DNA from: an uncultured Lentisphaerota bacterium
GTDB lineage: Bacteria; Verrucomicrobiota; Lentisphaeria; Oligosphaerales; CAITYL01
Direction: 5' to 3'
DNA length: 61,708 bases
Assembly (NCBI GenBank): GCA_903896595.1
Contig: CAITYL010000060.1
Coordinates: forward strand, 1-61,708
Each line of letters starts with the position of its first letter. Position 1 is the stretch's first letter. The notes under the pieces were generated by a model. It made no database searches and had not been told where the DNA came from. It worked only from the letters and a program-made list of their open reading frames with translations. Below, in pieces: positions 1-61,708 of the stretch. Both the position numbers and the translations under genes were made by a program.

Positions 1-4
1 AATC

Positions 5-151
5 ACCGGGAGCCGCCCGTCCTCGGGCGGACGAACCCGTCATCGTCGGAGACGTGCATAATTAATTGGTTTGGCGAATGGTGGCCCAATAATAGAGGGC
101 GGAACTGGTGCGACGCCGTCGTTGTCCGCCCGAGGACGGGCGGCTCCCGGT
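5..151. repeat. Family E REP-like inverted repeat, 28-bp perfect arms
   Basis: ACCGGGAGCCGCCCGTCCTCGGGCGGAC (5-32) is the exact reverse complement of 124-151. Related single arms occur at ~11138-11163 and ~47831-47858. Confidence 0.9.
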
Positions 152-199
152 CTGGAAATAACGCCGACATTAAAAGGCAAACCTAATGCAGTATAGATT

Positions 200-225
200 A
201 AAGCTTGTTAGGCTGTAGGCTGAAC
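200..225. repeat. Family F short TAGGCTG-based repeat
   Basis: AAGCTTGTTAGGCTGTAGGCTGAA; near-identical copies at ~26203-26237 and ~47722-47757, each next to a gene 3' end. Confidence 0.75.
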
Positions 226-227
226 GG

Positions 228-2660
228 TCAGCGGGTCAAGGAATACACCGCACCGGAAACGGTGGGAAAAGTCAGTACGTCCAGCGCATTCTCCAGTGGC
301 AAGGGAACCTCAGATGCATCCGACATCAGGATGACCCCCTGGCCTGGCCATGGATTATGCACCCGGCAACGCCCTCCCTGCTCACTGTGAATCGACACGC
401 GAACGACACCACCGTCACGCCATTCCGCGCCAACCAGGAAGGCGCCCTCCGCGCGCAGCGTGTCAAAGGCGGCATCCAGGTGGCGCGGCCAGCCGGGGAA
501 CAGCTCGATCACGCCGCTCCAGCTTTGCAGCAGCATTTCCTGGATCGCCCCGTTGATGCCCAAAGACTCCGTCCAGCCGCCGACACGTCCGTAATTGGCC
601 AGCGCCATCGCCCACAGCAGGCCGTTGGGATGGACCCAACGCTCCAAGAGAGCCTTGATCGCCGGCCAGTCGCGTGCCGGTTCCCAGGCGCCGTTACGCA
701 GATGCGTGATCCATTCATAGGGAATCTTGCCGGGATACCAGTCATGGAAATCATGGCCGGAATGGAGAAAAGCCGGGGGCCGGGCCGAGTCGCGCGGCGG
801 CAGGGCACCGTCAAACCCGAGGAATTCCGGCGCCAAGCGGTAAAACCGTTCATCTGAAGTGACCAAGCGCTGCCGGTCCGGATCACCATCCTCCGGCGTC
901 AGAAGCGCTAGACGTTCGCGCCATTCCTCCCGCAAAAGGGCATCGGCATCCAGGACGGCGGCCATTTCCAGCGCGGCTTGCAGGCAATAACGGGCATGAC
1001 GCATGACTTGGGCGCGGTCGGTGTACGGCTTGGCGTCCCCGGTAAACCCGTCCTCGCCCTGGTTCGAAGGAAAGGCATGATAGAGACCGTCATCGCGCTT
1101 GCTTAAAAAATCGGTATAGAACAACGCCAAATCACGCACCACCGGATAGCCCTGTTGGTTCAGCCAAGCCCGATCCAAGGTGTGCCGCCAGCGGCTGAAG
1201 TAATGCGCCGCCACCCAGCCGGTCATGTACGCCATCCGGCCCATTGGCACGGCCCCCAGTGGGTCGTCGTTCGGGTGGGTTGGATAGCCGCTAAGCTGAA
1301 TGAAGGCACCGCGGCAACCATAATAGTCGCGGGCGATCTTCCGGCCGATCTCCAGGAAATATGCCATGCCGTCAAAATAGGCGTCCCCGAGTTCCAGGTG
1401 GTTCGCCGCGTAGTCCCCGAGGAAGATGGACTGGAAGTTGTAGTTCGTATGGTAGTCGCCATGCCAGAGACTGTAGTCACGCACCGTGCTGGGCAGGAAG
1501 AGCCCGGGTGGGGTCTTACCGGCTTTCAGGACACAGCGCTTGGCATGCAGCGTCGAATGCCAGAGCTTGTCCAGGAACGCGTCCGCCAGGGTGAGCTTGG
1601 ACTTTGACCAAAACGCGGTGGCGGCCGCCAGAGCCACGTTACGGTCGGTCACGAAACTCGAAGCACGGGCGACGGCCAACGCAAGCTCAACTTCGGCGAC
1701 GCCCAAGACGGTCTTGCGCCGTTCTTCCCGCAAGTCGCCGCTGGTCGCTACCGCCACAGATAACTCTCCTGACAATGCGCTGGGGCCGGAGGGAAGCACG
1801 TGGATGCTGGCTCCGTCCAGACCACATTTGGCAGCCGTTGCCTCAAATCCCGTCGCCTGGACGGCAACCGCAAACGAAAATCCGCCATTGAAAAGGGTGT
1901 CCTCGGGAAAACATTGCGTCAACACCGGCGTTCCATCCAGGTTTGAGACGAACGGCGGCGGAAGGGGCCGGACCCGTTCAGACGAATAACAGAGGAAACC
2001 GGGATGGCGGCAAGCGTTGAAATGCCGCCGTCCGAAGGCTTCCACGTCCTCGTCCGCCTGGCGATACAGCGCGAACCAGACCGGATTTGGCACCGGCGCA
2101 TAAAAGGAGGCTTCATAACGGTGGGAGGCGTCCCAACCATCGACGCGCCAGCGCAGGCTGAAACGGTTCTCCCCGGGATGAACGACGCATTCGACATTCA
2201 GTTTGACGCCGTTTTTCCAGTTGCAGGAGATTTCGATGCGCCCCTCCTCCAGGATGAGACGCTGGGAAATTTTCAGGCCGGCGAGGTCGCCAGGAAAGCG
2301 CAGGGCCAGCTCAGCCACCGGCTTGGGGCAAGGGAATGGATAGTCATGGTAACTGGGCGGGCAGCCTTGGCAGATTTCGCGCATCCGCTCCGGATTTGAA
2401 CTCCCCTTGGTGGCTTCGACCGGGCCGCCGTAGGGGCCGCACTTCCATCCCTCCTCAAGAATCCCTTTGGCGACTTCACGGATATGCGCCGGCCTGGGGT
2501 CGCGGCTGAAGTCGAGACGCCGGTCCCAAACGTCGCCCTTGCCGAGGCGGAACCGGATTTCATCCACGCCCTGGTAGACGCTGACGGAAAGGTCGCCGTT
2601 GCCAAGGATCAATCCTTCATCCGGGGTCAAGGTGACCGCATCAAGGACACATTCATGCAT
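228..2660 (-). CDS. Glycoside hydrolase, GH95-like (alpha-L-fucosidase-like) (alpha/alpha)6 enzyme
   Basis: 810-aa ORF with LGNGDL at the N-terminus, WHGDYHTNYNFQ, and C-terminal QEMLLQSWSGVIELFPGWP...FDTLRAEGAFLV typical of GH95-type enzymes. No signal peptide seen. Substrate unknown. Confidence 0.75.
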   Translation of the reverse strand: MHECVLDAVTLTPDEGLILGNGDLSVSVYQGVDEIRFRLGKGDVWDRRLDFSRDPRPAHIREVAKGILEEGWKCGPYGGPVEATKGSSNPERMREICQGCPPSYHDYPFPCPKPVAELALRFPGDLAGLKISQRLILEEGRIEISCNWKNGVKLNVECVVHPGENRFSLRWRVDGWDASHRYEASFYAPVPNPVWFALYRQADEDVEAFGRRHFNACRHPGFLCYSSERVRPLPPPFVSNLDGTPVLTQCFPEDTLFNGGFSFAVAVQATGFEATAAKCGLDGASIHVLPSGPSALSGELSVAVATSGDLREERRKTVLGVAEVELALAVARASSFVTDRNVALAAATAFWSKSKLTLADAFLDKLWHSTLHAKRCVLKAGKTPPGLFLPSTVRDYSLWHGDYHTNYNFQSIFLGDYAANHLELGDAYFDGMAYFLEIGRKIARDYYGCRGAFIQLSGYPTHPNDDPLGAVPMGRMAYMTGWVAAHYFSRWRHTLDRAWLNQQGYPVVRDLALFYTDFLSKRDDGLYHAFPSNQGEDGFTGDAKPYTDRAQVMRHARYCLQAALEMAAVLDADALLREEWRERLALLTPEDGDPDRQRLVTSDERFYRLAPEFLGFDGALPPRDSARPPAFLHSGHDFHDWYPGKIPYEWITHLRNGAWEPARDWPAIKALLERWVHPNGLLWAMALANYGRVGGWTESLGINGAIQEMLLQSWSGVIELFPGWPRHLDAAFDTLRAEGAFLVGAEWRDGGVVRVSIHSEQGGRCRVHNPWPGQGVILMSDASEVPLPLENALDVLTFPTVSGAVYSLTR

Positions 2661-2832
2661 GGGAATTGCCTTCTCACGATAGACGTTCGCACGTCACCGG
2701 TCAGCCGGTAGTGTTGAACGCCAATACAGGAATTTAAACTACCTAGAGGGTTGGGGACGGGTGAATTATGGGCAGGTGAATTATGGGCACCTTGGGGTGG
2801 CTCTTGGTGTTGATGTTTTTAAGGTGGGCTGG

Positions 2833-2954
2833 GCTGGACGCGAGAGACTCCCGGGACCGGAGCGACCGGATGAGGTTCGCCACACTCTGGTCTCGCGAGT
2901 CGTCTCAAGTCCCTCGCGGCCTCGCCCGTGGCAGGCCATTAGTCGTAATTCACC
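2833..2954. repeat. Family D intergenic palindromic repeat, copy 1
   Basis: GGACGCGAG(A/G)GACTCCCGGGACCGGAG...GGTCTCGCGAGTCG...CCCTCGCG shared with 8256-8351 and 10745-10865. Confidence 0.85.
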
Positions 2955-4397
2955 TTATCGTTTGGTTTTGCAAGAGTCTTTGGTATTAATGACGGCAACC
3001 GTGTCTCCCACCTGCGGGGGACGGTAGTTGTCCGGACCACCATACTTCCGCCAGCCGCGATAAGCCATGACCAGAGGAATGATCGTGGCCAGGAAGAATA
3101 CCGCCTGCCAGGCCAGCAGGTAGCGGTAATCACCGATGCGGTCCACAAACCAGCCGCAGGCGGCGTTGCCCAACACAATGCCCAAACTGGAAATCATGGA
3201 ATTGGCGGAACAGAACTGGCCAAAGCGCTCCTTGGGAAACAGGGTGATGTACATCGGCATCATGGCGGTGATGTAGGCCAGGAATCCGACTTGGTACACC
3301 AGGTAATAGATCAGCAGGCTGCGCGGCCCCTGAACCCAAAAGAAACCGGCGGCCGCGCCCAGCCCCATGATCAGCACTCCCAGGAACGACAGGCGCAAGC
3401 CGTTGATCTTGTCCACCAGCCAGCCGAACACCAATGCCAGGGGAATGGTCGCCAGCGTGCCCCAGGCATTGATCTTGCCGATGGCGTCCAGGGTCAAGCC
3501 CAGGGTGTCGCGGCAGAAGAAAATCCACAAGGTATTGGCGGCGTTGGCGAACCAGCAGACCGTCACAATCAGGTAGATCCACAGGTAGTAGCGGGTGTGG
3601 AAACATTCATTGAAGTAGGTTTTCAACCAGCCGGTCAGGCCATGGTGGCCTTCGCGGCGCGGTGGCGGCGGCGGGTATTCCCCCTCTTTCACGCCCCAGC
3701 ACATCAGCAGGAACGAGACCATGTAAAGCAAGCCGATGCCAACATAGATCGCCCGCATATGGTCGGCCGCCATGCCAAAGATGTAGCGCCCCCACAAAAA
3801 CAGCGCCGCCTGCCCGACGATCCGAAACAGGCCAAGAAAGCGCCCCATGACCGGCGCCGGCACCACATCGGCGAACAGGTAGTAATAAACCGAGGTGACC
3901 GAGAGGTTGAAAAACTGGTAGAGCACGACAAACACGCAGACCAAAATCAGGATCAAGGCCTTGGCGTCCAGCCCCAACGCCCGGCCGGCCGTTGTGCCGT
4001 ACAGCCAACTGCCGAGATCCGGCGAAAATCCGATCAGGATCAGGAAAAACGCGATGAACGGCGTCGGCCACACCAGGAACGGGATGCGCCGGCCCCAGCG
4101 GCCGCGGTAACGGTCACTGGCGGTGCTGAAGGTGGGCACCAGCACCAGGTTCATCGCCGTCGGCAGACTGCCGATGACAAAGGCGATGAGCGTGTTGCTG
4201 GCGCCAATCTCCTTGAGCGACAACGGCAGCAACTGCGGCATCACACTCAGCATCAGGGTCAGCGTGAAATCGCCCCACAGCAGCCAGAGGATCAGACCGC
4301 CCAACTGCTTGCGGTTGTAGGAGAGCGTTCCGACCGTCCATTGGGCCGGCGCGGATTCCGGCGCTTGGCGTGCGGCGGTTGGAACATCAGCGGGCAT
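2955..4397 (-). CDS. MFS transporter (sugar/glycoside type)
   Basis: About 12 hydrophobic segments; SDRYRGRWGRRIPF and GWLVDKING motifs. Start placed at ATG MPADV (4397); the ORF track extends to 4463. Confidence 0.85.
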   Translation of the reverse strand: MPADVPTAARQAPESAPAQWTVGTLSYNRKQLGGLILWLLWGDFTLTLMLSVMPQLLPLSLKEIGASNTLIAFVIGSLPTAMNLVLVPTFSTASDRYRGRWGRRIPFLVWPTPFIAFFLILIGFSPDLGSWLYGTTAGRALGLDAKALILILVCVFVVLYQFFNLSVTSVYYYLFADVVPAPVMGRFLGLFRIVGQAALFLWGRYIFGMAADHMRAIYVGIGLLYMVSFLLMCWGVKEGEYPPPPPRREGHHGLTGWLKTYFNECFHTRYYLWIYLIVTVCWFANAANTLWIFFCRDTLGLTLDAIGKINAWGTLATIPLALVFGWLVDKINGLRLSFLGVLIMGLGAAAGFFWVQGPRSLLIYYLVYQVGFLAYITAMMPMYITLFPKERFGQFCSANSMISSLGIVLGNAACGWFVDRIGDYRYLLAWQAVFFLATIIPLVMAYRGWRKYGGPDNYRPPQVGDTVAVINTKDSCKTKR

Positions 4398-4478
4398 GGG
4401 GTTGCTCCACGAGGTTCCCGGCGACGTGGCGCCTTCTGGATTTTGCGACGGGCACCAGGTCACCTGGCAACGTCAGAT

Positions 4479-5177
4479 TTACCATTTGTAGTCGGCCGTG
4501 CGATAGAGATTGTCATTGTACCCCGGAACAATGGCCTCCGCTGGCAAGATCGCCGGCTGGCTCTTGACCCACGCCACATGGCCGTCCGCAAAGCCCATTT
4601 CCAGGCGGGGAGCGGGCCCGATCTCATGGACGATTCGGTCGTCCGTCGGTCCGATGATGAGACTGACGTCGGCGACCAAGAATTTCAAGGACGGTTCCGA
4701 AATATTGATGGTCTTCCATTCCCAGTGCGGCGCATGCCCTTGGATGCCGTACGCATTCCAGATGTAGCTGTTGCCGGAATTGACAAATTGGCTGATCTTT
4801 TCGGAGGGACATTTGAAGACTTGGAGGTTCGACAGGTACGGATTCAACCACCGGTCGGTGGTCGCGGTGTCGAAGCCATACCAAGCCGCGCCGCCGATTC
4901 CGCCGCCCCCGCCCCAATGCGACCAGCCCCAAACGAGAGTTGTGGTGTTGGGCATGGGCAGGGTGTCGCTGGGAAAACAATCGCGATTATCGCCCGTGTA
5001 CAAGATCCACGCCGTCGTGATCTGGCGCTGGTTTGAACCGCAGGCGGCCCGCCGGGTGGTCTCGCGCGCCTTGCCCATCGCCGGCAGCAGCATGGCGGCC
5101 AGGATGCTGATGATGGCAATCACCACCAGCAGTTCAATCAAGGTGAAACGAAACGTGTTGGGCGTTGCCGGTTTCAT
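4479..5177 (-). CDS. Prepilin-type N-terminal / H-X9-DG-type (DUF1559-like) protein
   Basis: [23 protein letters not shown]...[15 protein letters not shown] and C-terminal GFADGHV. Start overlaps the upstream stop (TAATG). Confidence 0.9.
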
Positions 5178-8100
5178 TATGGACCTTTCAAGACGCGCTC
5201 GTCAACCAGATACCCGTCTTGGCATAATTTGAGGATCACGCGGCGCGGCCGGGTGGCGAACGTCTGGCCAATGGCAAATTTCGCCTGGCCGTCGCGCAAG
5301 TTGATTTTCACCCCTTTGGATACAAGCAACTGGGAGTCGTCCAGGTCCGGATAAACGCGCAAGTCAGCCTGCCGGAAAGCCGCGGGCACGCTGACCGAGA
5401 CGTTCTCGCCGGACACCGATGCCTGCAGGATGTTTTTAAGCAGGGCCACGCCTTTCACGGTTTCGGGAGGAATGGTCAGGGCAAGAGTGCCCGCCGGGCC
5501 ACCCCCGAGCTCCTCGTCATCCACCAGTTCCACATAATGCCCGGCGAAAGGGGCCGCTTCCGCAATGAAGCCGGTAATCGGCTGGTCATGAACGTTGTAG
5601 AGTGTGTAGACGACCTTGTCCGGCGCATTGAACCGGTTGGCGAGCAGTTGGGCGTGGCTGGTCGGAACCAGCGGCTCGGGAGTCCCGGTGCTGATGGCGT
5701 CCGAGGTCTCCTTCAAGGTGTTCCCCAAGACCCGGGAGAGTGCGGTGTCGCCCGCGCCAAAATCCCAACCCATGCCGTTGAAAAAGTAACGGTTGACATG
5801 GCGTTTGCTCATGCCCCATTCCGCCAGCTTGAACGAGGGAAAACAAAAACGGAAATAACAGAGCCGGTTGGCATCGTAGTATTGCTCCGCAAACGGAAAC
5901 GCCTGGCAAAAGGTCTGATCCCACGAGCCATCAATGAACTGCGTCAGGTAATCGCTGCCGGCATGTTCGGTCATCAGAATTGCGTCGGGATTGGCCGCCT
6001 TCATGGCGTTGCGCACCATGGCCAAGTTCTCGGCCAGCCGTTTGGTGGACGTCTGGCGCGGTCCGTTCCGCAGATGCTCGTGAAGCGGATTGTAGCACGG
6101 TTGCTGAATGGCCAGTTCATCAAGATAAACACCATCCATGCCGCTGTCCTTCACGAGTCTCTGGCAGGAGGCGGCAAGGAAGGACGCCCACTTGTCCCGG
6201 TCATAAAAACACATGCAGAGAATCTCCTTGGGAAAAGGGGGCGTGTGGTAATCCCCGCCCGGATTCGCAATGGCGGCCCAATCCTCATGCCTGGTGCCGA
6301 CTTCGCTGGCCCGCAGACAGAACCGATAATTGATGTAAGGGGTGAAACGGGTGCCCTTCTGGTGATAGGCGGCAATCTCTTGCTTGAAGCTTTTGAGCCC
6401 GCCGCGGGCGATGGCCGGCACAAAATCCCCCGGCTGGTAGTCGGGGCTCCCGTTGAACCCTGACCAGGCGTAAGGAACTTTCAGGCTTTCCCACATCGCC
6501 CATTGCGCCACGCTTTCCGACCCTTGGAGGGCCTTCGCCCCCTTGTAGTTCTTCGTTTCCTGGTCGTAATAGGATGGCGGGTGCTGGTTCAAGAAGGTGT
6601 AACTGTCCTGGAACCACCGGGGTTTAGGCAGGGGGCGGTACCAGCCTTTGGTCCAGGCAACGTACTCCTGAAGCGGTTCGCGCCAGTCGCCCGCGTATGC
6701 TTTCAGCCGCGTCGTCGGCAGCGTCATGGCCGCGCCCGGCGCCAGGCTCCGGGCTGGGTAGTAACAGGCCATCCCCAGGCCGTCTGCGGGCGCCAGGTTC
6801 AAGGTCGGCAGGTCGGCGGGATGCACGATCTCATTGAAATTAACCTTGTCCTGACCGCCCTTGACGGTTTTTTTAAGCATCAGCCCCTTGAGCATTCCGG
6901 TGGCATCCTCCGGGAAAAAGAAAATGCCGCTCCGCGCCTTGGCGTTGAAGGCGGCCATCACCTGCATCCACCCCAGCGTGCCATATTCGGTCGCCAGATT
7001 GCAGGGCACCGTTCCCATCAACCCGCCGCGCCACGGGAAGAAATAGCCCAGGCCGTCGAGGTCACCCGCAATTTCGAGGTTCTGCAACAGGGGAAAGGTG
7101 GGCCGCACGGGCTGCGCCGAAGCGCTCTGGTTCGTCAACCGGAGCGAGAGAACCAGGCTGCCATCGCTTTTGAGTTCAGCCGCAACCTCGGCTTTGAGCC
7201 CGGCTTGGGCATCGGCTTGCACCATCTCGAGGCGCGGCCGTGCGGCGGAAAGCACCACCTTCGTCAACGGGAGATCCCGCGAATCCAGCTCCCGATCTCC
7301 CACTTTCACGGCATAGATCGCGGCGGCCGAGCCCGGTTTCAATCCGGGAATGGTGCCGCTGGCCGAGAACCGGTCAATGGCCTTCCAACAGAGCCCGTCC
7401 TTGACCGAGAACGCATAGGACACCGCCGGGGACGACAGGGTGATGACCCCGTCCGCCATCGCGGTTTTCCAGCCGGGGCCGGAAAACGCTTCCCGCTTGG
7501 CCGCCAGCCGCCTCTCGTCCTGGCTGAGCTGGCGGGGGGGGCGCAAGTCGGCCGCCTGCGCCTTGGCGTCGCCATCAATCTGAACCCCATCCACTTGCAG
7601 ATCGGCCATGGTCGCGCCGCGGATCGTGTTGGCGCCAAAGAACGCCGACATCGGACGGTCGGAAACCTCCGGGGCGCTGAAATCAGCCACGGTTTTGCCG
7701 TCCATCCGTACCGTCACCTGCTTGCCGTTCCGGATCAAGGCGATCTTGACCCATTTCCCCACCGGCATCTCCCCCAGTTGCCGTTCATAGGGGCGCCCGC
7801 CGTTCTCCTTGGCCTGCAGTTTGATGGCATTGTCTTGGACCACCAGCCAAAGCAGGTCCTGCGTCCAGGGTTGGGTGTTGTGAAAACCAAAGTAGTAGAA
7901 AATGCTTGAATCACGGCTCAGGGTGTTGGCCTTGACCTCAAACTCGATGGACGCCCGCCGGAATTGTTCGTCGCTGAAAATGTGGCAACTGCCCTCCTTC
8001 GGGCGCAACCGCACGGCGCCATTGGTTTGATTGAGTTCGTTGCGGAAAACTATCTCCGCGGCGCCGGGCTTGGCCCCCCAGGTCTGCGGGTTGTAGCGGT

Positions 8101-8200
8101 CGAAGTCGTCCCGCAACAACTCATCTCCCAGCACCGGGAACTGGCAAAGCAACAGGACGGCGAGCCATTCAACAACGATCAAGGTGCGCGGTATCAGCAT
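5177..8200 (-). CDS. Large secreted putative glycoside hydrolase (DUF6259-like) with N-terminal lectin/LamG-like domain
   Basis: Signal-peptide-like [25 protein letters not shown]; beta-rich N-domain; TIM-barrel GH-like GMDGVYLDE and ILMTEH motifs. The ORF-track extension to 8413 runs through repeat D and was dropped. Confidence 0.65.
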
Positions 8201-8255
8201 GGTTGTCCAGGTTCTTTCCGGTGCGGTGTTTGCTCTGGTGTGATGTACCTTGGGA

Positions 8256-8351
8256 GCTGGACGCGAGGGACTCCCGGGACCGGAGAGACCGGAGATTTTT
8301 GCCACTCTCCGGTCTCGCGAGTCGCTCAAGTCCCTCAAGTCCTTCGCGTCC
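8256..8351. repeat. Family D repeat, copy 2
   Basis: Same core as 2833-2921; its ends GGACGCGAGGGAC / GTCCTTCGCGTCC can pair. Confidence 0.85.
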
Positions 8352-8373
8352 TTATTGTCATGAATAATCCAGA

Positions 8374-9210
8374 TTACGCCTTGGGTGTGCGCCGCCGGAC
8401 CAGCAAGCCGCACACGCCGACGAGAACCAGCACCGCGCTGGCGGGCTCGGGAACCACAGCAACCAATTGCAAGCCGTTGAAAGGGGCTTGATCGTTTGCG
8501 CCAGCGGGGTTTGCCCCAATGTAAAACTCGATATTCCCACCGAATGATACAGCTTTATTGAAGAGGACGTAATTGGTGCCCGCCACAAATGAAACGGCGC
8601 TTGTTCCAGTCGTTTGGAGCCAATTGAAGCTGGTGCCATCCGGTGTGCCGCCGGTCCAGTTGTTGTTGTTAATGATAAAGCGAGCTCCCCGGCCGGTAAA
8701 GCCACCATTGATGCCGTAAGTATAGAGATCATAGGTTCCTGCCGCTAAACCGCTGATAACGACCCGTGCAACGCCACCGCCGTTGACGCTTCCATCACCT
8801 TGAAACCAGCTGCCGAGGAGATTGTTGGAGATTCCCCCGTCGTTGTAGGCGCGGTTGTATTCGACCAAGGCATTGATCCCGCTTGAAGTCACTCCATCGG
8901 AGGCGGTCAGATTGCTGATGGTAGCACTGTAGTTTCCAATGCCATTTTGGGTCTGTTGGATTTGATTCCAGTAGGTGCCAGTATCCGGCGCGGCGCCAAC
9001 CCCCGTGTAATTGGCGAGATAGGTTCCGCCAACGCCACCGTTGAAGTTCAGGTTGTACACGACGGCTGAATGCGAGCTGGCCACGATACCGGCGTTTGCC
9101 AGCGTGAAGAGCATCAGGAACGTGACGATGCGGGAGCGCGGCGTTTTTATGGCTTTTTGCCTCCGTTGACTCATGGCGGCGGCGACCAGGGTTGTGAGGT
9201 GCTTCATCAT
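8374..9210 (-). CDS. PEP-CTERM sorting domain protein
   Basis: C-terminus VPEPASAVLVLVGVCGLLVRRRTPKA; Gly/Asn/Thr-rich extracellular body; signal-like N-terminus. Exact start uncertain. Confidence 0.92.
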   Translation of the reverse strand: MMKHLTTLVAAAMSQRRQKAIKTPRSRIVTFLMLFTLANAGIVASSHSAVVYNLNFNGGVGGTYLANYTGVGAAPDTGTYWNQIQQTQNGIGNYSATISNLTASDGVTSSGINALVEYNRAYNDGGISNNLLGSWFQGDGSVNGGGVARVVISGLAAGTYDLYTYGINGGFTGRGARFIINNNNWTGGTPDGTSFNWLQTTGTSAVSFVAGTNYVLFNKAVSFGGNIEFYIGANPAGANDQAPFNGLQLVAVVPEPASAVLVLVGVCGLLVRRRTPKA

Positions 9211-9306
9211 GGTCTGGATTCCTTTTGCTTGCTCTTGGGTTTCGGGTTTCCGGATCCGGGAACAACGGCAACATCACTAGTACCTTGCAATACTTAAACG
9301 TTCGGA

Positions 9307-9418
9307 TTCACCACGAAGACACGAAGAGCACGAAGATAAATCGAAGGTGTTTTTTAATCTGTATTTGCTATTGAAACGCTTCGATCAAGCTTCGCGTCCT
9401 TCGCGCCTTCGTGGTGAA
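9307..9418. repeat. Inverted pair of short CACGAAG tandem repeats
   Basis: TTCACCACGAAGACACGAAGAGCACGAAG ... CTTCGCGTCCTTCGCGCCTTCGTGGTGAA. Confidence 0.8.
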
Positions 9419-9428
9419 AGATTTAAGG

Positions 9429-10610
9429 TTACTGGGTACGAGGAGGTTTGGCGCGGACGCGGGCTTGGCACCGGTGCGTATCGCCGGGCGCCCAATGATG
9501 GTACAAGGCTTGACAGAACGGTTCATGGTCGCTGGATTGCATGAACCCCAACACGTTGTCCAGCACGCACTGGGCATACCAGCGCGGGCGGAACTGCATC
9601 TGGCTCCAGGCAACGCCCGCTGGCATGGGCAAGCCTTTGACGGCCATGGTGATGACCCCGAAATCGCGGCCCGGCGTCAGATTGGCGTCGCGCAGGGCCA
9701 GAGCCACGCCGGGCAATAGGTTGTCGTCAGACACATAAATGGCATCGGGCGCTTCCGCGCCACGAAGTTGCAAGAGCAGCACCCGGCGGCTCTCGTCCGG
9801 CGTCACCACGTCCGCCGTCAAATGACAGCGGTAATCGAGACCGGACTCGCGCATAGCCGTGGCGTAGGCGAAAAGATGGGCATTCAATTTGGCGCCGGCG
9901 TAGGAGAACAAGGCAATACGCCGGTACCCCTCCCGGGCCAGCAAGGGAATCGCCCGCTGGATGGCTTCAACATCGTCGCTAAGCACCGCCGGTTCATGCC
10001 GCACCGGCGGGGTCGCGCCGAAGACGATGAAGGGTTTTTCCGTGGCTTCAAACAACGCCAACACCTGATCGGCGACAGAGACATTCAGCAAATAGCCGTC
10101 ACACGGGTCATGCTTCAACTTGGCCACGATCTGCCCCGGGGACAGGTAGACGCCCTCCGCGGTGGTCGCGCCAACCACGGTCAGGTCGTGACCGCTGGCC
10201 GCGGCGGCCTCCGCGAAGCTTTTCAACTGCAACTGCAGGCTGGGGGTGTACAGATGCAGGTGCGTCCATAATTGCAGTTTCAGCCGGGTACGCTGGTCAA
10301 CAGCAGCGCCATTCTTGGGCGCCTCTTCCGGCGCGAACACCTGGTCGCCTGTTGGGATCTTAGCTCCCTTTGACAAGTGGCGACCGTTTGCTGGCGGCAG
10401 GCAGCGCAGGTAGGTGCCACTGCCTTGTTGTTGGGCCAGCACCCCCTGTTCCTCCAAGACGGCCAAGGCCAGGCGCAGGGTCGGGCTGCTGACGCCGAAC
10501 AATTCCGCCAGTTCATGCCCGGAGCGCAGCCGCCTGCCGGCCTTGGCCGGCGGCCGGGACAACGCCTGGCTCAGCGACTCCACGATCATTTGCCTGGTTA
10601 TTCGCGCCAT
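9429..10610 (-). CDS. GntR-type wHTH + LacI-type sensor domain regulator (AraR-like architecture)
   Basis: LRSGHELAELFGVSSPTLRLALAVLEEQGVLAQQQGSGTYL followed by a periplasmic-binding-like domain (PDAIYVSDD...PGRDFGVI). Confidence 0.85.
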   Translation of the reverse strand: MARITRQMIVESLSQALSRPPAKAGRRLRSGHELAELFGVSSPTLRLALAVLEEQGVLAQQQGSGTYLRCLPPANGRHLSKGAKIPTGDQVFAPEEAPKNGAAVDQRTRLKLQLWTHLHLYTPSLQLQLKSFAEAAAASGHDLTVVGATTAEGVYLSPGQIVAKLKHDPCDGYLLNVSVADQVLALFEATEKPFIVFGATPPVRHEPAVLSDDVEAIQRAIPLLAREGYRRIALFSYAGAKLNAHLFAYATAMRESGLDYRCHLTADVVTPDESRRVLLLQLRGAEAPDAIYVSDDNLLPGVALALRDANLTPGRDFGVITMAVKGLPMPAGVAWSQMQFRPRWYAQCVLDNVLGFMQSSDHEPFCQALYHHWAPGDTHRCQARVRAKPPRTQ

Positions 10611-10620
10611 ATTTTATTTT

Positions 10621-10717
10621 AACTTATTATAAGTTTGTAAATTGTTTTTTGTTAATTGCCAATACTCAGACTGCTTACGTCACAAAATATACAAACATTT
10701 TAAAAGTTTGCAAATTT
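10621..10717 (-). promoter_or_regulatory. Putative sigma70 promoter and operator upstream of the GntR-LacI regulator
   Basis: Minus-strand TTGCAA-N16-TATATT; inverted repeat AACTTAT-T-ATAAGTT (10621-10635); direct repeat AAGTTTG(T/C)AAATT at 10631 and 10705. Confidence 0.5.
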
Positions 10718-10744
10718 GGCGGGATTTTTGTCACGGGGGGTGTG

Positions 10745-10865
10745 GCTGAACGGGAGGGACTCCCGGGACCGGAGCGACCGGAGGAGGTTTGCCACTCTCC
10801 GGTCTCGCGAGTCGCTCAACTCCCTCGCGTCCTCACCCGGTGCCGGCCATGGGGCGTAATTCACC
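10745..10865. repeat. Family D repeat, copy 3
   Basis: Core plus the ...GGCCAT...CGTAATTCACC tail shared with copy 1. Confidence 0.85.
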
Positions 10866-10942
10866 CGTCACTCTAGGACCTCGGAGTGAAGCCCGAGCCA
10901 TACGCCATTTGCGAATCGTAGGTGCCCCCAATCGCTCAGTTG

Positions 10943-11021
10943 TTTTATCCGCGTTAATCCGCGTCATCAGCGGTCAAAAAACGAATTTAACTGCGGATGG
11001 CGCGGATGTGCGCGGATAAAA
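10943..11021. repeat. Inverted pair of ATCCGCG-type short tandem repeats
   Basis: TTTTATCCGCGTTAATCCGCGTCATCAGCGGT ... ACTGCGGATGGCGCGGATGTGCGCGGATAAAA. Confidence 0.75.
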
Positions 11022-11115
11022 CCAAGGAGAGTTCACCGCAAAAAAAATGCGCCTGCCGGTTTTTCTTTCGCGCTCCCTGCGTTCTTTCGCGGTTAATCAA
11101 ATGGGGGTGAATCAT

Positions 11116-12192
11116 TCAGACGATGACGCCGTTGCTGTCCGCCCGGGACGGGCGGCTCCCGGTGCCGGGAACCGCGGCGGTTGAGCCCCGGCTGACCAGG
11201 GTGGGCGGCAGCATGATCGTCTGCGGTGTGAGGTCGCCGCCGAGCAGGCGCAGGAGCTGCTGCACCGCCAGATGGCCAAGCTCGGGCCGCCGCTTGTCCA
11301 CGGTGGTCAACGCCGGCTGGCTGGTCGCCGACCACTCCGCATTGTCAAACCCGACCACCGAAACCGCCTCCGGCACCTTGACGCCCGCCGCCGCCAGTTC
11401 GCGCATGACGTTGACGGCCAGATGGTCGTTGGCGCAAAACAGCGCCGTGGCCGGGCCGGCGGCGGCCAGAAAGGCCCGGGCGGCCTGGACGCCGCCGGCG
11501 ACATCAAAGGCGTCATCCACAAACAACGGCAAGCCGCCGTCCCGCCGCGCCAGGCGGCGGACGGCGTCCCGAAAGCCGTTCAGGCGCCGCTCCAGGAGCG
11601 GATCGGCATGGTGGTGGTTGACCAGGGCGAAATGGCGGTGCCCCAATCCCCACAGATGCTCGGCCGCCAACCGCCCGCCGCCGAAGTCGTCGGTCACCAC
11701 GCTGGTGAACCCGGGGAGATCGCCCTCCAGCAGCACGAGTTTGGGGCAGCGTGCCGCCAGCAGGCGGGCATAGCCCTCGTCGGCGTGGTACACATAAATC
11801 AGGCCGTCCACATACCCCTTGGTGACCATGGACGGCAGTTCGCGGCGCTGCAGCTGTTCGGGCGTCACCGCGCCGAGCAAAATCTGCAAGTCGTTGTTGA
11901 TCAGCTCGATTTGCATGGCACTGACAAATTGCTGAAAAAAGCCCACCGGCTGCGGCACATTCCCTTCCCCATGCATGTAACGGTTGAGCAGCAACAGCCC
12001 GGCAATGCCGGTCTTGCGCAGCCGCAGGGCGTTGGCGAACGGATTGGGGGTGTAGTTCAGTTCCTGGGCGATCGCCCTCACCCGCGCACAGGTGTCCGCC
12101 GCATGCCCGGGCTTGCCGCTGAGAATCCGCGACACGCTGTAGCGGGACACCCCGGCGCGGGCGGCGATTTCCGTGATGGTGGCGCGTTCCAT
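11116..12192 (-). CDS. LacI-family transcriptional regulator
   Basis: ATITEIAARAGVSRYSVSRIL HTH; YTPNPFANALR; TALFCANDHLA; VPEAVSVVGFDN; PALTTV. Confidence 0.95.
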   Translation of the reverse strand: MERATITEIAARAGVSRYSVSRILSGKPGHAADTCARVRAIAQELNYTPNPFANALRLRKTGIAGLLLLNRYMHGEGNVPQPVGFFQQFVSAMQIELINNDLQILLGAVTPEQLQRRELPSMVTKGYVDGLIYVYHADEGYARLLAARCPKLVLLEGDLPGFTSVVTDDFGGGRLAAEHLWGLGHRHFALVNHHHADPLLERRLNGFRDAVRRLARRDGGLPLFVDDAFDVAGGVQAARAFLAAAGPATALFCANDHLAVNVMRELAAAGVKVPEAVSVVGFDNAEWSATSQPALTTVDKRRPELGHLAVQQLLRLLGGDLTPQTIMLPPTLVSRGSTAAVPGTGSRPSRADSNGVIV

Positions 12193-12242
12193 GGCAACCT
12201 TGAAAGAACGGAGTGAAACTTTCCTGCTAACCCCGCGGGCGT

Positions 12243-12271
12243 AACATAAGACCGGAGAGCCTCTTTGTCAG
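12243..12271 (-). promoter_or_regulatory. Putative sigma70 promoter of the LacI gene
   Basis: Minus-strand CTGACA-N17-TATGTT; the -10 overlaps a TGTTAC operator half-site. Confidence 0.45.
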
Positions 12272-12366
12272 AAGGGAAATCGTCGTCGCGTTCGTGCTCG
12301 TCATCGAATCGTGTACGACGGACGACAACTGAACCGCGCCAGCCGGGAACCGGTAATTGGTTTCGG

Positions 12367-13770
12367 CTATGCCGGGCCGGTGGGCGGCACGTAATGAGCG
12401 GGGCCGCCGTGGCGGCGGTAGAGCACGCAGGCCCGGGCGACGGCGGGGATCATGACCGCCCAGCCGGCGGCGCGCCAGACCAGCAGCCAGCGGTAATCCC
12501 CCAACCAGTCGATCAGCGCGCCCAGCAGGACGCTGAACAGCATGACGGCGAGCATGCCGAGCATGTTCACCGCCGAGCAAAACTGGCCGTAGCGCGCGGC
12601 CGGGAAAAACTGGATGTACATCGGCATCATCGCGGCCTGGACCCAGACCACGCCAACCACCGCCAGAATGCCGCAGGCGATCAGGGAGGAAGCGCCATGA
12701 ATGCTGAAAAAACTGGCGGCGGCGACGGCGCAGGAGAAGACCGCCCCGGCCAGCACCATGCGGGCCGGCCCCAAGCGGTCCACCAGCCACCCCAGCACGA
12801 TGACCAGCGGAATGGAGATCAGGCTGCCCCAGCCGGCGATCTTGCCAATGACGTCCAGGGAGCAGCCCAGAGTGTCACGTCCAAAAAACACCCAATACAG
12901 ATTCGAGATTTGCGCGACCTGAAAGGCAACCACCGCCAAAATGATCCAGCGCCACAGCGGGGCGTTGACACAGCTCTGAAAATAGTCCTGGACCCAGGCC
13001 ATCCAGCCGGGGCCGTGCCCCGCGCGTGGCGGCGGCGGCGGATACTCGCCTTCCCTGACCCGCCAGCAGAACAGCAGGAACGAGGTGGCGTAAACCACCC
13101 CGCCACCCAGGTAAATCCACGGCATGTAACGGTCCGCCAAACCGAAAATGTAGGCGCCCCAGACGAAACTGGCGAACTGGCCGATGATGCGCAGCAGCGC
13201 CAGGAACCGTCCCATCAGCGCGTGCGGCACCAGGTCGGCAAAGATGTACCAGTAGACGCAGTTGACGAACAGGTTGCAGGCCTGGAACAGGACCATGCAG
13301 GTGAACATCACGGTCAGGGTCACGGCGTAGGCGGAGAGCCCCCAGCCGGCCGGCAACTGCCGGTGCAGCCAGGCGCCGATCTGCGGCGAGAAACCGGTGA
13401 GCACCAGAAACAGCGCCACAAACGGGGTCGGCCACAGCAGGAACGGCAGGCGGCGGCCACGCGGGCCGCGATGCCGGTCGCTGGCGGTGCTGATGACCGG
13501 GTTCAGCACCATGTTCATGGCGCTGCTGATCGTCACCGTCAGCCCGATGATGGTGTTGCTGGCGCCGATCTCCTTGAGCGAGAGCGGCAGCAACGACGGC
13601 ATGACCGATTCCATCAGCGTCAGCGTGAAGTCCGCCAGCAGAATCCAGAAAAACAGCCAGACCAACTGCCGGCGGTTGTAGGTGAGCGTGCCGACGCTCC
13701 AGCTTTTCGGACCGGGCGCGGTGGCCGCGGCGGCCGACGACGGAGCAGGCGTAGGGAAGACGGAATTCAT
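12367..13770 (-). CDS. MFS transporter, paralog of 2955-4397
   Basis: Shares W.VGTL.YNR.QL, LLPLSLKEIGASNT, STASDR, EGEYPPPPPR and GQFCSA with the first MFS. Start placed at MNSVF. Confidence 0.88.
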   Translation of the reverse strand: MNSVFPTPAPSSAAAATAPGPKSWSVGTLTYNRRQLVWLFFWILLADFTLTLMESVMPSLLPLSLKEIGASNTIIGLTVTISSAMNMVLNPVISTASDRHRGPRGRRLPFLLWPTPFVALFLVLTGFSPQIGAWLHRQLPAGWGLSAYAVTLTVMFTCMVLFQACNLFVNCVYWYIFADLVPHALMGRFLALLRIIGQFASFVWGAYIFGLADRYMPWIYLGGGVVYATSFLLFCWRVREGEYPPPPPRAGHGPGWMAWVQDYFQSCVNAPLWRWIILAVVAFQVAQISNLYWVFFGRDTLGCSLDVIGKIAGWGSLISIPLVIVLGWLVDRLGPARMVLAGAVFSCAVAAASFFSIHGASSLIACGILAVVGVVWVQAAMMPMYIQFFPAARYGQFCSAVNMLGMLAVMLFSVLLGALIDWLGDYRWLLVWRAAGWAVMIPAVARACVLYRRHGGPAHYVPPTGPA

Positions 13771-13929
13771 GGGGTTTCGGAAATGCCCAGAGATGAGGTT
13801 GAGGATGGCAGGTGGCATGCCAAAACCGAAGCGGGGGACACCGACGGAGGCCAAACAACGTGGAATGACACCGCATTTTCTTTCAGAGCCGGGGAATGAA
13901 GCGCCACTCTTGGGCGCGGGAATGACCGG

Positions 13930-16035
13930 TCAAAACGGTCTTGCCCCCTCGGCCGCCACCGCATCACCGCCGGTGGTGACGCGCCGGTAAAAATAAACGG
14001 TGCCAAGGCGGTCCCTGGCGCCGACCGCCAGCGTCTCGCCGTCCGGCGAGAGCGCCAGGCAGCACGGCTCGCTGCTGGAATAGATCCCGTTTGAGGTGGA
14101 AATGAAGGTGCGCCCGGCCTCGCGCAGCCCGTTCCGGTCGTCGTATGAGAATACCGTGCCGAGATCACACGGATCGCCGGCCGCGCCCCAGGCGACGGTG
14201 CGGGCGGCGTTGGTGATCAACTGATGCACCGGACCGTGCGCAGCCACCGCGCCCAGGCCGTACACCGCGCCGGTGGCCGGACTGACCTTGGCCAGCATGG
14301 CGTCCCTGGTGGCGACCAGCCAACTGCCGTCGTGCCACGGCACGGTGGCGGCGGGCTCGGCCAGAAACCGCCGCCCGGAACGCTGCGGCAACCGCGCCTG
14401 GCGCACCACCGCGGGAAGTTCCGGCCCGGCCGCCGTCGCCATTGCCGAACCGAGCCCGGCGATTTTCGCAACGTGCCAGACACCATCCTGCGCCTCCAGC
14501 GTCACTTGATGCCGAAGGTCGGCGGGGCCGCCGCCGCAGGTGGCGATCACCCGCCCGTCAGCCGCCCAATCCAGGGCAAAAATCGCGCCTTCGCCAATGG
14601 GCAGCCGTTCCCACACCCGCACCGCCTGGCATTCCGCCGCCTGGATGGCCGAACTGTTTTCGGCGTAGAACTCGCCCATGCGGCCGTAGAACGCCTCCAG
14701 GTCGTAGTGGGGTTGGGCCGCCGCCTTGAAATCGGGGACCGGACACAGTTGGTCGGCGTCCTTGAACAGCAGGTAGGCATGGGTGTCCTGGCTGCGTTCG
14801 CGCGGCAAGGCGGCATCGCGCACCACGGCATCCAGGTCCAGCCGCACCACCACGGGCATGTCGTGGCTGTGGTTGCTGTCGGCGAGGTGCAGGGAGTTGT
14901 CGGCGGCGCGGGCGATGACCTTGCTGGTGATGGCGGTGACGCGTTCCCGGCTGCCGAGCACGCCCATGGCCGCCGGCGCCCGGCCGCGCAGGACGTCCCA
15001 CCGGTAAAGCTGGATGAGATTGCCAACCCCCCAGGCAAAGGGGAACATGCCGGTGACCCAAAGCACGCCGCCGGCATCGAAGGCCAGGCCTTTGAACACC
15101 ATTGGCGTGGCGGCGCGGTGCGCCTCGGGAATAAAGGTCCCCACGCGTTCAATTTTCTTGGTGGCGGGATCGAGGGCGAACATGAAATCGCTGAAATGGC
15201 AGCCGAACCAGACGCGGCCGTCGGGCCCGGTCTTGGCGTGGGCCAGCAAGCGGTGATGCCGCCACAGGTCGTTGCTTTCGCCGCTGCCGTCAATGCACAC
15301 GCCCAGGTCTTCCAGGGTCAGCGTGTCCACATTGGCGCGGATCAGGTGCCCGGAGCGGCTGGAGGTGTAGACGTGCCCCTGCGGGTCCTTGAACAGGCAG
15401 TAGGAGCCGAACTCGGTGACCTGGCCAAAATCGCGCAGCTCGCGGGTCGTCAAGTCCAGCCGGAACAGATGCCCCTTGAGGAAGGTGGTGAACCAGTAGG
15501 CGTGATGCCGGTCGTCGTAGACCGCGCCGTAAATGCTGTCGCGGCGCACCGGCACGCCCAAGCTGCGGACATCGCCGCTCCTGGGATCAAAGATCAGGAT
15601 GTGCGAGCCCGGCCAGCCCTCCCACTCGTGGTTGTAGCACTGGTCGAACAGCCAGTAGCGATGCACCGGCGACGGCGAGGTGGTGTGCGTGGTCATGATC
15701 AGCCGGCCGTCGCGCAGCGGCTGGATCGAGGTGTGGATCTTGCTCGGCGGGATTTCGCGCCCGCCGACCAGGGTTTCGCGGCCGGCATCGAACAAAAAGC
15801 GCAACTCGCCGCTTTGCGGCTCATATTCGTACAGCTCGACATGGTTGGCGCAGGTGCCCTCATTGCAGAGCGCGGCGTACATCAGGCCATTGCCGCCGTC
15901 GGCGAAATCCCAGATCGCGTTGTGCGTCGAGCGGTTGGGGAAATGACTGGTGCGCAGCGCGCCCTGCGGCACCAGATCGAAAAAGCCGGCCGGCAATTGG
16001 CTGGCGTCGCGGGTGTGAAGATGACCGTAATCCAT
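13930..16035 (-). CDS. Hypothetical beta-propeller protein
   Basis: Repeated blade-like strands (HILIFDPRSG, HLFRLDLTTR, FMFALDPATK, TVFSYDDRNG) and a KIHT motif. Start placed at MDYGH; the ORF-track extension to 16551 overlaps the upstream gene. Confidence 0.7.
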   Translation of the reverse strand: MDYGHLHTRDASQLPAGFFDLVPQGALRTSHFPNRSTHNAIWDFADGGNGLMYAALCNEGTCANHVELYEYEPQSGELRFLFDAGRETLVGGREIPPSKIHTSIQPLRDGRLIMTTHTTSPSPVHRYWLFDQCYNHEWEGWPGSHILIFDPRSGDVRSLGVPVRRDSIYGAVYDDRHHAYWFTTFLKGHLFRLDLTTRELRDFGQVTEFGSYCLFKDPQGHVYTSSRSGHLIRANVDTLTLEDLGVCIDGSGESNDLWRHHRLLAHAKTGPDGRVWFGCHFSDFMFALDPATKKIERVGTFIPEAHRAATPMVFKGLAFDAGGVLWVTGMFPFAWGVGNLIQLYRWDVLRGRAPAAMGVLGSRERVTAITSKVIARAADNSLHLADSNHSHDMPVVVRLDLDAVVRDAALPRERSQDTHAYLLFKDADQLCPVPDFKAAAQPHYDLEAFYGRMGEFYAENSSAIQAAECQAVRVWERLPIGEGAIFALDWAADGRVIATCGGGPADLRHQVTLEAQDGVWHVAKIAGLGSAMATAAGPELPAVVRQARLPQRSGRRFLAEPAATVPWHDGSWLVATRDAMLAKVSPATGAVYGLGAVAAHGPVHQLITNAARTVAWGAAGDPCDLGTVFSYDDRNGLREAGRTFISTSNGIYSSSEPCCLALSPDGETLAVGARDRLGTVYFYRRVTTGGDAVAAEGARPF

Positions 16036-16061
16036 GAGGGAACCGTGTTTCCGTTGATCGG

Positions 16062-18470
16062 TTACAGGGGTGAGAGCAAAACGGCCTGGCGCATGGCGCC
16101 CAGGAACGGGGCGCGGCGGTCGCCATAGCCTTTGGCGTCCGGCGCCTCCCAGGGGAACCCGGAAAGCCGCAGGTCGTCCTTGACCTGCCGCGCGGTGATG
16201 GCGAGTTCGCGCCGCCCTACCAGCTTGCCGTTGAGGAAAAGCTGCATGGCCGCGCCGTCGTACTCCGCCCGCACCTGGTACCAGGCGCCGGGGGCGAGGA
16301 ACCACGGGCGGCTCGCCAGGATCACCTGGCCATTGTTGAAAACCCCAAACTCCACGGCCCGGTCCGCCGCGAGGCGGACAAACCAATTTTCGCCCTGGCC
16401 GCCAAAATAGGCGCCTTCCGGCAACACGTTGTCCACCTTGATTTCCACCTGGTACGCGAAGTTCGCGAGGTTGAGCACGCCGCTGATTTTTTCGCTGCGC
16501 AGCGAGGCGGTTTCGCCATTGGCAAAGCTGGCGGTGGCCGGGGCCTGCCACACCGCCTTTGGCGGCGCGGGTGGCGCCACCGGCGGCGGCGAGCCCTGCA
16601 ACTTGAGGATGGCGTCGGCCAGGGCGCGCCGGTGCTGATCAAAAGTGGTGGACGGATGGGTGTGCAGGTAACGCTCCCGGGCCGCACGCTCGACCGGGAT
16701 GTCGGCCAACACGGCGGCGAGCACGGCCCGCGCCGCCTGGGCCCCGGCGCGGTTGCCGCCGGCTTCGGCTTGTTCGGCCAGCCGTTGCAGGGTGGTGTAA
16801 TAGCGCGCATCGTCAATGCCCTCGCGCACCCCTTCCCACGACATCGTCGGCACCGGCCCATCCGCCGCCGGATAGACGTAACGGTTGCCGTCCTGCCCCG
16901 CGAAGTTGAAGAACCAGGTGTAGACCCACTGGAACACGCCGCGCAACTCGCTCTTTTGCGCGGAAAGCCCCCAGTAGTAGCGGTCCGTATAGGCCACCCG
17001 CCCGCCACCGCCCTGGTTATACGCCCATTGCTCGATGCCGAACTCGCGACAGAGCTTGGCCCGTTCCGCGCCATAGGAGTTGTAGCAGAGCACATTCAGT
17101 TCTTTGGCGAACTTGCGGTCTTCACCGACCCAGGGGCCGCAATCGAGGAACAGTTTGATGTCGGGAATCTGCTTGCGCAACAGTTTCTGGTAATAGTCGG
17201 CAAAAATCATTTGTTCGGGATAAAAACCGGGCTCGTCGACCACTGAAAAATAAGGATCGGGCAATCCTTTGGCAGCGGCCATCGTACGGACTTGGCGCGC
17301 CAGATCCAAGGCAATCGCATCAAATTCCGGGGTGTACGGTTGGATGCTGAATTTTTGCTTCATGATGGTTTGCAACCCATCAAATGAGCCGTAAACCCAA
17401 GGCTTGGTAAAACCGGCTTTTTTATAGCCGTCGAGAATTTCACTCAGGGAATGGTGGAAATAACGCGGCGTTCCACCCCAGCTTGGGTCTGCGGGACGCG
17501 TGGCAAAGTCAATCTTGATCTTGCCCTCGACCTTGGTGATATTGGCCAACGGCCAGGTCCACATGCTGTTGAGGCCGTGCTCGCGCATGTCGGTGAAGTA
17601 CTTGTCGAGATTTTCCGGGTACATATTGTTATCGCCGTTGAGCAGGAAGCAATTACCGAACAGCCGGTCGGGCTCTTGCAGGGTGATCGGCAATACCTCC
17701 AGCTCCACCGCCAACTGGCGCCCGGCCGACGCGCCCGCAGCCAGCAGCTCCGCCCGCCCCCGGTAGAGACCGGCGGGCGTGCCCGTGGGCACATAGGCGG
17801 TGAGCCAATACTGGCGCGTCGTCCCCTTTTTCAGGTCAGCCGGAACGGAGTGCTCCAGCACGGACGGGTAATCCAGCGACACCTGCTTGCGCGGCTCTGG
17901 CCAGGGGATCATGCGGACTTCGCGCAGGTCGAGATTGGCAACCGCGAGTTCGTGCCCGGCGGCATCGCGCAACGGCGACAACCGCACCTGCAACATCGGC
18001 AGCTCGGCCAACGCATGAACCGCAAAGGTCAGCGGCTCATACTCGCCCGGCGCGGCAAAGGCGCGCACGGTCTCGATGCGGTTGTCGGGCAGGCTCCACG
18101 GAAAGACAAAGTCCGCCCACGGCCGGGCGAACAGCACCAGGCCGCTCTGTTTTTCCATGGCATTGGGGGTGATGCGCCATTCTTCCTTGGCCAGGGTCGG
18201 CCAACTTTCCAGGTCCCAATTGTCCAGCAATGGCCACTCGTCCAGATGGCGCAGCGCGCAACCGCGGTCGCGGCCCAGCTGGGCGAGCCCCGCGTAAATC
18301 TCCGGGGCGACGCGAGCGCCCTGCACGGCAAAGCCTGGCGGCACCCCCGGGCGCGGCGGGGCGCCGCCGACGTCCGCCGCCATCGTGCTCACGACACTGC
18401 CGGCGGCGAGCCCGAGGCGCATGCCCAGCCACCACCCCGTTGTTGCCCAACTGCGCGTTGTCATCATCAT
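16062..18470 (-). CDS. Secreted putative glycoside hydrolase (GH123/DUF4091-like) with C-terminal LamG-like domain
   Basis: Signal peptide; APGEYEPLTF, QYWLTAYVP...PAGLYRG, DMREHGLN, VVDEP, WEGVREGIDDARY; C-terminal WYQVRAEYDGAAMQLFLNG. Confidence 0.7.
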   Translation of the reverse strand: MMMTTRSWATTGWWLGMRLGLAAGSVVSTMAADVGGAPPRPGVPPGFAVQGARVAPEIYAGLAQLGRDRGCALRHLDEWPLLDNWDLESWPTLAKEEWRITPNAMEKQSGLVLFARPWADFVFPWSLPDNRIETVRAFAAPGEYEPLTFAVHALAELPMLQVRLSPLRDAAGHELAVANLDLREVRMIPWPEPRKQVSLDYPSVLEHSVPADLKKGTTRQYWLTAYVPTGTPAGLYRGRAELLAAGASAGRQLAVELEVLPITLQEPDRLFGNCFLLNGDNNMYPENLDKYFTDMREHGLNSMWTWPLANITKVEGKIKIDFATRPADPSWGGTPRYFHHSLSEILDGYKKAGFTKPWVYGSFDGLQTIMKQKFSIQPYTPEFDAIALDLARQVRTMAAAKGLPDPYFSVVDEPGFYPEQMIFADYYQKLLRKQIPDIKLFLDCGPWVGEDRKFAKELNVLCYNSYGAERAKLCREFGIEQWAYNQGGGGRVAYTDRYYWGLSAQKSELRGVFQWVYTWFFNFAGQDGNRYVYPAADGPVPTMSWEGVREGIDDARYYTTLQRLAEQAEAGGNRAGAQAARAVLAAVLADIPVERAARERYLHTHPSTTFDQHRRALADAILKLQGSPPPVAPPAPPKAVWQAPATASFANGETASLRSEKISGVLNLANFAYQVEIKVDNVLPEGAYFGGQGENWFVRLAADRAVEFGVFNNGQVILASRPWFLAPGAWYQVRAEYDGAAMQLFLNGKLVGRRELAITARQVKDDLRLSGFPWEAPDAKGYGDRRAPFLGAMRQAVLLSPL

Positions 18471-18599
18471 GAAACTCCTCGCCCGGGCGGCTTGACGCCC
18501 TGGCGGTTTTGCGGAAGACCAGCACGAAACAGCATCCCGACTGTTTGCCAGTCAGAATTTCAACGCAAGACACGACGTCGCGGGAAAAACCGCCCGGGG

Positions 18600-19265
18600 T
18601 TAGCGCCGACGGCGCAACAGTGCCATCGCGCCCAACCCCAACAACGCCAGTGAGGCCGGCTCGGGGACCGCACCAAACACATCCACTTCGCGATACATGG
18701 TTTCAGCGCCGACACCCGTGTCAAGGAAGGTGAACTGCAGTTTCTGGATCCCCTGCATTTCCGCTCCCGTGAAGGCCACCGACACCTTGACCGAGGTGTT
18801 TTGATTGCTGATGTTGTTGACGTCAGTCATCCAACTCCCTAGGTTCAAGGTGGTGAATGAGGCGCCGCCATCCGTGTTATAGCCGATCGTCCAATTCTGC
18901 TGACTGCGTGTTTGCCCGGAACCGGACGCCGAGTAGAACGCGATGCTGGAGAGGTTGTAGGCCGCGCCAAGTGTATAGGTCAGCGTGCTGTTATTGGCTG
19001 GGGTGAGGGTGTACGCCGTGTTGCCACGGTCGCTGGGAACCTCGAAAAAGATGCCGTCGGTCATTTTGACGGCGGAAGAGCCGTACAACGCGCTGCCAGC
19101 CAAGGTGCCGGTCATGCCGTTGATGAGATCGGTGCTGGACACGGTGTACGGATAATAGACGTTGGCGCCACCGTTTTCCACGGTGACCACGGCCGCGTTG
19201 CTGGCCATGGACAACAATACCCCGGCGCAGACGGCGACGATACTCACGGCTTGATTCGTTTTCAT
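18600..19265 (-). CDS. PEP-CTERM sorting domain protein with discoidin-like beta domain
   Basis: Signal peptide ending ASNA/AV; ETMYREVDVFG; C-terminus AVPEPASLALLGLGAMALLRRRR. Confidence 0.93.
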   Translation of the reverse strand: MKTNQAVSIVAVCAGVLLSMASNAAVVTVENGGANVYYPYTVSSTDLINGMTGTLAGSALYGSSAVKMTDGIFFEVPSDRGNTAYTLTPANNSTLTYTLGAAYNLSSIAFYSASGSGQTRSQQNWTIGYNTDGGASFTTLNLGSWMTDVNNISNQNTSVKVSVAFTGAEMQGIQKLQFTFLDTGVGAETMYREVDVFGAVPEPASLALLGLGAMALLRRRR

Positions 19266-19387
19266 GTGGCTGGTTCCTTGCTTGCAGATGGGTTTGAGAA
19301 CGTAACAACGAACGGAACGGATTGGACTGAACTGGCTGATAACGGAGCGCGTGTATTACCTCCTTTCGACGTTGAATGTTCTTCGCA

Positions 19388-20110
<723 letters not shown>

Positions 20111-20171
20111 CGCGGCACCTGTGGTCTCCCGACGTCCGTAGCCTCCGGTGGATCGCGGGTAATAAGCTTAC

Positions 20172-20209
20172 TGTTACCCGTAACATACACGGCTTTTTCC
20201 CGGATGCAA
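20172..20209 (-). promoter_or_regulatory. LacI-type operator TGTTAC-CC-GTAACA overlapping a putative sigma70 promoter
   Basis: 6-2-6 palindrome at 20172-20185; minus-strand TTGCAT-N16-TATGTT overlaps it; about 60 bp upstream of the first gene of module 2. Confidence 0.6.
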
Positions 20210-20596
20210 ATACTGGCCCGCTGTTTTTGCCAGCCGCCTTTCGAGAGCGCGAAGCGAGCGCGAGGGTTGCGTGAAGGGACGGGTGAAGTGGGATGGCCGC
20301 CGCGTCCTCCGGGTCTTCAAGGTCCTCGGTTGGGGATTGGGACCAAGTTCCTCTCCGTCCTCAGCGGCGACGTGGTTCAGCCAGCTCTGCGGGAGGCGGG
20401 GCGAGGACGTTGAGGACAATGGCGCACCGCGGACTCCCCGGCGTGCCCCGACATGGGCGACACGCCCGTGCCTGCAGGAGCGCGGGAAAAAGCGGCAAAG
20501 GAATTGCCGCACTCCAAAAACGGTGCAACCTCGTCCGCGTTCTGATGGACTTGAGCGACTGGAGAGACCGGCGGGACCGGAGAATGGCGGACTCAT

Positions 20597-20667
20597 GCGG
20601 ATTCCGCAGGCCGCTCCCGTGCAACCATCCACGACGGGGACGACAGAAGCGGCCAGCGGAATCCGCA
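20597..20667. repeat. Family C hairpin repeat (TGCGGATTCCGCAGGCCGC...GCGGCCAGCGGAATCCGCA)
   Basis: Stand-alone copy; the same unit sits inside the family B element at ~34897-34967. Confidence 0.8.
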
Positions 20668-20676
20668 AGATAAATT

Positions 20677-20713
20677 ATACATTTTTTGTCTATAATCATA
20701 CATTTTTTGTCTA
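20677..20713. promoter_or_regulatory. Tandem 16-bp direct repeat, candidate activator binding site
   Basis: ATACATTTTTTGTCTA at 20677 and 20698 (21-bp period); each copy contains ACA-N5-TGT. Confidence 0.6.
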
Positions 20714-20799
20714 AAAGATTACCGGAATGGCCAGAAAGAAAACAATAACATATCAACAATAGCTTAATCAAAAACAAGTTACACAAACAGCAAGCGCCA

Positions 20800-20816
20800 T
20801 GGCATCATCCCCGCTT
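20800..20816 (+). promoter_or_regulatory. Candidate sigma54 -24/-12 promoter
   Basis: TGGCATCATCCCCGCTT has GG-N10-GC spacing, but CCGC replaces consensus TTGC. It follows an AT-rich tract and precedes the M28 peptidase remnant. Confidence 0.4.
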
Positions 20817-20915
20817 TAGGGGTGACAGGAACGCCGGCCATCCGTCACCGCCCGGCGACCCGCCGGCGGTCCCGTCACCGGCCAACCGCATCAGTATTCA
20901 CAAGGATTCATCGTC

Positions 20916-21507
20916 ATGAGCGTCAGCACCATGAGTTGGGGAGTTGGCCTGGTCTGCCTGTGGAACAGCTGCCAGGCCGCCAATCCGCGCCTGCCCATCG
21001 TCCCGGCAGCGCCATCTCTCCCGCCACCGGCCGCGGCGGAAACCGCAATCATCCAACAAAACCTGTCGCGCCACGTCCACACCCTGGCGGGCGAGATCGG
21101 CGAGCGCAACCTGGCCGCCTATGCCGGCCTCAACCGCGCGGCCGACTACGCCCTCGGCCAGATGTCCGGCATTCGTGGCCTGGGTGGCCAATGACGCCGG
21201 CTCCAAGGCGCTGCACCAACGCTGCCTGAAGGTGTTCCGGGAACATTCCACCTTCCCGGCGGACGGCGCGGTGGTGCCGAAGTGGATTCCGCACGCGGCC
21301 TCCTCCGACCACTGGGCGTTTGCCAAGGTCGGCTACCCGGCGCTGATGATCACCGACACCGCCATGTACCGTTACCGCTACTACCACACCATCCACGATG
21401 ACCCGGACCAGCTCGATTACGCCAAAATGGCGCAGGTGGTGGCAGGCCTGCGCGCCGTCGTGGCGGACCTGGCCAACCCGGCCGCGGACCCGACGACGAA
21501 GCAATGA
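20916..21507 (+). pseudogene. M28-family peptidase with internal deletion and frameshift
   Basis: N-terminal LSRHVHTLAGEIGERN...LNRAADY in one frame; C-terminal FVAWVAN...SDHWAF..GYPALMITDTA..RY.YYH...D in another. The central zinc-ligand region is absent. Junction ~21165. Confidence 0.75.
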
Positions 21508-21811
21508 AATTGGCAGAATTCAGGCCTGTTACAATGAGTATGCCACGTTAGGGTGAAAAAATGAATTGAACCACGGAATTCCGATGACCCACTTTGCATG
21601 GATGACCGGTGAATCCAGGGAAACGTCTGGTTCACCACCCGCTACGCTAGAGACACCGAGGCACGGAGAAGACAATGCAGGAGAGATCGGCATTCGCTCC
21701 TTTCCCGCTCCAGTTCAAACCATTTGGCGGCATCGCCTCGCCGTCAAACCGGCGAGGCGATACGCAGTATAACCGCAAAGAACGCAAAGGGCACAAAAAA
21801 GGAATACGTCC

Positions 21812-22183
21812 ATGCCGAGTTTCACTCCCCGCCTGACCCGGACGCACGGGATCATCTTGATGGTCCTGCTGGGGCTGTTTACCCTGCTGGATTTCCTGAT
21901 TGCCCGGGCCGGGCATGCCGACTCGGTGGCGCTGGCCACGTTGGGAACCGTGGCCGGCCCGCTGGCCGGCGCCCTGGCCCGCAACTGCCAAAGCTGCTGC
22001 CTGCGTGTTTCCCTGCAACTCATGGCGTGGTGCGCGCCGGTCCTGCTGGCGGCCATGGCGTTCCAGTTCCTCCGCCTGCCCGACAAAGCATGGATCAAGG
22101 TGTTGCGTCTGGGCGTGTGGGGCGCCGGCTGGCTGGCCTGGTTCCTGGGCGGCATCCTCGCCTTCGGGCATGCCCTGAGTTGA
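21812..22183 (+). CDS. Small membrane protein (about 4 TM), unknown function
   Basis: 123-aa ORF with four hydrophobic stretches, a CQSCC motif and an AAGGA RBS-like sequence upstream. Confidence 0.75.
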   Translation: MPSFTPRLTRTHGIILMVLLGLFTLLDFLIARAGHADSVALATLGTVAGPLAGALARNCQSCCLRVSLQLMAWCAPVLLAAMAFQFLRLPDKAWIKVLRLGVWGAGWLAWFLGGILAFGHALS

Positions 22184-22305
22184 CACGAATTCGCGTCATG
22201 GACGGAACACGGAAAAACGGAAGGACGGAAGAATCATGCTGAACGGGGCACAAAGAGGAAACTGGGTTTTTACTCCGTGCCTCTGTGTCTCCGTGAGAGA
22301 ATGTG

Positions 22306-23814
22306 TTAACGCGTTCCCGTCTCATCCTCCGCCAGCCCGACGTATTTGCGGACCGTGCGCCGGTCGAGGCCGGAGATCCGGGCCACCGCCTCGTAGCTGC
22401 CGTGCCGCCGGTGGAGCAGCGCGCAGTACGCCGCCAGCAACCCGGAAGCCGGCGGCGGCTGTGCCAGCAGGCCGTCCTCCCGGAACCAGGCCGCCGGCCC
22501 GACGGCGGTCCCGGCCGGGACCGCCGCCGGCTCGTAGCGCCCAGCCACCAGAATGCGGCGGACGGCCTGTTCCAGCTCGCGGACATTGCCCGGCCAGCCA
22601 TACTCCGGCCCGGGACTCTCGTTCAGACAGACGGCGACGCGCCGCTGCAAGTCCGGGGCCGCCTGGCCAACAATATGGGCAATGGCCACCCCCAGCATGT
22701 CCGTCAATTCCCCCGCATCCTCCCACAACCGCTGACGGAGAGGCGGCACGGTGATCACGTCGGAACAGAGCCGGTAGTAGAAATCGGCCCGGAATTTGCC
22801 GCTGCCCAGCAGGCCGCCAAGATCCCGGTTGGTGGCGGCAATGACCCGGCCACGAAAGCGCCGGACCTCGTGGCTGCCCACAGGGGAGAACGTACGCTCC
22901 TGCAAGACCTTCAGCAGCTTGAGCTGCACCGGCGGTGCGACGTCGCCAATCTCGTCCAAAAAGATGGCGCCGTGGGGACTGCACCGACTAAAAATCCCCT
23001 CGTGATGCTCCACCGCGCCAGTGAACGCCCCCTTGCAATGGCCGAACAGTTCGGACTCGATCAGGTTTTCCGGAAATTGCGACAAGTTGATGGCGATGAA
23101 GTTGCGGCAAAAACTCTCGGCAAAGCCCCCCTTCTTCGCCGCGAACGGAATGAACCCCGAGCGCCCGAGGGCGGCGGCGGCGGCCCCCTTGCCGGTGCCG
23201 GTCTCCCCCAGCAGCAGCGTGGAGAAATCCTCCATCCGGTCCCACAACCGTTCCGTGTAGGCGAGCAGGTCGTGCGTGAAAAGATTGTTCCATAGCCGCA
23301 TGCGAAGCTCGCGCATGCCGGGGCTGCGGCCGACCAGTTGGTGCTTGATAAAGAAAAAGGCGCGCCGGAGCTGGTAAAAAACGGCCAGGGACCGTTCCGC
23401 CTCGTCAACGCTAAAACCGCGACCGGTCAGCAAGCCCAGGGCATCGCGGGCAAAGGGCACGGCACAGGGGTCGTCACCGGCGGCCATTTGCCGGCGGATC
23501 AGATCATCGAACGCGGCAATAAAGCGATGAAAAACGTCGAACAGCAGAAAGTACCGTACCGCCTCGCCGTCGCCGGCGGCGAATCGGCGGAAATCGGCGC
23601 GCCCGGCCCGCTCCATCTGGTCGGCATGGGCGTTGACGCGCCGGATGACCGCCTCGATCACGTCGTCCGCCGCCACGGTCGGCGCGAGCCCGACAATGGC
23701 CGCATCCAGTTCGAGGCGTTCGACACTGAAAGGGTTGGCGACCACGGCCGCCCGCACCGTGTTAAAAAACGCCCGTTCCGACGACGTGAGTTTCAACTGT
23801 CCGTTGGGCGTCAT
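22306..23814 (-). CDS. Sigma54-dependent enhancer-binding protein
   Basis: Walker A GETGTGKG, ESELFGHCKGAFTGA, IFLDEIGD, FRADFYYRL, WPGNVRELEQ and a C-terminal HTH. The N-domain is not a recognisable REC/GAF/PAS. Start placed at MTPNG. Confidence 0.92.
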   Translation of the reverse strand: MTPNGQLKLTSSERAFFNTVRAAVVANPFSVERLELDAAIVGLAPTVAADDVIEAVIRRVNAHADQMERAGRADFRRFAAGDGEAVRYFLLFDVFHRFIAAFDDLIRRQMAAGDDPCAVPFARDALGLLTGRGFSVDEAERSLAVFYQLRRAFFFIKHQLVGRSPGMRELRMRLWNNLFTHDLLAYTERLWDRMEDFSTLLLGETGTGKGAAAAALGRSGFIPFAAKKGGFAESFCRNFIAINLSQFPENLIESELFGHCKGAFTGAVEHHEGIFSRCSPHGAIFLDEIGDVAPPVQLKLLKVLQERTFSPVGSHEVRRFRGRVIAATNRDLGGLLGSGKFRADFYYRLCSDVITVPPLRQRLWEDAGELTDMLGVAIAHIVGQAAPDLQRRVAVCLNESPGPEYGWPGNVRELEQAVRRILVAGRYEPAAVPAGTAVGPAAWFREDGLLAQPPPASGLLAAYCALLHRRHGSYEAVARISGLDRRTVRKYVGLAEDETGTR

Positions 23815-23868
23815 GCCGTTCGTCCTCCGCCTGGATGCGTTGCCGATTGCCAATGGCAAACAATGAAT

Positions 23869-25188
23869 TTACGGCGCCGGCTGGCTTTGGCTCTCGGTGA
23901 GCAGGCGGCGGAATTCACGGGGCGTGAGATTGATTTCACGCCGGAACACCTTGGTAAAATAGCTTTGATCCTGAAACCCGCACCGCCGGCAAATTTCGCC
24001 GATGGACAGGGAGGAGAAAGACAGGAGGCGCTTGGCCTCGCTCATCCGCGCCGCCAATAGCATGTCGCCAAAGGTGTTTCCAGTCTCCTTCTTCAGCTTG
24101 TGAATGAGATTGGACCGACTGACGCCGATCGCGGCGGCCACATCATTGAGGCCCACCGCTTCGGCGTAATGCTGGCGCAACCAGTCATGCACCCGGTCAG
24201 ACAAGGAATGAACCGGCACCAGGGCCGTCTTGGCGTTCGCCGCCGCCGAGTCGGAAAAAAACAGGTTTTCCGCCCAAAAACAGAGGGCTTCGGCATCGGC
24301 CAGTTTTTCCAGTTCCAGCAATTTTTCATCGATGCGCCCCATGATGGCCGGCCAAGTGGCGCCGCGCTCGGCCTGCCGCCGCGCCAGCAGGCCGCACAAC
24401 ACCAGCAACCCCGCCTTGATGCGGGTCAGGTCACCCCGGGCGTCCAACAACAGACTGATCAGAAAATCGTCCATGGCCTGGCGGCGGCCGATCTCCTGGC
24501 CGACATCCCCCGGCGCGGCCACCAGGGCCATCATGGAACTGAGCGGCCATTGCGGGGTGTCGGCGGCCGTGGACAGACGGTCCTGGCGGCGGCGGTTCAG
24601 CCGTTGCTGCTGCTGGAAAATTTTCTGCCGCATGGCAAACGTGGAGGATTGATTCAAGCCGTTGGCAAAGGTGGCGTCCAACACAAAATGGGCGGTCGCT
24701 TTGACTTGACCAAAGACGAGTTCGCGCATGCCCTGCAACGCGGTGACAAAGCGTTCCGCCATGCCGCTGCTGTCCAGTCCGGACAGGCGGCTGAGAATTT
24801 TGTGCTGGGTCGCCTCCCCTTCGCCAGGGCTGAAATAACCACCCACCTCAATGGCCCCGATGATCTCGTTATGGGGCGCCACCGGGACCACAAAACAATC
24901 CACGCCCAACCAACAGCGGCAATACCAAACGTCACCGATGGCAAAGCCCTGAACCGCCGCCGCATTGGCGTTGTTTTGACAGAGGCTGCCAGCCTTGGGA
25001 TGCCGCAGACAGCCGGAGCAAAACCGGCAGACGCCGAGCCCTTCCAGGGGGGAGCTCCGCTGGTCGAATCCGAAATAGACCCCGCCGAAACCGGAAAAGC
25101 GGCTCAACTCGTCCAACACGTTGCGGATACGGCTGTCCAGATCGCTCTCCGCCCGCCCCCCGGTCGCCCCGCCGAATTTTGCCATCAT
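23869..25188 (-). CDS. AraC-family regulator with PocR-type sensor domain
   Basis: CRFC...C...YCRCWLG PocR-like cysteine pattern; AraC HTH IGEICRRCGFQDQSYFTKVFRREINLTPREFR. Start placed at MMAKF. Confidence 0.85.
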   Translation of the reverse strand: MMAKFGGATGGRAESDLDSRIRNVLDELSRFSGFGGVYFGFDQRSSPLEGLGVCRFCSGCLRHPKAGSLCQNNANAAAVQGFAIGDVWYCRCWLGVDCFVVPVAPHNEIIGAIEVGGYFSPGEGEATQHKILSRLSGLDSSGMAERFVTALQGMRELVFGQVKATAHFVLDATFANGLNQSSTFAMRQKIFQQQQRLNRRRQDRLSTAADTPQWPLSSMMALVAAPGDVGQEIGRRQAMDDFLISLLLDARGDLTRIKAGLLVLCGLLARRQAERGATWPAIMGRIDEKLLELEKLADAEALCFWAENLFFSDSAAANAKTALVPVHSLSDRVHDWLRQHYAEAVGLNDVAAAIGVSRSNLIHKLKKETGNTFGDMLLAARMSEAKRLLSFSSLSIGEICRRCGFQDQSYFTKVFRREINLTPREFRRLLTESQSQPAP

Positions 25189-25274
25189 GACGCGCGTCTC
25201 CAACGATAACGTCAAAATCAGGCACCCCGCCGCAAACCGACGTTTTGCCAGAACTTGCACCAACACCTGCCCCG

Positions 25275-25330
25275 CCCCTCAACCCCTCAACCCCTCAACC
25301 CCTCAACTGCCCAACCGCCCAACCGCCCAA
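25275..25330. repeat. Octamer tandem repeat, 7 units
   Basis: (CCCCTCAA)x4, CTGCCCAA, (CCGCCCAA)x2 in the divergent intergenic region. Confidence 0.9.
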
Positions 25331-25492
25331 CCAGGAGTCAATATTACCTAATTCTACCAAAAATAAACCCGTCTTTGCTGGCAAACTTTTAAATAATTGG
25401 TATTTTTACTGGTAACAATGCCGTTTTGTTCCGGTTGCGACGGGCGCAACCGGCCAAGACGGTGCCACCTCATCCCGGAAAATCCCCCACAC

Positions 25493-26131
25493 ATGGCCAA
25501 CGACATGCTCATCCAAATCTCGGAAAACGTCATCAAAGGCAAGGCACCAGTGGTGAAAGAGCTGGTTGAGAAAGCCATTGCCGCCAACCTGCCGGTGAAA
25601 CAGATTCTCGATGAGGGCTTGATCGCCGGCATGAACGTGGTCGGCACCAAGTTCAAGGCCAATGAGTTCTATGTTCCCGAGGTGCTGATCGCCGCCCGGG
25701 CGATGAATGCCGGAATGGCCCTGCTCAAACCGTTGTTGAAGGCGGCCGGAGTCAAGGCCAAGGCGACGGCCTGCGTCGGCACGGTCAAGGGCGATCTGCA
25801 CGATATTGGCAAGAACCTGGTGTGCATGATGCTCGAGGGCGCCGGCTATAACGTGGTCGATTTGGGCGTCAATGTGGACGCGGCGAAATTTGTCGAAGAG
25901 GCGAAGAAACACGACGCCCAGCTCATCGGCATGAGCGCCCTGCTCACCACCACCATGGGCGCCATGAAAAGCACCGTGGACGCCATCAAGGACGCCGGCC
26001 TCAAGGGCAAGGTCAAAATCATGGTCGGCGGCGCGCCGCTGACCCAGAGCTTCGCCGATGAGATCGGCGCCGACGGCTATGCCGCGGACGCCGCGTCGGC
26101 GGTGGATCTGGCCAACGCGCTCATTGCCTGA
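25493..26131 (+). CDS. Methyltransferase cognate corrinoid (B12-binding) protein, MttC/MtbC-like
   Basis: Cap domain GLIAGMNVVGTKF..EFYVPEVLIAARAM; GDLHDIGKNLV; SALLTTTM; VGGAP...IGADGY. Confidence 0.95.
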   Translation: MANDMLIQISENVIKGKAPVVKELVEKAIAANLPVKQILDEGLIAGMNVVGTKFKANEFYVPEVLIAARAMNAGMALLKPLLKAAGVKAKATACVGTVKGDLHDIGKNLVCMMLEGAGYNVVDLGVNVDAAKFVEEAKKHDAQLIGMSALLTTTMGAMKSTVDAIKDAGLKGKVKIMVGGAPLTQSFADEIGADGYAADAASAVDLANALIA

Positions 26132-26168
26132 GCCCCGGCTCACGCGCCTTAATGCACCTTTCCGCCTT

Positions 26169-26198
26169 GGGGCGGCACCGGTACGCCGGGGCCGCCCC
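26169..26198 (+). terminator. Hairpin after the corrinoid gene
   Basis: GGGGCGGCACCGG-TACG-CCGGGGCCGCCCC (one mismatch) followed by TTGTGTT. Confidence 0.55.
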
Positions 26199-26280
26199 TT
26201 GTGTTAGGCTGAAGCTTGTCAGGCTGTAGGCTGAAGGTAATGACGATGTCACCCGAATGCGGTATAAACGTCGTTGTCCG

Positions 26281-26680
26281 TCAGTCAGCGGGAGCCGGAC
26301 CGGTGGTGGAGCCGATCTTTAGCGGCCCGGGGATCATGTGCTGGGTGCCGACGGCGGCGGCGTCCATCCGGGCCACCCGCTTCAAGAGCAATTCCACGCC
26401 GAGAGTGGCCATTTCCCCTTCCGGGAGCTTGACGGCGGTCTCCATGATGGTATCATAGGCCATGTGATTGTAGGCGATGAGCGCTGTCGGCCGCAGCGGC
26501 TGCTGCAAGATGGCGGCCAAACTGCTCAAGGGAGCCACCCTGGCGTGGAAAGGCCGCAACGAGGCGCACAGTCCGATCTGCCTTTACGACATGCCGTGGT
26601 CCCCCCCTGCCCGACCGCATGGTCGAGTCCATTGAGATCACCAGCGGCAATTCCGATGCGAGTCCCATCATTGCCAGCAT
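26281..26680 (-). pseudogene. Remnant of a LacI-type sensor domain
   Basis: RPTALIAYNHM...TAVKLPEGEMATLGVELLL...GSTTG resembles a LacI C-terminus. It lacks an HTH and the VPxDxSxxGFD segment and is split across frames. Confidence 0.55.
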
Positions 26681-26782
26681 GACGCTAAAAAAGGAACCGC
26701 CCGGCTACGGCGGCACCTTCCAGCCGGTTCTGCATTTTACTCAATGCCTGAGTCAACTCACTCCGTCACCGAGGCATTGGGA

Positions 26783-27985
26783 TCAGGTGAAATACTGAAC
26801 GGTCTGGTGGAGGAATTCGGCTTCGGTCTTCATCTCCTCTTCATCTTTCTGATTGGTGGTGAACTGGAGCAGTTGGGGCTGAATCCGTTCCGCATTCGGG
26901 CAGATGCCCCGGTCCGTGTTGAACCGGCCGTCCAACCCGATCGGGCCAAGCACCCGCCGGCGGATGTCGGGAACCGAATCCTCGTTGTAGCACAGGCTCC
27001 AGGCGGCGTAGAGACTGGAACCGCCGAACTCGATGTATTTCCGACGGAAATCGTCCCACTTGATCGCGTCGGTGGCCAGGCGGACGGCATAGGTGTAATA
27101 GGCATTCCGGTCGCCGGCCGGTGTCTGCTGCGGGCGCAGCCACGCGCAGTCGCCGATGGCGGCGGCGTAATGGGCCGCACTCTGTTCCCGGAGGCTGACG
27201 AACCAGTCCAGTTTTTCCAATTGCGCCAGCCCCATGGCGGCGGCCACTTCCGGCAGGCGGTACATGAAGCCGAACTGGGAATGCCGCTTGTATGACGGGT
27301 TCTGGAACAGATCCTTGGAAACGCGGATTTTGCCGCTTTTCGCCGTGGCGTTGCGGAAGCCCTGGCAGTTGAGCCGCCGCAGGTTGTCCCCCAGCGCCTC
27401 GTCGTTGCAGGTGATGATGCCGCCGTCGCCGGTGGTCAGGTGCTTGGAGTTCTCGAAACTCCAGCTGCCGACATCGCCGATCGTGCCGCCCATGCGCCCC
27501 CGGTGCGTGCCCAGATAGCACTGGGCACAGTCTTCCACGACGCCCAAGTGGTGCTCCTTGGCGATCTTCATGATCTCCGTCATGTCGCATACCTGGCCAT
27601 ACAGATGCACCGCCATGATCGCCTTGGTCCGCGGCGTGATTTTCCGGCGGAGGTCGGCGGGATCGATCAGGAAGGTGTCGGGATCGACATCGGCAAACAC
27701 CGGCACCGCGTTGCAGTACAGCACCGCATTCATGCACGAAATGACCGTCAGCGGGGTCAGAATGACCTCGTCGCCATACCCCACGCCGAGCGCCCACAAC
27801 GCGGCGTGCAAGGTAGTGGTGCCGGAATTGAAGGTGATTGCAAATTTCGACCCCATCCGCTGCGCGAACGCCTCCTCCAGACGGGTGTTCATGCCGCCGC
27901 AGGTGCTGCTGGCAAAACCGCTGTCCAGCACCTCCCGGATGTAGGCGTATTCGCGTTCATCAAAGCGCCAGGCGAGATTTCCCAT
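26783..27985 (-). CDS. DegT/DnrJ/EryC1/StrS-family PLP aminotransferase
   Basis: NSGTTTLH, KAIMAVHLYG, EDCAQ, SFENSKHLTTGDGG (catalytic Lys), GFMYRL; AAGGAG RBS. Confidence 0.95.
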   Translation of the reverse strand: MGNLAWRFDEREYAYIREVLDSGFASSTCGGMNTRLEEAFAQRMGSKFAITFNSGTTTLHAALWALGVGYGDEVILTPLTVISCMNAVLYCNAVPVFADVDPDTFLIDPADLRRKITPRTKAIMAVHLYGQVCDMTEIMKIAKEHHLGVVEDCAQCYLGTHRGRMGGTIGDVGSWSFENSKHLTTGDGGIITCNDEALGDNLRRLNCQGFRNATAKSGKIRVSKDLFQNPSYKRHSQFGFMYRLPEVAAAMGLAQLEKLDWFVSLREQSAAHYAAAIGDCAWLRPQQTPAGDRNAYYTYAVRLATDAIKWDDFRRKYIEFGGSSLYAAWSLCYNEDSVPDIRRRVLGPIGLDGRFNTDRGICPNAERIQPQLLQFTTNQKDEEEMKTEAEFLHQTVQYFT

Positions 27986-28098
27986 GGTCAGTTTCTCCTT
28001 GGTGGTCGTTGTATTGAAACGTGTTATATGAAAAATACAGTATTAAAGCGGTGTCGAGCCACCGCCACTCAAAAGGTTCCGGCCGCGGCCGGAACCAG

Positions 28099-28848
28099 TC
28101 AACGCGTTGGCGTCATGACATTCCTTATGATTCCGGTTGCACGCGCTTTGGCTGTAGACGATTTCTCTCCACGCACGGGCAGATAAATTTCCAGGTGCCG
28201 GCGCATGGCGTCGCGGAACCCCGCGGCGTCGCCGGCCTTGAGCAGCGCATAAAGGTCCCGGTGCGACGGCGGGTGGGGATTGTCGCGCAGGGGAATCCCC
28301 TTGTTCTGACGCAGAATGCGGAGAAACGGATGCAGGATGCCCTGCAGCCGCTTGAGCGTCTCATTGCCGCTGATCTGGTAGAGCTTGGCGTGGAACTGGT
28401 ACTCGACCCGGTCCATTTCGGGCAGGTAATGCTGCTCCGGCCGGTCGCGTTTCACGATTTCCGCCAACTCCCGCAGGTCGGCGGCCGTCACCCGGGCGGA
28501 GACATAGTCGCACATGCCGAGTTCCATGACCACGCGAAGTTCCAGCAGTTCCAGCTGATCGCGGTCGTCGAGCACATTGGCGGTGGCCAGCCGTTCCAGG
28601 CCGATGAACGGGTCCGGCTTGACCAGTTCCATGCCCCGCCGTTTCCGGGACTCGACCAGCCCCAGCATTTTGAGCCGGCTCAACGCCTCCCGCACAATGT
28701 GCCGGCTGACGCGCAGCGTGGCCGCCAGCGCCTCCTCGCCGGGCAGGACGTCGCCGATGCCCAGCCGATTGGCGCGGATGAATTCGTACAACCGCTGCTC
28801 GACGGAGTCGGCAAGGGTGGTGGCGGCGGCCGGTAAGATGGGCGGCAT
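28099..28848 (-). CDS. FadR/GntR-family regulator
   Basis: GDVLPGEEALAATLRVSRHIVREALSRL wHTH; FCD-like ELRVVME...FHAKLYQISGN...H. Confidence 0.92.
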   Translation of the reverse strand: MPPILPAAATTLADSVEQRLYEFIRANRLGIGDVLPGEEALAATLRVSRHIVREALSRLKMLGLVESRKRRGMELVKPDPFIGLERLATANVLDDRDQLELLELRVVMELGMCDYVSARVTAADLRELAEIVKRDRPEQHYLPEMDRVEYQFHAKLYQISGNETLKRLQGILHPFLRILRQNKGIPLRDNPHPPSHRDLYALLKAGDAAGFRDAMRRHLEIYLPVRGEKSSTAKARATGIIRNVMTPTR

Positions 28849-28945
28849 GGGGGCGTACCTGGGTAACGGAATGGGGCGGTTTTTTTGTTGAACATATTAT
28901 ACAATTAAACGGGGCAAAAGCAAACGTGCCGCCCCGGCCGGGTGT

Positions 28946-29203
28946 ATGACATTATTGTCGGATGATGTTGGGGCCACCCTTTTGGAAAATGGTGCTCCCC
29001 AAACCCCTTCCTAAAACTTTTGTTTCCTAAATACCGGAGGGCGCTTCCACCACAAGCCATGCTGGCAACTCATTGCCGTTGTGCGTGTTGACTTGTGGTG
29101 GAAGCGCCCTCCGAGTTACACGGAACAAAAAGGTTTGACGGAGGGTTTGGGAACCGCCTTTCCTTAAAAGGGGGTTCCCAACATCGTCCGACAAAACTGT
29201 CAT
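28946..29203. mobile_element. Family B nested-palindrome element (MITE/REPIN-like), fullest copy
   Basis: 27-bp terminal inverted repeats with 3 mismatches; core ATGTTGGG...CCCAACAT; central perfect 21-bp stem GGAGGGCGCTTCCACCACAAG. Mobility is inferred from dispersed copies. Confidence 0.7.
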
Positions 29204-29224
29204 GCCCCACCCCGGCCGGGATGC

Positions 29225-29768
29225 TTACTTCAGGCTGGCGTTCACCGGTGACGTAACCAGCAGCGCCAACAGGGCGTCGGCCACCAGCCGGTGCCCCGCC
29301 GTGTTCGGGTGCAGCCCGTCCAGCAGCAGCGCGTCCATAGAGCGCCCGCAGTTCCGGCGTCCACCGCCCCGGATTGGGCGTCATCAGGATGACCTGGCTT
29401 CCCGCCTCGCGGAGCTGCCGGATCATGGCGGTCAGATTGGCGACGTACTGCCGCAAGGCGACGCGGGACGTGGTGGCGGGCGGGTCTTTCCAGACGTCCA
29501 CGGCCGCATCATTGATCCCGAATTGAATGATCGTCAGGTCCGGGTGGTGCGCCAGGACGTCAGTGTCGAACCGGGCCATGGCGTCGGCGGTGGTGTTGCC
29601 GGGAACGCCCCGATTCAGGACCGTGCCCGTGATCCCCCATGCGGGCAGTTCTGCGCGGAGCAGGTCGGCATACACCGGGACCGGCGCTCCGGCAACCGTC
29701 CGCGGTGCCGTAGTGGAGTCACCAAAGGCAAGAATGGTATGGGTTCCGGGGGACAACGGTGCGGTCAT
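29225..29768 (-). pseudogene. SGNH/GDSL hydrolase with internal deletion and frameshift
   Basis: FGDSTT, NRGVPGN and QFGIND blocks are in frame with the start. The catalytic block MDALLLDGLHPNTAGHRLVA...LK* (29338-29225) is in another frame. Confidence 0.8.
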
Positions 29769-30108
29769 TGGTCATTTTCCGCTCAACGTTACGGGTGCTC
29801 CAACAGTTTCCAGATTTTATCGCACTCCGGGTGTTGCAGCAGGAAATCCGCTTCGTAAAATATTGAGAAGAAGAAAACATAAGCAAAAGTGTCAAACGGA
29901 AATCAGGACTTGATAATCAGGGTGAAGCGTTTTACGAAAACAATCAGGGCAGTAGTGAACCTTGTGCCCGGTGTCCACCGGGGCCACAAGTTCCCCCTCA
30001 TTTACCGCCGACGGCACGTCAACGCCATAATTATCCCCATCACGAAACAGGAAATGCCATGGCATCGCGACAGTTCGCCAACCGCCCCACCGGTTCCCGT
30101 CTGAGTTC

Positions 30109-30143
30109 TTTCGTACATCAAACGGCGGGTTTCATACATCAAA
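30109..30143. promoter_or_regulatory. 21-bp-period direct repeat upstream of the GH-like gene
   Basis: TTTC(G/A)TACATCAAA at 30109 and 30130. Confidence 0.5.
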
Positions 30144-30238
30144 AGATAGATGTTTATTAATTTGCTTCTCCGACCCGGCGTTTACGGTAGGAAAATAGCC
30201 ATTTGCGGCCCATCCCTGAACAAGAAGGAATTTCGGCC

Positions 30239-32776
30239 ATGCCCACACCTTTGCATATCACCATCGACTGCCGGCAGGAGCACGCCGCCGACACCTATTT
30301 TGCCATGGGGGCGACGCGCATCGTCGACAGTCCGGCCGGCACCTATCGCGAGGCGGCGGCCAAGCCGCTGGCGCGCTTCGGCTATCGCTTCCAAATCAAG
30401 CACATTGGCCGGCCGCACGTGGCTATCATCCGTTACCCGGACGACAAACGCCGGTTCATGATCATCAGTGACGGCACCGGTTACGATCTCTCCACCGGCG
30501 TAACCACCGGGCATGCCTACCCGGTCAGCGGCGCGATGTGCGAACTGCGCCAGATTTTCTGGCCGCGCTGGCATGACTGCAGCCTCTGCTTTATGACCTG
30601 GGGCCACGGGGAGCCCGCCGCCGTGGCCAGCCTTGAGATTCAGGAACTGCCGGAAGGACTGCCACCGTTGGCCCTGCCCGCCGGCGGCGCCGCCCCGGGA
30701 CGCGACCTGGGCATCCAATACGAGGATCCGTGCGGCACCGGCGCCAGCGAGGGCGCGGCCACCTTCGACCAATGGCTGGACCATGTCGTAACCTACGCAC
30801 GGCATACCGGGCAAAACCTGCTTGCCTATCCGATCTGCTGGTATCATGGCCCGTGGTTCCCGTCCCGCCGTGAACGCGCGGACGCCTTTTCCGTCGTGGT
30901 CGCCGCCGACCGCAAACAATACATCGCCTGGACGGACGATCCCCCCGACTGGCCCGCCACGCTGCTGGAGCGGTTTGACCGGGAAGGCCTGTCCTTCCAG
31001 GGCGTGCTGACCCTGCTGCGGCTAAGCTCGCTGATGGCCAAAGCCAACCCTGACCTCAAGGCGATCCAGGCCGGGGCCGACACCATCAATAACCTGCTGT
31101 GGAACGACCAGGTCCAGGCCGGCACCATGGACTGGACCCCCATCTACAACACGCTCAACTACCCGGAACTCCTCAAACGCCCCAACCCGTTGGGGGTGGG
31201 CGCCGATTTCGCCTGGGCTTATGGCGAGAAAACCGGCCAGCAACTCGCCCCCGGCGAAAGCTGTCCCATCGGCCCCATGTTCAACCCGTTGCATCCGGTC
31301 GTTCAGGAGGCGGTGGTCGGCCTGGTGCGCGAGATCGCCGAACGCTACGGCCGGTTTGCCTCGTTCAAGGGGGTCGCCATCACGATGTGGGCGCCGACCC
31401 TGATCTGGTTCGGCTCCATTCATTCGGGCTATGACGATTACTCGGTGGGGCTGTTCGAACAGGAAACCGGCATTCACGTGCCCGTGGAACCCACGGCGCC
31501 GAACCGTTTTTCACGGCGCTACGAGTTTCTGACCTATGCCTGCCGGGCGGCGTGGGTGGCCTGGCGCTGCCGCCACCTGCACGCCCTGGCCTGCCGCATG
31601 CGCGACGCCCTGGTCCAGGTTCGCCCCGACCTGCGGCTGACCTTGAACCTGTGGAGCGAACCGTTCGTCCCCGCCGTGCTCGGAGCGGGCCAGGCGCAAC
31701 AGCAGCTTGGCGCCCGGCCCAGTACCTGCGATTTGTACCGCGACGCCGGCATCGACCCGGAGCTGTTCCAAGACACCCCCAATGTCGAGCTGGATCTTCA
31801 GACCGAGGGCGGCGGCCGCGACCGCACGCCGGGCAATCTCGATCCGGCGCCGCTGGAAAATTTCTTCATGTTCCGCGACCACGACTTCCTGGACGGCAAA
31901 ATGTTACATGCGGCGGCCCGGCAACACCATCCCGGGGCCTTCATCTTCAATGCCTGGCATGAGGCCTGGGGGGAATGGAAGTGGTTCCCCTGCGAGACGA
32001 ACGACCCCAACCTCCCGGCCGTTTCCGAAGTCTACGGCCAACCGACCGCCACGGTGTTCCGCATCAATTCCGAATACCCGAAGGACGGCTTTTGGTGGGA
32101 CTCGCAGTTGCGGATCACCGCCGCCTACCCGCCGGCCCCGCATTTCCTGGAACCCTACGCCCACGCCTTGGCGGAGTTGGATGCCTGCCGGATCACCCGC
32201 GGCGGTCTGTTCCTCGACAAATGCCATGGCGACGAAATCCGGCACTTTGCCCTGGCGTTCCGCGCCCTGCCGGCGGAAAAATTCGACCCCGTGGGCACCT
32301 CGACCGATCCCGTGGCGGTGCGTACCCTGGTCACCGGCGGCCGACGCTATCTGTACCTGGTCAACCGTGAGTATTACCCGGTGGCGGTGGATCTGGCCTT
32401 CGCCAAAAATCCCGGACCGCTGACCGACCTGGCGAACGGGGAGACGATGCCCGGCACCGCCCACGTCACCCTCACCCTGGCCCCTTACGAACTGCGGTCA
32501 CTGGCCTTGGCCCCGGATGCCGCCGTCCCGCAAGTCACCGTCCGTCCGCCGCCCGCGATCATCGCCGCGCTGCAAACTCAAGCGGCCGATGCGCTGGCGG
32601 ATATCCAGGACACCCAGGCCGCCGGCCAGTTCATTGCGGGTTTGACGGAGCTGGCTACTGGCATCCAAGCCGCCGTGAAGGAACAACGCTGGGCTTGGCT
32701 GCGCCACGCCCTCACCTCCTATCCCGTCTGCAAGTCCCGCGAACTCCGCACCCGGACCACCCAAACAGCTGCATAA
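30239..32776 (+). CDS. Putative glycoside hydrolase (GHL10-like TIM barrel)
   Basis: YARHTGQNLLAYPICWY, MFNPLHPVVQEAV..LVREIAERY..FKGV, GYDDYSVGLFEQETG, C-terminal YLYLVN. GAAGGA RBS before MPTPL. No signal peptide. Confidence 0.65.
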   Translation: MPTPLHITIDCRQEHAADTYFAMGATRIVDSPAGTYREAAAKPLARFGYRFQIKHIGRPHVAIIRYPDDKRRFMIISDGTGYDLSTGVTTGHAYPVSGAMCELRQIFWPRWHDCSLCFMTWGHGEPAAVASLEIQELPEGLPPLALPAGGAAPGRDLGIQYEDPCGTGASEGAATFDQWLDHVVTYARHTGQNLLAYPICWYHGPWFPSRRERADAFSVVVAADRKQYIAWTDDPPDWPATLLERFDREGLSFQGVLTLLRLSSLMAKANPDLKAIQAGADTINNLLWNDQVQAGTMDWTPIYNTLNYPELLKRPNPLGVGADFAWAYGEKTGQQLAPGESCPIGPMFNPLHPVVQEAVVGLVREIAERYGRFASFKGVAITMWAPTLIWFGSIHSGYDDYSVGLFEQETGIHVPVEPTAPNRFSRRYEFLTYACRAAWVAWRCRHLHALACRMRDALVQVRPDLRLTLNLWSEPFVPAVLGAGQAQQQLGARPSTCDLYRDAGIDPELFQDTPNVELDLQTEGGGRDRTPGNLDPAPLENFFMFRDHDFLDGKMLHAAARQHHPGAFIFNAWHEAWGEWKWFPCETNDPNLPAVSEVYGQPTATVFRINSEYPKDGFWWDSQLRITAAYPPAPHFLEPYAHALAELDACRITRGGLFLDKCHGDEIRHFALAFRALPAEKFDPVGTSTDPVAVRTLVTGGRRYLYLVNREYYPVAVDLAFAKNPGPLTDLANGETMPGTAHVTLTLAPYELRSLALAPDAAVPQVTVRPPPAIIAALQTQAADALADIQDTQAAGQFIAGLTELATGIQAAVKEQRWAWLRHALTSYPVCKSRELRTRTTQTAA

Positions 32777-32787
32777 CGTTATCGTCA

Positions 32788-32987
32788 GTTGGGGCCACCC
32801 TTTTGAAAAAGGGTGCTCCCCCCGCGCTTCGCGCTTCGCAGTCCCGGCTCCGCCGGGTCGCTCACATGTTCGCTCTGCACCCCCCTTCCTAAAACTTTTG
32901 TTTCGTTTTGCGGAATCCGCAAAAGGCACAAAAAGGTTTGACGGAGGGCTTGGGAACCGCCTTTCCTCAAAAGGGGGTTCCCAACAT
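32788..32987. mobile_element. Family B element, copy 2
   Basis: GTTGGGGCCACCCTTTTG...CCCCTTCCTAAAACTTTTGTTTC...AAAAAGGTTTGACGGAGGG..TGGGAACCGCCTTTCC...GGGGGTTCCCAACAT. The central hairpin is TTTTGCGGAATCCGCAAAA. Confidence 0.7.
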
Positions 32988-33000
32988 CATACACCCACCC

Positions 33001-33036
33001 AAAAATCAAGGCGCGCCTCTTGCGAAGCGCGCCTTG
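33001..33036 (-). terminator. Rho-independent terminator of the small lipoprotein gene
   Basis: 10-bp stem CAAGGCGCGC / GCGCGCCTTG followed by ATTTTT on the minus strand. Confidence 0.7.
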
Positions 33037-33071
33037 GGTATGCGTTCCGCCATTCGAGGCGGACGAGCGGA

Positions 33072-33284
33072 TTACTTGTTCAGCAGGCCGCTGGCGGCCT
33101 TCTTGGCCTCTTCGGCCTTCTTGTCGGCATCCTTCTGGGCGGCGGCGGCATCCTTCTCGGCGGACGCCACGGCGGCATTGGCATCGTCCTTCATCTGGGT
33201 CTGGGTGTCTTTCTTGCCGCACCCGACCACCAGGAATGAGCCAACCACCGCGGCCATCACCAACAGAGTCGTGAGTTTCTTCAT
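33072..33284 (-). CDS. Small Ala/Lys-rich lipoprotein
   Basis: MKKLTTLLVMAAVVGSFLVVG-C lipobox; GGGGAG RBS; 70 aa. Confidence 0.85.
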   Translation of the reverse strand: MKKLTTLLVMAAVVGSFLVVGCGKKDTQTQMKDDANAAVASAEKDAAAAQKDADKKAEEAKKAASGLLNK

Positions 33285-33437
33285 GCCACATCTCCCCGTT
33301 TTTTTTGAGATCACGTTCCGACAGGCGGACACACCGGCGTCCCCCTGCCCTCAACGGTCTGCGCATCCATGCCGCACCCCGTCAAAACTAGGGTAAGGTA
33401 GCGGGCCGTACAAACAATGGCAAACGCTCCGGCACGG

Positions 33438-33504
33438 CGGGTGTATGACACAGTTGGGAACCCCCTTTTGAGGAAAGGCGGTTCCCAAACCCTCCGTCAA
33501 ACCT
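33438..33504. repeat. Family B element, inverted half copy
   Basis: CGGGTGTATGACACAGTTGGGAACCCCCTTTTGAGGAAAGGCGGTTCCCAAACCCTCCGTCAAACCT. Confidence 0.8.
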
Positions 33505-33514
33505 ATCATTCACC

Positions 33515-33552
33515 AAAAACCAACGGCGGCCGGGAATGCCGGCCGCCGTTGG
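33515..33552 (-). terminator. Rho-independent terminator of gap
   Basis: 14-bp perfect stem CCAACGGCGGCCGG / CCGGCCGCCGTTGG followed by TTTTT on the minus strand. Confidence 0.8.
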
Positions 33553-33638
33553 GATGAAGTCACCGTATCACCGTCCTCAATTCCAAACCATCCCACAGAA
33601 GGGAATGGCCCGGCGCCAAGGACGGCCGGGAACCTGGA

Positions 33639-34715
<1,077 letters not shown>

Positions 34716-34879
34716 TTAGCGTTTTTGCTCAGTTGCGTTAATGATTTGCCCGCGGTCAGTCGGTCGTCCAGCCATCGTTGTCACCCGCCTCACGCGGAAT
34801 TTCCCAACAACTACGCCAAACACCGACAAAAAGACTGATTAAATATATTCATTCAATCGCGGAACTCAATAGGGTGTCG

Positions 34880-35022
34880 GTTGGGAACCCCCTTTTGCGG
34901 ATTCCGCAGGCCGCCCCTGTTGCCCTAATCGTGGATGGTTGCACTGGAGCGGCCTGCGGAATCCGCAAAGGGATCACCCTTTTTCAAAAGGGTGGCCCCA
35001 ACATCTTCCGACAAAACGTCAT
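34880..35022. mobile_element. Family B/C chimeric element overlapping the kinase 3' end
   Basis: GTTGGGAACCCCCTTTT-[family C hairpin]-CACCCTTTTTCAAAAGGGTGGCCCCAACATCTTCCGACAAAACGTCAT. Confidence 0.7.
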
Positions 35023-38000
35023 GCGCCCCGCCCGCGGTGGCGTTCATGGCCATTCCCGGCCGCATGGCGTCCTTCAGCCGGTTGAACGCGACTTGCAAGT
35101 CGGCCATACGGGCCGTGGCGGCGGCCAAGTCGCCGGCCTTGGCCGCCTTCTCCATCTCGAATGCCACCGCGCGCAAGGTTTCGCCGCTGACGTTGGCAGC
35201 AGCCCCCCGGATGCTGTGGGCTTGGCGTTCGGCGCCGGGGGTGTCTCCGGCCTCCAGACAGCCCCGCAACAGTTCAATCTGCCCGGGCATGGTTTCCAGA
35301 AACATCTTTTGCACGGTCCGCATCAGCTCCTCGTCACCCATCAGGCGCTCCAGCAGTGCCGTCCGGTCAAAGACCACCCCGGCCTTCTCCGCTGGCAACC
35401 ACTTCTCCAGCACCCCGGCGAGGGTGTGCGGGGTCACCGGCTTGGAGACATAGTCGTTCATACCGGCTTCCAGACAGCGTTCCCGGTCGCCCTGCATGGC
35501 ATTGGCGGTCATGGCGATGATGGGCACGCGATGGTTGCGGACGGCGGATTGCGGGTTGCGGATGCGGCGCGTGGCCTCGAAACCATCCATCTCCGGCATC
35601 TGCACATCCATCAGCACCAGATCATAAGGGAGAGTTTCGAGCGCCGTGATGGCTTCGGTGCCGTTGGCCACGGCGTCCGCGCGCAGGCCCAAATTCTTCA
35701 GAATGCCCACCGCCACCAACTGATTGGTGATATTGTCCTCGGCCAGCAAGATGCGAACCGTCCCCTGGTCGAGCTTGTGGACCGCCTGGCGCGCGACCAT
35801 GGGGTGCCGGGCCGTCGTCAGGTTGTTTCCGGCTAAAACGGTGGCCAGGCAGGTAAAGAGATCCGCCTGCCGCACCGGCTTGGTCAGGCAGGCGGCGAAG
35901 CCCATTTCAGTGGTGTGCCGGGTATCCCCCCGTTGGCCCAACGAGGTCAACAGGACCAACGGAATCCCCTTCAGGGTTTCGTCAGACTTGATCGCCCGCG
36001 CCACCGCCACGCCGTCCATGCCGGGCATCTGCATGTCAAGGATGACCGCCTGGAAGGGATCGCCGGCGTCCCGAGCCACCCGGAGCGCCTGCAAGGCGGA
36101 AAGACCGTCCGGGACCGCTTCCTGGCGCACCCCCCTGGATTGGAGCTGAGCCTTCAGCACATCGCGGTTGGTCGCGTTGTCGTCCACCACCAGAATGTGT
36201 GCCCCGCGAAGGTCGGCCAGCGGCGTAGCCTTGCGCACCGGTTCAGGCTGCTTGGCAAACCGCGCCGTAAACCAGAACTCCGAACCTTTTCCCGGTTCGC
36301 TGTCAATGCCAATTTCGCCGCCCATCATTTCAACCAACTGCTTTGAAATCGCCAATCCCAGGCCAAAACCGCCGTACTGGCGGGTGGTCGAGGCATCCAC
36401 CTGGCTGAACTTTTGAAAGAGAAGACTGCGCTTCTCCGCCGGAATGCCGATACCGGTATCCTTGATCGAAAAACGAATCAGTGCCTGAGTGCTGGTTTCC
36501 GACACCAGAGTTGCCCGTACCGCCACCTCGCCGTGATGGGTGAATTTCACCGCGTTGCCGACCAAATTGACCAGCACCTGGCGCAGACGCCCGGGATCGC
36601 CGCAAAGGTAGGCCGGGAGATCCGGCGCGACGGCGCAGATGAATTCGAGCCCCTTTTCCTGGGCGCGCAGGGCCAGGGGTGCGGCAAAATCGTCCAACAG
36701 GGCGTGCAGGTCGAAATCCAAGGTTTCCAGGAACAGCTTATGCGCTTCCATCTTGGAAAAATCCAAAATATCATTGAGCAACGCCATCAGCGACTCGCCG
36801 CTGGAACGGATGGTTTCCGCATATTGACGCTGCTCGCGGCTGAGTTCGGAATCCAACAACAGCCCCGTCATCCCGATCACCCCGTTCATGGGAGTGCGAA
36901 TTTCATGGCTCATGTTGGCCAAAAACTCACTCTTGGCAGTGTTGGCCTGCTCGGCCCGCGTCCGGCTGATTTCGAGTTGGCGATTGGTCTCCTCAAGTGC
37001 CGCCTCCGCCTGCTTGCGGGCGGAGATGTCAACGAAGCATTCCAGCAGTTTTTCCTGACCATTCAACTGGATCCGTTTCACCGTTTTCAAAATTGCCAGG
37101 CGGCTGCCGTCCTTCCGTACCATCTCCCGCTCCGAGTTGTCCACCGTCTTGCCCAAATCGCACACGGGGCAGGCCCCCTCGGAAGCGGGACAGACGAGCG
37201 CATGGCACCGGTGACCCACCAAATGATCCACCGGGGCGCCAAAGAGGACCGCCACATGGTCATTGACCCGCTCGATGACCCGCGTCACCGGGTCCACAAT
37301 AATCACGCCGGCCGGAAGACTGTCCAGGAGCGTGCGTTGCAGAGCCTCGCTGTCACGGAACGCCACGGTTCGCTCGCCGACCAGGCGTTCAAGTTCCTCG
37401 CGCCGGCGAAGGAACGTGCTGATCATAATCACGATCGCCGCCGTGAGCAGCAGGCCGATCGGGGTGGTCTGCCAGCCCGCCCGCACCGGATACAATTCCA
37501 TAAACGCCGGTCCGGCGTAGGCCGTCACGGCAATGACTTTACCAAACGCACAGACAGGACGCGTGGTGGAAAGCCCCGCGGACAGAGGGGTGCCGGCAGC
37601 CCAGGCGGAGGAAAGTGGCTCGGGCTCCGCGGCACTCTTGCCCAACGGCGAAATTTCCAGGAGAATGGAGTCGTCATTATCGGCGACCACCATCAGAGAC
37701 CCCAGCCGCAACACGACCGCCACGAAACCGCGCAACCGTTTCGGTTGCCCGCCGCCAAAGACCGGCCGGTAAATCACCATCCCCTGGCTGCCGGTCGTTT
37801 GCACCAAGGTGATGGGGTCGGCAGCCGTCGCCAAGCCGGTGCGCATCGCCTCTTCGAGGGCCGCGCGGCGGAGCGGGTCCGAACCGATATCGTAGCCCAG
37901 GACGCCGGCGTTGTCCGTCAGGGGAGCCACTTGAAAAACGGGATAGTACGCCGGCCGGCCGGTCGCCGGCGTCCGTTTTTCGTTCGCGTTATGCTGCCAG

Positions 38001-39058
38001 ATTTCAAACCCCTTCACTCCCGTCGCGCGGGCCTCTGTCTCGAAGCGGGTCTTATCGGTCGCCGCCACGACCGGAATCCATTCCCACGCCAAAAACGCCG
38101 GGCTCTTCGCCAGATAAGAGGTAAACTGCCCGAATTCCTCGGCCGTGACGGTCGCGCGCGCCTCGTAGAAACGCGCCAGTTCCTCCAATCCGGTCGTGCG
38201 AAGGTCACGCAACTCTTCGGCAATCGCTTCGGTCCGGCTTTCCGCCAGTTGCACAAAAGCCAGGTTGCGGTTATGGATTACACGGTCGCGGACCATCCAG
38301 GCGGCAAACAGCGTCAAAATCAACCCGACCGCGGCCGCCAAGACCGGTTCGAGGTGCCACATCCAGGGCGGTGGCGTCCCGGCCATCCGGGAACGCCGGG
38401 CCAGTAATGCCGAGCCAACCAGCAGGGTCACGACCAGCGCCAGGGTGGGCAACACCACGGGCAGCACGGCGCGGGCCAGGGTCCAATTCCAAGCGCGGGC
38501 GTCGATATCCATGCCCAGAACGGCGAGAACGCTTCCCGTGCCCGTGTTTTGCGGGTCATGGATCGGGACCAGCGCCGAAACCCAAGTCCCCCAGCGGTCG
38601 GACGATGGCCCTTCGGTCACCACGACACGGGTATCAAAAACCCGGCGAAACGTTTCCGACGCCTCCTCGTAAAGCTGCCCGGGTGGCGAGTAATTCTCCG
38701 CGGCGGCCGGTTCGCTGTCCATGAAGAAAAACGGCGTATCATCGGCCGCTGCCGCCGGCGCGGCAGACCGTTCACCCCGCCGCCCCGTCAGGTAGAGAAA
38801 ACGACATTGCGGAATGGCCGCGCGGATGGTGGTAAGCTGGCCCTTGAGCCGCTGATAGACGGGCTGCTCCACGTCCGCGGCCGTCCCGGTGAGCGCCCGA
38901 ACGTGATCAAGATTCAACGCCTGCGCCACCAAGCGCGCCTGCCGGATCAATTCCCCGCGCAGGTCATGATCGGCCCGCACCACCGTCCAGCGGGAAAACC
39001 AAGCCCCGGCCACGAGAATGACCAAGAGCAAAAACAGCGTCAGACGCGGAATTTTCAT
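34925..39058 (-). CDS. Hybrid sensor histidine kinase (Cache-like, CHASE, PAS, HisKA, HATPase, REC, REC, Hpt)
   Basis: [30 protein letters not shown], two receiver domains (ILDMQMP, LMDVQMP), Hpt [15 protein letters not shown]-like YYPVF..P...LGYD. Confidence 0.95.
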
Positions 39059-39236
39059 GATATATCATAGGGCATAACACAACTCCGTCAAGAGGCGGGT
39101 CGTGACCGGCCACCTCCGTTTATAGATTTATAACGCGTCAGGGTGAAAAATCAATTAAACCGCAAATTGCCGCTTTTTAATTTCGCATGATAAGGTATGG
39201 CGTTGATTCAGTTTAGGTACGACAAAGGAGACCCGC

Positions 39237-41174
39237 ATGAAGAGGGGATTGCGCCTGGGGTTGCTCGTGATCGTTTGGGTGGGCGCGGCAACCGTCTCCA
39301 CCTTGGCCGGAGAACCAGAGTCGGTGATCCAGCTCAAAGAGCGCAGCGGACGGGACCCCTACAACTGGACGCTGTACAACGAATTGGGCATGGAGTACTA
39401 CAAGTACCGCTGGTACGACGAAGCCATCACCGCGTTCCGGCAGGCGTTGGCGGTCCACGGCATGTCCCGCCAGATCAAGGCGGAACAGCTCCAGAACGCC
39501 GCCCGCAAGGAAGAAATTGCGGCGCAGAACAAGCAGGCGGAACTCGTCAAACGGCAGCAGGAAAATGCCGCGGCGGCCCAGGCGCTGGGGATCTTGATTG
39601 GCGGCATGGGCGGCATGGGGGGATTGGGCGGCATGGATGGACTGGCCGCGAATATGGCCATGCAAACCGCCGGCGGCGCGGCCCAGGCGGCACTGGCAAT
39701 GGATGCGGCGGGGGCCGTGCAGCGGAAGGATACCGGCATGCTGTCGGACGTCCAGGCCAACCGCGACATCGCCGGCATCCTCTTCAATCTCGGCCGCGCG
39801 CAATACGCCCGGTTGTCGTTTTCCGATGCGATCCAAGCCTTTGACGAAGCGAGAAAAACGGATCCCGCGCTGACTGTCGCGGCGTATTGGGTGGCGGAAG
39901 CCAACTACCAGCAGGGGCGGTTCGCCAAGGCGCTGGAGGGGTTGTTCACCTTCACCACCGTGGTCAACGCCCCAAACCGCCCGGTCTGCCTCCTGCGCGC
40001 CGCCAATGCCTACCGCGGGTTGGAGATGGCGAAAGAAGCGGACCGTTGCTTCGCCGACGCCGTGCAACCATACGAACTGGCGCTCAAAGCGGACTCGAAG
40101 GATGCCGCCGCCCTGCGCAACCTCGGCGACCTTTATGCCGGCCGGGACGATTCAGCCCGGGCGCTGGACTGCTACCAGCGCTTTCTGGGCCTCGCCCCCA
40201 ATGACGCCTCGGTCCTGCTCGCCGCCGCGGCAGCCGCCTATAATTCAGGCGCGTTTGACCTGGCGCTGGGGTATCTGGCCCGTCTGGAACAACCGACCAC
40301 GCCGCTCCAGATCGTCACGTACGCGAACTATATGAAGGGACTGATCCTGCTGGACACCGGCAAGACAGATGTCGCCAAGGCCGCCTTCGACCGGGCCGTG
40401 GCCGACAACACCTTGGTTCCGCCGCCATCGCACGTGGTCGCCGCCAAAGCGCTGGGCGGCGACCAGGAGGAGGGGCTGCGCTGGTTGAACCGCGAAGTGT
40501 TCGACAATCCCTTCAGCCCCAGCGCCTGCCCAAACATGTACCGCCTGGGCCGGGTTCTGCAGATGCGCAACGAACCGGCCAAGGCACTGGAACTGTATGC
40601 GCGCTGCCTGGCCGTCCAGCCGGGCTACGGCCCTGCCCAACGCGCAGCCCAGGGACTGGAACAGCAGCTGGCCAAGCCCCGCGCAACGGCCGAACAGCAG
40701 GGCGACGCCCAGGCCGGACAAAAGCAGTTCGCCGATGCCGCGCGGGCCTATGCGGATGCCCTGCGCCTGACGGCGGCCGGCCCGCGCTGGGATGCGCTCA
40801 TGACCAAACTCACCACCTGCGTGGCGGCGCTGGAAACGCCCCCGCCAATGACGACGGAAGGCATGCGCCATTTCCTGCGCGGCAACGCCGCCCTCAAGGT
40901 GGAAAACCGCATGCCCGCCGACATCGCCCGCGCCATCTCGGAATATCGCTGGGCGCTGGTTGAATCGCCCTGGGCGCCCGTGATCCTCAAGCACCTGGCG
41001 GTCGCCTATATGCTCAACGGCCAATACCAGGCCGCCGGCAACGGCCTGAAAACGTTCCTCGCCACCCATCCCAAACCGGCGGAGGCCAGTGACGCCCTGG
41101 AGGCGTTCTATCGCGCCGAGTTCCTACTCGAAACCCAGCGTTCCGCCCTGGCCGCCCTGTGCCCCGGACAATGA
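39237..41174 (+). CDS. Secreted tetratricopeptide-repeat protein
   Basis: Signal peptide; many TPR units (YNELGMEYY..YDEAITAFRQAL; ALRNLGDLY..ALDCYQRFL); AAGGAG RBS. Confidence 0.88.
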   Translation: MKRGLRLGLLVIVWVGAATVSTLAGEPESVIQLKERSGRDPYNWTLYNELGMEYYKYRWYDEAITAFRQALAVHGMSRQIKAEQLQNAARKEEIAAQNKQAELVKRQQENAAAAQALGILIGGMGGMGGLGGMDGLAANMAMQTAGGAAQAALAMDAAGAVQRKDTGMLSDVQANRDIAGILFNLGRAQYARLSFSDAIQAFDEARKTDPALTVAAYWVAEANYQQGRFAKALEGLFTFTTVVNAPNRPVCLLRAANAYRGLEMAKEADRCFADAVQPYELALKADSKDAAALRNLGDLYAGRDDSARALDCYQRFLGLAPNDASVLLAAAAAAYNSGAFDLALGYLARLEQPTTPLQIVTYANYMKGLILLDTGKTDVAKAAFDRAVADNTLVPPPSHVVAAKALGGDQEEGLRWLNREVFDNPFSPSACPNMYRLGRVLQMRNEPAKALELYARCLAVQPGYGPAQRAAQGLEQQLAKPRATAEQQGDAQAGQKQFADAARAYADALRLTAAGPRWDALMTKLTTCVAALETPPPMTTEGMRHFLRGNAALKVENRMPADIARAISEYRWALVESPWAPVILKHLAVAYMLNGQYQAAGNGLKTFLATHPKPAEASDALEAFYRAEFLLETQRSALAALCPGQ

Positions 41175-42931
41175 CCATCCCAGCAGCAAGAAAAATCAAA
41201 AAGGGGGGTGCCGCCGCCACCCTGCTCGGCCTCCTGCTCCTGGCCGGCCCTGACGCCGGCGCGGAAGATGTGCGGGCACGGCACCAGCAGGTCAACGGCC
41301 TGCTCAACCAGGCCATTTCCACGGCGAATTCCGATCCGCGAACGCGGGGCTACGCCAACCAGCTCCGCTCCCTGCAGAACCAGATGAACTCGGCCTTCAG
41401 CCATTACAACTCGTTGCCGCCGGGGCCGTTCACCCCAATCGCGCCGAACCACGCCCCCCTGGCCGGGCAAAGCCCCGTCACCACCGTCCAACCATTGCCC
41501 GGCAACCTCCCCGCCGCCAACCGGGTCCCGGCCGCCGCCGGCTTCATGATGGCATCCCCCCATGCCCCGGCTGACGCCGGTGCGCTCACCGCCGCCGCCG
41601 ACCCCTTGAGCCAGTCCGTCTTGAACACCGGCAGTTCCTTGGAAACCGAGGTATTGCGCACCGAACCGTCCCCCGTGACTGATGAACTGCGGACCGCCTT
41701 TCCTGTGGATGACAGCGGCGCAGTGGCCGCTTCCGGCGCCGGTCTCAGCTTCGGCACCAACCCGACAGCAAGCGCCGCCCCGGCCGGGGATGAGTGGAAC
41801 CGCCTGCTGGCGGACACGGACCAGACCCTGCGCCAAACCGATGACTGGCTCGCCGCCGCCCGCCAGGACCCGGCCATGCGGGAGGCGGTGGCGGTGATCG
41901 ACCAGGCGCGCCAAGCCCTGCGGGACGCCCAACAACTGTTGGAGCAGCAACAACTTGCCTCCCCCGACGGCAGCCGGCCCAGGCTGCAAGGCGACCTCCC
42001 GGACCTCTACGGCACCCGCCAATGGCTGCTGGCCGGCGGTTATGCCGACCGCTCGGTTTTCAGCCCGTTCCACATCGTACCGGCCGCCATTGCCACCCCA
42101 GCCCCGCCCGCCGGTAGCACTGCCACGCCCCTGGTCGTCGGCCCCGTGGCGTTCGCCGCCAGCACCGGTCAACCCTCCCAACAGCACGCCGGAAACCCGC
42201 CCTCCTGGAACGATCCCAACGTGGTGGACCTGCGCAACGCCGCCACTCTGGTGCCTGTCATCCCCGGCGGAAACGCCAGTGCCAAACTTCCCGCCACCAG
42301 CCTGTCAACCACGCCGGCAACGGCATCTTCCGCCGCGGGAACGCCGAACGGACCGGGAATCCCGCCGGCCGCCAGCGGTGATGACAGCACACCGGTTTCC
42401 CGCTTTGGCCCGATTCTTACCCCCCTATTGCCATCCCCGGAAAACCAGAAGATGCTCAATCTCCTGACCGACTACCTCAAAGCCGGTGCCGATGCCGGTT
42501 TGAATGAGGAAAAAGCCAAAGAGTTGTTGGATGACGCCCTGGCCGGCGGCACCGGTTACCTCGCGGCCACCGGAGAGCTCAAGGAAAAAGTGGAGGCGGT
42601 CCTGGAGCTCAAAGAGTTCTGGGACGCCGACACCGAAGGACGCGCCGAAATCATCGTTTCCGACGGCTGGGAAAAACTCACCGGCTCCATCTCCACGGCC
42701 GGCTTCACCCATGCCATCGTTGCGAAATCCTATACCACCATCACCGAAAAGGTCCTGGATAATTTTCAGAACAGTCTTGATGATTTTTTTAACGCCAACA
42801 ACATGCCAGGTGTCAACCTTCGCGAAGGCTTCATCGACTCGCTGACGTCCGGGCAACGCATCATCATGAACGTTCTTGAGCTGGACGAAACGTTCGCGGA
42901 TAAGCGGAATACCACAGACAAAAAAAAGTGA
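41171..42931 (+). CDS. Secreted Pro/Ala-rich hypothetical protein
   Basis: ATGA overlap with the TPR gene; signal-like N-terminus; low-complexity linkers; WNDPNVVDLR motif; acidic helical C-domain. Confidence 0.75.
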   Translation: MTIPAARKIKKGGAAATLLGLLLLAGPDAGAEDVRARHQQVNGLLNQAISTANSDPRTRGYANQLRSLQNQMNSAFSHYNSLPPGPFTPIAPNHAPLAGQSPVTTVQPLPGNLPAANRVPAAAGFMMASPHAPADAGALTAAADPLSQSVLNTGSSLETEVLRTEPSPVTDELRTAFPVDDSGAVAASGAGLSFGTNPTASAAPAGDEWNRLLADTDQTLRQTDDWLAAARQDPAMREAVAVIDQARQALRDAQQLLEQQQLASPDGSRPRLQGDLPDLYGTRQWLLAGGYADRSVFSPFHIVPAAIATPAPPAGSTATPLVVGPVAFAASTGQPSQQHAGNPPSWNDPNVVDLRNAATLVPVIPGGNASAKLPATSLSTTPATASSAAGTPNGPGIPPAASGDDSTPVSRFGPILTPLLPSPENQKMLNLLTDYLKAGADAGLNEEKAKELLDDALAGGTGYLAATGELKEKVEAVLELKEFWDADTEGRAEIIVSDGWEKLTGSISTAGFTHAIVAKSYTTITEKVLDNFQNSLDDFFNANNMPGVNLREGFIDSLTSGQRIIMNVLELDETFADKRNTTDKKK

Positions 42932-42976
42932 CCATTCCAGCCGAAGTGACTGGAACCATATAGAAAAGGGGCGTCA

Positions 42977-43714
42977 ATGTTTCGCCGGTCATCACGTCAC
43001 ATCACGGTCATTCTGATGGCCATGCTGGCCGGGCTCGCTGGCGGCGGTTGCGCCTCCACCAGAATCACCGTGACGCCGCCAGTCAAAATGGCCGCCGTCC
43101 CGGAAAAGCCGGCAACCACCTACCGATTGGAACAGGCGACCCTGAAGTCCCAGCCGGCCACCGTCTGGCTCCCTGACGGCTGGCAAGGCCGCGGTTTTGC
43201 CGAACGATTCACCACCTTGGCGGAAAAGCGCTACCCCCGGCTGTTCAGCAACTCCCGCAACGCCATCCCCATTGCCGTACGGATTGACCTCGCGGTCAAG
43301 GCACAATCACAGGCCACGATTGCCGGGGCGGTGCTTACTTTTGGCATAATTGGCGGCATTTTCCCCAGCTTCCCCTGGACAACGGAATGGCAGGTAAAAA
43401 TACAGATTGAAGACATTCGCGAAGAAACCATCCTGACCACCGGTTTCAAAACAGAAGACCGCGGCTGGTTCAGCCTGTTCTCACCATTCGGCCTGATCAG
43501 CATCCCCGGCGAGTCGGACGCCCCCAAAGTTTCATCCACCGAGAGCTGCCCCGGCGTCCTTCCACGAGAACATTCCCAATACGCCGCCGAATGCATGATC
43601 GACCTGCTGGCCATGGAACTATTGAAACTGAATCCCGCCAAGCTGCGAACACGCCCGGCGGCCGGCGTCGCGGAATTCCCCACCCTGGACGCCCCCCCCC
43701 TGCCAAATTTTTAA
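42977..43714 (+). CDS. Hypothetical lipoprotein (paralog 1)
   Basis: Lipobox-like LAGGG-C; internal hydrophobic segment; ends ELLKLNPAKLR...LPNF. Confidence 0.8.
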   Translation: MFRRSSRHITVILMAMLAGLAGGGCASTRITVTPPVKMAAVPEKPATTYRLEQATLKSQPATVWLPDGWQGRGFAERFTTLAEKRYPRLFSNSRNAIPIAVRIDLAVKAQSQATIAGAVLTFGIIGGIFPSFPWTTEWQVKIQIEDIREETILTTGFKTEDRGWFSLFSPFGLISIPGESDAPKVSSTESCPGVLPREHSQYAAECMIDLLAMELLKLNPAKLRTRPAAGVAEFPTLDAPPLPNF

Positions 43715-43738
43715 CCGACACACAAGAATAGACTTACC

Positions 43739-44506
43739 ATGAAACGACTCCCCCGCCTGATGGCAATCATCACAGTTCTGGCGGGCCTGCTGGCCGGCGG
43801 CTGCATGTCCACCCGGATGACCTTCGAAGGCCGACCCAAGGTGACCCTGCCGGCCAAGGTCACCCGCCAGTACACCGTGGAAAAAGTGGACTTTGTCTGC
43901 GAAAACTGCCGCCGCGAAGCCGGCAGGTGGGGCAGCGGCGAGTGCCTGCACACCTTCCAGAGCTGGCGGAAAGGCGGCTTTGGCGAACAGATTCAACAAC
44001 GGGCGGAACTGCGCCATCCGCAATTGTTCAGCCACGCCCGCACCGCCATTCCCATCACCCTCCGCGCCACTTATAACAATGAAGATCACATGGGCGCCAT
44101 GATCGCGGTGGAATTGCTGACGCTCACCGCTTGCGGCGCCGTCTTCCCGTCCTGGCCGGCCGAGATGGATTACACCGTCCGCCTGGCCATCCTGGATCCG
44201 GAGGGACATCCCGTCCAGGACGCCGCCTGCACCGCCAAACTCGTGCAATGGGTCAGCCTCTTCACCCCCTTTGCGCTAATCAATGTCCCCGGCCCCTCCG
44301 AGGTGCCAAAATCCTCCTCCTGCATTCTCAATGCCACGTCGGAGGATAAGCTATTTTCCGACTACATCATGGACGCCTTGGCGGACACCTTGGCGGCGGA
44401 ACTGCTAAAACTGGATCCCGCCAAGCTGCGAGCAACCTCATCCGCCCCGACCACCGTCCCCATGGAAACGGTGACGCCCGACACCGTGACCCTGCCGAAT
44501 TTCTGA
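43739..44506 (+). CDS. Hypothetical lipoprotein (paralog 2)
   Basis: Lipobox LAGG-C; shares R.P.LFS..R.AIPI, FPS.P, W.SLF.PF.LI..PG.S..PK and ELLKL.PAKLR...LPNF with paralog 1. Confidence 0.8.
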   Translation: MKRLPRLMAIITVLAGLLAGGCMSTRMTFEGRPKVTLPAKVTRQYTVEKVDFVCENCRREAGRWGSGECLHTFQSWRKGGFGEQIQQRAELRHPQLFSHARTAIPITLRATYNNEDHMGAMIAVELLTLTACGAVFPSWPAEMDYTVRLAILDPEGHPVQDAACTAKLVQWVSLFTPFALINVPGPSEVPKSSSCILNATSEDKLFSDYIMDALADTLAAELLKLDPAKLRATSSAPTTVPMETVTPDTVTLPNF

Positions 44507-44583
44507 TCCTGCAGGGGCCAACCGACATGACTGCCATATCCCCATCAGTAACCGGTCACTGAGTGGGGGGTACGCTGGAAACG

Positions 44584-44677
44584 CGAACCGCAGATTGACG
44601 AATGCTGAGTTCCGAATCATGAAGGCATCCGAAAACTTCATCATTCTGCGGTTCAACATTCGGCAATCTGCGGTTCG
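44584..44677. repeat. Inverted degenerate repeat palindrome
   Basis: CGAACCGCAGATTGACGAATG ... CATTCGGCAATCTGCGGTTCG. Confidence 0.75.
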
Positions 44678-44767
44678 TCTTACCGTACCCCTTCATCAGT
44701 GACCCCTTACCCCCATCAGGCTCTTCCATTCGTGTGCCGTCCGGCCGAGGCGTTACATTATCCGGCT

Positions 44768-46087
44768 ATGTCGCTTTTTCTGTACAATCTCCTTTTGCCT
44801 TTTGTCATGCTGGTCTACCTGCCGGCGTTCATGATCAAAATGGTGCGGCGCGGCGGCGGCTGGCGCCACTTGGTGGAGCGCTTCGGCATCTTCACTAACA
44901 CCCAGCGCGTCGCGCTCCGCCAACTGCACGCCCCCGTCTGGGTGCATGCGGTGAGCGTGGGCGAGGTCGTGGCCGCCCTGGAGTTCATCCGCCGCTGGCG
45001 CGAGCGCCGGCCCGACGTGGAGGTGCTGCTTTCCGTCACCACCACCACCGGCCACGCCACCGCCCAGGCCCGGCTCCCCGAGCGGGTCCGGCTGATCTAT
45101 TGTCCGCTGGATTTTAGCTTCACCGTCCGCCGCGTCATGCGTCTGGTCCGCCCGCGCCTGCTGGTGATTTTTGAAGTCGAGATCTGGCCCAACCTGATCG
45201 CCGCCGCCGCCCGCGCCGGCGTGCCGGTGGCCCTCGCCAACGGCCGCCTGTCCGACCGTTCCGCCCGCGGGTACCGCCGGTTCGCCTGGTTCTTCCGCCC
45301 CCTGTTCCGCCGTTTTTCCCTGCTCTGCGTGCAAAGCGAGGCCGATGCCGAACGGCTGCGCGCCGTGGTCGGCCTGGACGCCCCCGTGCATGTCTGCAAC
45401 ACCATGAAGTTTGACCAGACGCCCGACCAGACCCAGCGCGACGCCAACGCCACCCTCGACGCGGTTTTCGGTTCCGGTCCCCGTTTGGTGTTTACCGCTG
45501 GCAGCACCCATCCCGGCGAGGAAGAAGCGGTGGCCGAGGCCTTTCTCAATCTCAAGCCCGAGTTTCCCCAGCTCAAACTGGTTCTGGTGCCCCGGCACCA
45601 TGAGCGGACCGCCCAGGTCGAAGCCGTGTTGCGCAACCGCGGCTTGGTCTGCCGTCTCCTCAAGACCCCGCCTGCGGAGTCCGCAACCACCGCCGCCGGC
45701 CGCCAGCCGCCAACGGTTGACGTGTTGCTGGTCAACACCACCGGCGAGCTGATGCGTTTTTATGGCGTCGCCGACGTCGCCTTTGTCGGCAAAAGCTTCG
45801 CCGGCAATCACGGCGGTCACAACATCATTGAGCCCGCCATTTTCGCCAAACCCGTCCTGCACGGCCCCAACCTGGAGAATTTCCGCCAGGTGGCCGAGAT
45901 TTTCCGCCGCGACCACGCCTCCATCGAAGTGGCCGACGCCGACGCCCTCGCCAGCACCCTGCGCGCCCTGCTGGCCAATCCTGCGGAACGCGAGGCGTTC
46001 GGCCGCCGCGCCCGGGCCACCGTCGAACGCCACCGCGGCGCCATCGCCCGCACTCTTGACCTGCTGGAACCCCTCACCGCGCCATGA
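44768..46087 (+). CDS. waaA: 3-deoxy-D-manno-octulosonic acid (Kdo) transferase
   Basis: WVHAVSVGE, YCPLD, EVEIWPNL, NGRLSDRS, GSTHPGEE, VPRHHER, TTGEL..FY, GGHNIIEPA, GPNLENF. Confidence 0.96.
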   Translation: MSLFLYNLLLPFVMLVYLPAFMIKMVRRGGGWRHLVERFGIFTNTQRVALRQLHAPVWVHAVSVGEVVAALEFIRRWRERRPDVEVLLSVTTTTGHATAQARLPERVRLIYCPLDFSFTVRRVMRLVRPRLLVIFEVEIWPNLIAAAARAGVPVALANGRLSDRSARGYRRFAWFFRPLFRRFSLLCVQSEADAERLRAVVGLDAPVHVCNTMKFDQTPDQTQRDANATLDAVFGSGPRLVFTAGSTHPGEEEAVAEAFLNLKPEFPQLKLVLVPRHHERTAQVEAVLRNRGLVCRLLKTPPAESATTAAGRQPPTVDVLLVNTTGELMRFYGVADVAFVGKSFAGNHGGHNIIEPAIFAKPVLHGPNLENFRQVAEIFRRDHASIEVADADALASTLRALLANPAEREAFGRRARATVERHRGAIARTLDLLEPLTAP

Positions 46088-47031
46088 CCGGCATCCTTTT
46101 TCTCCAGGTCGCCTGCCTGCTCCTGCTGATCGCCCCCGGCTACTGGCTGCGGCGCAGCGGCGTGCTGACCGAAACCGGCACCACGGAACTGGCCAAACTG
46201 CTCATGCGCGCCATCTACCCGTGCCTGGTCTATGGCGCCGTCGTCGGCAACTTCACCACCGGCCGCCTCCTGGCCCTGTGGCCGTTGCCGGTGGCCGTGC
46301 TGGGGTTCATGTGGCTCGGCTTTTTCATCGGCCTGGTCGCCGCTGGCCGTTGCCGGTTCGCCAGCCCGGCCCAAAAACAGGCATTCCTCTTCCAGTGCGC
46401 CTTCAACAACTATTCATTCCTGCCCATGCCGCTGGTGGCCATGCTGTATGGCGACACCGGCGTGGCCCTGCTTATCGTCTCCTCCCTCGGCGCGGAAATC
46501 GCCATCTGGACCTTGGGCGTCGCCATTGTGCACAACCGCGGCATCAGCTGGCGCAACCTCCGTTCCCTGGCCAATCCGGTGCTGCTCATGCTGGCCGCCG
46601 CCCTGCTCACCATCGTCATTCGCGACGCCGTCGCGCCGCACGTCCCGCCGCCCCTGGCGACCGTGGCCGCGGCCGTACTGGGCACCCTGCAAATGGCCGG
46701 CAAGGCGACCATTCCCATCTCCATGGTGATTGCCGGCAGCTGCTTCGCCACCCTCGCCGCCGGCACTCTGCGCGAACCCCGGGCGTGGCTGGCCGCCGGC
46801 CTGCGCCTGGTGGCCATCCCCATCGTCGCCCTGCTGCTCCTGCGCCTGCTCCCCCTCCCCATCGCGGAACGCCAGGTGCTCACCTTGGTCGCCGTCATGC
46901 CCGTCTCCCTCGCCAGCATCACCTTTGCCAAGGTCTTCCACGGTGATGAGGCATTCATCTCCAGCACCGTCCTGATCACCCACCTCCTCGCCCTGGCCAC
47001 CATTCCGCTCCTGCTGGCCCTCGCCCTGTAA
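46084..47031 (+). CDS. AEC (auxin efflux carrier) family transporter
   Basis: About 10 TM; FNNYSFLPMPL, NPVL, PISMVIAG, MPVS; ATGA overlap with waaA. Confidence 0.88.
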   Translation: MTGILFLQVACLLLLIAPGYWLRRSGVLTETGTTELAKLLMRAIYPCLVYGAVVGNFTTGRLLALWPLPVAVLGFMWLGFFIGLVAAGRCRFASPAQKQAFLFQCAFNNYSFLPMPLVAMLYGDTGVALLIVSSLGAEIAIWTLGVAIVHNRGISWRNLRSLANPVLLMLAAALLTIVIRDAVAPHVPPPLATVAAAVLGTLQMAGKATIPISMVIAGSCFATLAAGTLREPRAWLAAGLRLVAIPIVALLLLRLLPLPIAERQVLTLVAVMPVSLASITFAKVFHGDEAFISSTVLITHLLALATIPLLLALAL

Positions 47032-47071
47032 CGAACCAGACAACTGAAACCGCATATTTCGGAGACGATTC

Positions 47072-47716
47072 ATGACTTCTACCGCCCAGGCCTTTGCCCA
47101 CCCGCGCGAGGATGTCGCGCGCTGCATGCGCCGGCTGTATGAACACGGGCTGACGACCACTTCCGGCGGGAATATTTCGTTGCGCGCCGACGACCGGCAT
47201 GTGCTGCTCACAGCCTCGAAATTCGACAAGGGCACGCTCACCGGCGACCAGGTCGGCATCTTGACCCTGGACGGCGCCAACCTGACCCCCGAGCTGACCC
47301 CCAGTATTGAGGCGGGCATGCATCTGGCGATCTACCGGCAACGCCCGGACGTCACGGCGGTGGTCCATGCCCACCCGGTCACCGCCAGCGCGTTCTGCTG
47401 CGGCACGATTCCCCTCGACTGCCGCTTGCTGGCCGAATCGTACGCCATTGTCGGCGACCCGGGGTACGCCGCCTATGCGCTGATGGGGACGCCGGAACTG
47501 GCGGTCATCGTCGCGGACACCGCCAGCCGCCACAACTGCGTGCTGATGGCAAACCACGGCGTGCTGACCGTTGGGCGCAGCCTGACGGAAGCGTTCGACC
47601 GGCTGGAGGTGCTGGAGACCGCCGCCCGCCTGAACCTCATCACCCGCCAGCTCGGCGGCGCCCTTCCGCTCACCCGGGAACAGTTGGCGGCCATTGACGC
47701 CATGATGGGGCGGTAG
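47072..47716 (+). CDS. Class II aldolase/adducin family protein (FucA-like)
   Basis: GGNISLR, PSIEAGMHLAIY, AVVHAHP, LMANHGV; GGAG RBS. Confidence 0.93.
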   Translation: MTSTAQAFAHPREDVARCMRRLYEHGLTTTSGGNISLRADDRHVLLTASKFDKGTLTGDQVGILTLDGANLTPELTPSIEAGMHLAIYRQRPDVTAVVHAHPVTASAFCCGTIPLDCRLLAESYAIVGDPGYAAYALMGTPELAVIVADTASRHNCVLMANHGVLTVGRSLTEAFDRLEVLETAARLNLITRQLGGALPLTREQLAAIDAMMGR

Positions 47717-48175
47717 ACTGCGTTAGGCTGAAGCTTATTAGGCCGTAGGCTAAAGGTAGATGCACTTGCAAAACCCGCAAAAAGCCTGCATATACAACCG
47801 TCCCGAAGGCCAGGTCGGCGTTATTTCGAGACCGGGAGCCGCCCGGCCTCGGGCGGACAAAGACGGCGTCACCCCGGTTCCGCCCTTTTTACAGGGCCGC
47901 CGTCACGCCAAACTAATGTCCCGCGTCTTCAGAGCCTCGACAACCAAAACCTCACCCTGCCGCAAGATAAATCCAGCTGGCGTTCACAGCCCAGAGAAAA
48001 CCGTGGGGATTTTTCTCAACAGTGAGAGAAATCGTAAAAAAGAAATCATCTCCGTCTCCCCTTATTTACCAGATCACTAGGCTATCCGCATTTATCAAGC
48101 AAATTTCATGCCATCTAGATAAACCATTTTTTCTGCTTATAGTCACCCCTGGTAGTCGGCGAGGCTATCAACCAC

Positions 48176-49051
48176 ATGACTTGGCCACACGGAAAAATTT
48201 GGATAAAGACAGTGGCTGCCATGGCCTTGCTCGCGATGGTGTTCACGGGGGGATGCCTGACGCCACCCGCCTTCGAAGGCCTGCCGAGCCAGCCCGTGAT
48301 TGTCTTGGCCGCCCCCGGCAGCCCGCTTCCCACCGCCCACCAGATTTACGCGGAGATTGGCGCCCATTGTCATGCGCGCTTCCCCGGCTGCGAAATTCGC
48401 TGGGCCTTCAGTGATGAAACCGTGGTCGCCGCGTTGCGCAGTCAGAACCTGGCCTGTCAGACTCCGCGGGAAACCGCCAAAACCTTGACTGCGGGGAGCC
48501 ATTCCGCCCTGGCCTGGCAGTCGCTGCATCTGCTTCCCGGCGAAGGACTCGCCGCCATCGCCGCAGTTGACTTCGATGAGATGGCGGTCACCGGCGGGGC
48601 GCCGCTGCTCAACTCGGACCGGGACTATTACACCGTCATGGAAGCCTTGGAACCGTTGATCCGGCCCAACCAACCCAATGTGCTGGTTTGCCATGGCGAC
48701 GGTCGCCGGGGCGGGGACAACCGGGAACTCCTGGCCCTGGCCGACATGCTGACGGCACGCCATCCCAATCTTATGGTGGCCTTCCGCAACGGTGCCCCCG
48801 GCGCCGCCGCCGCCCTGGTCCGCGCCCGCGCCATGGCACGCCCGAGCGGCGCGGTGCATTTCATCCCCTTCATGCTGGTCCCCGACGCGTTTCTCATCCA
48901 AGAGGTAATGGGCGACGCGCCCAACTCCTGGAAAAACCAGGTTGGCGCCGCCCGTGTCACCTGCTCCGAACCGCTCGGCCGCAACCCGCGCATCCTCGCC
49001 ATCTATCTCCAGCACCTCGAACAGGCCATTCACAATCTGTTGGAAGAGTGA
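48176..49051 (+). CDS. CbiK-like chelatase-fold lipoprotein, degenerate
   Basis: Lipobox-like FTGG-C; IRWAFS, QSLHLLPGEG, VCHG, PFMLV...SWK and PLG.NP.I..IYL.H match the CbiK layout. The usual AGDHA is replaced by PDAFL. Confidence 0.75.
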   Translation: MTWPHGKIWIKTVAAMALLAMVFTGGCLTPPAFEGLPSQPVIVLAAPGSPLPTAHQIYAEIGAHCHARFPGCEIRWAFSDETVVAALRSQNLACQTPRETAKTLTAGSHSALAWQSLHLLPGEGLAAIAAVDFDEMAVTGGAPLLNSDRDYYTVMEALEPLIRPNQPNVLVCHGDGRRGGDNRELLALADMLTARHPNLMVAFRNGAPGAAAALVRARAMARPSGAVHFIPFMLVPDAFLIQEVMGDAPNSWKNQVGAARVTCSEPLGRNPRILAIYLQHLEQAIHNLLEE

Positions 49052-49162
49052 CCTTCGGGCCTTCCGCCCCAACGGGGCTGGGGAGAATAGCCCCAGAACT
49101 CCTGACCCGCCCGCTTGAATCGTGCGGGAGTACCGGAAGGGCGCCGGCGCGAACGTGGTTTT

Positions 49163-49281
49163 ATAGGACCATTGGGACTCTTGGGACCATTGGGACCATT
49201 AGGACCATTGGGACTGGCCGCGGGTGGTTTCCGCCGGCGTCCTAATGGTCGCAAGTGTCCCAATGGTCCCAATGGTCCTAT
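49163..49281. repeat. Inverted arrays of GGACCATTG nonamers
   Basis: About 5.5 units at 49166-49215 and about 4 inverted units at 49239-49281, between convergent genes. Confidence 0.9.
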
Positions 49282-49372
49282 TTTTTCGCCGGGGCCTTTT
49301 TCACCCGTCCCTACTCGGTGTACTCGGTGCCGCCCCGTTGGGGCTCAAAAAACCGGGCTCAAAAAACCGTGT

Positions 49373-50317
49373 TTATTCCAAACGGCGGAGAACCGGGCGG
49401 ACGAACTGGAACAGGCCGACTTGGGACACGCCAACAATGAGAACGGTCATCACCAAGCGGTCCAGAAGCGAGGCCGCCACCGACAGCGACGGGTCGCAAA
49501 AGCTGAACATCACGTAACCGATGGCCGCCTCGCGAAAACCAAGGGCGCCCGGGGTGATGCTGATGAACAGCATGAACTGCGAGCAGATGGAGGCCACCAG
49601 CAGAATCGGAAAGTTCCAGCCGACGCCGACGGCGCAGAACGCCAGTTGCAAGCGCAGGGCGCGCAATAATACCACGGCCAATTGGATGGCCAGGAGGCGC
49701 CCCGTCAGCCGCGGATCCGAGCGGAAAAAACTCCAGGTCTTGGCGAACCGGCGCAGGAGGTTGGCGAGCCGGTGGCTCCACCTTTCCGGCACGGGCAGCG
49801 GAAAGACGCACAGAACGATGCTGCCGAACAGCACGGCGGCAAACAGCAGAAACAGCGGGACGGCACCGGCCAGGGTGTAGCCATGGCCGAACGTCACCAG
49901 CCAGCCCATGGCCGCCAAACCGCAGGCGCCAGCGCAGACCAACTGCAAGGTGAAGGTCGGCATGACCAGCGCGACATAATCGGTGTAGGCCACGCCGTAT
50001 TTCTTGTTCAGATACATAGCCGGCGGCCCCATGCCGGCATGAGGCACCAGCAGGTTGGTGTAACTCATGACCATGTTCAGCATGAACGCTTCGTACCCGC
50101 GAATGGCGCAGCCCAGGCGGTTCAGGGCCAGGCGCAGCACCTCCCCATTGCAGTAACGGGTCAGCAGGTAAACGGCGCCATTGGCCAGCACCCACCACGG
50201 TGGCACCTCGCGCAGACGGCCGATCCCGCCCAGGTATTTGCGGCCGGCATAACAGAAAAGGGCCGTCACCCCCAGGCCCACTCCCCAGCGCAAGGCGGTT
50301 GCCACCGGTTTTTTCAT
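49373..50317 (-). CDS. Lysylphosphatidylglycerol synthase TM (flippase-like) domain protein
   Basis: About 8 TM; NLLVPHAG, YLNKKYGV, ISITPGALGFREA, SLLDRL. Start MKKPV by ATGA overlap. Confidence 0.85.
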   Translation of the reverse strand: MKKPVATALRWGVGLGVTALFCYAGRKYLGGIGRLREVPPWWVLANGAVYLLTRYCNGEVLRLALNRLGCAIRGYEAFMLNMVMSYTNLLVPHAGMGPPAMYLNKKYGVAYTDYVALVMPTFTLQLVCAGACGLAAMGWLVTFGHGYTLAGAVPLFLLFAAVLFGSIVLCVFPLPVPERWSHRLANLLRRFAKTWSFFRSDPRLTGRLLAIQLAVVLLRALRLQLAFCAVGVGWNFPILLVASICSQFMLFISITPGALGFREAAIGYVMFSFCDPSLSVAASLLDRLVMTVLIVGVSQVGLFQFVRPVLRRLE

Positions 50318-51399
50318 GGCGCGGTCATTTCCGTCTCCGCCGCCACGTGGGCGGCAATATCGCTGCTCCAGGTGGCGCCCAATTCCAAGCGCCAAACGGG
50401 AAGCGACGCCAGGAAAGACGGCACCGGCGGAAGCGGCCCCAGCAAAGCAGAGAAGATGCCGCTGCCGGGAAAGGCGTATTCATAAGCCATCAGCATCCGG
50501 GACATATTGCAGAGCTGCCGGTGCCGGCGCTGGTTCTTCACCAGTTCCACCTGCTCCAACCGCAGCAGGTTGCCCCACAAGGTGGCCGGTGTTGCCGGCA
50601 GCAGGCGGTGTGAGGTGGCGGCGCGGGGCACGGACTCGACCAGCACCACCCCTTTGAGCGGAGCCGCCGCGCCGAAACGCCATCCCGGCGGCATGACCGG
50701 CGCCTGCCCGGACCACAGCCGTCGCACCAGCGTCAGCCGGTTCTGGGCCGGCGCGCGGCCGGCGGCCACATCCGCGGCGCTCAAACTGAGAACCATCGGA
50801 TGTTCCGGCAGCGGCAGCACCGTGCCATCATCCCGCAGCACAGCCAGGTCGTCGCCGAGAAAAGCGCCACCGTGCCGCAGACACCATTCCAGGATCAGCC
50901 GGGTCTTGCCCGCACCGTTGGCGCCACAGACCAGCACCGTGCCCTTGGCGGTGGCCACGGCACCGGCGTGCAGGAGCCGGGCGCCCCGCTGGCGCAACCA
51001 CCAGTCCAGCATGGGTTCCAAATAAAAATTAACGCCGCGCAGGCCACGGCTCAACCGGCCGGTGAAAGACTCGCCGTAAGGCACATGGCGAAGACGGACG
51101 GAGCCACCGTCCAGCCCGGTCATTTCCGTGGCGCCCAACCCGTGCTCGCCGCGGAAGAACAGGTAATTGGGGGCGATCGAGAAATCCTTGTCAATGACCA
51201 GGCACTCCGGCGGCAGGGCGGGCGTAAACGGGCCGATGGCCATCTCCAAGTCCGGCGCCTGTCCGGCCGGCAGAGACGCGGTAAAAGCGGCAAGCTTGCT
51301 ATTGATCAGGGCCGTGCGCAACCGCCCGGCGTTGCCCAGGCGAAGACGGAGGCGCGCCACTTCGGGAATGGCATAGTCCAAAATCACGTCGGCGTTCAT
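50314..51399 (-). CDS. HPr-kinase-related P-loop protein 2
   Basis: LLHAGAV...CGANGAGKT...GAFLGDD signature. Start MNADV by ATGA overlap. Confidence 0.75.
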   Translation of the reverse strand: MNADVILDYAIPEVARLRLRLGNAGRLRTALINSKLAAFTASLPAGQAPDLEMAIGPFTPALPPECLVIDKDFSIAPNYLFFRGEHGLGATEMTGLDGGSVRLRHVPYGESFTGRLSRGLRGVNFYLEPMLDWWLRQRGARLLHAGAVATAKGTVLVCGANGAGKTRLILEWCLRHGGAFLGDDLAVLRDDGTVLPLPEHPMVLSLSAADVAAGRAPAQNRLTLVRRLWSGQAPVMPPGWRFGAAAPLKGVVLVESVPRAATSHRLLPATPATLWGNLLRLEQVELVKNQRRHRQLCNMSRMLMAYEYAFPGSGIFSALLGPLPPVPSFLASLPVWRLELGATWSSDIAAHVAAETEMTAP

Positions 51400-52460
51400 A
51401 CTAAGGCTCCGTCCTGCGTCAGGCAGCGGTGGATCGCGTCGACCATGGCGGGAGTAATGCGCCGCTCCACAACCACGTCCAGGAACGCCGCCGTGGCGGG
51501 GAACGCCCGGTCGAGATTCTCCTTCAGGCGGCTCCAATGGGCGGCGACCAGGCCGTCGGGGAAAACCGCCGCATAGGCCTGCATGTAGCGGTAATAGGCC
51601 TCCCGGTCCATCATGTCGTTGGCCACCAGCCGCTGAATGGCGACGGGGCGGGCCAGGGGACGCATGGCAAACCGCGGCCCTTGGGAGAAGGTCAGGACGT
51701 GGCGCAGTGGCGCATGTTCCGCCACGATCTCCGGAAACAGGTCGCGCAGCACAATCGGCGTGCTTTTCTTGAGGTACCCCAGCGACACGCGGCGCAGGAA
51801 CGCCTTGCCCCACATGTCCAGGCGGTGCCCCAGCGGCATACGGTCGTAGATATTGCGGGCGACATTGTAATCATGCACGTTGACAGGGGTATGAAAGCTC
51901 CAGGCCTGGCCGGCATGAACCCCGACCCAATTGTCCCCGAGCAGGGCGGCGCCGCGACCGACCAGTTGCATGGCCAGGGTGCTCTTGCCGACGCCGCTGC
52001 GGCCGCTCAGCAGGCTGGCCTGACCGCCAATGACAACGCCGCAACTATGCACCACCGGCGCGCCTTTCAGCGCCAGCAAATAACGCACCGTGCAGTCGAT
52101 CAACCGGGAACCGAGGGCCACCGTGCCCAGCCCTCCCGGCTCGATTCGCAACCGTACTTTTCCGGTGTCCCAGCCGCGAATCTCCACCTTCCAAGACAAC
52201 ACTTTGTAGTCATCCTCGCAACCGAAGTAATCCGGGGCCACCCAAAACTTGCGGTTGACCCGGCGGGCATCGGCGGGCGGCGCCAGCTTGAACGGACCGA
52301 TCTCCACGTCCAAATCCAGGGCGTCCAGCGGGACCTCCGGCACGTTAAAATGGATATACCCGCGCAACGGTTCAATCAGCAGCCGTTCCCGGATGCCAAT
52401 GGTGTCCCGAAGGCGCAGGGTCAAAAAATCATGGATGCGAAAAAAATGCGTGGTTTTCAT
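51396..52460 (-). CDS. HPr-kinase-related P-loop protein 1
   Basis: VVHSCGV...SGRSGVGKST...ALLGDNW. Start MKTTH by ATGA overlap. Confidence 0.75.
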   Translation of the reverse strand: MKTTHFFRIHDFLTLRLRDTIGIRERLLIEPLRGYIHFNVPEVPLDALDLDVEIGPFKLAPPADARRVNRKFWVAPDYFGCEDDYKVLSWKVEIRGWDTGKVRLRIEPGGLGTVALGSRLIDCTVRYLLALKGAPVVHSCGVVIGGQASLLSGRSGVGKSTLAMQLVGRGAALLGDNWVGVHAGQAWSFHTPVNVHDYNVARNIYDRMPLGHRLDMWGKAFLRRVSLGYLKKSTPIVLRDLFPEIVAEHAPLRHVLTFSQGPRFAMRPLARPVAIQRLVANDMMDREAYYRYMQAYAAVFPDGLVAAHWSRLKENLDRAFPATAAFLDVVVERRITPAMVDAIHRCLTQDGALV

Positions 52461-53656
52461 CGGCGCTCTTCCTGCCGCAAGAACTCGGCGACGGCGGCGC
52501 AAAACGGGGTCTGCGACAGCCGGGTCTGAAACAGGGCATGGCCGCGGCGGCCCTGGGCGTGACAGGCCGGCAGATCGGCCAGCAGACAACGGATGGCGGC
52601 GGCCAGGGCGTCTTCGTCACCCGGCGGCACCAACGCGCCGGTCTCCCCCGGCACCACCAGTTCGGCGATCCCACCCACGTCGGTCGTCACCACCGCCGTC
52701 GCGGCGGCATACGCTTCGATAAGAACCAGGGGCGGATGGTGAATGCTGCCCGACGGATAGGGCAGGATCACGCAATCGCAGGCGGCCAAAAACAGGGCGG
52801 GATCGGTCACCCCGACCTCGCGCAGACGGCCGGCGCCGCGCAACGCTTCCAGGCGGGCGTCATCCGCGGCCGCCAGCCGGCCGCGGCCGCTGTGCGCGAG
52901 GGCCAGCACGGAATTCGAAGTGGCGTCCTCGGCCAGCAACCGGGCAAAGGCCCGCAGCAACAGCGGCACGCCTTTGGCCGGGGCGAAATGGCCAAGATAC
53001 CCCGCCACCGGCCGGTCATCCCAGCCCAGCCGCCGGCGGGCCTCGTCCCGTGACACCCGGCACCAATCAACGGGCAACGGCACACCGGGATGCACCTGCA
53101 CGGCGGCGGGATGAAACCGCTCCACTTGCCGCGCCTGATGCTGGGTCGCCACCATGCACCGGCGCTGCCGCCAGTTTTGCAGCCGGCTCCACAGCGCGTT
53201 CTTGGTCAGGGCATGCGCCACCGCCTGCAACCGCCAACCGAGCGTCGCCACCAGACTGGCAGGCTGTAGCGGCGTATAAAAGTACCAGCACCCACGCCCC
53301 GCACCCAGGGCCAGGCTGCCCAGCAGCGCCATATTGGGATTGTTCTCCACCCACAGCACCGTCTCGCCGGGCTGGGCGTGCCGCCGCAGGGCGCGCAAGT
53401 AGGCCAGCCAGCCCGTCACCCCGCCGCTGTAGGTATGGACAGCATCCACACCTTCGCACCCCGCCGGCACCCGCGTCCCCGCCGGCAGCAGCAGGCGCAC
53501 CCGCCATCCCGCCGCCAGCAGGCCTCTCGCCATCCCAAACACCAGCGTGCCAACCCCTTCTAAATTGATATCAAAGGGAAAAAAAGCGCTGATCAATACC
53601 TGACCGGGCGCCGTCGCGCCGGACGAAAGAGAGTTGGGCGTGGGGGTAGTCGGCAT
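52457..53656 (-). CDS. Glycosyltransferase family 4
   Basis: YLGHFAPAKG, PLVLIEAYAA...VVTTDVGGIAELV..GETGALV. Confidence 0.9.
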   Translation of the reverse strand: MPTTPTPNSLSSGATAPGQVLISAFFPFDINLEGVGTLVFGMARGLLAAGWRVRLLLPAGTRVPAGCEGVDAVHTYSGGVTGWLAYLRALRRHAQPGETVLWVENNPNMALLGSLALGAGRGCWYFYTPLQPASLVATLGWRLQAVAHALTKNALWSRLQNWRQRRCMVATQHQARQVERFHPAAVQVHPGVPLPVDWCRVSRDEARRRLGWDDRPVAGYLGHFAPAKGVPLLLRAFARLLAEDATSNSVLALAHSGRGRLAAADDARLEALRGAGRLREVGVTDPALFLAACDCVILPYPSGSIHHPPLVLIEAYAAATAVVTTDVGGIAELVVPGETGALVPPGDEDALAAAIRCLLADLPACHAQGRRGHALFQTRLSQTPFCAAVAEFLRQEERR

Positions 53657-53669
53657 GGGCTGGCGGGGA

Positions 53670-54656
53670 TCACCCTTGTGAGGACGCGCCGACCTGGCGC
53701 CGGGCCAGGTACAGCAAGTTTTCCAAGTACAGCCGTTGCCGGTTCAGCATGTCGCCGACCAGGCCCAGGGCAAAAAAGAAAAAGGCCAGCAACAAAAAGG
53801 CGCCGCCCGTAAACCCGGCCCACTTGTGCGGCGAGAACCGGCCAGTCTGCCAATAGTGCGCGGCCAGAAACAGCAACAGCACCGCCGCCACCACCCCGGT
53901 GACGACACTCAAGGTGCCGAACAGGCGCATCGGCTTGTAGTCGCGCAGGCTGCGAAAGATGATCCAGGAGGTTTTAAAGGCATAATGGAACAAGTTGGAG
54001 GCGACACGACTCTTGCCATGGGCACGTACCCCGCGCACCCGGATCGGCACCTCAACGATGCGCAACCCCTTGTGGGCCAGATTGAGAAAAACTTCCTGGG
54101 TGTAGGTGAAGTCGCCGATCACGTTGAGGCTGATGGCGGCGTGCCGGTTGTAGCAGCGCATGCCGCAGGACACGTCATAAAACCGCTCGCCGGCCAAGGT
54201 CGAGATCAGCCAGCTCATGGCGTGATTGCCCCAGCGCTTGACCGCCGGCATCTCGGGCACGAGTTTGGGATCGGCAAAGCGGGAGGCGGTGGTGAAATCG
54301 GCATCGCCGGCCAGCACCGGCGCGATAAGTTGCGGAATGGTGGCGGGATCAAACTGGCCATCGGCGTCAATGGTCACCAGCAGGTCGGCGCCCAGTTCAA
54401 TAGACTTGGCCAGCCCGGTCTGGAACGCCGCCCCGACCCCATGGCGACGCCCATGGCTGATCACCAGGGCACCGGCGGCCCGCGCCTCGGCAACCGTGGC
54501 GTCCGTGCTGCCGTCGTCCACCACCAACACGGTCAGCCGGCCGATGCCGGGCAGATCACGCGGGATGCGGCGAATGGTGTCCCCCACCGTGGCCGCCTCG
54601 TTCAAGGCGGGCAGAGAGACCACCAAATGCATGGATGCGGACGATGGTTCGGTCAT
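53670..54656 (-). CDS. Glycosyltransferase family 2 (polyprenol-phosphate glycosyltransferase-like) with two C-terminal TM helices
   Basis: LPALNEA, VVDDGSTD, TIDADGQFDP, ASRF, DVSCGMR, VEVPI. Confidence 0.92.
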   Translation of the reverse strand: MTEPSSASMHLVVSLPALNEAATVGDTIRRIPRDLPGIGRLTVLVVDDGSTDATVAEARAAGALVISHGRRHGVGAAFQTGLAKSIELGADLLVTIDADGQFDPATIPQLIAPVLAGDADFTTASRFADPKLVPEMPAVKRWGNHAMSWLISTLAGERFYDVSCGMRCYNRHAAISLNVIGDFTYTQEVFLNLAHKGLRIVEVPIRVRGVRAHGKSRVASNLFHYAFKTSWIIFRSLRDYKPMRLFGTLSVVTGVVAAVLLLFLAAHYWQTGRFSPHKWAGFTGGAFLLLAFFFFALGLVGDMLNRQRLYLENLLYLARRQVGASSQG

Positions 54657-54753
54657 AAGACAACGGTTCCCCAAATATGGCGCCTCACACTATAATGCCG
54701 GATCGGCCCGACGGCGTGCCCAGTCCGCACCACAACGTTGCCGATGGCTTACC

Positions 54754-54858
54754 CACGGACCAGCACGGACGCCGGACCGCCCCCCGTAGTGGCGCCACTA
54801 CCGCGTCCGTGTAGTCCGTGTAGTCCGTGTAAGTCCGTGTAGTCCGTGTAAGTCCGTG
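54754..54858. repeat. GTCCGTGTA(A) tandem repeat with an inverted partner
   Basis: Six units at 54805-54858; inverted CACGGAC units from 54754; central palindrome GTAGTGGCGCCACTAC. Confidence 0.88.
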
Positions 54859-54895
54859 CCAGCGCCACGTGCATTATTCCAAACCAATTTTGTCG

Positions 54896-55915
54896 TTAAC
54901 AAGCCCCACCCAAGAGCCGGACGACATTGCCGTGAAAGACGGCCTCGACCGCCGCGGTGGACAGCTTGGCGCCGGCAGCGGCGTCACGAATGGCGCGCAA
55001 TTCCTCGTACAGGAACGAGGTGAAGCGGACGCGGTGAGTGGCGTCGCAAATGGCCAGTTTCCACGGCACCGGCGTGACGTAACTGTACTGGTGGTTGATC
55101 TCCACCGACTTGCCGGGGGCCAGCGCCAGCGGAATGTCGGTGCCGTACAGCACTTTCTCCGCCGGCACGGTGCGGAACAGGTACTCAATGACCTCGCGAT
55201 GATTGAGCATCGCCAAATCATACCACAGGTTCGGCAGTTCCTTCAATTCGTCCAGATTGCCGACCACGGCGCGCAGGTAATAGGCCCGGCCAATGTGGGC
55301 CAGCACAATCTTGGCCCGGGGATAACGGCGGCAAAGCCGGATGACTTGGGCGCGGTTCAGCGGATCGGCCAGCCGGCCGGGCCGCGGCAGGTGCAGGGTC
55401 ACCAGCAACCCCAGGTCGTTGACGATCTCCATCAGCCACGCCGGCAGCATGTCGTCAACCTCCACCTCGGCCAGCGGTTTCGTGCGGACATAGTCGGGAT
55501 AGGGCTTGATCCCGGCAAAGCGACCGGAGGCCAAATCGCGCCGGACGGCCTCACGGTCGGCCTCGTCCGGATCGGCCAGGCGAAGAGCGAAAAAACGGCG
55601 GCGGTCGCAGTGGTCGCCCAGGTACTGATTGTTGCGCTGAAAATCATAGCGCGGATCAGGGAGGCCGAAACATAACGCCCCGGTCTCGCGGCCGGGATAA
55701 ACCGCCGGCAGGTCGGCCGCCAGGTCATCCAAGGTATAACTGGCAAGAGGATGCCCGGCACAGTCAAAACTCTCGCCAGCCGGCACTACCCCCGGATCGA
55801 AGACGTGCACATGCGCGTCGAACACACGCCCCGGCACAAACCCGTCCAGTTCCTCGGCAAAAATCCGCCGGTTGCGCTCCTGCAACACCGTCTCCCGCCA
55901 CTCTTCATGCTTCAT
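54896..55915 (-). CDS. Amidohydrolase family protein (Amidohydro_2-like)
   Basis: FDAHVH, GIKPYP, TLHLP, VLAHIGR, LYGTDIP. Confidence 0.9.
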   Translation of the reverse strand: MKHEEWRETVLQERNRRIFAEELDGFVPGRVFDAHVHVFDPGVVPAGESFDCAGHPLASYTLDDLAADLPAVYPGRETGALCFGLPDPRYDFQRNNQYLGDHCDRRRFFALRLADPDEADREAVRRDLASGRFAGIKPYPDYVRTKPLAEVEVDDMLPAWLMEIVNDLGLLVTLHLPRPGRLADPLNRAQVIRLCRRYPRAKIVLAHIGRAYYLRAVVGNLDELKELPNLWYDLAMLNHREVIEYLFRTVPAEKVLYGTDIPLALAPGKSVEINHQYSYVTPVPWKLAICDATHRVRFTSFLYEELRAIRDAAAGAKLSTAAVEAVFHGNVVRLLGGAC

Positions 55916-55959
55916 GTTTCGAACCCTCTGCTACTGAATATACCGGAAGATGTCACATA

Positions 55960-56179
55960 ATGTGGGGGCGCCGCCCCCAGGCCCCTGCCAAAGGGACCTG
56001 TCCCTTTGGAATCCCCGAGACTTTCCATTTTACGAGAGCCGGTACTGGGTGCCGCTGATGGTCGCGACGTTTGGTTTTGTCGCTAACGGCGGCGCACAGC
56101 ACCGGCTCTCGTAAAATCGCTTGTCGGGATTCTCAAGGGACGGAGTTCCTTGAGCGGGGCCTGGGGCAGAGCCCCACAT
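55960..56179 (+). mobile_element. Family A 220-bp structured repeat, copy 1
   Basis: Termini ATGTGGGG / CCCCACAT, four short hairpins and a long central stem. Four copies within 5.7 kb; mobility is inferred. Confidence 0.8.
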
Positions 56180-56182
56180 CCT

Positions 56183-57601
56183 TTATTTTAACAAAGTTTT
56201 CCGGGCGCGGGCCAAAATCTTCTCCAAGTCGTGCACCACTGGCGCGGGATGGGCGGCGGGTTGGTAGGCGGCCAGGGTTTGCAGGTACTTGGCGTGGCAG
56301 GCGTCGAGGATTTCCGGTTCCGTGCGGGTGTCGCCCAGGCGGCGGAACAGTTGCGGATCCCACATCTCGTCGCGGTAATGCTCCAGTGTGTGCTCCTGGG
56401 TCATGAAATTGCCGCCGGCATTGAGCACACCATCGCGGATGCGGGCCACCGTGTCGCCAGCGGGGGACACCACGGGCGCCGTGAAGGTGGCGATCAGTCC
56501 TTCAGTCATTTCGCAGTCGAGCAGGAACTGTTCCGGACTGATCATGCTGCCGTTGTCCAAGTTCCCGGAGCCGTTTAAGCGCAAGTCGTAACGGTCCACC
56601 AACGCCGAAAAACCGACGGCCTTCAGAAACCGCTCATACGTCGCCTGCAAGCCGGGGCGTTTGGCGGTGATATAGGAACGGCCGCCAACGGCGGTGCCGC
56701 CGCCAAAGGCATGCTTCATCAGTTGGTACACGCCGGCATCGAAGCGCACGGTCTGGGGCGTCGAGGACGACGGATTGCCGGTACGCATGTCCAACTGGAC
56801 ACAGGCGATGTAGCCCAGCAGCGGCGCCAATGGATCAATGATCCGGGACAGGATCAGGCCGCCGACGATTTCCGCCGTGGCCAGCACGACCGCGCCATGG
56901 ATGTCCACCGGGCCGCTGCCGCCAAGACACGGCATGGAGGTGATCATGCTGCGGCTGTGGTACCGGCTGCGCTGCAACATGGTTTCCGCCGTCCGTTCTT
57001 CCAGGCGCAACGGCGGATTGATGCAGTTGCAGTAGCCGACAAAATGTCCGGGCGCCTGCCCCAGCACTTCCCCCATTTCCGCCAGGAACGGCACGGTTTC
57101 CGGCACCGTAACGTCAATATTGCCGAGCGTTTTGCTGGTCACGCCGGCCATCAGCACCACACTCTCCAGCTGCTCCAGCGTCGGCTCGACGTCCTGGCGC
57201 GACAGCGGCAGGGTGACCATGGTGATTCGCGGCTCGGCCTGGGCGAATCGGACCAGTTCCAGCATCCGCTCACGGCTGCCAATCTCGGGCCGGCCATTGG
57301 CATAGTCGTAAAACTTGGGCGTGAGATTACCAAAGGATGTCGTGAACTCATACGGTGGATGCACCCATGCCGGCACCCCGGCGGCCGGCGGATACTGCCG
57401 CTCCAGTTCCGTCCGCAATTCCGCCACCTGTTTCCGGTCAAACAACACCCGCCCCTCAGCCGATTCCCGACACCCGGCCGTGAGCGCCAATGCCTTGACC
57501 TTGGGATGCTCCACCAGATACCCCACTGTGCCCAGCACCTGCAAAACCTCATCCGCCATCTGCTCAAACTGCACATCACTAAACAACGCATTGCTGTTCA
57601 T
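56183..57601 (-). CDS. Trimethylamine-methyltransferase (MttB) superfamily protein, non-pyrrolysine
   Basis: VLGTVG, INPPLR, GGSGPVDIHG....AEIVGG, DMRTG, AKRPGLQATYE, GNLDNG...SPEQFLLDCE, GGNFMTQEHTLEH; no in-frame TAG. Confidence 0.85.
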   Translation of the reverse strand: MNSNALFSDVQFEQMADEVLQVLGTVGYLVEHPKVKALALTAGCRESAEGRVLFDRKQVAELRTELERQYPPAAGVPAWVHPPYEFTTSFGNLTPKFYDYANGRPEIGSRERMLELVRFAQAEPRITMVTLPLSRQDVEPTLEQLESVVLMAGVTSKTLGNIDVTVPETVPFLAEMGEVLGQAPGHFVGYCNCINPPLRLEERTAETMLQRSRYHSRSMITSMPCLGGSGPVDIHGAVVLATAEIVGGLILSRIIDPLAPLLGYIACVQLDMRTGNPSSSTPQTVRFDAGVYQLMKHAFGGGTAVGGRSYITAKRPGLQATYERFLKAVGFSALVDRYDLRLNGSGNLDNGSMISPEQFLLDCEMTEGLIATFTAPVVSPAGDTVARIRDGVLNAGGNFMTQEHTLEHYRDEMWDPQLFRRLGDTRTEPEILDACHAKYLQTLAAYQPAAHPAPVVHDLEKILARARKTLLK

Positions 57602-57630
57602 AGACTTATCCTTTTTACGTTTGATTTATG

Positions 57631-57851
57631 ATGTGGGGCTCTGCCCCAGGCCCCGCTCAAGGAACGCCGTCCCTTGAGAATCCCGACATCCGATTTTGCG
57701 AGAGCCGGTGCTGTGCACCGCCGGCAGCGACAATGCCAAATGTTTCAAGCACTCTGCGGCGCACAGTACCGGCTCTCGCAAAATGGAAGGTCTCGGGGAT
57801 TCCAAAGGGACTGGTCCCTTTGGCAGGGGCTTGGGGGCGGCGCCCCCACAT
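57631..57851 (-). mobile_element. Family A element, copy 2 (inverted)
   Basis: Reverse-complement copy with a diverged central loop. Confidence 0.8.
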
Positions 57852-57865
57852 CACTAAAATTGCGG

Positions 57866-58453
57866 TTATTTGGGAATGGGTTTTTCATGGATGGGGGCGG
57901 TGAGGATGGCGTCCAAGTTTGGGCACAGGGGATGGAACTTGTTGGTATCGATGACCTGGCGCCAACGCTGGCGCTGGTCCTCCTCGACCGGCCACGGTTT
58001 GAAACCGAGTTCGAGATAGGTTTTGATGGCGGGCACGCGGGGGTCATCGGTCTCCAGCACGGCACGGGTGCGGCCTTCGGCGGCGAACCGGTGCAGGACC
58101 GCCAGCGACACCCAGTACCCGAGCTTCCGTCCCTTGTGCTCGGGATTGGTGGCGACGTAGTGCACATACCCGGTGTCCACGCCCCACCACGGCCGGTACC
58201 AGGCCGAGGCAGTGGCCACCGGCACACCATCACACGTGATGAAAAAAATGCGCTCCGGCACACACGCGGCATCGGTCGCCAAGATATTGGCGAACAATCG
58301 CGGCGGCTGGCTGGCGCCAAACGCCTGCACCAGCAGCCGGTCCCACGCCGCCTCATCCCCAACCCCCGGCTGGAAATGCCGCAACGCATACCCCGCCGGC
58401 ACTACCACCGGCGCCAACCCCGCCAATCCCTCTCGCACCATGACTAATTGCAT
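57866..58453 (-). CDS. GNAT family N-acetyltransferase
   Basis: YVHYVATNPEHKGRKLG and AIKTYLELGF; GAGGTG RBS. Confidence 0.9.
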   Translation of the reverse strand: MQLVMVREGLAGLAPVVVPAGYALRHFQPGVGDEAAWDRLLVQAFGASQPPRLFANILATDAACVPERIFFITCDGVPVATASAWYRPWWGVDTGYVHYVATNPEHKGRKLGYWVSLAVLHRFAAEGRTRAVLETDDPRVPAIKTYLELGFKPWPVEEDQRQRWRQVIDTNKFHPLCPNLDAILTAPIHEKPIPK

Positions 58454-58482
58454 ATTTCCACCTCATTTTTTCTTTGACAGCC

Positions 58483-58701
58483 ATGTGGGGGCGCCGCCCC
58501 CAGGCCCCTGCCAAAGGGACCAGTCCCTTTGGAATCCCCGAGACATTCCATTTTGCGAAGGCCGGTACTGGGCGCCGCTGAGGGTCGCGACGTGTGGTTT
58601 TGTCTCTAATGGCGGCGCCCAGCACCGGCCTTCGCAAAATCGGTGTCGGGATTCTCAAGGGACGGAGTTCCTTGAGCGGGGCTTGGGGCAGAGCCCCACA
58701 T
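58483..58701 (+). mobile_element. Family A element, copy 3
   Basis: Full copy; central stem variant TTTTGCGAAGGCCGG / CCGGCCTTCGCAAAA. Confidence 0.8.
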
Positions 58702-58714
58702 CTTGAATTCTTTT

Positions 58715-60112
58715 TTAAGAAATGATTTCACAGCTCCAGTTTTGGAAACGGGCGAAGGCTTGGAGGGGTTCCAGACGGTTGGGGCCATAGACCAGGGCGC
58801 TGTGGTGGGTGCCGCCGGCGACGGAATAGCGTTCCAGGAACGGTGCCACCGGCAAGCTCGGCCGGATCCAGCCACGGACCCAGCCGGCAAACGCGGCGCC
58901 GCGCGGTTCCGGCAGCATCTCCACGGGGGCGAGCACCAGCGAGAAGCGGTCGTCCGGCCCGGGCACCAGATTGACCAGGGTCGCCGCGCCGGGACGGAAC
59001 GCACCGGCGATCATGGCCGGGTTTTGGGCCGGCGTGAACGGGAACGGCTTCTCCACCAGTTCGGGTTTGCCAGCCAGCAACTCGGGATTGGCCTCGCCCA
59101 TGTGCGAAAGGAAAAGCACGTTGTGCTTCCAGTCGGGGCAGAAAATTTCCGTGAATGAGGTGTCGCCGAACGCCGCCGCCAAGGCGCCGACCAGGGCGGC
59201 GGTGAGCACATCACCCTCGCCCGCATAACCGACGCCGCGGGCCATGGCCTTGGACGCCTCCAGAAACGGCACCGTGTCGACCGGGCCAGTGCCCTGGTCA
59301 AACGCCTCAAAATTGAAGCTGAACGCGTTGTACCCGCCGTCGGCCAGAAACCGGCGCAACCCCAGTGCCAACCGGACCGAGCGCGCATGCACGGCCGCCG
59401 GTGCGGTCACCGCGTACCGTTTCCGATCCTCAGCCACTTCCGCAGCCACCGCCTTGGCCGTCACGGCACGAACGGCGGTGGCCAGCACGGATGGCGCCGC
59501 CTGCTCCACGGCAATGCCCAGGCCATGGCGCAACATTTCCGGGGCGACCTGAAAGTCACCCATACCGGCAAACACCTTGCCCAGGCGCAACACCCGGCTG
59601 GAGTGGAACCGGCGCGCGGCGGCGGCGGCGCGGGCGATCCCGGCCACCCGCGGCAACACCTCCGGCGCCTGCCAGTGCCCGGCGACAATCTCCGGCCGCC
59701 GCCCCAGCCGCCGCAGCACGGATGCCAGATCCTGAACCCCGTGAATCCCATGGTTGTACATCAAACGCCCCGGCGCCGTTTTCGGGGTGAACTCGACGTC
59801 CATGGTGGTGTCGAGCATCAGCAGCGGCAGGCGGGTCTCGGCTAAAATCTCCGCCGCTTCCAGCGACGGTGAGTAGGCCAGGTGCAGCGTGACCACCAGG
59901 TCGACGTCCGCCTTTTCAAAACCCTTCACGGCGGCGGCGATCTCCCGGCGCACCCGGCAGACCGGCGCGGTCATCAACTCGAGCCCCTGCCCGGCCAGCG
60001 CCTTCTGCAGGCCGGCCAGGAACGGTGCGAACACCGCGCGTTCTTCGGGCATTTTGTCGTCGTAGAGTGCGAGGTACAGGGGCAATAGACCGATTTTGGG
60101 CGTTACGTGCAT
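58715..60112 (-). CDS. L-arabinose/L-fucose isomerase family protein
   Basis: HLAYSPS, MYNHGIHG, MGDF, GYAGEGD, FTEIF, LSHMGE and GGTHHSAL match the AraA-like metal-ligand layout. Start placed at MHVTP. Confidence 0.85.
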   Translation of the reverse strand: MHVTPKIGLLPLYLALYDDKMPEERAVFAPFLAGLQKALAGQGLELMTAPVCRVRREIAAAVKGFEKADVDLVVTLHLAYSPSLEAAEILAETRLPLLMLDTTMDVEFTPKTAPGRLMYNHGIHGVQDLASVLRRLGRRPEIVAGHWQAPEVLPRVAGIARAAAAARRFHSSRVLRLGKVFAGMGDFQVAPEMLRHGLGIAVEQAAPSVLATAVRAVTAKAVAAEVAEDRKRYAVTAPAAVHARSVRLALGLRRFLADGGYNAFSFNFEAFDQGTGPVDTVPFLEASKAMARGVGYAGEGDVLTAALVGALAAAFGDTSFTEIFCPDWKHNVLFLSHMGEANPELLAGKPELVEKPFPFTPAQNPAMIAGAFRPGAATLVNLVPGPDDRFSLVLAPVEMLPEPRGAAFAGWVRGWIRPSLPVAPFLERYSVAGGTHHSALVYGPNRLEPLQAFARFQNWSCEIIS

Positions 60113-61569
60113 GAGATTTTCACTTTCCATTCCGCAAACAACCGAGTGTATTGATCGTGGGCAATCGGATCGGGCTGGACGATTTCGGGTTCGGCGGCCA
60201 CGGCGGTCGCGCCAGCCTGAACATCGGCGAACACGCCCGTCCCGATGCCGGCCAAAATGGCGGCGCCAATGGCGCCCGCGTTCTGGCGCACACCAAGATA
60301 AAACGGCAGGCCGGTGACATCCGCCAACACCCGCGACCACACCGCCGACCGCGACGGCCCGCCCACCATGGTCAAACGGCACGGCCGCCAGCCCGCCGCC
60401 GCCAATTCCTCGACCTTGGCCCGCATGTGGAACGCCGCGGCTTCCATGACGGCGCGGCTGAGCAGCTCCGGCGCGACCCCGGCCGGCACCTGTTCCGCGG
60501 CATCAGCCCGCATGAGATCCACGCACAGCCCACCGGCCCCGCACGGTGCGGACTCCGCCAACGCATCAAAACAACGAAAGCGCGCCTGGGGATCGGCGCC
60601 GGCCGGTAGCGAACCAACCGCACGTCCGACCAAGGCATCTATGGTCTGGCCGATCCGGGTCAGAGCAAACATCGCCCCCCACGGCCCGGCCGGCTGCAAG
60701 AACGGATCGACCAGCATCCCCATGGCCAACGCCGCCGCACGGTCGGACACCGGATAGAAACCGACCCAGGAGGTGCCGCAGGAAAACATCAGGTCCCCCG
60801 GCGCCAGGGTGCCGGTGGCGCAGGCGGCGGCGGGATGGTCAAAACAACCGAGCACGACTTGGGTGTCGCGCGGCAGTCCCGTGGCCTCGGCCGCGACAGC
60901 GGTCAAGCCCCCCAGCACGGTGCCGGAAGGTCGCAGTTCCGGCAGGGATGCCGCCGGAATTTCCAAGGCCGTCAGGTACGGCGCATGCCACTTCCCCGCA
61001 ACCTGATCCAGCAGGTACGACGGCGTGGCGGTGGACGGGTCCACCCCCCAGCGCCCGGTGAGCCGGTGCAACAGGTACACGGTGTCCAGGGTATGATGCG
61101 CGGCGCCACGGTACAGTTCCGGCCGGTGTTCCTTGAGCCAGGCCAGATGCGCCAGCGGAAAACTCTCAAAATACGGCCACCCGGTCACGCCATGAACGCC
61201 AGGCAGGTCCACACCGGCCAGCGCGGCCAGTTTCAGACCGCGGGCACGATCGTCGGTCCAACTGATGGCCGGAGCCAGCGGCTGTCCGGCGGCATCGGTC
61301 AGCACGGTGTTGCCGCTGGCGGCGGCAAAGGCCACCCCAGCCACCCGGTGCCCCGCCGGACACGCCGCCCCCAACTGGCGCATAAGCCCCAATACGGTGC
61401 CGGCAAAAGCCGCGGCATCAAACTCGCACCACCCCGCCTGCGGACTCCGCAACCCAGTCGGTGCCGACACCCCCGCCAATACCTGCCCCGCCCCGGACAA
61501 CAACACCCCCTTGACCGCACTGGTCCCCAAATCAAACCCCATCACCACCGGTTGATAATTTTTCTTCAT
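60103..61569 (-). CDS. FGGY-family carbohydrate kinase (xylulokinase-like)
   Basis: GFDLGTSAVK, AISWTDDR, GCFDH, SCGTS, VGGPSRS..W..VLADVTG, GAAILAG. Start placed at MKKNY. Confidence 0.92.
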   Translation of the reverse strand: MKKNYQPVVMGFDLGTSAVKGVLLSGAGQVLAGVSAPTGLRSPQAGWCEFDAAAFAGTVLGLMRQLGAACPAGHRVAGVAFAAASGNTVLTDAAGQPLAPAISWTDDRARGLKLAALAGVDLPGVHGVTGWPYFESFPLAHLAWLKEHRPELYRGAAHHTLDTVYLLHRLTGRWGVDPSTATPSYLLDQVAGKWHAPYLTALEIPAASLPELRPSGTVLGGLTAVAAEATGLPRDTQVVLGCFDHPAAACATGTLAPGDLMFSCGTSWVGFYPVSDRAAALAMGMLVDPFLQPAGPWGAMFALTRIGQTIDALVGRAVGSLPAGADPQARFRCFDALAESAPCGAGGLCVDLMRADAAEQVPAGVAPELLSRAVMEAAAFHMRAKVEELAAAGWRPCRLTMVGGPSRSAVWSRVLADVTGLPFYLGVRQNAGAIGAAILAGIGTGVFADVQAGATAVAAEPEIVQPDPIAHDQYTRLFAEWKVKISCT

Positions 61570-61592
61570 GGTGTGATTGTTTCGTTCATTGA

Positions 61593-61708
61593 ATGTGGGG
61601 GCGCCGCCCCCAAGCCCCTGCCAAAGGGACCTGTCCCTTTGGAATCCCCGAAACATTCCATTTTGCGAGAGCCGGTACTGTGCGCCGCGGATGGTCGCGA
61701 CGTTTGGT
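61593..61708 (+). mobile_element. Family A element, copy 4 (cut by window end)
   Basis: First 116 bp of the element, immediately upstream of the kinase gene. Confidence 0.8.

Follow-up and report, generated by a model that had tools for sequence, protein, structure and literature searches.

Among the described repeats that resemble the elements considered here, those of the REP type are seen as bound to a lineage, in partnership with the RAYT that resides there, and a conserved tetranucleotide tag (GTAG/CGTC) stands at the foot of their hairpins. Some REP/BIME sequences have roles in mRNA protection and in cistron expression. REPs are also described as lineage-specific. Template switching between the arms of an inverted repeat homogenises the arms and inverts the spacer, according to the accessible parts of two reports (PMC8604942 and PMC8794818).

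The element analysed here, Family A, is not specific to one operon but is a dispersed mosaic repeat in a Lentisphaeria genome. No description of it was found in the literature on Lentisphaerae palindromic repeats, on REPIN, RAYT and Clostridia, or on MITEs of Oscillospiraceae; a literature search with sequence strings returned primers only, and the accessible part of PMC6006769 does not mention repeats of these taxa.

Copies in one co-directional gene run

The window, a stretch of 61,708 nucleotides from an uncultured Lentisphaerota bacterium, contains near its end a run of genes on the minus strand. They encode an FGGY-family sugar kinase (60103-61569; Pfam FGGY_N, 1e-36, and FGGY_C), an L-arabinose-isomerase-like protein (58715-60130; Pfam AraA_N, central and C domains, with 116 bits against NCBIfam PRK02929, which is below the cut-off), a GNAT acetyltransferase (57866-58453; Pfam Acetyltransf_1, 4.5e-11), a trimethylamine methyltransferase-like protein of the MttB superfamily (56183-57601; Pfam MTTB, 1.1e-31) and an Amidohydrolase_2 protein (54896-55915; Pfam PF04909, 2.5e-20).

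The initial annotation had placed a copy of Family A in every free junction of this run, and this was confirmed for all four non-overlapping junctions. Copy 4 (61593-61708, plus strand) lies upstream of the kinase start, copy 3 (58483-58701, plus strand, 92% identity to copy 1) between the GNAT start and the isomerase stop, copy 2, which is inverted (57631-57851, minus strand, 90% identity to copy 1), between the start of the MttB-like gene and the stop of the GNAT gene, and copy 1 (55960-56179, plus strand) between the start of the amidohydrolase gene and the stop of the MttB-like gene. The copies of the window are 90-94% identical to copy 1 and stand in the orientations +, -, + and + within one co-directional run. 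The junction between the kinase and the isomerase has no copy because the two genes overlap (60103-60130) and leave no room for one. Copy 4, truncated by the contig end, retains its L module and one half of its centre; its orthologue in a congener (genome G001) is complete (L030:2660-2880). According to synteny with the congener, the window end continues on contig C78 of the same genome, and this join adds at least two further elements in the following junctions of the same run. The congener shares the order of the genes from a DeoR regulator through to the isomerase, with 88-89% identity.

Anatomy and genome-wide distribution

Family A copies are polar and consist of a conserved end module of 60 nt, a variable quasi-palindrome of about 100 nt and a second, inverted end module. 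In copy 1 these parts are the L end module (55960-56021), the central quasi-palindrome (56022-56122) and the R end module (56123-56179). The end module is composed of a small hairpin A, a short linker, a 22-nt hairpin B (CCAAAGGGAC NN GTCCCTTTGG) and the motif AATCCC. Complementarity between the L and R modules amounts to 73%, the termini being ATGTGGGG/CCCCACAT, and in all complete copies of this genome both modules are on one strand, with L before R. Centres of 5, 37, about 100, 156 and 188-224 nt occur, and they are assembled from reusable hairpin modules; L/R fusions of 75 nt are also present.

This genome (G000, a 5.8-Mb draft) contains 114 end modules, which form 73 loci on many contigs, 41 of them complete, and about 30 loci were counted over the stretches of the congener that were examined. 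Both genomes are fragmented MAGs, so rearrangements apparent at the elements could be assembly chimeras. The elements themselves break MAG assemblies, as 19 of the 73 loci either touch a contig end or overlap with a called gene. The only sign of a target duplication is the AT that the initial annotation had allowed for; it stands at both ends of 30 of the 40 copies as part of their conserved ATG...CAT termini, and direct repeats of 3-6 nt were found in just 0-8 of the 40.

With genes called by an ad hoc caller, the family is strictly intergenic, its loci being located between called genes or at contig ends. Of the complete copies 39 lie between called genes, the median gap being 22.5 nt; gene 3' ends are at a median distance of 13 nt and gene 5' ends at one of 67.5 nt. 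Convergent junctions are over-represented (14 of 53 occupied junctions vs a background of 13%, p 0.007), seven of the 53 are divergent, and orientation relative to transcription is mixed genome-wide (21/33, p 0.16). The genes between neighbouring copies encode ordinary enzymes and regulators. The clustering seen in the window is real, with eight adjacent pairs of occupied junctions, compared with 0.66 on average and never more than 5 over 5000 permutations, and local clustering is the likely reason why one operon carries a copy in every free junction.

Pairing in the centre and its possible origin

The variants of the central stem that had been quoted from copies 1 to 3 (TACGAGAG/CTCTCGTA, TGCGAGAG/CTCTCGCA and TGCGAAGG/CCTTCGCA) were all found, as were those of the inner stem, CTGGGCG/CGCCCAG and CTGTGCG/TGCACAG, the latter with one G.T pair. 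In a larger alignment of 46 full-length copies from two species the covariation is significant: 183 cells are changed on both sides, compared with 83.6 +/- 7.1 after shuffling (183 was reached in 0 of 500 shuffles) and 37-80 when the partners were slid. Within the main central helix, changes on both sides occur in 15 of the 18 pairs, and 92.9% of the cells are paired. Pairing of the central stem is thus maintained well beyond chance.

Conservation had also been reported for four small hairpins and for the linking stems, and it was confirmed, although their near-invariance means that they provide no evidence of covariation within Family A. The description of the element as multibranched was borne out in part. 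Pairing is slightly better within the local hairpins than between L and R, whereas one long fold-back is more stable by 16 kcal/mol; the structures for this comparison were written by hand and then checked. Copy 1 folds with -148 kcal/mol (z -11), and the element is very stable on both strands.

Such covariation might be taken as a sign of a structured RNA, which the initial annotation had listed among its candidates. The transcribed hairpin would then act in cis, guarding upstream cistrons from 3' exonucleases or serving as an RNase III site, and would determine how strongly the cistrons are expressed relative to one another. The setting is suitable for this: all four copies of the window lie inside a co-directional run, the usual position is shortly past a stop codon with some 67 nt left before the next start, sites are kept in two species, and the fold is stable whichever strand is transcribed. 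Intrinsic terminators, searched for as a GC hairpin followed by a T run, numbered 7 against 7.1 expected, and none was located within the element on the minus strand, so read-through is plausible and a transcribed hairpin might affect the operon mRNA. The pairing itself points elsewhere. Of 1259 cells of the central stem 1157 (92%) are Watson-Crick, and the mismatches include 26 G.T and 52 A.C, hence neither strand shows an excess of wobble pairs. The mixed orientation, in the window as well as genome-wide, the convergent and divergent junctions among those occupied, the exchange of centres at orthologous sites and the recurrence of the same end module in unrelated phyla within other mosaics, both described below, also argue against this explanation. 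No match at or above the gathering score of Rfam 15 was obtained for the window region or for 20 loci from other taxa, and at permissive thresholds only sub-threshold microRNA hairpin models appeared. We therefore regard a cis-acting RNA as unlikely.

Central loops are found both ways round, and among 30 pairs of similar loops eight are reverse-complemented. Together with the mixed orientation and the lack of a strand-specific G.T excess, these flipped loops make arm-to-arm conversion, which had been mentioned as a caveat, the best fit. Maintenance of the palindrome at the DNA level, through template switching and exchange between copies, fits the data better than selection on RNA.

Comparison with the congener

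For 21 elements of the congener both flanks could be mapped in this genome, and ten of them have an element at the same site; for the other eleven the flanks map to two places or the site was altered by another insertion. The search with these flanks yielded no clean empty site. In nine orthologous pairs the L and R modules are each 95% identical, compared with 67% for the centres, and the flanks at orthologous sites are 85-96% identical. Several orthologous sites carry centres of differing subfamilies, and one pair combines a centre of 188 nt with one of 101 nt. Many copies are old and at shared sites, and a function retained by the host fits this as well. Selection on the ends is suggested by their identity, and is only suggestive because they barely exceed the neighbouring genes in conservation (95% vs about 91%).

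Search for a cognate enzyme

Three full Y1_Tnp (RAYT) genes are encoded in this genome, and the initial annotation had considered Family A as the folded substrate of an HUH-type transposase. A REPIN-like element could be moved by such a Y1 enzyme acting on the terminal hairpins A and A', perhaps by cross-mobilisation through the RAYT of contig C85, whose flanking REP (CCTGGGGC-N3-GCCCCAGG) has its 5' arm in common with hairpin A'. The layout of two inverted terminal hairpins around a spacer is that of a REPIN, the lack of a target duplication agrees with it, and Y1 genes occur in all seven relatives that bear the end module. They occur also in 21 of the 34 relatives without it, however, and each of the three RAYTs is flanked by a REP family of its own (16, 39 and 76 copies). 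In this genome no RAYT adjoins any copy of Family A, the sequences 5' of the hairpins differ, and Y1 over the cut-off was found in none of the five genomes of other phyla that carry 16-231 copies of the end module. Movement by a RAYT is accordingly quite unlikely. A Y2 (IS91) profile had no match in the five carrier genomes, where its control was equally silent.

The second possibility raised by the initial annotation, a gene-cassette boundary, would make Family A an attC-like recombination site of a chromosomal integron. Conserved ends around a palindrome that is kept in structure and variable in sequence do recall attC, an integron integrase is encoded in this genome (C383:10393-11697; TIGR02249, 384.7 bits vs a cut-off of 265), and intI was found in 5/7 module-positive relatives compared with 10/34 negative ones (Fisher p 0.08). 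Yet the intI contig contains no copy of Family A, other repeats being located upstream of intI, and no intI was found in the congener, which is 91% complete and has about 30 copies. None of the five carrier genomes of other phyla has intI over the cut-off. The orientations are mixed even within one co-directional run, the termini are unlike the R''/R' core sites of attC, and the gene order is conserved with the congener without variable cassette content, the genes concerned being those of regulators and ordinary metabolic enzymes. The attC-like role is therefore largely refuted and very improbable. Among the 41 relatives, the phyletic association of the module with either intI or Y1 is not diagnostic.

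A parent insertion sequence was also sought, and no L...R pair in this genome brackets a transposase-like gene; nor was an autonomous copy or a cognate enzyme of Family A found there.

The end module in other phyla

Outside Lentisphaeria, the end module is present in records of Clostridia, Nitrospirota, Thermodesulfobacteriota, Acidobacteriota and Synergistota, where it sits inside different mosaics with different partners. Hairpin B followed by AATCCC occurs in 104, 109, 231, 27 and 16 copies in five genomes of other phyla, while a reversed-pattern control gave 0-1. Hairpin A was recognised in 79 of 113 end-module units with 53 distinct stems, compared with 12/113 in a control window and 6/113 in shuffles. 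Among the 41 relatives searched the module is present in seven and absent from 34. A blastn search with the L module gave no match in plasmid and phage collections, and in viral contigs hairpin B was seen in one stretch, inside a tandem repeat of 275 nt, which makes this case uninformative.

The 22-nt palindrome and AATCCC are kept in sequence across phyla next to a hairpin A that is free to vary, and the ends are conserved as much as, or more than, the flanking genes. Both features could point to a DNA site retained by the host, with hairpin B bound by a dimeric protein of nucleoid, topology or recombination function and the elements acting as domain or supercoil barriers. The search brought up no candidate protein, the absence from most relatives argues against a core cellular role, and the mosaic partners differ between phyla; such a site seems improbable. 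It is conceivable, albeit doubtful, that the end module is the recognition end of an undescribed class of horizontally spreading hairpin replicators. This class would extend over six or more phyla, with tens to hundreds of copies in a genome, and would depend on an enzyme other than a Y1 (RAYT/IS200) transposase or an integron integrase; Family A would be its inverted-pair form in Lentisphaeria. If this is true, an identical 28-nt core at high copy number across phyla without a RAYT would imply an unknown enzyme and the horizontal spread of a repeat.

Proposed explanation and implications

It appears reasonably probable that Lentisphaeria have in Family A an interspersed palindromic repeat of mosaic build and without coding function, whose nearest counterparts are elements of the BIME/REPIN type and the MITEs of bacteria, with end modules recognised by a protein and a centre kept self-complementary at the DNA level. 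It is probably a selfish DNA repeat. The end modules would be its functional part, their sequence being kept for recognition by a putative protein in copying or maintenance, and copies may settle and persist in short junctions, mostly right after stop codons, where they are tolerated. Self-complementarity of the centre may be kept on the DNA by intrastrand template switching or arm-to-arm correction, and whole centres might be exchanged between copies via their identical ends; these processes would produce apparent compensatory changes and flipped loops without any selection on RNA. As neither a clean empty site nor a target duplication accompanies the copies, mobility of Family A is something that we infer.

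For annotation, these hairpins should not be taken as operon-specific regulators, riboswitch-like RNAs or cassette boundaries. Family A is a natural case of strong "covariation" in a DNA palindrome without a sign of RNA selection, which calls for caution in covariation-based RNA discovery.

Comparison with known systems

Family A resembles integron attC sites, for example the VCRs of Vibrio, in its conserved ends, in a variable imperfect palindrome kept in structure and in its position between co-oriented genes. It differs from them in its mixed orientation, the absence of core sites, its spread over many contigs, the conserved synteny and the absence of a link to intI.

The likeness to bacterial MITEs (Correia/NEMIS of Neisseria, ERIC/IRU, RUP) extends to a length of 100-300 bp, the non-coding nature, terminal inverted repeats, intergenic dispersal, folding into a long hairpin and predicted co-transcription with flanking genes. 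Unlike MITEs, Family A has only the trivial AT as target duplication, the genome contains no parent IS that shares its ends, and its centre is hypervariable yet self-complementary.

With enterobacterial BIMEs/REPs and the REPINs of Pseudomonas it has in common high-copy, GC-rich extragenic hairpin units that form inverted pairs around a spacer, centres that are mosaics of a few modules, a position after gene 3' ends in operons, persistence at orthologous sites and the absence of a target duplication. In contrast to REP-RAYT systems there is no cognate RAYT, two hairpins make up a unit of about 55 nt, where a REP has a single one of 20-40 nt, and in the alignments its ends are without the GTAG/CGTC-type tag at the hairpin foot. 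Different phyla share an identical unit core, whereas REPs are described as lineage-specific.

Finally, the centre resembles the inverted repeats homogenised by template switching in the accessible parts of PMC8604942 and PMC8794818, where the arms stay complementary through coupled changes and loops occur in both orientations. Family A differs from the cases given there in being a multi-copy element in which centres are exchanged as well, and a template-switch mechanism would account for the pairing of its centre.

The operon and its repeats

All genes across 54.9-61.7 kb of the window, contig C60 of a Lentisphaerota draft genome (G000; 404 contigs, 5.8 Mb), are carried by the minus strand. 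Among them are genes for an FGGY kinase (60103-61569), an AraA-like isomerase overlapping the kinase gene (58715-60130), a GNAT acetyltransferase (57866-58453), an MttB-like protein (56183-57601) and an amidohydrolase_2 protein (54896-55915). Each of the four free junctions of this operon is filled by one copy (~220 bp) of the quasi-palindromic repeat Family A: copies 1 (55960-56179), 3 (58483-58701) and 4 (61593-61708, truncated by the contig end) on the plus strand, and copy 2 (57631-57851) on the minus strand. The stem variants quoted in the initial annotation from the sequence alone were present in the window exactly as quoted.

In a congener genome (G001), the isomerase-kinase pair is followed by three Family A elements and two genes, which correspond to G000 contig C78, reversed, at 89% identity; thus, the array extends beyond the window. 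In transcription order, the run comprises a DeoR regulator, alanine dehydrogenase, a class-III aminotransferase-like protein, the kinase-isomerase pair, and the GNAT, MttB-like and amidohydrolase proteins, with an element between each of these and the next. From DeoR to amidohydrolase, the run (window 54896-61569 plus C78) resembles an uncharacterised operon for the catabolism of amino sugars or amines; at 102 bits, its member of the MttB superfamily scored far below the trimethylamine methyltransferase cut-off of 525. The amidohydrolase/GT2 junction (54633-54895) carries another hairpin repeat (54754-54860), the arms of which are phased CACGGAC/GTCCGTG copies.

Family size and genomic placement

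The L module of Family A (62 nt) consists of hairpin A (GGGGGC GCC GCCCCC), a linker, hairpin B (CCAAAGGGAC NN GTCCCTTTGG) and AATCCC, and the R module (58 nt) is its imperfect inversion, with hairpins B' and A'. Searches with blastn and nhmmer profiles of both ends found 114 end modules in G000, belonging to 73 loci (41 complete), with L and R on one strand and in L-to-R order in every case. The fetched stretches of G001 held 31 further loci. No Family A match was found in 34 of the 41 relatives searched, and five genomes from other families of the order carried the end module only, flanking their own different central hairpins.

According to a simple ad hoc gene caller, 39 complete copies in G000 have called genes on both sides, the gap being 22.5 nt at the median. 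Gene 3' ends lie nearer to the copies (median 13 nt, n=48) than 5' ends do (67.5 nt, n=30). The occupied junctions (n=53) were tandem (32), convergent (14) or divergent (7), and the convergent ones were over-represented (14/53 against a background of 13%, p 0.007). Occupied junctions were also clustered, with 8 adjacent pairs, whereas 5000 permutations gave 0.66 on average and never more than 5; the longest run is that of the window. Neighbours of the clustered copies are ordinary genes: regulators, sugar/amino-group enzymes, a sigma factor and a PIN-MazE pair. The PIN/MazE toxin-antitoxin pair at C26:44362-45703 (L231) lies exactly between two copies pointing apart. A further long palindrome, built of CACAGAG-type words, was seen immediately 3' of a gene stop at C327:23290-23400.

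Covariation and its probable level

Covariation was assessed in an alignment of 46 full-length copies, of which G000 contributed 29 and G001 the other 17. In the main central helix, 15 of the 18 pairs showed changes on both sides, and 92.9% of cells were paired. Over the whole structure, there were 183 both-side cells, versus 83.6 +/- 7.1 in shuffles (0/500 as high) and 37-80 in slid-partner controls. The small hairpins (97.8-99.6% paired) are near-invariant, and the covariation is therefore neutral on them. The L module can also be paired with R (94.5% of cells), and a G-to-A change in B' in six copies breaks the L:R pair while leaving the local hairpin intact. As predicted RNA, a single long fold-back (-148.2 kcal/mol) is more stable than the multibranched form (-132.4 kcal/mol).

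We read the covariation as an effect that probably operates at the DNA level. In the central stem, 1157 of 1259 cells were Watson-Crick, with 26 G.T, 52 A.C and 24 other mismatches, and thus without an excess of wobble pairs on one strand. A single operon holds the family in both orientations, and genome-wide the orientation relative to co-directional genes was 21 versus 12 (p 0.16). In 8 of 30 pairs of strongly similar apical loops (~34 nt), one loop is reverse-complemented relative to the other; copy 2 of the window and the orthologue of copy 4 in G001 form such a pair. At nine orthologous G000/G001 sites, identity was 95% for L, 95% for R and 67% for the centre, with flanks at 85-96%; at several sites, the centre subfamily differs between the two species, each subfamily being self-complementary. 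Two studies report that template switching between inverted-repeat arms homogenises the arms and inverts spacers (PMC8604942, PMC8794818). Template switching might likewise homogenise the arms of the Family A centre and invert its loops, while centres might be swapped between copies via the near-identical ends. Together, these two processes would account for the mismatch pattern, mixed orientation, flipped loops and divergent orthologous centres.

Putative mobility and candidate enzymes

We infer that Family A is mobile. Its mover was not found among the Y1 and intI genes examined as candidates, and among 41 relatives module presence tracks neither of them. G000 has three full RAYT-like Y1 genes (C362:868-1320, C309:25226-25705 and C85:6355-6696; L020-L022), every one flanked by its own REP family: CCCAGGGC-N3-GCCCTGGG (39 copies), CAGGGGCT-N2-AGCCCCTG (76) and CCTGGGGC-N3-GCCCCAGG (16). 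Some REP hairpins of this genome form REPIN-like inverted pairs ~100 nt apart. Since hairpin A' resembles the C85-type REP, cross-mobilisation by a RAYT of this type is possible; no Family A copy adjoins any of the three Y1 genes.

An integron integrase gene is present at C383:10393-11697 (L031; TIGR02249, 384.7 bits), and such genes are common in the order (over cut-off in 15 of 41 genomes). No Family A copy occurs on C383, and intI was not seen in G001. Copy orientation and synteny speak against the gene-cassette boundary, one of the options named in the initial annotation. In the 370 nt upstream of intI, before the contig end, a TGGACGTAA-type motif occurs three times.

No target duplication was seen at the Family A ends. 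The flanks show weak inverted complementarity (3.8 of 10 versus 2.97, p ~0.001), suggesting that the ends are a few bases longer in some copies or that palindromic targets are preferred. For 11 of 21 G001 elements, the flanks map to two different places in G000, which may reflect rearrangement at repeats or assembly chimeras, both genomes being fragmented MAGs. The 1.1-kb insertion that G000 carries at C218:4738-5860 relative to G001 contains a small gene on the minus strand, with long tandem arrays of 9-nt units (TGGTGGACC / GGGTCCACG) on both sides; in G001, this site is occupied by a 75-nt mini form of Family A.

The end module in other phyla and mosaic composition

An exact scan for hairpin B returned at least 121 stretches. 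Among the matches listed, the carriers were mostly Clostridia and Oscillospiraceae, together with Lentisphaeria, Thermodesulfobacteriota, Acidobacteriota, Ca. Magnetomicrobium, Fretibacterium and a deltaproteobacterial MAG. When these listed matches were oriented, the common unit was hairpin A, linker, B and AATCCC; of 113 units, 83 had AATCCC and 19 AAACCC 3' of hairpin B, and 79 had hairpin A, with 53 different stems (control window 12/113, shuffles 6/113). Five other-phylum genomes held 104, 109, 231, 27 and 16 module copies at <=2 mismatches, versus 0-1 in the reversed control; Y1 or intI exceeded the cut-off in none of these five, which are possibly incomplete MAGs. The sole viral contig with hairpin B (L237:1500-1800) has it twice, in tandem 275-nt direct repeats.

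In one Oscillospiraceae MAG (G043; L199-L228), which has 90 copies of the 28-nt core (hairpin B plus AATCCC) at <=1 mismatch, the end module lies at the 5' end of another kind of mosaic repeat (~230 nt), which includes the palindrome AAGTCTGTACAGACTT and terminates in TTTTTTCGTAAAGAAAAAA. The centres of Family A are assembled from a small set of repeated hairpin modules and are 93-107 nt long as a rule, lengths of 5, 37, 156-159 and 188-224 nt also occurring; in the 75-nt forms, L is joined to R inside hairpin B. Mosaic composition is the hallmark of BIME-type repeats, and Family A is likewise mosaic.
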